The position numbers and the translations under genes are program-made. The notes under the pieces are model-generated. The model saw only the letters and a list, made by a program, of their open reading frames with translations. It was not told the origin of the DNA and ran no database searches. A stretch of DNA of 64,000 nucleotides from Iphione sp. A-MEVVRFRX5 (lineage: Eukaryota): contig OZ320315.1 in the NCBI GenBank assembly GCA_976226885.1, positions 59,892,001-59,956,000 of the forward strand, read 5' to 3'. Each line of letters starts with the position of its first letter. Position 1 is the stretch's first letter. Below, piece after piece: positions 1-64,000 of the stretch.

Positions 1-488
1 ATCTTGCCAAGCGCCACTGCCACTAAGGTTTATAGATAGCCGATGCGTGCATCAGTGTCTTTTATTTCCTGCTCCAGTAAATTCTGCGAGTTTAACCTCC
101 GCCCTGGAGGATTTCTTACAATCTGCCTTTAGTCCGCACGTATATTAGTGTCCCGGTCCATAGTGTATCTAGTCCTGACGTGTGCAAACTTGGCTGCCGG
201 TGTTTTACTTCATGCAATTAGTAGATAACATGAAATGGACTGAAATTGTTTAATGCCTGTAGTGTACTTATAGGCTATCCCTACGTAAACAACTGTTTAA
301 GCAGCTAACTATTAACTCCGACCCACGCAAGACGCTGTTTTCAGCGAGGAGGAGAAAGGTAATGGCACCAAGTGATAGAGGTTCGTGTTTCAGCTCAGTT
401 TTGCGTCAGCCATCTCGTCATATGCTGTCATTTCCTTACAACCAGTAGATTCCCTCCCTCCGTCCCTCCCTGTCTCTATGCCTATCTT

Positions 489-693
489 NNNNNNNNNNNN
501 NNNNNNNNNNNNNNNNNNNNNNNNNNNNNNNNNNNNNNNNNNNNNNNNNNNNNNNNNNNNNNNNNNNNNNNNNNNNNNNNNNNNNNNNNNNNNNNNNNNN
601 NNNNNNNNNNNNNNNNNNNNNNNNNNNNNNNNNNNNNNNNNNNNNNNNNNNNNNNNNNNNNNNNNNNNNNNNNNNNNNNNNNNNNNNNNNNNN
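489..693. other. Assembly gap (205 N)
   Basis: Run of N. Confidence 0.99.
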
Positions 694-3600
694 CAGTTAC
701 ATCGTTGAGTGTTAGATATCAGGCTCGAAGCGTTTTCGTTTTAATTGTAAATTTTTATGTGAGATTTTTACTACCAGGATTCGCCGCCGATGCCTTCATC
801 TCCCCGACTGCTGCTTTTATTAGCGCCCAGCTCTATTCCAGCAGAGGCAGTCACCAGTTCTGTCACCAACGGCCGCATGGGATTGTCGGGGGAGGGGGAG
901 GCGGGCCTCATATTGCAGACTGATGTTCTCACGCAGCTTTTGCGGCCTTTTAAGGACTTTCCTGGATTTATTTAAGATGGGCTACAGCCCGCCTCAGACC
1001 GACCGAAAAGAGCCAGAACTAACGCGAGGAAGGCCATCACTAAGTTTCTTTTAGGAAGGACATGATACCTCGAATGGCGATGGTGCTTCCTTTGTGGCGC
1101 AAAATCGTGAGGTGAAAGGACTCTTGGAGAGCAATAATCCGGCTCTCTCAAACAAGAGTGACCATCATATCACCCACAAAGCATCAGTCAGGAAAGACCG
1201 GAATGGCAGGTTTCCGTGGTGGAATTGGCCATCTTTCAGAGGGCAGCTAATTAACTTTGTTACCCAAACTGGTTTTCTTTTGCTAACTTGTATGTAGAGA
1301 ATATATTGTCTAGGGGCATATATGCGCATTTATCAAGTTAATTAACCAAAGTAGTTTTCCTATAGATTCTATATTTGAATAAATGGAGTATTCTATATTT
1401 GAATGAATGCAGTATAAATACTCCATTCATTAAAATATAGAGCCTGTAGGAGCACTACCTTGGTTAAATAGCCTGATAAATAAATTGACATTATCGCCCA
1501 GGAAACCAGTGAAATAGCAGCTTGGACTGGCTAAGCCCTGGAAGGTAATCGCAGCTTGATAGCTATACATGGCTCCCCTGTTACAAAGATCATCTGTTAG
1601 GAGGCAACAGCCCGGCATATGATCCATCAGGCGCTCATTAAAGATTACTAAAAAGGAGTCTGTCTATTAAATTATTTGGGAAGCTCGAGGTAGACAGAGC
1701 AACCAATTACAGTTCTGCGCTAACGTGTTATCTGAACACAGTTCAGAAATAAATGTACTGCTCCTGTACGTGTAGTAGAAAGTTAGCATTGTTCATTTAT
1801 AGTCTGCAAAAAGTAATAAACATGTCTCCATCTCTATAGGCAGTGGCCAGTGTGAAGAAGTATTCTTGGAGATAAGCTATTCTCCTATTAACTTCCTACC
1901 TAAAAGGAAGTATTTCCATTGGTACTACTCTTCCATGTAAATAATTTTGCTCACGATTGTGAGGTTACAGAATTTACGGAATTTAGCCCCAATCTGTGGA
2001 TCAGCAAAGAGGTGTTACACTCACCTCTACCGCAAACAGTGTATGGAGGAAAATTTTAAAAATCAAGGTTAATCCGTGCATTACAGGATGGTAGTTCTCT
2101 AACGCCAGTAATCGTATTTTTCAGAGAAATTTGGAACAGGACGATCATAGCTCCTTTTCTTTTGAGAATCTATCGCTCTGAGGAACGCTTATTTATGAAA
2201 TACTACAGTTGAATTCCTTAGCTTGCGTGCGTCATCGATAATAGCCTTCCGGCTTTGCATGCTGCCCTGCAGACCTTGCGTGAAAGAAGTACAGGTAGGA
2301 AGCTGTAACGCACTACCTGAGTGCCACCAGCATGCTGTCTGGTAGTTCGTGTATCTGTTGGGAGGGCACGACACAACAGATCAGCAGGACTCGTCAAGGA
2401 ATGCCGTAAGGCAGCCACGGTTCGACGTTACTACCACCGCACATATATATGTACCCCTGACATCTTCATACATGTGCTCATATGGCATATTGTAATCATC
2501 GGAAAATTCGCAATCACGACATATGCCCCCACTTATTTCCTTGTTCGGAAGTTTCAGATACCTAAAGCCAGTTCCGTGTCACATTTCGTATGGGTTCCGG
2601 GAAATCTTCATACATGTATGTGTATGTTTTTCCTTCAACTTGCTTCTGCAGTTGGATATTCTTGCACCTGTCGACTGGCAAACAGCAGACTGGCGGGCCC
2701 GCAGACATTCCATACGGACATCTTAATTTTTCAATGTGGGTTTTTATAGCAATGAATAGGTGATAGAAACATAGTGGATTGCCATTGTCTATGCTTCGGG
2801 TAACCTATCATTTTAAGGCTGCATTCCAATGTATCCATGGCGTATTCACACAACCACTGGGCGTTGTGTGCATTTTCTCCCAGCATTTGACCTATCCAGC
2901 CTAAAACTTATCATTGCTGTCTTAGGGATAACGCATGGTGGACCAAAACTGCAGGTAGTCTTGCAAAGAATTGACAAATCTGCGTCATGGATGGCTCATG
3001 ATACCTACATGGTCATTAGACAGTACACAGCAACGAATTCAAATATTGATGCACGATGCATGACGCATTGCAAAGATGCGTTACAGATACATAAACACCA
3101 GGCCTGGTGCACTACCCCAGGCCCTACGTCGCAGTCTGAGTGGTATAGTTTTGAATGAAGTGTTGTCTTTCACAAGGTACATGTACGTGTACTGTCTTCA
3201 AGCATACATTCCCTGTAGAGAGTCAAAAGGACATGCCTCAGTGACGGCTTAAACAGGAACCCCACCTTTTCAGTCAACACACACACTCAAAGACAGGACA
3301 GCATTTCTGTTAAATTAATTTTCCGGGTGCCTCCTATCCATCCAATCTGTCAAAGAAAATACATGTATAATAGACAATATAGGCAATATTTTATTCACAT
3401 CTCCGCTGTTCACAGAGGTCGTCCAGTGAATTAAGAGTGGTTCGTCAGAATTGTGCAAGAGATGGTGTCAATGTTCACATACGCTACTGAAAATTTCAGA
3501 TAGTATCCTTGCTTTGATGCAGTCAGGCCAACATAATACATAAAGAAAACAGCAAGACAGACTCCTGCATGCACAGAAGAACACTCGTCGAGCAGTTCTC

Positions 3601-6600
3601 TTTCTATCGCAACGTTCACCGTAGCACCACGAGAAGCATACGTAGGGCGGGTGCGCGCACACTACCACACATTTGCGCTGCCGAAGCCACTCATACAGGG
3701 GGCCACACGCCCCGCCGACCTACCCCGTCAACCCTATACAGTCGGACCAGGCCTACCAGGCCGGGACCCAGGCTGCTTCTCTTTCATCGCGCGTGCGCCG
3801 AGTGATTTCAAGCGTTTGCTGAAAAAACCGCCGCGCTGAGTACGCCATGATGAATGCTGAATGGTCGTGATTGGCGGCCGCTGTTGACGTTCCCAGGCAG
3901 TGGGCCGGCTGTCAGAGCCTGTCTCCCGATGGCAACCGGGGGGTCCTCCGCGCCCCTGAAATCCCCCCCCCTCCCCTTTTACCCAACCTACCGCTAGTTT
4001 GAAAGGGCCTGACGTCAAACGTGTTGTCATATGGTGATAGCTGCATGCTATAAGGACGGGCGTATATGCTCTGTGGAATACACGTTCACGTTCATGTATA
4101 AGCGAGAGACATAGATAGACAGACAGACAGGTACAGACAGACAGGGTCATACAGACAAAGAGAAACATAAATACATGCGGAAACTGTCATCCCAACCAGA
4201 CGAGAGTACAGATTAGAGACAGAATAACAATCGACATAAGTCAAGTGCAAGGAACATTACGTTCCCACGAACAAAATACTTCGAAGAACAGATCATTCCT
4301 CCAAATATTCTACTTTTGTAGCGTTTCGTACATAAGTGAATAATATATCAAGACATATATCAACACGGCTTAGTGCTGAATATCCTAATCTTGGGTGTTT
4401 AGTGTGATGTTGGGCCAATGTATTTGGCTACATGTTTAAAAGAATAACTGTTCCCTGTTATAAGTCATCGCAGTGGGTGATATAGAAGTTAGTCAAAGAG
4501 AACGTTATAAATTTTCAAAGGGATTTGGACACTTGACAACTAGACAGGTTGGAATAACCAAAAAGGATCCAGAAGTTTCAGGGAAAAGGATTAGCGGCAG
4601 AACCCTATAGAATATAATGAGTAATACAACGAAGACGATAGAAAAATGCGTCCATTGCCCCTGTGGGGTAGGTTCTTGACCCCCTGAATCCGAAGAAGTA
4701 GGAGGCGCCTCCCTCGGTATGTTACTGACTCAAACACATGCCTTCCTGCAGCCACTTACATACACATGCGCGGTGAGTGCAGTGAGCGTCTTTTTAATGT
4801 GTTAAAAGGGCGAAGGTCCACCCAGAATGACCGCCTTGGGCGTGTATGGACACAGTCCTGATGACCTTTCATTAAGGATAGTTCTGAAACGAATATGGTG
4901 CTTATAGGTGTGAAGTGCTCCTGCTCCGTCGACAGCCTGCCCTGCCAATAACAACCACCTGGCATGAACCTCGTCCATCGACTCTTCATCCCTGCTTGCG
5001 TGCGCCCTGTGTCTGTCCCATTTTGCTTCTCTACCTCCTGCCTGTCTTGCTTCCTGCCTGTCCACCAGAGTGTTATTTGTCTGTGTACCACTGACAGACA
5101 ATCCGTCCATCATTCCTTCCATTGCTTCTACCTTACGCAGGGGAACGTCTTGACATCAGTACCCGTCAGCCTTTCGCTCGTTCCGTTATATTTGTGCCAT
5201 CCACTCGTTCTCCTCGCTGTCCCCACCACCTGCCTTGATCTACGGCGAAACACATCACAAGAGAAAAAACTTAGATTGGGAAACGTTTCCGCTTGAATAG
5301 GTGGCGAGATGCCGCGGTGCTGTGAGCGACACGAAAGCTGCCGAATTTATTATGTCAAGCTTGGGTGCCAACTTGATAAGACACGCGGTGAAGCGGGCAT
5401 ATGCCACATTAATGCTGCATGCACCTCTCTCCATGGTTATCTACCTCACCTCATCATCTCTCCTTTCCTCCGACCAGACGTTCAGGTGCGGTTGTGAATA
5501 ATTCAGTCGGTGCGCGTTCCCGGCGTTAATAAAGTAATCTGTATGGAAACCACGCGATCTGTGTACTGGAAAGTCGACTTGCTTCTCGTCTAGCTTCCAC
5601 TTTGACTGAAAAAAGTCAATTATAATAACAAATGTATCGCCATTGCTGTAAACGGTTAGAAATGGAAGTTTCATAGTCGCAGCGTTAAGATGCACAGCCA
5701 CGTTCTCTTTCAGTGTGATATGTTTATGTGCCAATCGCCATCACTCACTGTGTTCTGTCAAAAATATGCCATTTTCCCTCCTTAGATAACGCATCAAGCT
5801 TCAACGGCGCCTTCGGCATAGGACCTGTTTGCCGATACATTATGAAGGCGTGTAACCTTGGTTTCCATGTTTCGTGTCGATGACGTTAATTCGACTTTCC
5901 TACGTACAGCCGAGTTTGGGTTTCATTCGTACGTTGTATTGACTTTACATTGTTTTACTTGTATCGGAACGTAAACGGCTAGTGTACCTTGGTCCTTTAC
6001 ATTGAAATTATATATGAGAGAGTGTGGTGCTTGTAATGCGATCGTTCCTTGTGTCAGTTTTAGGCTATCAAATTATAGATAGTGCACTGAGTATTAAGTA
6101 ACCGAACACCAAGCCACATATGGCCTCCCTGCACATAAGCTATACGACGGCCAATATAGCCAGGCCCACATTGTGCTTGCATGGCTTTTGGATAAAAAGC
6201 ACTATTGTAGGTTCTACACGCTCCTATGTTCGCGTGCTCACGTGCCTTTCACACAGTCTCTGGTTTCTTTCAAGTCCAAGAGTGGTTAGGACTGTGATAC
6301 GCAGCGTAACACCACCAGCGGTTAAGCGGGTGCAGGCAGTTGAGTCGGCGATAGCTCGGTTCTGATGTGCGCGTCGGGATCCAAGAGAAAGACTCGCCCG
6401 TACCGCCCTGGGACGCCGCTGCCCGTCGCCTCTCATCGGTGTGGGTGCCAGTCGGCGGCGCTCGCCGCTCGGCGCGCCCTCTATCGTGAAGCCTTGCCGG
6501 GGAACCGCGTCTTTCCGGGACGCGCGTCAACTGCCATGGAGTGGGTGGGTAGGTGGATGGGTGAGGATTTGGAAGGCTTGTCGGCCACCCGACCGTCCAG

Positions 6601-8875
6601 CTGACAGCAGCTTTGTTAGTGGGGTGGGGGTGGGGGGTGCTCTGAAAGTTGGTGGGGGGGGGGGGCGAGTCGCTGGTTGTCGGTCACCAGACTTGGGTAG
6701 TTGGAGTGAACCTTTCGGTAGAATTGTTCATCGTTGTCACTTTGCTGAGGCTCAGTCCCGATCCCCTTCGTACGGTGCCCATAGATCGTTAGCTTTAATT
6801 TAATTACAGATCTGCTGTGATTTGGAAAACGCCAATTAAATGGCAATAATGGATAGTGAAGTCACTTTGATGTGCAAAGGATCATTACGAAGCTTCTTAG
6901 TTCGTAGTGCGCAAACATAAAAATGTACGTGCGGTTTTGACCCAGTACGTTGCCTTTGACTAGCAAATTTAGTTAAATCAAAATCTATAACGTTAACTCC
7001 ACAACCAATGAGAACTTCTTTACAGCACGCCATGCGACTATATACAGGCTGTTCTCGTAATGACGGAAAAAGTTAAACAGTGTATGGGTAAGAATGTGGA
7101 GCGAAACTTCTTTCATAATGTTCAGTATGATATACTATAACACGAGCCTGGTATTAACGGACTGCGATCCAGAAGATGCTGATGGAATAAAGAATGTCCA
7201 CACAGAGAAATCTGGTTCACTCCAAGCGTAGAATCCGGCTCTCAAAGTCTAGGTAGAGAGTGTCTGTTTGTTCAGCAACATATCACACCTTATACACAGT
7301 GACGGTTATACTTGTTTACACTAGTTGTAAAAGATGCTGTGCAATGCCTGTTCCAGAAACATTACTAGAGTACTGGATCACAAATACAGGAACTGTAATA
7401 TTGAACCAAATTCAGGAGCCTAGAATTGTTTGCTTATGAAAACATCCCTCCTTTCCATCATTTCTTTCCTCCTGCTTCCAATCATCTCTCTCCCCTTTTC
7501 TCTTCCCTCTTTCTCTCTCAGCATCTCTGCATCTTTGTTTGCTTTCTTGTCTCTCAGATGTTTCTCTATCTGACCACAGCATGCCCTGGCGTAGCTGCTC
7601 CTCTCACGATCATATACATGTACTTCCAACATTATCATTATTCAGTATTTATTCACGGAGAGTTTTTAATATGCCTGTTTGTGTTAACCTGCGTTTTGGA
7701 ATAAAACCAGTTGAGACCCTGTTCATACACAGCACATTTATTTAGAGGAGTCTGTGTAGTTCGGGACCACCTATGTGATCTTTCTCGTCAGTTGATAGTA
7801 ATGAGAGAATCTCAGGGCTTTTTTCGAGGACTTGGGACTCAAGAAGTTTCCCTCAGAGACTTGCAGTTGCTGCCAAAGATGATGGAGTACCTCTGAGTAA
7901 CAGCCAAATAAGCAGGAAGTACATGCTGGCCACACCACTGCGGTTGAAGTGGTATATTACTGGCGAATATCCTAGCGGAGTTGTGCAGTCCTTATAAGAT
8001 TGTGCTAGTCGAGGGGGTAAATTATGAAATTATAGCTTGTGCAGATGAGGTCTGCTGGGAGAGGACTATGTAACAGGTGTCTGGAAATGTGCGGCAGGAT
8101 GATGAGTAGCTCGTTAAATCCCCAGTGGGGGACCAGGCTTAAGTGCTGGCCCACCTGGATCAGGTGAGCCAAGACCAGGAAGGCAGCAGGTCCTTCACAA
8201 ATACGAACCGTCTCAGGAAAACACAGACGTAAGTGATTTCAATGTATTACGTCTCTCCATTGCATTTTCTTCTCGATTCCGCTACGAAATATACGGACCT
8301 TTTGGTCTAATCATCAGCTTGTCTGCTTATTCTCACTGTACTTTCTGTTCCAGTCAGAAACGCGCTGATTCGGCCACAGAATGCACGCACACCATATTCA
8401 CGAAAGTGGAGGTGTACCTACATGTATATTGGACCCGTAATAACGAAACCCCTTCTTGAAGCAGTCACACTTTTCAATACTTATTTCTTTATGATTAAGG
8501 TATACTTTTCAATACATGTACAAAGAAGACTAATTTCAGATCAAAGTTGAGGATGTTCAATGTAAAAAAAATGCTTCTGTTAACAAAGCTTTCATATAAG
8601 CAGTGATATCTTTAAAGGAATCTACTTCGTTAAGAGATGTGAAGACATATAGATGTGGAGTGCTTTGAATCCATGCCTGTAACGTGTAAAAACCAGTTAG
8701 ACGTGACCGTCTTGACAATCCTTCCTTTTTCATCCAATAGCGCACACAGTCCACGTAGTTTGTATGATATTCTCAATGGAAACGATCGCAGCCTCTGAAC
8801 TAAACAAACATGACTAAATTATCTAGATATCTCTTCCCCTAAATTGCATGTATGGACTTTATATTTTATTTTTAT

Positions 8876-9485
8876 ATATTGGTCACCACCTACCACCCGA
8901 CATTCAATAATTTGGAGCGAATAGTACAAAAACATTGGCCAATCTTAGCCTATTCTGGTGCAACAAGACATATACACAATACCAAATTGATAACAGGCCT
9001 AAGAAGACCAAAAAACCTCAAAGACCACTTAGTTAGAGCTTGGCCATCTCAGGACAGAAATCCAAGAAGTGTGAATAAACCAACTGTAGGTATTGTCTTA
9101 GACTCAACATTAGTGGCAGAATCACCTCAACATCCACTGGGGGACAATATACCAGCACATACAACATAACGTGTGACAGTTCAAATATATTCTATTACCT
9201 ACAGTGCAAACGATGTGGCAAACAATATGTTGGCCAAACCAAAAGACGCCTGAAAGAAAGATTCCAAGGACATTTCTACAACATCACAAAAAGAAAGACT
9301 AACACAGACATTGGGTCACACTTCAATGAAGGTGACCACTCGGGCTTGGATTGTGTAGAAATCTATATAGTAGACTTCATACATAGCAATCCAGAAAGCC
9401 ACCACGCGATACAACTCAAAAATTGAACACAACTGGATTCATAGATTAAGATTACGAATCCCATATGGATTGTACCTGATAGACA
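8876..9485 (+). mobile_element. Penelope-like element remnant: end of RT region plus GIY-YIG endonuclease, frameshifted
   Basis: Three frames join to give LVTTYHPTFNNLERIVQKHWPIL..RRPKNLKDHLVRA, then NCRYCLRLNISGRITSTSTGGQY..CDSSNIFYYLQCKRCGKQYVGQTKRRLKERFQGH..HFN..IYIVDFIH, then IEHNWIHRLR..PYGL. These are the typical motifs of the PLE GIY-YIG domain. Frameshifts near 9080 and 9420. Confidence 0.9.
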
Positions 9486-9713
9486 CGCCAATCCATCAAT
9501 GAACTCGTAGCAAAGGATCAGCAAAGCCCAGGGGGTGTGGCCCCTATTGCCTCATCCAAAAGTTTTATTGTTACAGTGACCACACCCCTATCCATGCTAG
9601 ACCCCAGATATTGTCCAAAAGAGACAATATAAAGCTAGAATGAACCACAACCTCACCCCAACAGGGGAAACATAATATCAACTACAGATGAATACCTTGA
9701 ACAAGCTGACACA

Positions 9714-9753
9714 TGATGCCTGAAGAGCCAAACTAGGCGAAACCTTGATATCT
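9714..9753 (+). ncRNA. Degenerate hammerhead ribozyme core downstream of the PLE remnant
   Basis: CTGAAGA (9720-9726), stem II GCC-aaacta-GGC, GAAAC (9739-9743). No clean stem III or cleavage triplet follows. Confidence 0.55.
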
Positions 9754-12700
9754 AATTCCTCAAAATAGGAAATGCGCTTATCACAATTACCTAAATTGAA
9801 ACTTAATGTATTAGATGAAAAACTGGTAAAATACCAAATAAGGAACTCCTTGTTGATCATCACTAAGGGTAACCATATGTCTAAATGACATCAAAATGCA
9901 AAGAGGTTGATTCACCATGGCAACAGCACTGCAGTGGAACATAGTTCCCACTTTCAAGGTAGCATCCAAGCTTGTCAAACGCATTTCATGCCACGTCCAT
10001 AGTAATTGGACTTTATATTTGCAATAACGCGTAGAACTAATTGCACTGTCAGCGAATCAACACATCTGTGCCCGGCAAGTCGTTCATGGTGTCATTGCTA
10101 GTTGTTCTCGCATGATTATTTGAACTCTTCAGGCCCCCAATGCTGAGCGAAATATAACACGGAAACATTTCGTTTACAACAAGGCATCAGGCCTGTATAT
10201 TGGAATGCAACCAGACGGAAAACATGTACTCCATGACTTCCGGAGTTGGACTTCAAACTCAGTGTGCTTAAAATAACACGGGGAGTGGCGGGGAGGTCTT
10301 TCCATATCTAAGCGCGCTGTAAACTAACTGCCGTTTCCAGAGTTGTCCTGCTGTTTCCTTGTTTCCAGCTGAATTATTTAAATCAGAGTTCCATTCAAAC
10401 TTTATTTGGAAGTCACATCTTTCCAACTTTTAATCCAGCTCCTTCGAAGTACACTGGCCCTAATTGCTTTCAGTGAAGAAGAGGTAAAGACCGAAAGGAG
10501 AATTATTGCTAAGCTATAGTAGTCTAGTTTGTCTCTTAGTCTCAGAAGCTACAGATACTAAAAGAATAGCCCATTTAGCTGGGTGAAAAAATAATAGATA
10601 GCTACCTTTCGATTCGTATAGAGGTTCGTGTGTGCCAGGCTACGTTTTTAGCCCAAGCTACATTTTTGACTTCATATCAGCACAGCTGGAACCATTGAAA
10701 TAAGACCCTGCGATCATATACGTGGCATGGTTCTTTAATAGTAGGTTCTTTTTTTGTCCTCTTTCTAAAATAGAATTTGATATCAGACTAAACTTTATAC
10801 TTTTACTCGGACACTTTAATGTAAAATTGACTGTGCCACCTTTCTACGTGACAGCGTACGAATTTAACTTTATTTCGCCTTGGGATGAAGAGTGCCGGTA
10901 TGTTATCTTGGTTGGCTTTCTACATAAATATTTAACCCGTTATATCGCTTTATCTGTTTGACCGAATTAGGTGCTACATGTAACATTCAGTGACAATATT
11001 ACATTTACATCTACCGAAGCCCATCTCGACTTTGTGCAGCCATTTTCTGTCCTCTACTGATTGTGTTTACAAATGAGGTCCCAGAGGCGTGAAAAAGATG
11101 TTATGCACGGTTTTAGGCAAACCACACACGGTATCTTAATTAAAAAGTTGTCTCTTTTATGTATCACCTGATTTAGAATATTCCTAAGGAAACTGGTTTG
11201 TTTTAGAAACAAATGACAGTGAAGAACAGTGGAAATGATAGCCTGAGTGAAAACATATCACTACCACCATTCTAATTTGACCAGCTAAACAATTGCTCCC
11301 ATTTAATATCAGGGTATAGATTCTTTTTGTAGCTGTTAATATCGTGACCCGGTTGATCGGCCTATTAGCGCAGTGCCTCTAATGTGGCTCTCCTTCCAGT
11401 TTCCTTCCACAGACATGTCTATCCCATTTCCATATCTTTACCTCTGCATATTTTATGCTCCCGCACCCTTTCCAACCTTTCCCACTAACACGTGCATACA
11501 CTTTGCTCGTACAGTCCGACCTTTTCCTATGCCCTCCCCGATTGCTCTTTTCTACCGTCTCCCATGCCATCCATCTTTCCTCCCTCTCTTTTCCCTCAGC
11601 TTCTTCCCACTCATCCTAATTAATCCCATCTACCATCCAATAGCCCCTTCTCCTCCTATTCCATCTCTATTATCCTCCATCTTTCTGCGATCACCTCGTG
11701 TGCCCACGTCGGCAGCTTCCCCCACGCCCACCACCACCACGTGCTTATTCCGCTCTGGTGGTCGGGAGGTTAGGTAGCCATTGTCTCGCCGTTCTTGCCG
11801 ACCGTGCGGATAGTTGAAGGGAACATTCTGCTTATCGTCACACCTAATTTCACCCATCCGTTTGAGGCGAATCTCCACATGCCCCGCCGCAGACCTTACA
11901 CGGGCACCCTCTGTTCCTCCTCGTCCGTCTCGGCGCATCGAGGGCTGCGTACAAGGGTAGGCGGGTAGCATCTATTGCCCATATTAAAAGGAGGGCGCTG
12001 TGTTTCCCGAATGTATGGCTACCGCGTTTTTCGAGGGTAGTGGTGGCTTCAGGTAGAACGACGCACTTGTTTTTTTTAGGGCGACGTAGTTAGTCATTGC
12101 AACTGCATTTATAGGCATTATCTACGTATCTCTCTCAGCATGCCATTTCGCCTTCATCTTGCCCATAGCAAAGTCCAATTTCTTTATACTACTCAGGCTC
12201 CCGAGACCTTAATGAGTAGTAGAGAAAGTAGGGTTTTCTTGACACTTCGACTCGTCTATTGCGGGGTGTCGTGTGTTAAACTGTCTTCAATCCGAATAGG
12301 ACCTGCAGTTCAGAGTTAGATTTTACCTTTGTGAACTTAAATTCATCTAGCAAGAGGATGACGAGGGAACAACAGCCCACTTGGACGAGACTATTAAAAT
12401 CATGGCGAAATAGATTGGAAGGAGGGAATATGAGATACAGTGTACAATGGCCAGATAGATCAATAAACATGCAGACAAGAAAGACTAAGGAGAGACAGAT
12501 AGACAAACATACAAGAGAACAGAAAGCCAAACTCACACCTTGAGTAGCTCTGAAGTTTTGCCGTCTAAACATCTTTGCAAACCTTGAGGTCAGAGTCCAA
12601 AGGCGCACCATTTGGGCTCTATTAGCCCAGTTTTACCTGTCCACTGTGCGTCGCTACCGACGGCCGTCATAAACAGGTCATTTGCACCTGTACGTACGGA

Positions 12701-12942
12701 TAAAATCTCGGAAATGATGACGGTTGTTTCGAGTTTCCATCATAAATAACAGAACAATCCATTCGATGTGACAAAGTTCTTGTAGGTAGGTGTCACAGCA
12801 GGGCGACTTCAATTCACTTCTGCACATCTGTTTCGTATTTTCTCTTCTTCTCCATTATTTTACTAGAGATCTACATAAAGAAGGCCTCTATGATCTGGGA
12901 CTAACAGCGATCCACTATACTAATCACTATACTATGATTACA

Positions 12943-13140
12943 TTCTCCCTGAAATTTGCCGTTTTTTGTGACTTTCTCCTTGAAATTTGCCATTTTTTGA
13001 CACTTTCTCCATGGAATATGCCTTAATCTCCATGAATTTTGCCGTTTTTTGTCACTTTCTCCTTGAAATTTGCCGTTTTAAACACTTTTTCCTTGAAATT
13101 TGTCGTTTTTTGACTCTTTCTCCATGGAATATGCCTCAAT
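12943..13140. repeat. Minisatellite, ~31-bp unit with shorter variant units
   Basis: About 7 units like tttctccttgaaatttgccgttttttgtcac, with two truncated variants (tttctccatggaatatgcct). Confidence 0.9.
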
Positions 13141-14330
13141 CATGCTTTACTATTATGACAGTTTTCCCCACCAGGACACGCATGGTGCTTGGGTCCCCAC
13201 TCCGGAGCCCCTCCCATCCGGACAATTTTTCGCATTCCAGTACCCCTCCGGTTAAGGGGGGCCGACGGTACACCTATAAAACTTTCTACAAATATCATGT
13301 ACATATATAGACTGCACCGTCTGTCAAGAGAAATCAAACAAATACATGTAAAGGTAAATATATAAACGACGCGAAGAAGTTTAGCTGATCGGAATGAAAC
13401 AAAGGCCCTTTGTGGACTGAATCACATTTCATCAGTGATCGACCATTCTAGTTTAGTTTTATTGAAATATGAATACGTTATTAAGCTGGTTGGCAGACCT
13501 GCGGTCATTTGAAGGCAATTTTTCCCCAGCACATTTGAACTACGAGGTCTAATTCTACGAAAGGGCCATAGGTCAAAATTTTGGTCCTAGCTTAACATGA
13601 TCCCATGGTGAGGCAAGTCAAGCATGATATCGATGGGGGATTCGACCAGTTAATGCTGCGTTTTAGGCAGGCTACCTCTTGTGGTTGAGCAGGTAACAGG
13701 AAACCAGGGGCAATTTGTCACAGAGAGAAATGTCCACCTTCATTAAGACTAGTCGCTGGGTCGGTTGCATTATGTAGCATGTTCTCGGAGTGGTCGGCGA
13801 GTGTGATGGTTATGAGGTAGGCACCGAGGTGGAGGCGTAGGTTTGCTTGGGTAGGGTGAGGGTGGGGGTAGGGGTGGATCAGGGTGGATGGGGCCGAGAG
13901 GCCGTCGACTGCCGAGGCTAAACGCTGGTGAACGGCTAGGGTGACCCTCGGCAAAGCTGGGCTGGGTGGGCGTTGGGAGATCGCCAGCGAATGGGTAAGC
14001 CAGGGGGGGGGGGGGCTCTCGTTAGGCCACCGGTTGCTCAGGCCACAGTCGTGGCGGTTAAATAAATGGGCTGTGGGGCGCACCAGTTTCACTGTGATCA
14101 ACCGCAGCGATGCACAAGGCCACACTGCAGAGAGGGCTACATTAGGTTAATTCTATGTAGTTCAAAGCGGAACAGTTTTTCCTTTCTCTTTGTCATTAGT
14201 GTGCTATCTATCTCTGTGTCTTGCTTGATTTCAGGATCATATCCTCGTAAAGTTGCATTTTCTCTTGGCATTGTTCTTTGATGCATGCCAATCTATTTCA
14301 TTCTTCTTTTTCTTCTTCTCTTTAGTTCAC

Positions 14331-14477
14331 ACACTCGGTCACTCATTGATTAGTCAGTCACTCATTCGCTGACTCATTCACTCACTCGCTCGCTCGCTCG
14401 CTCGCTCACTCACTCACTAACTCACTCACTCAAGCACTCACTAACTCACTCACTCAAGCACCCACTAACCTACTCAG
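14331..14477. repeat. Compound (CACT)n/(CGCT)n microsatellite
   Basis: Direct reading. Confidence 0.9.
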
Positions 14478-16027
14478 TTATATTCCTGACCCGTTCACCC
14501 TTTCGTCCACTCTTACTCTATCACAGTCAGTCACCATTGATTAAAGAGGATCCCACTTCGCCTGACGGTTGGCATGGCATTAGCCAAAAGGCTGCGGCCC
14601 TCAAAACCGTTCAGTGGGCTTACTATGGACAGCCTTATGTCTCCTTTACATCTCCCCTGTGCACCACTTGGGCAGAGATCATGTTCGGCTTGCGGCAATC
14701 GTGAGGCCGGTTTAAGCTCATATAACAGGCCATCATAATGAACACAAGCCTCTCCTATTCCCCACGTCATCGCCCAAACTGGCGCCCTCGTCGTCGCCGA
14801 GACACCAGTATCTGCGGCTATAGTGCTGCGGTCTTGATTGGGCCATTAATTATGGATGCGTGTCCTGGCCGCTTGGTGGCGTTAACGAGTGGTTACGGCC
14901 AATCAAAGGCCACAATGGAGCGGTGCCCATAGCCCTCTAACGACTCCGGCGACCGATCAGATGACCTTTGAATAATTCACCATAGACTCCCATCGCCTTG
15001 GGTTAATTGCTGTTCTTCCCTGGGTGATACGGATGCCTGGTGTTTGGACAACTCGGGAAGGTAGGCTGCCGGCTGCCACGCCACGACACGCCCCGTCTAC
15101 ACGACCGGGGGCGACCAACACAAATAACTGGGCAGCTCGTGTTGAATTCCCGCAACCGGCTCTGCTCCTGTTACCTGTCTAGTGGGGTTTCTCGCCACGC
15201 GTAACGTAACTGAGCGAAATATACCACTCCACTACTTCAAAAAGAGTGCAGCTTGTCAATAAATAATCGCTTGTATGACACGCACTCTAGGCATGGCTGG
15301 ATAGAGAAGGGAAGTAGGAAGAAAGAGAGGTAGAACGGGAGGGAAGTAGACGCATGGACATTACCTTAAGGGAGCCAATGACAAAGAGTGAGCATGACGA
15401 GGAGAAAAAGAGGGTGAGCGATACCTCGTAGGGCAAGTCCATTAGTTCAGTAAAAGGCAGCTAAGAATAGTCAGTGGATAGCATTAAACGGTGTTAAAAC
15501 ATTGCAGTGCACCCAAGCGTTATTTCTCGAAGAAAAGAATACAGCCTCCATTAGATGGGATATCAAAGTATGAATGATTAATTGGTTGCAAAGGCGATGT
15601 CTTAGGAATAGACAGTAAATAATACCCGACTTTTCAAGCGTTCATTTGTCACTGAAACCTGTTCACAATTGCCACGGCCGGATTCACGTTAGAACGCGGT
15701 GGGCTTCTTGGTGTTGAGATTATTGCCTTCGGCTAAGCACTCGTAATATTGCGCCCTCTGTACGTGTGGGTATTGTAGATCTGTGCCTGGAACGATTACT
15801 TTACATAATGAAGTACAAGGAGATAATTGGTTGCGCAAACGTCAGTCATCGCATGTTCCGTGTGGGTTTTGTTTGGTCATTCTCGTCAGTCCATTCTAGA
15901 GCCCTCAGTTCAAGGAGCACCCTTAGTAACATTACTCGAACATTGTTATTAAATAAGGGAGCTACTGACCCAGGGTAACAGTCAAAATATTGGTTTTATT
16001 GGCACATTTCTAAGAGAGCAGCTAACT

Positions 16028-16075
16028 GAATCACAAGCATTCGGAACGGTATTGCTCCTTCATCAGGTGAAGTTC
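16028..16075 (-). ncRNA. Minimal type I hammerhead ribozyme, Penelope terminal-repeat type, with one core substitution
   Basis: Minus strand reads gaacttcac-CTGATGA-a-GGAGC-aatacc-GTTCC-GAAT-GC-TT-gtgattc. Stem I tcac/gtga, 5-bp stem II, GAAA changed to GAAT. AATAAA follows ~30 nt downstream (revcomp of tttatt near 15995). Confidence 0.7.
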
Positions 16076-19000
16076 AAAATTCGTATTAACCCTAGGATAA
16101 ATTCAATGTATGTGACACATTATTTTGATGTCTGGCTATTATGACCACGCGATGAACACTTTACTATGGGTGTTCTCGTTCGTTTCAAAGAAAAGCTTGA
16201 TTTTTACTTTACCAGTTACTCAAGAAGACTAAGTTGATCATTTCAGTAGATTGACGCTCTGAATACACAGTTTACTCAAGAAGATAAATATAGCCTGAAA
16301 TGGAGACGGACGTCGGCTCGCAGGCCTGTTTGCTGCCAGTGACTTCTGTTTTCAGCCTCACATTCAGCTCCAAACGCCCTTCGGGCGGAATGTGTCGTGA
16401 AAAGCGGTCTTGCAATCGCACGGAAGCGCAGAGAGGAAGAGTGCCGGCGGCCACTGCCACCATTAGAACTACTAACCATTAATAAAACTGCTCCCCAGGC
16501 AGTCAGTTGGAGGTATCACATCGACATCTATATCAAATAACTAACAAAGTAGAATACCATTATATGGCAATGCCGGCCATTACTTTAAAAGTAAAGGGAT
16601 ACTTGTGTTAGAAAGTCTGTTCTAGGAAAACAAAAAAAGAATCCACCTAGTGGTTAAATGTGTAACCTATTGTACACTCTTGATCTGTCAGTTCCATACG
16701 TAACCAACACCAATACCACGCTGAATATGCGATCATTCGGTCAAACAAAAGTTGGTTGCACAAGATAACCATTTATTTAGAGGATAGATTTACTTATAAG
16801 GTTCAAATTTTGTGTGACCGCTGGGGAGGGGTGGTCATTATAATTTAATTATTTATTCCGTCAGTCAAATCGGGTAAACGGACCATCATTACTAAGGATG
16901 TCACGTCAAGGTGGGAACGTCAGACACTTCAGTTGGTCCTATTTGCACGACGCGTACAGAGCTCAATGGGTGTACATGTTGTTGGACACATCCCTTTAGA
17001 ATGCATCAAGAATAGTGGTGAAAATTGCAGAGCTCCACAATGCCGTCGCACGAATACCGGTCCCTGTCACAATACCCATAGTTCTCACCTTAACCCTCAA
17101 AAGCTGCCATTGCTTCATTCACCTGGCCACCCATGAGGGGTTGCACATACTCCATCGGAAGGCAGCGCAATAACTGTAGGCAATGAGCCCGCCCAGTAAT
17201 CAGTCGCGAGGCCAGCCTTCCTCACAGGCACATTCACCTTCTGCTCCCCTGGTATTCTTGCCGCCGGAAGTGTGTATACAAGGGCGCTGGGGGAGAAGAT
17301 TCGGTGGCGGAGGTGAGTTGTCAGCGGTGATCAGCACCTCCAAGGCCTGGCCTGGATGGAGGGTCTATCTCACACCACACGTCATGCGAGCCCCCTCCAC
17401 GACGGCTTTTGTATATCGAGCGGACACCCGACATAACCGTAGATCGAAGAAGCATACCGCAGGCGAGGTGCTCCTTCTGCTCTGTTGGGCCTGGAAGAGA
17501 GTGCCTTAGGGAGATGGTGACAGTGATAACGGCTAGGGAGGGGTATGGGGAGGGTGTTAGCAGCAAGGAGCGACTCCTCGGGCGCTGTATGGGCTACAAG
17601 TAGGAGCAGACACGCTGGGCCACAGGCCAAGAAAAGGTCGGGGTTGGCTACTGTGTCCCAGCTCTACGCCATGTGGTTGCTTTCTTTCGGATTCCTTCTG
17701 TATCGAGTCAACCTGTACAAGAAGAATTCCCGCCCTCGAACAGATGATGCACTGTCACTGAGACCAAAGAAACGTCAGAGGTCGTGGTGATGCTACTAGC
17801 GGCTCGAATGTTAGGGGTTGTAGTTCGTAATATTAGTGGAGAAGACCTATCTTGTACAAGCAAAACAAGTAGCATGATAGATGTTGCAAATATATCCACT
17901 AGTAGCACGTGCTAGTATCAGGTAACAAAGTGGGCTTTCCTAGATGGTGACTATACCGATCTGTATCTATATACATGAATATATACACATATGCATATTG
18001 ATGTGTATACAAATGTGTGTATATGTATCATTTATGTATGCACAGTCAGCCCACGCGTGCAGAATTACTTGGGCCATTACAGAATTTTCTTCATACCAGA
18101 ATACATTTAGAGGGAATCGATCTGTTATGTACCATACATGACTTAGTAACAGTTCATGCTTGGAAGTGTAGTCACTACGTACAAGTTCAAAGCTGCTAGT
18201 CACCTTTGAAAAGATCATCAAAGAAAGGCAACCACTGATGTGAGTAGAACACGAAGCATTATGAAAACACATGCCACATTGAGGATGGGCTGGTGTCATC
18301 AACATGTATGGACCACATTTTATCATTCCTTCTTACACCTAAGCTGTATTATGTCTTTGATGATTGTTTTTAATCCGTGCGTGTTATCCTTTAATCGTAA
18401 GCATGTCTGAAGAAAAGTGCTCGTTGTCCGAGCTGATTTGTCGGTCAGTAGAATTTCATCGTAAAAATCCTCAGTACGTGACAATCCTCAGTACGAAACA
18501 GACGAGAATCGAGCATGAGCAGAAGACAATACGATTTGGTTAAGCGAAACCTGCCATTACCAATGGTGAGTTGATACGGAGTTCCATTGTCCATCAGGGT
18601 GTTCCTATGAATTGTTGCTAGTGGCGCAAGGCAAACTGTCCATTGATGCCAAGCAAGTTAAATCTAGAATCAAAACGCTTTGGTTGTACGAGGTCAAAAT
18701 TGGACGGGCACTAGTATATGATGTTTCAATGCAGAGAGCCAAGTTCTGTTGTCAGCAGATGGAATCGAAAGATTTTACTATAACAAGGTCTGGCTACATA
18801 CTTTGATAGAGAGGCAAGGACTCTAGGCTTTCAGGGCTCACAGCCAGGCAACCTGAGGGCATCTAACTCTGGCTGCCAATGACCAAGGTGATGTCCAGTC
18901 ATTACTACAACAATGTGACCAGAGAATGTCTATACCATTGATGAAACTGAATTATCCTAGCACCTGAAGTCGTCACCCGGTCGAGAAACGAGGGTAATTC

Positions 19001-19769
19001 GTAGTGAGAAGCGATCTGCCGTGTGCTACAACTTGACTGCAGGTTCACACTGCGTTCGGCTCTTTGTGGGGCAGACCTCCGGGCTTTGCTGAAGAGACGG
19101 TCCACTTATGGATTTGGATCCACATTACAGCCAACAGATGGGCTCAGATGATATCAAGAACCTTGTTTAAGTTCGTAACACTCCTGAACACATGATGCAG
19201 AAACCACTAGAAACATTATGCTCTGCTGTTTGACAACAAAGTAAACGACAACTCAAACGTACAATACCCAAACATTTTCATCCACCACCTCCCTGCTAAT
19301 GCAACCAGTCATTGCTGCTGGGATCATAGCCAATTTTAAGACAAAAGAATACAGAAACACGCTTGTTAAGCATGTCTTTGGATATGTAGGTAGGATCAGC
19401 CACTTACCTTCAATATCAGAAGAGCAACCCAGATGAGTGACAATCCCTACATTGTGTGCTGAGGAGAATCCCAGACAAAACCGCCCCACACGTATTACCC
19501 GTAGGAGGAGATCAGAACACTTGAAACTTGAGATCATGCCAATGATCATCTGAGAGACCAGTGCATCTTGGAGGTGGTTATACAGTCCGGCACAGAGAAG
19601 GATGAAAATACGGAATAGAGAGTCTCATGATGTTGGGTGGCAAGCTTTTGAGAAAAGCAATGTGGCCAAAACAGTTTGGCATTGAATAATGATTTCATCA
19701 TTGTTTTACGACTCCAGTGTCGATTCATGTAGTGTATTGTTTAGATATATCTTTCAAACTCTAGCGCAG

Positions 19770-20050
19770 GTCTGGGTAGCATACGAAGATGCATAGCCGT
19801 CATGTACATGTACAGGCTAAGAGAGCTGCACTAAGAGGTGTGGCTACATGTGCCTAAATTGTAGAACCAGTCTGGGTAGGATATGAAGATGGCTGGCCAT
19901 TCTGTACAGGTTATGGGAATAGCACTAGCATGTATTTGATAGACAAGTAAACCCTGCAGTTGGCCTGGGTAGGATATGAAGATAGCGTGTCTATTATACG
20001 TGTATATAATTTATAGAATTACACTAGAATGTAGATGAGTCCCTGTGTAG
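19770..20050. repeat. Diverged tandem repeat, three ~95-bp units with a conserved ~20-bp head
   Basis: (t/c)ctgggtag(c/g)ata(c/t)gaagat at 19771, 19871 and 19964; the sequences in between are weakly similar. Confidence 0.7.
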
Positions 20051-20904
20051 TTGTCGAGATTTTAAGCACACCCAGGTTTGGATTGTGTCTACCACTGCCC
20101 GTGTTGCGCTGACCACAAAACCATAGCCATACAGACAACTTTCTGGATATGCATTTTGTGGTTACGCAGGGAGGTAGCAAAGGAAACGAAAGCCGGCGCC
20201 CATAGGCTTTCGGCCGACACTTCTAGAGGCCTGTCGCGTCCTGAGCTGTTAATCCCTCCCTCTCGGCCGTCAGGAGCCATTGATGACCATCCTGGTGGAA
20301 GGGATCCGGCCCTTTGAATGTATTATTGAGGATTGCATGCCTCCTGTTACTACCACCACCACACTATTTCCTCCACCTCCTCCTCACTTTGGCCCCCTCC
20401 TTTTGCCGCCACAATCTTTGCTACTACTGAGAATTAATTTGTGCTGTGAGCAGTGCGGCGGCGACTCGTTACGACTGCCGCTTATCGCCCTTCGCTGCGC
20501 TCCCCTGCCGCCCGTCGCCCTACTTCTTATTACATCTCCACTGTTGTGATTAACCGTGCAGTGTTTTTGCCCTGCATGGTCCGTATTTCCAGCCTGGCCA
20601 CTGCGGGGCTGTGATAATAACGAGACGGCGCGATGTGCGACTGTGAAACGACCACACGGCAGGGTCCACCACCCACGCCACACATGCACAGACCGTCTTC
20701 CGGTACTGCTACGCCATCTGGTGATCTTGTTGCGCAGCATTTACCCCCCATGGTTTTGTAATCATGAGGAAGACGTGGGCGTCGTTAACTATGGATGTCG
20801 ATACCTGGAAAGAGGAACATTCCAATGGGCACCCTAGCATAGGAGGAAAGGTACATTAGCTGGAATTAAGGGGGTATAAAGAAACACCAGAGAGAATAGC
20901 AGAG

Positions 20905-20908
20905 GGAG

Positions 20909-20983
<75 letters not shown>

Positions 20984-21110
20984 GGCACAGACACAGACAG
21001 CGATAGAGAAACAGAGAGACTGACACACAACAGATAGATACGGACAGATAAGACACGCAAAGAAAAAACTCCGACAATTCAATACGTGTACTGAGACAGA
21101 GACAGAACAA
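20905..21110. repeat. Compound (GA)n/(GACA)n microsatellite
   Basis: Direct reading. Confidence 0.95.
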
Positions 21111-24100
21111 GAGACGAGCATTAGGCGCGTTGTCAGAAGCATGATAGTTACGAAATAAGTTGAGACAGAAACAAATTACTCGGAAAGTGAGGTGAGAAGC
21201 AGAAAAAGACGAACGGACAGATGGATATTACACACAGGCAGACATACGTAGTCCGAGGCCGGCTCAATAAGGGAATGAGAATGGAAGAATTAGAAATAGA
21301 GTTAGGGTGAGATGGAGCGAGAGTCCCGATGGAGCCCCTCACACGCTTCCCCTTATCCTGGCGGCTGTAAAAAATAATTGGCTGGTAGCATGGACCTGAA
21401 TGAAATCGTGCCCGCCAAATGAAAGAGCGAAATTCAGTTACACTGTTGATGAAAGCCAGACCAGTAACAGTGTTGTTAGTTTGGGGCCTTCTCGTAAGCG
21501 GAACCAGACGCCATATCCTTTCTATTGTACCTTTTCTCTATGCCATTTGTGTTATATCCCTAACATACGTAAATCAGAAGGGGACGTGGCTAGATCATTC
21601 CTTCATGAAAAATTCCTCTAACATACGTGTAACTCTACTCCTATAATGCTGTGTTTATTTTTTTCTATGGAAAAGCGGTATACCAAGACACTAGGTATGT
21701 GTATTGGCGCGAAATGCCTGGATATTATTGAATTCCTACTCGACAAAGCGGCTTGGCTTGTAAAATTTGATTACGCTCGCTGGTATCTAGCAAAGCCAGC
21801 AGACGGAGTCAAGGACCAATCAATAAGTTTGCGGTGATGACACAAATCTTACCACTGCCTACGTCCTCTTCTAACACAATGTTCCTCCTTCTATACAAGG
21901 AATGAGGATCTTCTGGACGATTTCCTTTTTTGTCTTTCATCAAGAATGCCTAGGGATGAATGCTCTTTATTTGACTCTCCTTTTAGACACGGTCCAATAC
22001 TTTGTTTGGTATGTTCAGTCTGTGGTGTAATGGTCGCGGAAAGGGCCCCAGCCTCCTCCTCAAACTGCCTGTTGCGCTGCCCTTGCCGCACATCAACGGT
22101 GACCCGTCGCCTGGTCGCAGTCTCGGTCGATCTGTCCGTGCGGGATCGTGACGACCTTCTCAACAGCCCCACTGGTACCGGGGTTTAAAGGCCGCGGGCA
22201 ATGAAGTGGGGTCGGGGTGGGGGGTTAGCGGTGATCAGGGAGTTTACGGAGAGGGAGATTGACACTCGGTTCTGTAACCAGGCGTTTAGGTCAGGCTCGA
22301 ACCAAGGTAGTTTTTCTTCCCACCATCCCCTCACCCGGCCCCCCCGCCCATCAGAATACGGCCTTGGTTAACATACTAACCGGGGTCCTATACCGAGCAC
22401 GTATCCACTCGTGGTGAGTAGCTCGCTGAGTAGGACCCTTTAGCATCCGCTCTGTACACCAAATGCAATACCACAGGTCGTGTGTATTGTCCCGGCAGAG
22501 ACGTCTCCTGGCAGACCCCAGGTTTATAGCTCAACACTTCGACCATCCATAAAACAGCGCCAGTATGAAGGCATGGTGGTATTGCTCGCGAGTTGCTCGT
22601 TGATAGTAATCCATCATAGAGTTTCAATATAAAGGGCATTAATAAGTCTGTGCTGGAGCAATCATTTTAAATGTTTCCTCCTGAATTATAGATCGTCCCC
22701 ACAAGATGACTGCATGGCTCCCATTTGGGTTTATCACCGTTAATTGCGCTTAATTTTTATTTAAGCCATTGTTTGGCTTTGTTTGTTGCATTGTTGGTTA
22801 TGTGCTTTCAGGACAAGAAAATGGATTTCGATCAATCACCGTCCTTAAAAGCCTTTTTGCATATGCTGTGGCAACATCCTTCACGTCCCTTACTTGGCAT
22901 AATAAGTGATGGGCATGAGAAACAATACTAAAACAAGGCCGTAAAATAATGACAAGCAGTGTGATTATTCTTCCTATATTGTCCGTGAAACATGGTACAT
23001 TCCCTGCAAATTTCTTTAATATAATAGATCCTGCCGCGATGGATTTTCCTGCAGATATTTATTGCTAGGTACATAAATTTCTACGGACAAACATATTTTG
23101 CAGATGCACCTGCTTGCAGAATTTAATCGCTTTTGTCAGTTTCAAAATTTGCAATGGTTTGTTTTATAAAGTTCCTTCTGTGTATGTATATGTAGTTAAT
23201 TTGTGCACACACGTCTAATGATTTTCGAACAGAACTGATGCATGGCAGCAGGGCATAATTCACATGCGTATACATAATAGAGTACCGATATCTCGAGATT
23301 AGCATGGGACATTAAAGTGAGTTTGGAGAATGAAGTTAAGTAATGACAATTTTACCTATTCAGTGTACCTATCAGCATAAGAAGGGGATGGATACGATAT
23401 TGTTGCTATGAAAAGAATATGGAAAACGCATGAAAATACCTAGTCATTTAGTTTTATTCTTCATTGTTATCAGACAAACTCCTTTGAATGTCGTTCTTGA
23501 AACTGAAATATTCGCCGCTCCCCAACATAACTTTTAGGGCCTGGCTCTGTTTGCCTTCAAGAACAGCCGAGATTAATGCTGCTACATGGCCGTCAGATAA
23601 ATCATGATCAGACATGGGCGAGGGAAGCTCGAACCTTTGTATGCTTTCATGGCGCACGCGCCGCGCACACTATTGGCAGGCCATGGGGCTTTTCCATTAG
23701 GCGAAACAAAGTGCGGTGCTGAAAAGAACATTTTTAATTTGTCTAAAACTCCTGACGAACTGAATGGATTTCCTGTGAATCAATTTCGTGGAGGAGAACA
23801 GTTATCATGACCTTGATGTTCTGTTCTGGTACGGGATTGGTGTGCTTTGTCTTGCATTAAACGATAATGAAGGTGGTCTGTTTTTCTCCGACGTGAAAAG
23901 TAGCGCCTTGTTTTTCGCCTTAATTGAGATCGCTACTTTCCTCAGAACCTCCCGCCATCAAAATCGTCGGCTTTGAATGGAGAATGGAGCGATTGATTCC
24001 CATTGCTCCACGTTTCATTTGAATGCTGAGCCGCATGTGATTTTACTCGATTTTAGGGATAGACGGCTTCCTCGGGAGTTTGAGACGCTAGGCTAGGACA

Positions 24101-25951
24101 AGTGGGATACAGCGAGAGACAGATCCGTTATCGATGGCGGTCATGGATTAAGTTCACCTGCACGCTTAATACCTTGCTGCCACTAGAAGCGCCTGTCTCC
24201 GTCACCCTCTGTCCATATTGTTTCAGGCCGTATGCATGGCTTCCGAGAGGCGTTTCGGCGTGGTTTCATGCCGACATTTCGCCCGGCGGTGGCTTCCTTT
24301 CCGAATTAGCTGCGGTAATTTGGCGCCTTCTGTTCACTGCTGCCCCTCACACTGTTGCTCGGCGCGCGTGCGCCTTGCTTTCCCGGGGCAATGCACTCGG
24401 GATGCGGGGGGGAATTTGGCTGTTTACCCCTGAAATCCTCCTCGCTTTTCGCAACGTGGCTTCCAGCGCCCGCCAGCGCCGCCGGCTTAGGCATGTGAAG
24501 GACTTATTCATGTTGCTAGCAGTGTGAGCCATCCTTGGGCTGAAATGGCTATCAATTCTCCCCTTGCCATAATTGCCTTCTCCCAAGACCACACTCTGTT
24601 TCACTTAGACTTCATTTCCTAGAGCTCTCCAAAGAATACCTGTCCAAATGAAAGCGCTTTGAAGTGCTTGCCAGAGCCATTTGCTTGGCGCAGCGCATTA
24701 TCATTCGTGTTGCTATTTGGAGAGCAGTGGCAGCGCTGATAGGCCATTATATTGGCGACATTCTGCCCGTGTATTACATTAAAGGCCCACGGTAATAATG
24801 TAGGACACAATGAAAATATTGCGCAATTGCCTCTGGCCGTGCGGATACAGGGGTTATTTTTATCGGGAGTCTTGCAGAACGGTACTCTGTCGGTATCAGT
24901 GCAATTTCGGTGATCGCTCCTATTTTCCAGACAAATAGGTTTCAGTGGGTAGAGAAAATTGGCAAGAGCATTAAAAAGTAGATGAAGATATCTGGATAAA
25001 AAAAATCGTATCAAAGTGAACTTCACAGGAATGTGATGGGTGTGTTCCTTTTTCGTTTGGAGATGAGGGTGTGGTAGAGCGGTGTAGGGGCATGGGGCCA
25101 TGGTTTGCGAGAGGCTTTTGGTGATGGACAGCTTGATCCTATCTGCGAGAGAGAGGGAAGATTGCACCGCCACACAGGGAAGCGCAGCCTTAGGGTTGGA
25201 ACGGGGGTAGGCGGGCCGCATCGTGCGGACATCAAACCCAGCGACTCCACGCCTGACGGAGTTGACCAACAAGCCATTATTTCATTGGATTGCGCTTTAA
25301 AAAACCCGCCGTTTCAATCCGATGAGCGGCGGCTGAGTTGGCCGTTTGCGGAGACCGGTGGGACTGGCGGGTGGGCCCGGGAAGCCACTTGATGGGTGGA
25401 AGTCTTTCTGTCGCTCGGGCTCTGAATGGCAGCGTTATTGATGAAAGGGGGTGCTTTTGGAGGCTTTCGGAGAGGAGCTACCAGCCGCCTGACGGCCCAG
25501 GCTGCCTGGGCTTTCATCTGCCTATGCTACCGTTCTGATGCTCTCCCCTCGGTGTGGGCGGTGGGACCATGGGTAACGCGGCGGCGGCGACGGAGGAGGG
25601 GGAGGAGGCGGCGACGGTAGGAGCGATGGTAGTGGGAGAAAATCGACTGAGATGTAATTGAGGGCCCGCGAGTCGTCTGATCTCTTATGCACACCTGGAC
25701 TCTTTGAAGTGCGGAGTACAGTGCTGGCTCCAGGAGGGAGAGGAATGGCTGCCGCACATGTATACTTGTGTCCAATGGATCTACACGGAATCGTGGCTCA
25801 CAGGGGCCTGGTTAGCCTCTCCGGGCCGAGCGTAATGAGGGGTATTAGGCAGCGAATGTAAAGTGCATTTTGTTGCTTGTTTTCGACCCGGTTAACTAAT
25901 TGATCGATGACTGGCGGGCAACATTCGCTGATGAGGTGGGCCCAGGGACGT

Positions 25952-25977
25952 CGGCGGCGGCGGCGGCGGCGGCGGCG
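25952..25977. repeat. (CGG)8 trinucleotide repeat in a GC-rich block
   Basis: Direct reading. Confidence 0.95.
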
Positions 25978-28900
25978 CTGGTGGTGATGGTCCGACCGTC
26001 GGCAGTCTGAATAACTCAGGCACGGACGCGAGCAGGCTAGCCGTCGGGGGCGCTCGTCTTAACACGCCTGTGGCTTTATCTCGCGCTCACCAACACCCAC
26101 CCGAACCGCGGCTATCTCCACTGGTTTTTCTGTGCCCAGATGGTCAGCATAATTGGTCATAGTAATAGTTATTGCTAGCGGGCGACAAGAGATGGTGCCA
26201 ATGGTATAGGAAATTGTTTCGCAGGTGGATAGATGAGCCAGTGTAGAGACAGATTAATTTTCAGGCGGACAGGGACCTACGGGTAAAGCTCTCGGGCTTT
26301 AGGTTGGTTAGGCGAAGAGGTGGAAGGGTGTAACACCCTCCTTCAGATCTACGTGAAACACGCGCCGTTGGGTTTTGAAGTCCGGAGCGCTACTCCTCTC
26401 TCTCCCCGCCCCCCGTTGACCCAGACTCCCCACACGTACTTACGATATCCCCGTCGCCGTTGGCGGCAGCGGCGGCTGGTCGTCATGTCAACAAGTGCGC
26501 ACAGGGCGGATGGCGACTTCCGCTTCCGGCGTCGCACTTCTCGTCACCTCGGTGTCTCAGACCTGGAAGGCTTGGCTTTTATGCATATTCAGGTAGCTCC
26601 ATCCATCATAGCCACCTGCTGAAGCAGCGTGCCACGTTTTTAGCGGCCCGGAGTCAGGAGTTCCACGATGGGCTGCTTGTCAGCGAAAAAAAATAACAGC
26701 AGCCCATTTTAAGCTGCTGTCTTTCTTGCCTCTTGCGTGTTCTCTCTTTGTCAGACATGGCAGAAGGGAGTACCGAAGAAAGAACAGAAATGAGCTAGAC
26801 AGGGGAGGAAATGAAGCAGAACTGTAATGAGCACTGGCGTGGAACAAAAGGAAAAATCAAAGAAAGGCAAACCTGGTCTCCGTCGATTGGCACGTGCAAG
26901 TTTGGCTCCGGTCTGATGCTGAGGGAAGCATTGATCCCTTGTGGGCCATTGGTGCCAGGTGCGACTCAAAGGTACTGCCATAACTCACATCCTCTCTGCA
27001 GACGTGCCCCTTTTTATTCTCTTGCAGTGACCCACCCGCGTGTCCAGTAGACTTCATTGTTGTGGAAATGAGGTCGCCTCTTCACTCTCCTCTTTACTTT
27101 CCTTTAACTCTCGACGTCGCTATCGTGGACAATTTCCGTTTGCTCTTCCTACTCGCAGCTTTGAAACATGAATGTGTCCTGGACTTCCCCGTCCAAATAA
27201 CCGTCTCTTTCATTCTGTCCATTGCTATTCGTATCTCTCGGGGAATTTCTATCCACATCTGGAATTTCTCCTACCTCTTTATTTATAAAAAAAATAGTAC
27301 CTGACATTGATATACCAGGTTTATATTTGTCTACCCTCCTGTTACAGAGGTTTTGAGATGATAAAATCAGTTATCATATTTTATTTTAGATTCTAACATA
27401 AACTAGATAGCTAAAAATGGATTTATATGGTCGTGATGCATTATACTTTACTGTAATATACTTGGAATACCTTGACTAAAGATATTAATTTGTACCCAAA
27501 ATATATTCAAGAAATGTCTGAAGAAACAACTACTAATCAAGGTAAATGGTGAAAACTGGAGAGTCCCAAGAAATGATTAAATATGTCAACTGTACGTTTT
27601 GTATACTAAGTTGTATATTGAACAACCTCGCATACCGATATAATGTAACATGTAACATTTGAAATGCTTCATTATCAACTTTTCTATATATTGATTATAT
27701 GTATATCATCTTTACATACTAATTCATCAAGTAAAGTGTATAGAGTTATACCCTGGTACCTGGAATAATAAAAGTCTCTCAAAAAACAGTTCCTGGAGAA
27801 AATATATCAAACAACTGGCAATAATTTCTCCATACCTACTGCAGTAGCGACTTATCGCTTATAGAATCTACTCTTGTTCTCACCGACTGTCACGTAGTCA
27901 GGTAAACATTGCAGATCAGCTGTTAAAGCCACATCCACTTGGCTTTCCACCTCATATTCCGGAGCCGTCTTCTTCCATTTAGTGTCCTCTGCCCCAACGT
28001 GTCCTTCATGCTACTGTATGACCCTCTTTGGCATAGATCACCATATGAAACTCCAGTCATCCGTTTTAATCAGCCATCGATACGCCAGCGTTCCTCCCTG
28101 AGGCTCCCTCATCCAGGTGCAGGATCATGAGCCTATGCGGCGATCGTTTTACCCTTATCGGCCCATCTTCCGCCTGGTTAAATCCCACATCTCCGATTTC
28201 CTTACTCTATCTGCGGACTAACCATCAATTTGTAAGAATCCGCTTCAATTACGTATCTAGCATATGAAGAGCATCTGCACCTCTCGACACGCGCCTAATG
28301 CTTCGTCAGCGATGGTCGCCCTTCCACCATCATAACATCTCTACATTAAACCATTTGTCAACGATCATTTCCAATCCCTCGCCAGCATATACTAGTGCCA
28401 TCCCGACCTCTTTCCTACACGCTGCCCCATTTGTTCACGATCGCTCCCAATCCATCGCAAATGCATCAGGGTCGGTCCCCAGGCCCATCTTGGGCTGGTG
28501 TATGGGGATCGACTGGGGTCGGCGTGCCTAACCTGATCACGCGTCCTACTATCTCAGACGCCTGTTTCGCAAGCCGCACAGGCCAGTGGAGGGCGATTGG
28601 CCCTTACAGATACACACCGAGCCCTTTGTCCCTTGCCTCAACTCCAATCTATAGATGTAGTAACCTATCTAGCCTCGGCGCCACTCTCCTGACCAGAACA
28701 TACCTACACGTATGCAGGCATGGCAGACCGTACACGCACACGCACACGCGCACATACACACAAAACTACACACATTCGCATCTTTGCATTCATAGAATCT
28801 TCTTTTTCACTCACATCTCCTCTTCACCAAAAAAGACCATATTTACAGACCACATCCACGTGATCAGGCATGCTGCACGTACGCACAAAAAAACACACAC

Positions 28901-30939
28901 TTTTACACACACGCACACACGTCTAAAATCAGATTATCGGTTTCTGCTATTGTTCACTGACACCAATATCCGCGGCCCCACCAGTGAAAGCATTTGCCTC
29001 GGATAGAAAACAGCCGCTTTTCTCACGGGACAGACCCTACCCCCTCCTCATGGATTTTCGTACTGGTAGCCCTCCCCTTTACGAACCCCTCATCCCGCAG
29101 GTACTCAGGCTTATGCTATTAGCCTGCATATATCACTCCGGAAAGCGGGCCATGTGTTAGTCTAAAATTAAATGTCGCCACCACCGGGCGTCAGAACCCG
29201 GAAAGAATACCCAGCCCTGGCCGGCTCGGATAAACGCTGTTACTACCCAAGTCTTTATTATCGTGGCATTCAGGGAGGGAGCGGTACATAGTCTACTGGT
29301 GCATGTACAAATGGGTTGGATGAATACAAAACTAGTGGGACAGCCCTCTCAATAGAAAAAGAGACCGATATAGAACCAATAACTGTGATTTCCCCATTGT
29401 CATATTTATTACCTACTCCTGTGTATTCCCTTTGTGCCAAGTTTGTTTTTTTTAATCAATGGAGTTGGGTAAATTGCAATCCACGTTTTTTACTGTGTAC
29501 TTTTTCAACTATTCATGTAGAAGATGCATTGATAGCTGTTTTTATGTAGGAGAGTCTCTTATTACATGGACGATACGGTGCTTATATATGAATTATATTA
29601 TAATCCTTGTCATATTTGATACCGAAGTATTTCCGGGTCTGATGTTGGTTTGTTGAGGCTCAGAATGGAAAGAGTGATCAAAGTAACAAGTGCTTCCTCA
29701 TCGGTATCATGTATTTCACATGCTTGATTTCTCTTAAGTCTGGGCGAGTGACACTCTGGCTACATTCTTTATTTGGAAGCATGTTGTTTGTGATGTAGAT
29801 GAGTGTGCACAGTTCATGAGAAACATTATGTAACATTCGGTCCCTACTTCGGGTTGGTGTGGGCAGGATAAAGGGTACGGTTTCTACGGTGACGTATTTG
29901 CATGACATTTCAAATCCGTACACACTGACCTGTGGATAGAAGCAGGAGCTCAACCAGTGGTTGGATACCCTTCAGAGAATCAGAAGGGAGCTGAAAACTA
30001 TTTGCCAGTTATGCGTTGAAAATCCTGCATGCACAGTACCATTTACTGGACAGGTATCACAAAACGCCAAACTCAGTGTTATCTTTGCTACCGTTTGTCC
30101 AGGTACCCTAGACATTGCTTTCTGTTTCTTTGGTAAAAGACCGCCACCATACCACAATGAACGATTTGATCAGGTTCGCATTTGTTTGATAAACCATGAT
30201 GCAAATTTACTTTTTTATGCATGAACAGAAGGGCGACAGCTTTAGTAACCATTGAATATTTCAGAATTGTTACGTTGCGTTAATTATTAGGTATAATTCG
30301 AAAGAGCAAATTCCATCTAAACGCAGTCCAGCTGGGGGTAGATAGCTAAAATGTAAAACCATCTTCACAGATTGAAATAAGGGGCCTTCCCCGAGATTGG
30401 TTTACACCTACTATTAGTCTGTTGTTAAACCCAACAGGTTTACCTCCATGGTTTCTCCATGCCATACTGTCATATTTACCCTTACCCAATTTAGGTAGTG
30501 TTCAGGGACTCTAAACACTAAAAATATGATTGAAATCATAATGAAAGCAAAGCTATTACCAAGGGTCAATAATGAAAACACATCCAGATCGCTAGATCAT
30601 ATCGTTGTGACGGAGGTACCGAAGGAGCTGACAGATATTGAGTAGTAGAGGTGGGTTTTAAAAAGCAACAGAGACCGGGGGCCCCAACTCAGTGGTTGGA
30701 GCACAGATATCCAGTATATTAGGTGTTGTTAAAGGGGGGGAGCTGTCACTACTACAATGAAATAACTCTTGAGCTACTGATGATAGCAGTTGATATCCAG
30801 GACAGTCTATTCTTTGGATTATATTATCCTACAAGTGAACACATGCATAGAATGAATAGTGAGAATGATGTAGAAAGCTTAACATTTAAAAGCAGTAATG
30901 AGGTGGATGGCAGCAAAGAAGTCCCTTAAGCTGGCTTTC

Positions 30940-31035
30940 TATATGTACTCTTTTTCCCATACTGTGTGGATGTCCGGAAAATTGGGCAATTTGCCACACC
31001 TCTTTGGAGAGGTGCTTTCCATGTATACGGGTAGA

Positions 31036-31078
<43 letters not shown>

Positions 31079-31400
31079 GAGATCTGCACTACATTATCTC
31101 CACAGTGCATGTACAGATATATTGTGTGATGTGTGTGTGCATATGCCAATCAGAAGGAATTCTGACCAAATATGTGTAAATGGCATGTTTTTTGTGCAGA
31201 TTGAAAGAAATTGCACCCAAATCTGTGTAAATGCCATGTTTTTGGTTCCAATTGGAATGAATTCTGCCCAAATCTACGTGAATGGCATGTTTTTGTATGT
31301 TTGGAAGGAATTACGACCAAATCTGTGTAAATGCCATGTTTTTTATGCAAATGATATGGAAATTACTGAATATTTTACATCATCTAATATATGTTTCGTT
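30940..31400 (+). repeat. Copy of an interspersed repeat: head, (GA)n(GACA)n, then four ~50-bp tandem units (31154-31355)
   Basis: Units like aaggaattctgaccaaatatgtgtaaatggcatgttttttgtgcagattg; the same layout recurs at ~51620-52150. Confidence 0.65.
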
Positions 31401-32053
31401 TAGTTTTTGCGTGAGTAAAAACCAACTGTATTATACTTCTAGTGTATCCGAGCTCTGGAATACGGAAAAATTTGCAGCCCAGAGCTGTTTTAAGTCTCTG
31501 GACACAACAGACAACATGCAACATGGACCCGTATACATGGGAACAGACCTGCTAAATGCTATATGATTGTTTTTTTCCAGTACACATGTAAATGGAGTAT
31601 GGGAAAAATCATGTACACATGGGAAGCCAGCCATAGTATATTTGTGTAATGTAATCCAGTACTTTATGGTAAAAGTAACAAGAAATTGACCCTCGATTGA
31701 TAGAAGCGTATAAAGCAATTCATGAAACCAGTATGTTGCTTTAGGCTAATGTCTTACGGACACATTCTTTGATATTACATTTAGGAAGCCAGAATCATTC
31801 ATCTCACCTTATTGGTTCTTGACATATTCATTCATTATGCAAACATCAGAGATAGTGCACACCATAGTACCACTCCAACACTGAGTACTAATTAGTTCGA
31901 AGGTAGGCTTCTTTGAGTAAGCGCTGGATTTAGCTACCTGCTGAGCAGTTTAAGATTGGAAAACACCCATGAGCAGGTTTCATACTTAAATGGAAAGTGG
32001 ACATATTTAGGGCAGTCTGATTAACCCTGCTTTCTTCTTCCCTTGGCATAATC

Positions 32054-32177
32054 GTACAGCCACTGAAGGGCACTGCGGTTGCAAGGTATTGCTTTACGGT
32101 GGCGCCCCCTGGTGTGTTGGCCTGCCATAGGCGCCGGGCTGTGGAGCGCCAGTGGCAGTTGCCGTTTGAATGTTACC
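32054..32177 (+). repeat. Split direct repeat A1 (124 bp)
   Basis: Matches 36256-36379 with 2 substitutions. Confidence 0.97.
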
Positions 32178-32209
32178 GAGGGCAGACGTCTACACCTGCC
32201 TGCTGTTGT

Positions 32210-32245
32210 CCGAGGCTGACCGACTGACCGAGGCTGACCGAGTGA
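32210..32245 (+). repeat. Two 18-bp tandem units in the element's 5' leader
   Basis: ccgaggctgaccgactga / ccgaggctgaccgagtga, just upstream of the gag ATG. Confidence 0.85.
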
Positions 32246-32252
32246 CCGAACA

Positions 32253-33224
32253 ATGCCCGATACTAAAGAAGGCAATGATCAGGACCCCTCCGCTGAGGGA
32301 ATACTACAAAAACTACTGGAGAAGATCCAAGACCTGGAGAAACAATTTGACCAATTCTCCAAGGAGCCTGAACAGAAGACAAAGGAAAAATCCAAACAAT
32401 CAAATCCAACGGTTGTTACAAGATCGGCAGCCGCTAAGGCGTCTACTTCCCGCCAAGACGCCCAACCGTCACCGACAACAGTTGAAGGACGGGACACAAC
32501 TAAGGAACCGTCTCCAACACCAGGCGATAACATCCCGGCACCAACAGCCATCAAAGCACAAGAAGCTGGGAGGATTCAAGAAATATTCTCGACAATGTAC
32601 CCCAAAGCCCTGGAAGCCGTCGGTAAGCAACTGGCCAAGCCAAGCCCTTCTAATTACCTTATCCTAAAGGATTCAACCAGCACTGACGTCCGTAAAGCAA
32701 CTTTTCCACAATATGTAGCTGCCACCATGTCGTTGCTCCTCGATCCCACTATTGAATATCCAGCTGAGTATAACTTACTGCTGGACCACGTCAGAGACGC
32801 GGCGGAGGAGACTCAATCTACAGGATGGGACTCAATCAAGGACTGGGTCCATGAGCTGTGGGTCACTACCACAAATGACAGACTTAAGTGGGATGACCAC
32901 CAGAGGATACAGACCCTGAAGCAGAGGTCCATATCAGCATACAACAGCAACAACCGACCCAAGTACACTCCCCCATCCAAGGACAATATGGTTCCCTGCC
33001 CTAAATGGAACTATTCAAAGTGCTCAGAACAATCCCCACATATTATTAACGATGTGTATTTCTATCACATATGCCCATACTGTTTTCTCTTATTTAATAA
33101 GCAGATGGATCACAAGGTGGATCAGTGCAGGACGAGACGCCGTACACAACCACAGCCGCAGACAGGAGGGAGACAGACACCACAACAAGAATACCGACGA
33201 CCGAGGCAGGACCCCGAGTGGTGA
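32253..33224 (+). CDS. Gag-like ORF1 (323 aa), N-terminal coiled coil and C-terminal Cys/His zinc-binding cluster
   Basis: ATG with A at -3; EGILQKLLEKIQDLEKQFDQF heptad pattern; CPKWNYSKC..H-I-CPYC..H..DQC; first ORF after repeat A1. Confidence 0.88.
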   Translation: MPDTKEGNDQDPSAEGILQKLLEKIQDLEKQFDQFSKEPEQKTKEKSKQSNPTVVTRSAAAKASTSRQDAQPSPTTVEGRDTTKEPSPTPGDNIPAPTAIKAQEAGRIQEIFSTMYPKALEAVGKQLAKPSPSNYLILKDSTSTDVRKATFPQYVAATMSLLLDPTIEYPAEYNLLLDHVRDAAEETQSTGWDSIKDWVHELWVTTTNDRLKWDDHQRIQTLKQRSISAYNSNNRPKYTPPSKDNMVPCPKWNYSKCSEQSPHIINDVYFYHICPYCFLLFNKQMDHKVDQCRTRRRTQPQPQTGGRQTPQQEYRRPRQDPEW

Positions 33225-34570
33225 ACACCAACACACAGACCTCGAAAGACCATGCACGAGTTGTTTGCACACACCCATTATGTTACGATTATCTCGATTG
33301 TCATGTTTGTATGTTTGAACAATGTAATCCCCTCTACAATGCCCCCAGAGGTGTCGTATGGCGTAATCACCTTAATCTCCTTGCTGACCGTATTATGAAT
33401 TGGCCGACACCTACTGAATGTTTCCCTGAGTATTTGGCTACCACGTATACTAGGGTAAGAGAAACGGGTCTCCCAAACCACCTGGAAGCAATGATTCCTC
33501 TTCACTCACCCCTAAATATCCCACAGTGGCAGCAGCTCCTCGATCTTCACGACCCAGCCCAGTTCATTATCCTCCAATTTATTACATACGGTTTCCCTTT
33601 AGGATTCACCGGCAGTACCATCCCGGTCTCGGATACTCATATGTACTCACTCATGGATTCTGAGCAGAAGCATGTAGATAAGTATATATGTACTGAAATG
33701 GGTTTCAGAGCCATAGCAGGTCCATTCAACTCCGACCCATTCTACCCCCACTCCTGTGTTAGTCCCATAATGACTCGCCCAAAAAAGATGTCTCCTGATA
33801 GGAGGATAATAGTGGATTTGTGTCGTAGTGGGGTGAACACGTACATTCCCCACCACAATTATTTCACAGTTCCCGCACGTGTACAGCTGCCAACCACATG
33901 TAACCTCTCAGACTACATAATGTCGTCAAACCAAACCCTTTACATTTCCTCACTAGACTTAAAAAGAGCCTATAGGCACTTTCCTGTCGACCCTTTAGAC
34001 TGGCCGCTATTAACATTTATTTCAAATGACAAGTACTTCACTGACTTATCACTCCCGTTTGGCACCAGGTTTTCATCACTCCTGCTTCAATCCATATCAG
34101 AAACAATATTAGCCAAAATAACGACTAGATTTGCACATGTGCAAGCATATGCTTACTTAGATGACTATATCTTCCTACACCACGACCACGAGTATTTGTC
34201 ACAAGTACATAATTATGCCAAGGTATTAATGTCATCACTTGGTCTGCAACTGGCCCACGATAAATGTGTACCCCCTACCACTGATATCACATGGCTGGGG
34301 GTCAGATTCCAAACTGATGAAAGAAAGATGTCCATACCTGTTGAGAAAATCTCTCAGCTGACGAGCACAGCAAAGGATGTTATGAGTAAGCGCACATTAA
34401 ATATCAAGACTTTGCAATCTCTACTTGGCCTTATTAATTTTGTAGGTAAATGCTCCCCCCCGGTCAGGATTTTCATTAATACACTCCTTGATCAATACAG
34501 GCATGCCGTCTTCGCCAAGCAAAATTATGTGCAATTGTCCCAGCAGTCTATGCTTGATCTGGTTTACTGA
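33101..34570 (+). CDS. Pol ORF2, reverse transcriptase part
   Basis: Frame open from 33101 after TAA TAA; motifs SPIMTRPKK..RRIIVDL, LDLKRAYRHFPV, LPFG, YLDDY, WLG, LQSLLGLINF. First in-frame ATG only at 33311. Confidence 0.93.
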   Translation, partial: ADGSQGGSVQDETPYTTTAADRRETDTTTRIPTTEAGPRVVNTNTQTSKDHARVVCTHPLCYDYLDCHVCMFEQCNPLYNAPRGVVWRNHLNLLADRIMNWPTPTECFPEYLATTYTRVRETGLPNHLEAMIPLHSPLNIPQWQQLLDLHDPAQFIILQFITYGFPLGFTGSTIPVSDTHMYSLMDSEQKHVDKYICTEMGFRAIAGPFNSDPFYPHSCVSPIMTRPKKMSPDRRIIVDLCRSGVNTYIPHHNYFTVPARVQLPTTCNLSDYIMSSNQTLYISSLDLKRAYRHFPVDPLDWPLLTFISNDKYFTDLSLPFGTRFSSLLLQSISETILAKITTRFAHVQAYAYLDDYIFLHHDHEYLSQVHNYAKVLMSSLGLQLAHDKCVPPTTDITWLGVRFQTDERKMSIPVEKISQLTSTAKDVMSKRTLNIKTLQSLLGLINFVGKCSPPVRIFINTLLDQYRHAVFAKQNYVQLSQQSMLDLVY

Positions 34571-35090
34571 TTTTCTACCAAATTATAATGGAGTCACTCT
34601 GATTCCTCCCCCTGCCACGGTTGACGAGATCTATTGTGATGCTTCATTTACAGGCTTAGGGGCGTACTCCAGTACCATGTATTACTCTGTCACCGTACCG
34701 CTAGAATTGTCTGCCTACCCGATATCACAGCTAGAAGCCTTTAACACAGCCCTGGCGATATACACACTACTAACTGATAGCCATGCGAATATGAGAGTAG
34801 AGGTTTTTTGTGATAACTCCGCCACAGTCTCAGTCTTGTCAACAGGGAAGACTCGTGATCCCTTCCTTTCAAAAATTGCAAGGGCAGTTTGGATGAGGGC
34901 AGCAAACAATTGTACTCATCTACTATTTACTCACAAGCCTGGTTCAGATATGATATACGCTGACGCCTTGTCCAGGCTCACTGTGTCGAGCAAGTACAAG
35001 GCTATCCACTCAAGATTCATTAGGCAGAATCCCACAATTGAAAGGGTATACCCCACTAAGGCAATAGCCTCACGTATATCATCATTTTAA
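34560..35090 (+). CDS. Pol ORF2, RNase H part, separated from RT by a frameshift at ~34559
   Basis: WFTDFLPNYNG..IYCDASFTGLGAY..ISQLEAFN..FCDNSATV..ADALSR; catalytic D-E-D-D present. Confidence 0.9.
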   Translation, partial: WFTDFLPNYNGVTLIPPPATVDEIYCDASFTGLGAYSSTMYYSVTVPLELSAYPISQLEAFNTALAIYTLLTDSHANMRVEVFCDNSATVSVLSTGKTRDPFLSKIARAVWMRAANNCTHLLFTHKPGSDMIYADALSRLTVSSKYKAIHSRFIRQNPTIERVYPTKAIASRISSF

Positions 35091-35097
35091 TTTACAG

Positions 35098-36068
35098 GTC
35101 CCCCTCTGACCGACTTGGCACACCGGGCTATCCTCAGACAGGCCCAGTCCGTCACCCCCGCGACACACACTCGTCGTATCCAGCAGTCCGAGCTAGGCAT
35201 AGCCTTTTGCCTACACTTCGAGTTTCCTATAGAGTCTCTACAGGATTATCAGGTCCTCCTGTATATAGAATATTTAGCATCTTTGGACTATACTCCTGAA
35301 GTCGTCGCCCAATATGTTTCATCACTTAAGTACGTTCTCCAGCAGAAGGACTATTCCCTAGAAGCGATTAACTCCCATAGAGCCACTACTGCCCTTAAGG
35401 CCCTGAGGCTCACATCTCGTCATGTCCCAGCACAGAAGCACCCTATCACAGTCCAGATTCTATCTCAGTTAGTTAGCTACCTAGTTCCCCTAGGCTCTCT
35501 TGGCATTACACTCAATGCCCTCTATATATTCCTTTTCTTCAGTCTCGTCCGTCAGAGCAATGTTGCCCCAAGGGTTCCCCAGAGATTCAATCCACGCACT
35601 CAGCTGACTAGGTCGGACATCCTAATTGGTAGAGACTCAGTCACAGTAACAATTAAATGGTCCAAGACAATTTCGGTATCCTCTCCGGAGGTGATTACTC
35701 TCCCTGCCCTTGATTCACCCCTATGTCCGAGAAGGGCCCTACTAACGATGCTACAGATATCACCAACTCGTTCCCCATCACAGCCCTTGTTTGTGGATCC
35801 AGTTTACCATCAAGCGTTCCCAGTGAATAAGCTCGCCTTGATTTTGAGAAAATCATTAGCCAGCCTGGGGTACACTCCTAATGACTTCTCTCTGCACAGC
35901 TTCAGAAGGGGCGGTGCCCAGGCCCTGCAGGCCATGGGGGCATCTGACTCTCAGATTTTAGCACAGGGGACATGGAAGACTTTGCCAGGTTCGGCTCAGT
36001 ACACCAGTCGTAGAATAGCATCTGCTCAAGCCGCCACGCTTATGTCCAAGCACCCCGACTTGACGTAA
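35098..36068 (+). CDS. Tyrosine recombinase ORF3, no ATG upstream of the catalytic domain
   Basis: Catalytic residues: R (LVRQSN), K (KWSKT), HxxR (HSFRRGG), W (GTW), Y (AQY). Track start is TTG; the first Met lies after the catalytic R and K. Confidence 0.95.
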
Positions 36069-36082
36069 TACCCCTATGGGTT

Positions 36083-36255
36083 TGGTGTTACCTTCAAGAA
36101 ATTGCATGTATGTTGCCTATGTTGTGCGCATTTATTCAATTTATCTGTGAATCAGTCTCAAAAGACTAAAGGATTGTGTCTATTGAATAAATATGATGTT
36201 CCTCCATGCTCTGTATTATTATTTGTGTTGAGGGGGCGCCAAGGCTAGGGCAATA
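36083..36255 (+). repeat. Split direct repeat B1 (173 bp), contains AATAAA at 36186-36191
   Basis: Matches 36690-36862 with 1 substitution. Confidence 0.97.
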
Positions 36256-36379
36256 GTACAGCCACTGAAGGGCACTGCGGTTGCAAGGTATTGCTTTACG
36301 GTGGCGCCCCCTGGTGTGTTGGCCTGCCATAGGCGCGGGGCTGTGGAGCGCCAGTGGCAGTTGCCGTTTGCATGTTACC
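36256..36379 (+). repeat. Split direct repeat A2, directly abutting B1
   Basis: Matches A1 at 122/124. Confidence 0.97.
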
Positions 36380-36543
36380 CACCCATCCCACCTCGGTCGT
36401 GGATGATATGTACCTCGATTGTCGAATTTTGTATGGTAGGAGGTAGGGCTATTAGCCTTCGGTTGTCTCACGAAATCTGGAATGAATGGTATGGCTCAGT
36501 CTCAAGAGACTAATTGATGTGATTGCTGATTGATGAGGTTTAC

Positions 36544-36689
36544 GGTGTTACCTTCAACAAATTGCATGTATGTTGCCTATGTTATGTGCATTTATTCAAT
36601 TTATCTGTGAATCAGTCTCAAGAGACTAAAAGATTGTGTCTATTGAACTATTGTCTATTGTCTATTGTCTATTGTCTATTGAACAAATA
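36544..36689 (+). repeat. Extra partial B copy (B') with a (CTATTGT)n expansion at 36648-36682
   Basis: First ~104 bp of B with a few substitutions, then 4-5 heptamer units. Confidence 0.93.
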
Positions 36690-36862
36690 TGGTGTTACCT
36701 TCAAGAAATTGCATGTATGTTGCCTATGTTGTGCGCATTTATTCAATTTATCTGTGAATCAGTCTCAAGAGACTAAAGGATTGTGTCTATTGAATAAATA
36801 TGATGTTCCTCCATGCTCTGTATTATTATTTGTGTTGAGGGGGCGCCAAGGCTAGGGCAATA
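36690..36862 (+). repeat. Split direct repeat B2 (3' end of the element)
   Basis: Matches B1 at 172/173; similarity stops after caata. Confidence 0.97.
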
Positions 36863-37512
36863 CTAAGAGAAACAGCTGATGAGTTTGGGATATATTTTGG
36901 ACAATCGACCTTTGTTGTAATGTTCACATCTTTACCTCTCAGGGACAGAGCTGGCCTGCCCAGTTTTTCTGTTTAATCAAGTACTGTTCATTTGACAGCT
37001 GTCTTGAATTCAATCTGCAGTACTCTCTTCCTTTATTTAATGATCCAGACATAAAGTTCAGGCCATAATGGAACAGTGGACTAATGAATGCCTTTAAGTC
37101 CTTTACCCTTTCATGGAATCGGAGTTATGAAACTACATCGGCAATTGAATATCTCGTCAATCTTACATGTGTTCCTATAGTTTGCATCACAGGTATCCAT
37201 GTCAGTCGCCACTGATATTTTCCAATAACTTTTGTGTTGTAACTTTGTTTTCACGCCACTCAGAAATTAAGTTCAAAAGTGTGACTTTTATATAATCCCA
37301 CACAATTATACGGTCTTACTCTCATCTATTTTGAGACGATTTTCAAGAGTCTATGTGTAGATATCTCTGACCTAGATATAAATGCACTATGTGACATGTG
37401 TGCATTATTGCTGTGGCATCTAGCAGACGTTTTGGTAAGTTATCGACTATTATGACAAATATATATATATATTTTTTCTTGTGCCACCAGAGTCATCCAT
37501 GCGTCTGTATAC

Positions 37513-37995
37513 CTGGTGGCATACAGAATGCCCAAAAACCTGAGGGATTATCTGGTCAGAGCTAGAATCCCAGTCAGGACAAACCGTATAGACACATTAA
37601 CAATAAATGCAGTACATGAACATGCAGATATTGTTCGTGTCTGAACAAAAGCAAATGTTCTTACACTGAGAGATCCTACATTGCAAAATACAATATCTCA
37701 TGCAAGAGTTCAAACCTCATTTACTGCATAACATGTTTGAGATGTAGTACATAGTATGTAAGGCAAACGAAGATTTATGGATAGATTCCGGGGCCACTTT
37801 GGTAATATAGCCGGAGGAGGCATTCGATCCCATGTGGCAAATTATTTTGCCCACTCTGACCATCATGGGATGAATGATATTGAAATCCATATAGTAGATT
37901 TCATCCACACCCTGAGAGTAAAAGGGCCAATTCAGCTGGATCCAGACTCCATAGTACAGCCCAAATGGGACTAAATATTATCGATTCTAAGTATG
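37513..37995 (+). mobile_element. Second Penelope-like GIY-YIG remnant, more decayed
   Basis: LVAYRMPKNLRDYLVRA; TCRYCSCLNKS..YNISCKSSNLIYCITCLRCST*YVRQTK; DRFRGHF..IHIVDFIH; GLNIID. Contains stops and frameshifts. Confidence 0.85.
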
Positions 37996-38253
37996 GTTGA
38001 ATGTGGACTGTAACAATAAGCATTTGCCTCGTCAAAATTTTTTTAGTCCAGCTTATTATACACCAGATACAATCATATTTATTGGGTGATAACATGCCAA
38101 ATACAGTGGATACTATGATATAAACTAATAGCATCTACCTAAGAGCTTAATATATGGCCCATTCTCTGCAATAGGCATATGTGGAGTGCCATGAACCCAT
38201 GCAGATAAAGTCAATACATGTATATGTTATTGACACTTTGAAAAATCACGATG

Positions 38254-38285
38254 TGATGCCTGAAGAGATATTTTTAAAACCGTGG
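38254..38285 (+). other. Remnant of a hammerhead core in the tail of the second PLE
   Basis: tgatgcCTGAAGAg is identical to 9714-9727 and lies at a similar distance after the endonuclease; stem II is lost. Confidence 0.4.
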
Positions 38286-52150: not shown

Positions 52151-55100
52151 TGTTAAACACTGTTCGTCCTTTGTTTAAAACCCTCATTGCTCTATCCTAG
52201 TTGTCCATACCACCCATCCGTGGTACGGTGGATATTTCCGGACACATGGAAAGCCAGCCTAATGCACACAGACACCAATACAGGTAGGGAAAACCGGGCG
52301 TAAAACCAGACAGGAAGAGGTGCCATATACTGCCATAAAGCTCCGCAAGATCGAGATAATCGGCAGATCTTAACACTAGACTGACTGGGATGGACATGGC
52401 TACACATTTATTGAAATCTCTTTCTTCGAGTCGCCACCGGTGGTGATGGTTGGGGGGGGGGCTGCGTTACTGTTTAGTTCCCCTGAAGTTGTGTTTGTAA
52501 AGAGGCCGCACTGTATGACTCACGCAGTGATGTCAAACGTTTATATCAATATCAGTGCCCGTCGCCGCCTATTATTTGTACATACGTATTTGTTACTGGA
52601 CCGTGGGCTATATATTTCCACGTGTATTGCAATCGTTTCTTATAGGCATGATACCGCACAGTACATGTAGTCCAACCTGTTGGACTTGACCCACTTAGTG
52701 AATGATGACACCGTGGCGGTCAACAGTGACCTTACTCTAGGGAGTGTTTCACATGAATCTCTCCAGGTGAAATATTCATCCCCTTACCTAGTGCACCTAC
52801 CCATAAAAAAAACTTGTACTATAATGGAGTATGACCCCATCTTATTCCACATGTAAAACGTGCGGTCCCATTATACGCCTATTATATTGTTCATTTGTAA
52901 TAAGGATCTATATTTCACGGTAAAGGCACACGGTGATGGGAAGTTATTTCGTCTCCTTGTAATATTATAAACCCGGCCAAAATAGTAACATTCACATAGT
53001 CTGGGGCTAGTTGCGTTGATCTTTAGGAATAGTTTTCGTTGCTGCCGTTGGCAAACACCATCATGTATATCCCTTTACACTCAGTTTTTAAAATGGTGAC
53101 TTACGTGAATGATCTACACGAAATCAGGAAGGCTCACATGAACAGTTTAAAGCCACTTCACCCCCCCCCCCCAAAAAAAAAAAAACCCTAATGATCTTCT
53201 ACCTGGCCCAATCTAGTTATTTACTCCGCCTGGGTGCTGCTTCGTGGAGAGCGGTATATTAGTAACACACTCCGACCTCCGCTGGCAGACGCCATATTTG
53301 TTTTTTTTTACCCCTCCAGTAAACCATTGAATTAGGTAGATAAATGTATTCTAGCGTGACCAACTTACTTGGTCCGGTAATGGCAAGGTAATAGTACTGA
53401 ATGGACCTGGACGAATTTCTGTACGGATCAGGAAACGGTTCAGGAAACAGTGTGTCATCGGGTCAGAGGCAACTTTCTTTCGCTATGCTTCAGTGGCTTT
53501 TCAAATCCTATTATATTGATCTTGAGATTTTCCTATCGTGGCTACGTTTGTTTTATGACGTGCTGCACTATTTGCCGACCAGCACCAGCAGGTATCATTT
53601 ACCGGGCGGGAATGCTGCTGGTGGTATTTGTACAATACTCGACGCTGGTCGCGCCATAAGTCTGCCTGTCAGACGGCCGCACCTACTCATGGTGTGCATA
53701 ATACGGGGCACACAAGTGGTAAATGGGCTTGTCAAAGCTTGGCTCTCCCCAGCATGACCCGGCGCCACCAGCTACCACCACATCTTTCTCCACTCATAAT
53801 GCGTGGCTCCCTGCAGTAAGCTAGAAATGGAATTGCAGAAGGGGGAGTGACAGATACAGGCGGGTGATTTATAGAGAGTCGCTGTGTCATCACCGACTGC
53901 AGCGAGACTTTCCAGCTTTCGAGCAACTAATGGTCTGTCTCCGGCCTCTCATGGATATTATACACCGTGCCTGTGGGGTACCGACAGAATCCTCGTGATA
54001 TACACCCACCATTACCGTGGGCGATGTCACTTTATACAAATGAGGCCGCGCGCATTTCACAACCAGTCCTGATGAAAGATATCGAAACTTGAAAAAAAAA
54101 AATTCCGAGACGCCAACGGCATACGAAGAGTTATATTCGCTTTGCAGATGACGCTTCGCTAAGGTAATAGGTGCACATGTACATGGTATGAAATGTTAAT
54201 GGAACTTGTGATTGCCCAGTGGGATGGACGACCAGTTGCTTTCAAGTCAAGAGGTAGGGGACGTATCACCTCTCTCCTCATTACCCCTGCCCGCTGCCGT
54301 CCCATCTGGCCAACCCAGTCGTCAATAGCCACCCAGGATGGCTGTCGTCTGAATATTGGCGCCTTTATTCGCCCCAGCTAGTCAGCTGCGGGCGTGTTTT
54401 CCTCCGAGGAAGCTCTCATTACACGCCTGTACCTGAGGAGAGTCACCCTGCGTAGCCAGGCAGACACGACAGTGCTACTGAACGTAGAAAGGTGTTCACC
54501 CCTCTTCGGCATACGGGAGGTGGGGGCGAGGAAGGGGGATCCGAATATAGCAAGAGATGTCGATGAACTTACATCGACCCTTGGAGGGCAATATACGGAC
54601 AACTCGTCACGGCTTATAAAGATGACCCACTATAAAACACGTCATGGTTGGTTTGAATTCAGATACCAGTGGCTTTCTATAGCAGGAGAGTTTCCACTTA
54701 GGTCGAATGTAGTGCTATTTAAAGAGTGACTGGTGTACATGTATACATCGTGATTGTAGGTATTAAGCCTATTTAATCATGTTGATCAAATTATTTCTGA
54801 CACTGTGGAATTTCTAATGCAGACCCTCTGTCAGACCTATAAGTAAGCACTGTGTGAAAGGCATATATTATGATTGTGTTTTTTTGTATACCTGTAGTCA
54901 CATCCGAACTTGACTCATTCATTTAATCCATTTTCTATCATAAATGTATATATACATACATATATATATATATCACATTACAGGACACGAGGAGGTCATG
55001 TTCAAACATGACTAAAACACTATGGTCATGTGCAGAGATAGGTCATTCATAGGAGTCATAGGAATAAGATATCCAGGTGAAAATTTATCTTTATGAAAAT

Positions 55101-57214
55101 ACTACTTTTGTGGCATTTAGTATGTAAATTTAGTCCTGTACCAAGGCCTATGTCAACACAGATGCATGTGTCACCAGAAAACATCTAGGATAAATATGAT
55201 TTTGGAATTAGATAAGTAGCTACTCCTTGATAGCGATAACCTTTCCAAGAAAACAGCCTGTTATTGTAGTCGAGATTATGTTTCAAAAGTGTCTATTTGT
55301 ATAGTAGACACTGAAACACATTCTACACGATTCTCTAGAATAGTTAAATCATTAAAGCATATCCGGATACACGTCAATGGAATAGTAGACCTGTCACGAA
55401 CTGTCGCACCTTTCATACTATCACGGTTGAAATTTGAACTTTGACCTTTGACCTTTGTATAAAACTTAAAGTACTTGTCTCTTGCTCCAGGCCCTTTTTG
55501 CGCTGAATGTAGCTCTCTCTCCCCGGAGGGTAATAGCGTGGCCGAAAGAGTCACTTCGTTCTGCCTTTGGCCTAGTGACGTGGTCTTTGACGTCTACGGA
55601 TGAAAAGTACCTCTGAAGTATGCCGCCGCTCAGGTATTTGTAGTTGTGAGTGGTAGATATCTGGGTCGTTGTTTCAGGGCAAGGCCTTTGTGAGAAAGGT
55701 CAGTTGGCAGTTCGAGACGTATAGGTAGTTTGGTACCGCTAGGTCCTTAGTTTTCCTGAAGGGCTGTGTATTAAAGGTGATGTGCTCCGAGGTGGGTGGG
55801 GGGGAGGGGCTGGCGGTTTTTGCACACACAGTTTCGTTTGTGTCTCCGTGTTTATACGTGCGTGCAAAGGCGATGTCCTCGGCCCCTCCATTATCTGTAG
55901 AGTTTCATCATCGAATCTCTTTTTGCTGGGTACTGCAAAGGCATTGAACTCCAAATGCATCCCCTGTCGGCGCGGCGGGCAGGCTGCTGCACGCTATCCC
56001 TGACACAGGGCCTGGCATTGTAGATCAGGAGACGCAGAGGCATGCCAAGACAAAACCCATCACAGGAGGCCAAGTTTATACAGGGACTACCAGCTCGTGA
56101 TGACATGGGCGGGATTTAGCAGTACACTGTTCTATGTTGAACTGACAATGTTGTCTTTAGCAAACAAAAAAAAGTAGATAATACAGACAGTGGTAGACGA
56201 TGTCTTGAGCCTCTCCTTATCATAAACCTTTGCGAAGAATCCTGCAGTCCCCTTTGAGTTCGCTGAACACGAAAGGAACCACCGCTGTAATATCTTTTCA
56301 TCTAGGGAAATTATATTATTGACGAGTACAAAAAAAAACATTTATTCATTGCATGAACAGGCTCTCTGACACGCCTCATGGATAAAGAGGCAACGAAGCG
56401 TAACGATAACCAGTACAGCATGGAATGTACCGAGGGTTGACCCAGCAGTGGTGAGAGCAGGTAGTGAGCAAGCCCTTCCCTTTGTGTGAGCCTTTCTGAG
56501 TTGCTCATGGTCTGTTGGTCTCCTTGTATACAGCAACTCAGCTGCCCGCTGACAGAGGCTATGCTTGTGACCGAATGATATGAAATGAACGAATGAGATA
56601 TTCAATGAAAGTCTGTTGGGTGGTCAGGTTGATGAATGGCATGTGTGTGTTCATGGGTGTGTATGAGGGCAGCTGTTGGGTGAACGTGGAGCAGGTATAT
56701 TGCTCCCGCTAATGGTGCGTAGATACATTTATGTATGTGACCATGGCATGTGTGATACGCACGAGGGGGGGGGGCGGGTTAGGGAGGATGGTGGGGGTTT
56801 GGTGGTGGTGGAGGTTAGTGGGTCTGCTATAGTGTTCTGCGTGCTGTACCGACCCGCGGGCGGCTTGCCATCAATCACAGTAAATGCATTAGGAAGGATA
56901 AACCAGCGGCCGTGATTACGTCCTGCGTGGCCCGCCTGGGATTCTACTACCTTTGCTGGTGCGACCCGCCACCCCCCCACCCCCGAGCAACCTTGCTATC
57001 GGACCAGCATGTGTTGTCTTGCTGTCTACAAGGCTGGGGCAGCCCGCATCCCTCCATTCACAACGTCCACTGTGCCTAATTTATCTTTCAGCTCAGTGGA
57101 GCCGAAAGTATTTTCAGTTTGCTGCCTTCTGTTTCCTGGCGGGAACTGATCTTCTTACGAGCTCACCAGCCGCCACAACCCGAGTCCCCGTAACTAAGGG
57201 ACGGCGGAGACACA

Positions 57215-57263
57215 TGGTGGTAGTGGCGATGGTGGTGGTGGTGGTGGTGGTAGTGGTGGTGGT
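57215..57263. repeat. Imperfect (GGT)n repeat
   Basis: Direct reading. Confidence 0.9.
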
Positions 57264-57796
57264 TGAGGGACGATGGCGTTGCAGGGGGTTGTGGGGATTT
57301 ATGACCAGGTCCCAGAAAGGTAGGACTATTGAGTACGCCTCAGCAAACGCCGACTTGCAGCAGGCCATTGCAAGCCGCCTGGCCGGTTCATTGAGTGCAA
57401 GCGGCCGCTTGAGACACGGGTGTCTACAGCAAATGGAGTGTCATTCCAGCTTGGTACAACCCATCACTTTACTGCTCGTTGAGCAGTAGAAGACCTTGAG
57501 CTTTTCCTCTGCTTTTTTCACACACTACTTTGAGCTACAACCGGGAATCGCTTTGGCATGCGTGATGAGATTAGATCAATGAGGGCTGGGGGAGACGGAT
57601 AGGAAGGAAGAAGCGCAGGCTAGAGAGCAGACAAACGTACTGAGTGGGACATCAATCGATGGGTTCGGCTGGGCAAGTTGTCGACAACAGAGAGTTTCAT
57701 AAGAAAAAAGATCAATTTCGATGCACACAATTTAGGGCCGTACAAGAAGTATATCTATTGCGGTAAATAGTCCTCCCCCTTCCCCGAATTTTTTTT

Positions 57797-58894
57797 CTAG
57801 GAACAAACGCTGAGCTCGGGGTCGTATGCGGGGTAGGGCACAGTGCACGCCTCCGGCCACGGGCTGGTAGCAAGCGTCGCCACGGTCCAGTTTACGCGGC
57901 CTTGCAATTTGACGGTGAAGTAGAAGAGACGCCAGTCGCCTGACAGCGTCCGATTGGACGGCAGGCACAAGTCTGCAGTCACATCTATCTGCGCATAGTT
58001 GTAACTGATGGCGCCCAGCGGCTGACTCGGCGTCGGCTCCCACTTGTGGTTGTACCGGAACCGGAAGCGTAGTTCGTCGAAGCCGTCGCACTCCGCTGGC
58101 CTGACGGTGGGGTGCTGCAGCGAGTCCCCTTTGGTATGGCAGCGGTAGTTGGCATTAAAGAGTGGTTCTTGCTTACGGATATCCCACAGATCCTTCACTA
58201 GCCAGGGCATGTTGATCTGCGCTGCCTGCTGCCGCACAAGCGCCGAAATGTCTTGGTCTTGCAGCCGCTGTCGCTCAAGGTGTGGGGCCTTCAGCAGCAT
58301 GATGGACACGCCTCTTAACCACGTGGCGCTCGGCTCAGGCAGCGGCTTGAAGCTGGCATTGACGCGGCCCCAGACTAGACCGGCCAGGATGAGCAATAGG
58401 ACGAAGAGGAGCCCGACCAGTATTTTGACGGACATCATGAAAGCGCGGCTACATGCCTTGTACTCCTCATGGAAGGTGCCGGCGTAGATGAGTCTGACGA
58501 GGGTGTCCAGCACCAAGAAGACGCAGCAGGCCACTTGTAATGGGGTGTGGTGCCGCATCCTGCACACGACGATGCTGAGGTTGACGGCCGCCACAGGGAT
58601 GTTTTGTACGGCCAGCACCAGGCACTGCTCAAGTTCCAGTGGAAGTCGCGGTATCCCACCCTTACCCCCAAGGGGGACGCTCAGGGCGTTGATGACTTCG
58701 ATGGCGCAGCAGACCGAACCGATAATGTTGAGCACGAAGAGCGCCAACAGTGTAGTGTCGGTGGGCGGACCGACCACCAGGCCGCTGCGGTAGGCGGGCG
58801 ATCTCAGGTCGAGGTAGTTGACCCAGCATAGCACCAAGTTCACACAAGAGAAGATGATCATCACCAAGGCACGGCCTAGGTCCACGCCGTCCAT
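57797..58894 (-). CDS. Single-exon gene, uncharacterised 365-aa membrane protein: five hydrophobic helices and a Cys-containing C-terminal domain
   Basis: Longest non-transposon ORF; ATG at 58894 in strong context (acaATGG), whereas the track start is GTG; GC-rich third positions; five ~20-aa hydrophobic segments; NAS, NRT and NWT sequons all after the last helix. Confidence 0.82.
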   Translation of the reverse strand: MDGVDLGRALVMIIFSCVNLVLCWVNYLDLRSPAYRSGLVVGPPTDTTLLALFVLNIIGSVCCAIEVINALSVPLGGKGGIPRLPLELEQCLVLAVQNIPVAAVNLSIVVCRMRHHTPLQVACCVFLVLDTLVRLIYAGTFHEEYKACSRAFMMSVKILVGLLFVLLLILAGLVWGRVNASFKPLPEPSATWLRGVSIMLLKAPHLERQRLQDQDISALVRQQAAQINMPWLVKDLWDIRKQEPLFNANYRCHTKGDSLQHPTVRPAECDGFDELRFRFRYNHKWEPTPSQPLGAISYNYAQIDVTADLCLPSNRTLSGDWRLFYFTVKLQGRVNWTVATLATSPWPEACTVPYPAYDPELSVCS

Positions 58895-58928
58895 TGTAGA
58901 CACTTTACAACAGTTCAACACTAAACTT

Positions 58929-58930
<2 letters not shown>

Positions 58931-59009
<79 letters not shown>

Positions 59010-59016
59010 CTCTCTC
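58931..59016. repeat. (TC)n microsatellite, ~38 perfect units, 36 bp upstream of the membrane-protein ATG
   Basis: Direct reading. Confidence 0.97.
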
Positions 59017-62000
59017 AGGCTTTTATGCCCTATCTAGCTTTAATCAGTTTCCGTCACTCTCCCTCACTTTTACCCACTTTCCCTCCTACTCTGCAAGTCT
59101 TTCTGTCTGCAATCGCCGCGCCTTGTCTAAGTCACCTGATGCTCCGCCAAGAACAGACGACAATTGTGGTGGCGGCGGCGGTGGCAGTACCGGCACAGAT
59201 AGCTGTTCGAGATTAAGCTCATTGAAACCGTGCCGTCGGGCCAATCGGGGGGCGTAAGATGCTGTCTAGTGGCGCACCTCATTGGGCCCCGCCGCTGAAA
59301 AGCATATCGTCCTGTCCGCTTGACTGAGTTCTTCCAGCCTGAGCGGTTCGTACCTCGCCTGGGGAAAGTCTTTCAACTTCGGCAAAAAAGTAGGACCATT
59401 TGGTCCATTACTGGTGTAAGCATGGCAGTAATGATGATCTATTCATCCATTGCCGCCGGCGTACGACTCGTTATTTTGCTGTCCACTCGGGGCGCAAACG
59501 ATCGTCATATACATGATTGGTGCGCCCGCCAGATAAGCACGGCGCGCTCTATTGCATTAGTTGGAGATGAAAAGCCCGCTCGGCTCTGCTCCTGGCCGGC
59601 GGCGGCGGCGGCGGTGCTGGCCGCATCTTCGCTGCTACAATGGAACCCTCTGTAGGGAGCACCCACACGCCTGCTCTCTGACGATAATCCATCACAAACG
59701 TATGCACCATTTGCTCCTTTGTCCGTACATGCGCGCGCCTCCTTCCTGCAGTCGCTGCTGCCAGTATTGCTCCGGCTGCTAGTACTGCTGCGGCTGCTGC
59801 AAACCTCCCAACCGCCCGTCTTCCACCTTACCGCCCACCCGCCTGAGCAACCACGTGCCGCTGGAATAAACTGACGCAGAGATCCTCGGCTGAGGACTCC
59901 GGCACGAGCGTAGCACTTCAAAGGATGCGCCTGGTCGTGGGCGCCCAGCGCCTGTTTGTGCGTGCGTAGGAGGCCATGTAACTGAGAAGTGACCGAGCAC
60001 AGCTTCCTCGCCACTTCTATTCCTAGCGGGCGTCCGCTAGTACCGCACCACCTTTTTTTAAATAGGAAGCACGCGTCCGCATGCACGCCGCAACTCACCT
60101 CCTCATGCCACACCGGACTGTCTCGGGTCCAACTGCCGCACCTCGTCAACTGCCCGAACCTCCGGGCTGTTCTTTCCTCCGTGACGGTATGACGTCAGCG
60201 CGTCCTGTGACGTTGTGAGACCACCAATCGGTAGTCCCGAAGTCACCTGGGTCGGAGCGGGGAAAGCAGTGTGTCCCCAATAGCGGTAGCTCTGCCAACG
60301 GTGACAGGCGTCCTACTGTTTGTGTTGGTGACGCCAGGCTGGTACAAGTATCGGTGGTGCTGGTGGTGCTTGCTGATGGCGTGAGTAGTGGCGTCGGTGG
60401 TAGTCCGCCTACCTGTTGACTGTACAGACCACCTGGCTGCTATCTTTCGTGTGCGTAGCTGTACACTACCTGTAGTGGAAGTGGGTGATGATGGTGCTGG
60501 CAGCGTGCCCGCTCCTCCTTTCTGTCTCCTACGCGGCAGTCCCGTTGGAGGTTTGTCTGAGTCTTTAAAGGTCCCCGGTGTTCACGCCTACCGGCACCAC
60601 GTCAAGCATACACCGCGCGCCTCCTATCGGCCACAACCTCTCCCCCACAGCCCCTGGCGGTCGGGCGTCACCGTCGCTACCACTGCCGCTCTGGTGCCCT
60701 CCCTACCTGTCTCACCCTCTCACCTCTACCAACGATCGCTCCTCCTCCCCGCGCAATCCCCACGGGAGTACGCTCTGGGAGGAGGACGAGGAGGAGGAGG
60801 AGGAGCAGTAGGACACCCTGCCTCCAGTGAGGAGTTGGCTTGGGGAGGAGGTGTCAGTGACGCCATGCATAATGCATGCTGGCGGCTGGTCAGGCTAGCA
60901 CAACCGATGACAACGACGACTCCGGCGACCGCCAGGTTGTCGGCAGCACAGACGGCAGCGCGGGGACGGGTTGTTGATGCTTGACTGCAGGCTCGCCACC
61001 AAACCCAACAGCCTCCATTCTAGGTCACAAATAGCAGGTTCTACCTGCCACCTGTCCACTGCTCTGATGGTTCACCATCGCCACCGCTACCACTAGTACC
61101 ACCTCTGCCGCTGCCACAATCGCCGCCGCTACCACCACACACACCAGCACCACTACTGCCTTTCTTAACTGGTGGCGAGCACGGGGCAGCTTCACCTCCC
61201 CCGACGCCTAGCCCGTACCTTCAGCCGACCCATTCCTTCGGCTGTGATAGCTGCCTTGGATGGGAGGGAGAGGGGCGAGGAGTGAGACGGCCGGGGGCCG
61301 AATAGCGAGGAGGTGCCATTGATCTAACCCTGGAGGATCTAAGAGACGCAGTGAAGGCATGACCCGGGATGGCGGCTTGGAGACAGGCGCCAGAACCGTG
61401 TAAACACGCGTCCGATCGCTGTAGCGGACGTTGCATACCCAGGAGATTGAGGTGGGGGAGCTTGGGTTTGGGGGAAGGAAAAGGAAGAGGCTGAAGAGAT
61501 TGAGGGGGAGGCAAGAAAAGAAGGAGCCAAACCATCACCGTTTTCTAATCCTCTTATCACATACTTGAACAAGTAATGGAACACTTTCAGCGCATGTCCT
61601 GTCATGTACCCGAATCCCCCCATACAATACCATACAGAAGAAAACCATACAACCGCAAGCAATTGCGATGAAAAAAAGGATGGCAGCATATTGACTTAAA
61701 AGCTTTAACCAGGTCAACCCTTAAGGCGACTGTTTTCTATAGATAGGGGAGTGCTCAAATGAGGGATTTGATACGCCTTTAAAGGAATTCTCCTCTGGTA
61801 GGCCCTTTAAGGATACGTTCACGATATAGGTGGGGTCCTTTTGCAATACTCCCCCCACCCACCTAACCACGCACCCAGCCACCCCCCCCCCACACACACA
61901 CACAACCTCTCTGTAACACGAACTTGATAGCAGCCTGTGTGAGGAGTAGTTGCTTCGTCAGGTACGCCTCACAATGAGATGGGTGCAGTGGTGGGCCTTG

Positions 62001-62759
62001 CTCATTACCTGACCACCGCACCTGCCTGGCCGGTGATCTGCCTGCGGATAACGCCGCAGGGGCAGGTGGTAGGTGGGCAGACGGGAGCTAATGAAGCCAG
62101 GACGATTGGTGGCGGAGGAAGCGATAGGGCAGGTCTGGTGAGATGGAATGCTGGACAAGGATACAAATTAGGCAAGGAATATTAAATTGGAGAAGAAATG
62201 ATAAGGAGGGGGCAGGAGGAGGTTTTGAAGAGTAGTATTAGAATGGATTACAGGTGGCACTAAAAGTTGCAATTGGCCGATCGCTGGCTTATATCGTAAC
62301 ACACCGCGGCAGGACAGTCTAGCGCATTTGTAGGGGGGGGGTATATTCCATTGTTTATATTCTTTGTACTTTCCTTGCTTTGCTGTCTGTTCGCACATGT
62401 GGACATGGTATGTCATGGTTGGCCGCATGAGTTATCCTCACTCTTCATGGCCTATATGCTCTCTATGCACCTACAAGAGGAGCCTAGTCTTAGGTGAATA
62501 GTTGTATAAGAGGAAAATTGTTCAATTGAAATGTGTAGTAGTTATTTTTAGGTAAGGAAAAGTAAATGACCAAATACCTGCTGCAATGTGATGCCTGTGA
62601 GGACCCTCCCCCACAACTTAGCTTAATATCTCCATAGTCATTGACCATCATAGCTGTAAAATTCATGGGTTTCTAGATTATAATAACTCTCTGCATTTAA
62701 AGATTCTTCTTGCTGATGGTCTCCTAGGAGATATCCACAATAATAAATTATATGACAGT

Positions 62760-63560
62760 AGTTCAACTGACTACCCTTAGCAACAGCAGTTATAATTGAA
62801 GCATTTTAACTTCACGCAAAAGTAGAGAGTCAGCAGAATCAGTAGACCAACTTGCCATGTCTCATTTAATGAGTGTCAGATTCTGTAAGAGGCAGTTAAC
62901 AGTACCCTCGCTGAAGGTTGAGACTGATGGTTAAGATTGCCAACAAGGATGCTTACTGATAGAGGGGGAGAGTGTGAGGGACAAGAGACAGACTGAGTGG
63001 TTGGGTGTGAGACGCCTCAATGATGTGGGGTCATGGCAGACAGGGGGGGCTCAATAAGATGGACATGTCGTAGAAGTCAAGATGAAGTTGTGCACATGAC
63101 CTTATTAGATTGGTTGTAAGGACGTGAAGTGAGTGGGTATGGAGCCGTCCAGTCCATGCTGCAGCAGTCCAAGCTCATGTTGTTGTTCAACGTGGTCAGT
63201 TGAGATGGGAGGATACGCAGTGTGGAAAGGAAAAGGCGACTCCGTGACGAGGGCTAGGGAGCGTGACATTTAAATGTATTTAATTTCGAAGAAATAAGTA
63301 GATGTAGGTACACCCTAGGAAGCGTAGGAATAGGAAGGCAAATAGAGTCAAGGTCTTGTGAATGCATGTGTGTACGTGAGTGCGTGCGTGAGTGTGTGCG
63401 CGGGGCGCGGGGCCAGATGGCTGTGCGTTTTAGGAGAAACTGATGTAGGTCAAGCCATGCTGAGAGATTCAAGGAGCTGCCTGAAAGGGGCGTCAGTGGC
63501 TTCACACCATGCCAGAGTCTTGCCCGAGCGGTATATGATCCTTGGGGCATACTTCAAGCT
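62760..63560 (-). pseudogene. Possible heavily decayed leucine-rich-repeat gene fragment
   Basis: Across frames: AF/LSTLRIL, LTTLNNNMSLDCCSMDW..KVMCTTSS*LL resembling an LRR C-terminal cap, then a Ser/Pro/Thr stretch and a hydrophobic segment; many stops. Confidence 0.25.
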
Positions 63561-64000
63561 GAACGATCGTTCAGATGAATCGTCAACGTCCAAGGAGGCT
63601 TAAGATGCTCCACTATATTAATGATCAGTAAATTGATTACTAGCATTCCTAAATTAAAGATTTATAGTAGCGTATACAAAATACCCTTATTCCGTGAAAT
63701 AGATAAATCTCACCCTTCACTGAAAGATGCTTAATCAGCCAGAATTGTTATCAGTCTTACTTCCCTAAAGATCAACTATACAGAGTGTAATGAATTTACT
63801 ACTTGTATAAAAGAAATCCAACATTTCAAATGAAGGACATTTGGGGGGTGGGTTGCTGAAGAATATTAATTTCATGAACTGTCATGAATCATCGAATCAG
63901 ATGATAATTGACATCATCGAGGGACATGGGCAACCGCGACTTCTGCATTCATCCTATCTGCCAGTGATGACACTTACTCGACGGATTACTCCCTTCATCC

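Follow-up and report, generated by a model that had tools for sequence, protein, structure and literature searches.

Architecture of the element

The window, the whole 64,000-nucleotide stretch of Iphione sp. DNA that was analyzed, carries a Ngaro-type tyrosine-recombinase retrotransposon at approximately 32050–36865. Its repeats and coding regions are as follows.

32050–32177, forward strand: A1 split direct repeat (5' terminal repeat), 128 nt, 98% identical to A2
32253–33224, forward strand: gag ORF, 323 aa, with an N-terminal helix, a disordered basic stretch, a helical core and a C-terminal Cys/His cluster (ORF list)
33105–34570, forward strand: predicted Pol exon as read, a linker overlapping the gag 3' end and then the reverse transcriptase (Pfam RVT_1), shortened by a frameshift
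34446–35090, forward strand: RH-homologous region, out of the RT frame in the window copy, ending in TAA (tblastn)
34555–34565, forward strand: region in which a 5-nt deletion specific to the window copy parts the RT and RH frames (alignment with copies L002, L003 and L004; tblastn frames)
35098–36068, forward strand: predicted YR exon, encoding a complete tyrosine recombinase that has no start codon (family profile reaching Cre)
36083–36258, forward strand: B1 split direct repeat, 176 nt, 99% identical to B2
36252–36379, forward strand: A2 split direct repeat, 98% identical to A1
36690–36865, forward strand: B2 split direct repeat (element 3' end), 99% identical to B1

The element resembles the Ngaro group in its split direct repeats, which follow the order A1, coding region, B1, A2 and B2, in the succession of a gag-like ORF, RT with the RH-homologous region, and YR, and in lacking a methyltransferase. 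The repeats found are direct, unlike the inverted terminal repeats and ICR of DIRS1-like elements. A partial B-like copy with 68% identity lies at 36543–36718.

The reverse transcriptase matches Pfam RVT_1 with an E-value of 2e-15 (57.5 bits, the cut-off being 29.6). The RH-homologous region that follows is conserved in all family copies by tblastn and aligns with scallop and ENA elements; against Pfam, it gave no match even at E = 5. A tyrosine recombinase occupies the place of a DDE integrase, as identified with a profile built from YR and its homologues. This family profile matches the Cre recombinase at 3.8e-12, and His266, Arg269, Trp292 and Tyr300 are conserved at the H-x-x-R, W and Y positions. 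PF00589 is present in several YR homologues. The single YR sequence retrieved nothing from Pfam or the PDB, and Cre was reached only by the family profile. The intact 664-aa pol matches only RVT_1 in Pfam, with no methyltransferase domain, and the ORF list contains no further ORF between RH and YR. The same genome harbors 25 gag ORFs homologous to that of the window, at 57–98% amino acid identity, and no gag homologue was found in the protein database at E ≤ 0.001. The AF2 model of gag was poor (mean pLDDT of 52).

A conserved putative splice donor within gag

The predicted splicing features of the window copy are located as follows.

32253–32622, forward strand: predicted exon 1, a shared leader of 123 codons plus 1 nt, 370 nt, ending in phase 1 and followed by GTAAGC
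32622–32627, forward strand: predicted splice donor G/GTAAG, cut between 32622 and 32623 in phase 1, corresponding to the gag codons GGT AAG
32623–33104, forward strand: predicted intron 1, 482 nt, spanning the core of gag and the greater part of the Cys/His cluster
33081–33104, forward strand: candidate acceptor 1, a T-rich tract followed by (A/G)CAG, with the exon starting at 33105
35074–35097, forward strand: candidate acceptor 2, the T-rich RH end, the RH stop codon and then TTTACAG, with the exon starting at 35098

The initial annotation had proposed one donor, two phase-matched acceptors and introns of 482 and 2475 nt, and our recomputation reproduced every coordinate. Virtual splicing yielded the junction peptides ..EAV-D-GSQGG.. 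for Pol and ..EAV-G-PPLTDL.. for YR, the latter within a leader-YR product of 446 aa. Both acceptors are in phase 1, as had been claimed. Since RT, RH and YR share one frame in the intact copies of the window subfamily, the phases of the two acceptors are linked and do not amount to two separate coincidences.

The GGTAAG hexamer is retained in 77 of the 79 genomic copies detected by a genome-wide pattern search. It is invariant among 21 of 21 non-redundant copies, a count to be read as non-independent events because the copies share ancestry, and the neighboring fourfold-degenerate sites show all four bases. The donor is the sole positionally conserved GTRAG in the element, and its invariant bases are the U1-complementary positions −1 to +5. 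The 22 copies examined all share a phase-1 end of exon 1 and an intron 1 of exactly 482 nt (22/22).

Synonymous-site constraint was assessed in 21 non-redundant gag copies, with 57–72% amino acid identity to the window copy, over 129 conserved degenerate codon columns. Synonymous diversity is zero in only five columns, namely Ser87, Gly124 (GGT), Lys125 (AAG), Gln284 (CAG) and His287. Three of these five codons constitute the predicted donor (GGT AAG) and acceptor 1 (CAG), with a hypergeometric p of approximately 3e-5. The background of zero-diversity columns is 2/241 in the non-overlapping part of pol and 3/150 in YR. The flanking gag synonymous sites are saturated, with a mean synonymous diversity of 0.39–0.62, and the copies are thus old enough for unconstrained bases to have been lost. 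This comparison of copies indicates that the putative splice signals are under constraint beyond the needs of protein coding. Short invariant stretches with no assigned function also occur elsewhere in the element, at AAT CTC in pol and at three codons of the YR 3' end, beside B1.

Candidate acceptor 1 and entry into the pol frame

In the window copy, acceptor 1 comprises a T-rich tract and a tandem AAG-CAG (AAGCAG) ending at 33104, with both AGs in phase. The last pol-frame stop, at 33098–33100, lies 4 nt before the exon start. This CAG shows no variation among the non-redundant copies (21/21), whereas other Gln codons vary. The T fraction is approximately 51% in both acceptor tracts (0.51 for acceptor 1), compared with 0.20 in gag as a whole.

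The pol frame opens 4–7 nt upstream of acceptor 1 in 21 of 22 copies. The whole gag/pol overlap is open in the pol frame in 21/21 copies versus 8% expected under synonymous recoding, and its first half in 21/21 versus 19%. In the equal-length stretch upstream of acceptor 1, the pol frame is open in none of the 21. Since the frame is open from acceptor 1 but closed just upstream, entry into the pol frame is placed at acceptor 1.

The absence of a canonical slippery heptamer from the overlap, noted in the initial annotation for the window copy, extends to the family, as no XXXYYYZ motif occurs there in any of the 22 copies. At acceptor 1, reading the preceding gag codons in the −1 register meets a stop, and simple slippage is thereby excluded. 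Copies end gag with TGA, TAA or TAG, so that no recoding context is conserved. Expression of Pol by −1 ribosomal frameshifting was accordingly rejected. The overlap also holds no conserved Met among the 22 copies.

Virtually spliced leader-Pol ORFs span 786–879 aa in intact copies. The proposed fusion of the leader into RT/RH stands for RT, which is in frame, and fails for RH in the window copy. Its 5-nt deletion near 34559/34560 ends leader-Pol after RT, at 611 aa; RH cannot be made in frame, and the fusion into RT/RH is therefore valid only for intact relatives. One such relative, L002, is 97% identical to the window copy and encodes a leader-Pol of 786 aa. Pol homologues are only 31–37% identical and all lie on ENA or Logan contigs; the sequences that extend them N-terminally are of low complexity and revealed no leader fusions. 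One of them, L058, is a 3.9-kb Logan contig without a gag ORF.

Candidate acceptor 2 and the YR frame

The acceptor 2 tract, ..TTTAATTTACAG, ends at 35097. In the window copy, the last YR-frame stop (35088–35090) lies 7 nt before the exon start, and the predicted leader-YR intron accounts for the 2475 nt given above. The TTNCAG motif before YR is invariant in 19/19 copies and is in phase 1 with YR in every one. Leader-YR ORFs of 445–457 aa are present in 11 of these 19 copies. The claim that YR lacks a usable ATG was borne out, as no Met precedes the catalytic half of YR in the window copy.

The frame offset from RH to YR is 0 in the window subfamily, 2 in the main family and 1 in copy L045, and the donor-to-YR join stays in frame. 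Because this offset differs between subfamilies, neither readthrough nor frameshifting from RH is the conserved route to YR. An RH-YR fusion by stop readthrough was rejected, as the frames agree only in the window subfamily, where the intervening stop is TAA in three copies and TGA in one. Near-cognate starts before YR were likewise rejected: the main family has CTG and ATT there, and the window subfamily lacks both.

Conservation among family copies had been put forward as a check on the initial scheme, and the GT, both AGs and the phases are kept (77/79 for GGTAAG, 21/21 for CAG and 19/19 for TTNCAG). Among the 22 copies, the gag/pol overlap holds neither a conserved Met nor a slippery heptamer, either of which would have spoken against it. 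In summary, sites with matching phases are present and more conserved than coding demands, acceptor 1 marks the point from which the pol frame stays open, and a recoding signal is absent.

Scallop and distant Ngaro-like elements

Two-exon RefSeq gene models related to the element are present in Pecten maximus (LOC117318630), Argopecten irradians (one model) and Mizuhopecten yessoensis (LOC110460989) (P0041, P0045 and P0059, in this order). In the two loci examined, those of Pecten and Mizuhopecten, exon 1 comprises the first 133–148 codons of a 396–402-aa gag ORF, including a coiled-coil-like stretch. The intron of approximately 2.7 kb contains RT/RH, and exon 2 encodes YR. The junction is in phase 1 with an Asp junction codon, reading Asp-Pro-x-Leu or Asp-Thr-Ala-Trp. 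The scallop models thus contain a leader-to-YR splice across an RT/RH-containing intron, as predicted in the window element, although they are automatic annotations and not a described mechanism. They differ from it in a YR identity of about 31% and in their donors, GTGAGA or GTATGC. In addition, scallop pol lies in the gag frame after one stop and needs no frame-shifting Pol acceptor; such an acceptor is therefore not a general feature. In three more distant Ngaro-like elements, strong acceptors in phase 1 sit directly where YR begins. The YR acceptor is hence seen in the window family, in scallops and in more distant elements.

A model of alternative splicing

These findings suggest that the Ngaro-type element relies on alternative splicing of a single transcript to express three proteins, a reading to which we assign a probability of roughly 0.62. 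The unspliced RNA would encode Gag and presumably also serve as the template for reverse transcription. The gag-internal donor G/GTAAG, located after codon 123 in phase 1, could be joined to either acceptor. Joining to acceptor 1, which lies 482 nt downstream in the 3' part of gag, would open the pol frame and produce leader-RT/RH, while joining to acceptor 2, 6–7 nt after the RH stop, would produce leader-YR. In this way, the enzymes, which have no starts of their own, would borrow the Gag start codon and the first 123 residues, including a predicted long helix. The sequence comparison supports the original assignment of Gag to the unspliced RNA and of leader-Pol and leader-YR to two spliced RNAs. 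The spliceosome probably uses the donor and both acceptors, and the model would entail a balance among the three RNAs. Speculatively, the shared leader might target the enzymes to Gag assemblies and allow co-assembly; a leader homodimer prediction scored 0.01, which is no evidence either way.

Several observations weigh against splicing. The donor and both acceptors are placed within coding sequence or next to it. A branch point was not identified, and one situated close to the AG would be unusually near it. Processed intron-less copies are absent among approximately 80 genomic copies, a result that is neutral to weakly negative for splicing. The search pattern, which joins the end of exon 1 to an A, covers the Pol junction and the YR junction of the main family, and its one match is an unspliced copy bearing a point mutation. 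In the window's small subfamily, the YR junction starts with the same GT as the intron and falls outside this pattern.

A different, and in our assessment unlikely, reading is that only the donor-to-YR splice is real, with Pol arising in another way, for instance through non-canonical frameshifting, or through termination-reinitiation close to where the overlap begins. The CAG invariance at 33102–33104 would then have another cause, such as an exonic signal or the constraint of overlapping frames. Outside support does concentrate on leader-YR, in the scallop models and the distant elements, while the Pol acceptor is supported only within the Iphione family; the in-frame scallop pol further implies that Pol expression varies among Ngaro lineages. 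Acceptor 1 also resides in the highly conserved gag peptide NKQMDHK, which entangles the constraints. Against this stand the lack of a slippery heptamer and of a conserved Met in 22 copies, and the stop in the −1 frame that excludes simple slippage. Unlike other Gln codons, the CAG lacks synonymous variation, and acceptor 1 is where the pol frame begins to be kept open (first half, 21/21 versus 19%), with the frame closed just upstream in 21/21.

It is improbable that GGTAAG and the AG contexts are instead cis-acting RNA or DNA signals for packaging, priming or recombination, with the enzymes made by other translational routes. The other short invariant stretches (AAT CTC in pol and the YR 3' end) are compatible with such signals. 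Nevertheless, the invariant bases are exactly donor positions −1 to +5 and the AGs of acceptors preceded by T-rich tracts. All three sites are in phase 1 and create long open fusions, the acceptors lie within 4–7 nt of the frame openings, and independent scallop gene models use the homologous sites as splice sites. Coincidental consensus matches inherited from a recent common ancestor are hardly credible: the copies are related and GT and AG dinucleotides are frequent, but the saturated flanking synonymous sites, the hypergeometric p, the codon constraint, the 77/79 retention of GGTAAG, the open-frame counts and the same architecture in elements with only about 30% YR identity contradict chance.

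With alternative splicing as the preferred reading, we tentatively raise a broader proposal, which we hold slightly less probable than even. A gag-internal donor with phase-matched acceptors may be a general and ancient programme of a large metazoan Ngaro clade, in which the enzymes are fused to a Gag-derived leader that brings them into Gag assemblies. Such a programme would be retrovirus-like, independently evolved, and a replacement for Gag-Pol frameshifting.

Relation to known retroelements

In the Ngaro group (order DIRS), the ORFs are described as overlapping or frameshifted and without their own start codons, with the YR ORF "in the same frame or frameshifted" (PMC3783388, PMC9210276). 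The window element shares overlapping or frameshifted, start-less ORFs of this kind. None of these descriptions proposes splicing as an expression route, whereas the window family shows its signals under selection. Natural splicing of DIRS or Ngaro elements was not described in any text retrieved by a full-text literature search; the founding Ngaro paper and the 2005 and 2015 reviews from the same group were outside its scope and may mention it. How overlapping, frameshifted and start-less ORFs in DIRS and Ngaro elements come to be expressed has been left open so far, and the window family offers a testable answer, supplying the exact junctions and junction peptides for one donor and two acceptors. 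If the scheme is confirmed, transposable element annotation should model Ngaro proteins as spliced fusions, as YR and Pol otherwise appear as start-less fragments. It would also explain the "uncharacterized" two-exon coiled-coil-recombinase genes reported by gene predictors in molluscs.

Retroviruses employ a single major 5' donor and several acceptors; the env mRNA of avian leukosis virus shares the first Gag codons, and foamy virus Pol is translated from a spliced mRNA. The window element is similar in that a single transcript would be the genome, the mRNA for gag and the source of the spliced mRNAs, with the donor in or near the 5' end of gag. In retroviruses, as predicted for the element, downstream genes are reached through alternative acceptors, and spliced products can carry a Gag-derived N-terminus, which is short in retroviruses. 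By contrast, the Ngaro-type element is unrelated to retroviruses apart from RT/RH and lacks LTRs, a protease and a DDE integrase. Both enzymes, rather than the envelope, are reached by the predicted splicing, the leader is long (123 aa), and the scheme would replace Gag-Pol frameshifting altogether.

In Drosophila copia and the plant BARE-type LTR retrotransposons, splicing adjusts the Gag:Pol stoichiometry. There, as proposed for the window element, host splicing gives separate mRNAs for the structural and enzymatic proteins, and confirmation would add an independent case of host splicing setting this ratio in a retroelement. The direction of removal differs: in copia and BARE, pol is spliced out to produce a gag-only mRNA, whereas in the window element, the gag core, or gag together with pol, would be removed to reach the enzymes.

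Organization of the element and its candidate splice sites

The window contains a 4.8 kb Ngaro-type element with the split-direct-repeat order A1 - ORFs - B1 A2 B2.

Repeats and coding parts of the element (window coordinates)
32050-32177, direct repeat A1, 98% identical to A2
32253-33224, gag ORF, 323 aa
33101-34570, reverse-transcriptase (RT) ORF, in a frame other than gag; Pfam RVT_1, 2e-15
34446-35090, RH-homologous stretch
35091-36068, recombinase (YR) ORF
36083-36258, direct repeat B1, 99% identical to B2
36252-36379, direct repeat A2, 98% identical to A1
36690-36865, direct repeat B2, 99% identical to B1

Between A2 and B2, at 36543-36718, is a third, diverged B-like repeat (68% identical to B1), which extends the 3' repeat block beyond the canonical B1-A2-B2. 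Directly upstream of the element, at 31040-31350, a (GA)n/(GACA)n microsatellite precedes some four tandemly repeated units of ~60 nt, and every unit contains the motif aaatctgtgtaaatgccatgtttt. The window YR sequence, used singly, had no matches in Pfam or PDB. A profile of this sequence and 25 database homologues detected Cre recombinase (4e-12) and showed conservation at the H-x-x-R, W and Y positions. Since the Cre alignment begins approximately 10 residues inside the YR exon, this exon corresponds to a whole recombinase that merely lacks a start codon.

The initial annotation proposed that one donor in gag serves two acceptors, with unspliced RNA giving Gag and two spliced RNAs giving Pol and YR behind a shared leader. 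Its coordinates for the donor and both acceptors were all correct on recheck: exon 1 spans 370 nt and ends in phase 1 at 32622, followed by GTAAGC; the AG of acceptor 1 ends at 33104, with the last pol-frame stop 4 nt earlier; and that of acceptor 2 ends at 35097, with the last YR-frame stop 7 nt earlier. With introns of 482 nt and 2475 nt, each join preserves the reading frame, giving ..ALEAV-D-GSQGG.. at the Pol junction and ..ALEAV-G-PPLTDL.. at the YR junction; the leader-YR product comprises 446 aa, and YR has no usable ATG, with zero Met residues ahead of its catalytic half. Two claims needed qualification. The leader-Pol join is in frame, but in the window copy it does not lead into a complete RT/RH, because a 5-nt deletion near 34559/34560 (site 34555-34565), called against three other copies (L002, L003 and L004; 97%, 84% and 78% identical to the window copy), places RH out of frame with RT. 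The leader-Pol frame accordingly ends after RT at 611 aa, as against 786 aa in the 97% identical copy. The acceptor phases do match, but they are not two independent observations, since RT, RH and YR are read in the same frame in intact copies of the window's subfamily, where only one conserved stop divides RH from YR. Acceptor 1 of the window copy is a tandem AAG-CAG, in which both AGs are in phase.

Conservation beyond coding at the donor and acceptor 1

The family is large and old in this genome, with 74 matches in the DNA search; 25 gag ORFs (57-98% amino acid identity) and 20 full-length copies were used. When 21 non-redundant gag copies were aligned by codon, 129 columns had a conserved amino acid and degenerate codons. 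Mean synonymous diversity across these columns is 0.39-0.62, and just five are synonymously invariant: S87, G124 (GGT), K125 (AAG), Q284 (CAG) and H287. The donor G/GTAAG is formed by codons G124 and K125, and the AG of acceptor 1 lies within Q284; the probability of three pre-specified columns landing among the five invariant ones is ~3e-5. Immediately 5' of the donor, the Pro, Lys, Ala, Leu, Glu, Thr and Val codons occur in all their synonymous variants. A genome-wide pattern that left the six donor bases free recovered GGTAAG in 77 of 79 copies, and along the element GTRAG is conserved in position only at the donor. The background of invariant codons is 2/241 non-overlap columns in pol and 3/150 in YR.

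The reason for the invariance of S87 (TCT, 32511-32513) and H287 (CAC, 33111-33113) across 21 diverged copies is not obvious; H287, 7-9 nt inside the Pol exon, could contribute to an exonic splicing signal. The pol codons Asn-Leu (AAT CTC, 33374-33379) in the motif H-L-N-L-L-A are synonymously invariant in 14 intact copies and may represent a cis-acting element. Within the final 13 codons of YR (~36020-36068), just 5' of the B1 start at 36083, three are likewise invariant, which points to a cis-acting signal that overlaps the 3' end of this ORF.

Routes to Pol and YR

Ribosomal slippage from gag is one alternative to splicing as the route to Pol. As initially annotated for the window, the gag/pol overlap has no XXXYYYZ heptamer, and none was found there in any of 22 copies; nor do these share a conserved Met in the pol frame. 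Copies differ in the gag stop (TGA, TAA or TAG), and a recoding context is therefore not conserved. Every one of the 22 copies has an intron 1 of 482 nt, in 21 of them the opening of the pol frame lies 4-7 nt upstream of acceptor 1, and virtual splicing of intact copies yields leader-Pol ORFs of 786-879 aa. Protein conservation in the overlap is in the gag frame; even so, all 21 copies keep the pol frame open there, against an expected 8% per copy when gag codons are synonymously recoded with the family's own codon usage. Both the first half (21/21 against 19% expected) and the second half (21/21 against 44%) are open. In an equal-length stretch directly upstream of acceptor 1 the pol frame is open in 0/21, and the -1 frame of the gag codons preceding the acceptor is a stop. 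This pattern indicates that pol-frame reading starts at acceptor 1, which is compatible with a splice junction but not with slippage. The 20 nt ahead of the AG contain 51% T, compared with 20% in gag, despite differences among copies in the encoded residues.

For YR, all 19 copies examined have TTNCAG after the RH stop, and in each the AG is in phase 1 relative to YR. The donor-to-YR join is in frame in every copy, with the junction consensus V-(G/D/E)-(P/T/H)-x-L-x-x-L-A, and leaves an intact leader-YR ORF of 445-457 aa in 11 of the 19. Readthrough or frameshifting from RH into YR is ruled out as a conserved route, because the RH-to-YR frame offset differs (2 in the main family, 1 in a single copy and 0 in the window's subfamily, the last owing to an additional base in the interval from stop to AG) and the RH stop is TAA or TGA.

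On this comparative evidence, splicing from the gag donor to the YR acceptor is probable, and splicing to the Pol acceptor is likely, with somewhat less confidence. For the combined scheme of one donor with both acceptors, we estimate a probability of about 0.6. Several independent comparative lines support alternative splicing as the probable expression route.

Proposed shared leader, genomic copies and precedents

Any function of the shared leader, such as the particle co-assembly suggested in the initial annotation, is purely hypothetical. A poor AF2 model of Gag places a helix at residues 14-36, then a disordered stretch and a second helix at 102-127, which the donor cuts. A genome pattern search for the end of exon 1 followed by A found no intron-less copy of the element. 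Three copies with identical donor-region sequence lie near each other on one contig, C19 (69814118-69814913; 69930421), two of them just 763 nt apart, and may reflect a tandem or nested arrangement.

The proposed scheme resembles that of retroviruses and certain LTR elements in pairing a single donor with alternative acceptors. In the full-text literature searched, no account of natural splicing that would yield Pol or YR in DIRS or Ngaro elements was found, although an earlier mention may exist; within that literature, the scheme would be new for tyrosine-recombinase retrotransposons. Muszewska et al. 2013 (PMC3783388) go no further than describing the YR ORF as either in frame with RT-RH or frameshifted, and Gazolla et al. 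2021 (PMC9210276) describe the ORFs as overlapping.

Scallop and more distant elements

The YR search returned three scallop RefSeq proteins of 462-475 aa. Of the three loci, the two examined (from Pecten maximus and Mizuhopecten yessoensis) are each a two-exon gene within a repeated element. In each, a gag ORF of 396-402 aa contributes its first 133-148 codons, with a coiled-coil-like stretch among them, as exon 1; RT and RH homologues lie in the ~2.7 kb intron, and exon 2 encodes the recombinase. The donors, G/GTGAGA and G/GTATGC, are both in phase 1, and the acceptors, ..GATTTGCAG/AT and ..CCTTCCAG/AC, both create an Asp junction codon. These elements share the leader-to-YR design of the window element at a YR identity of ~31%. 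In contrast to the window element, their pol follows gag in the same frame after a single TGA (L052:7189-7191, L051:3541-3543, in the respective scallop elements), so a Pol acceptor is not universal. Several phase-1 AGs occur downstream of the gag stop in both elements, and Pol could possibly be reached there by readthrough or via a second acceptor. Strong phase-1 acceptors, namely ..ATTACAG/, ..GATTTCAG/ and ..TTCTTTCAG/, also mark the YR start in three even more distant Ngaro-like elements from ENA and Logan assemblies.
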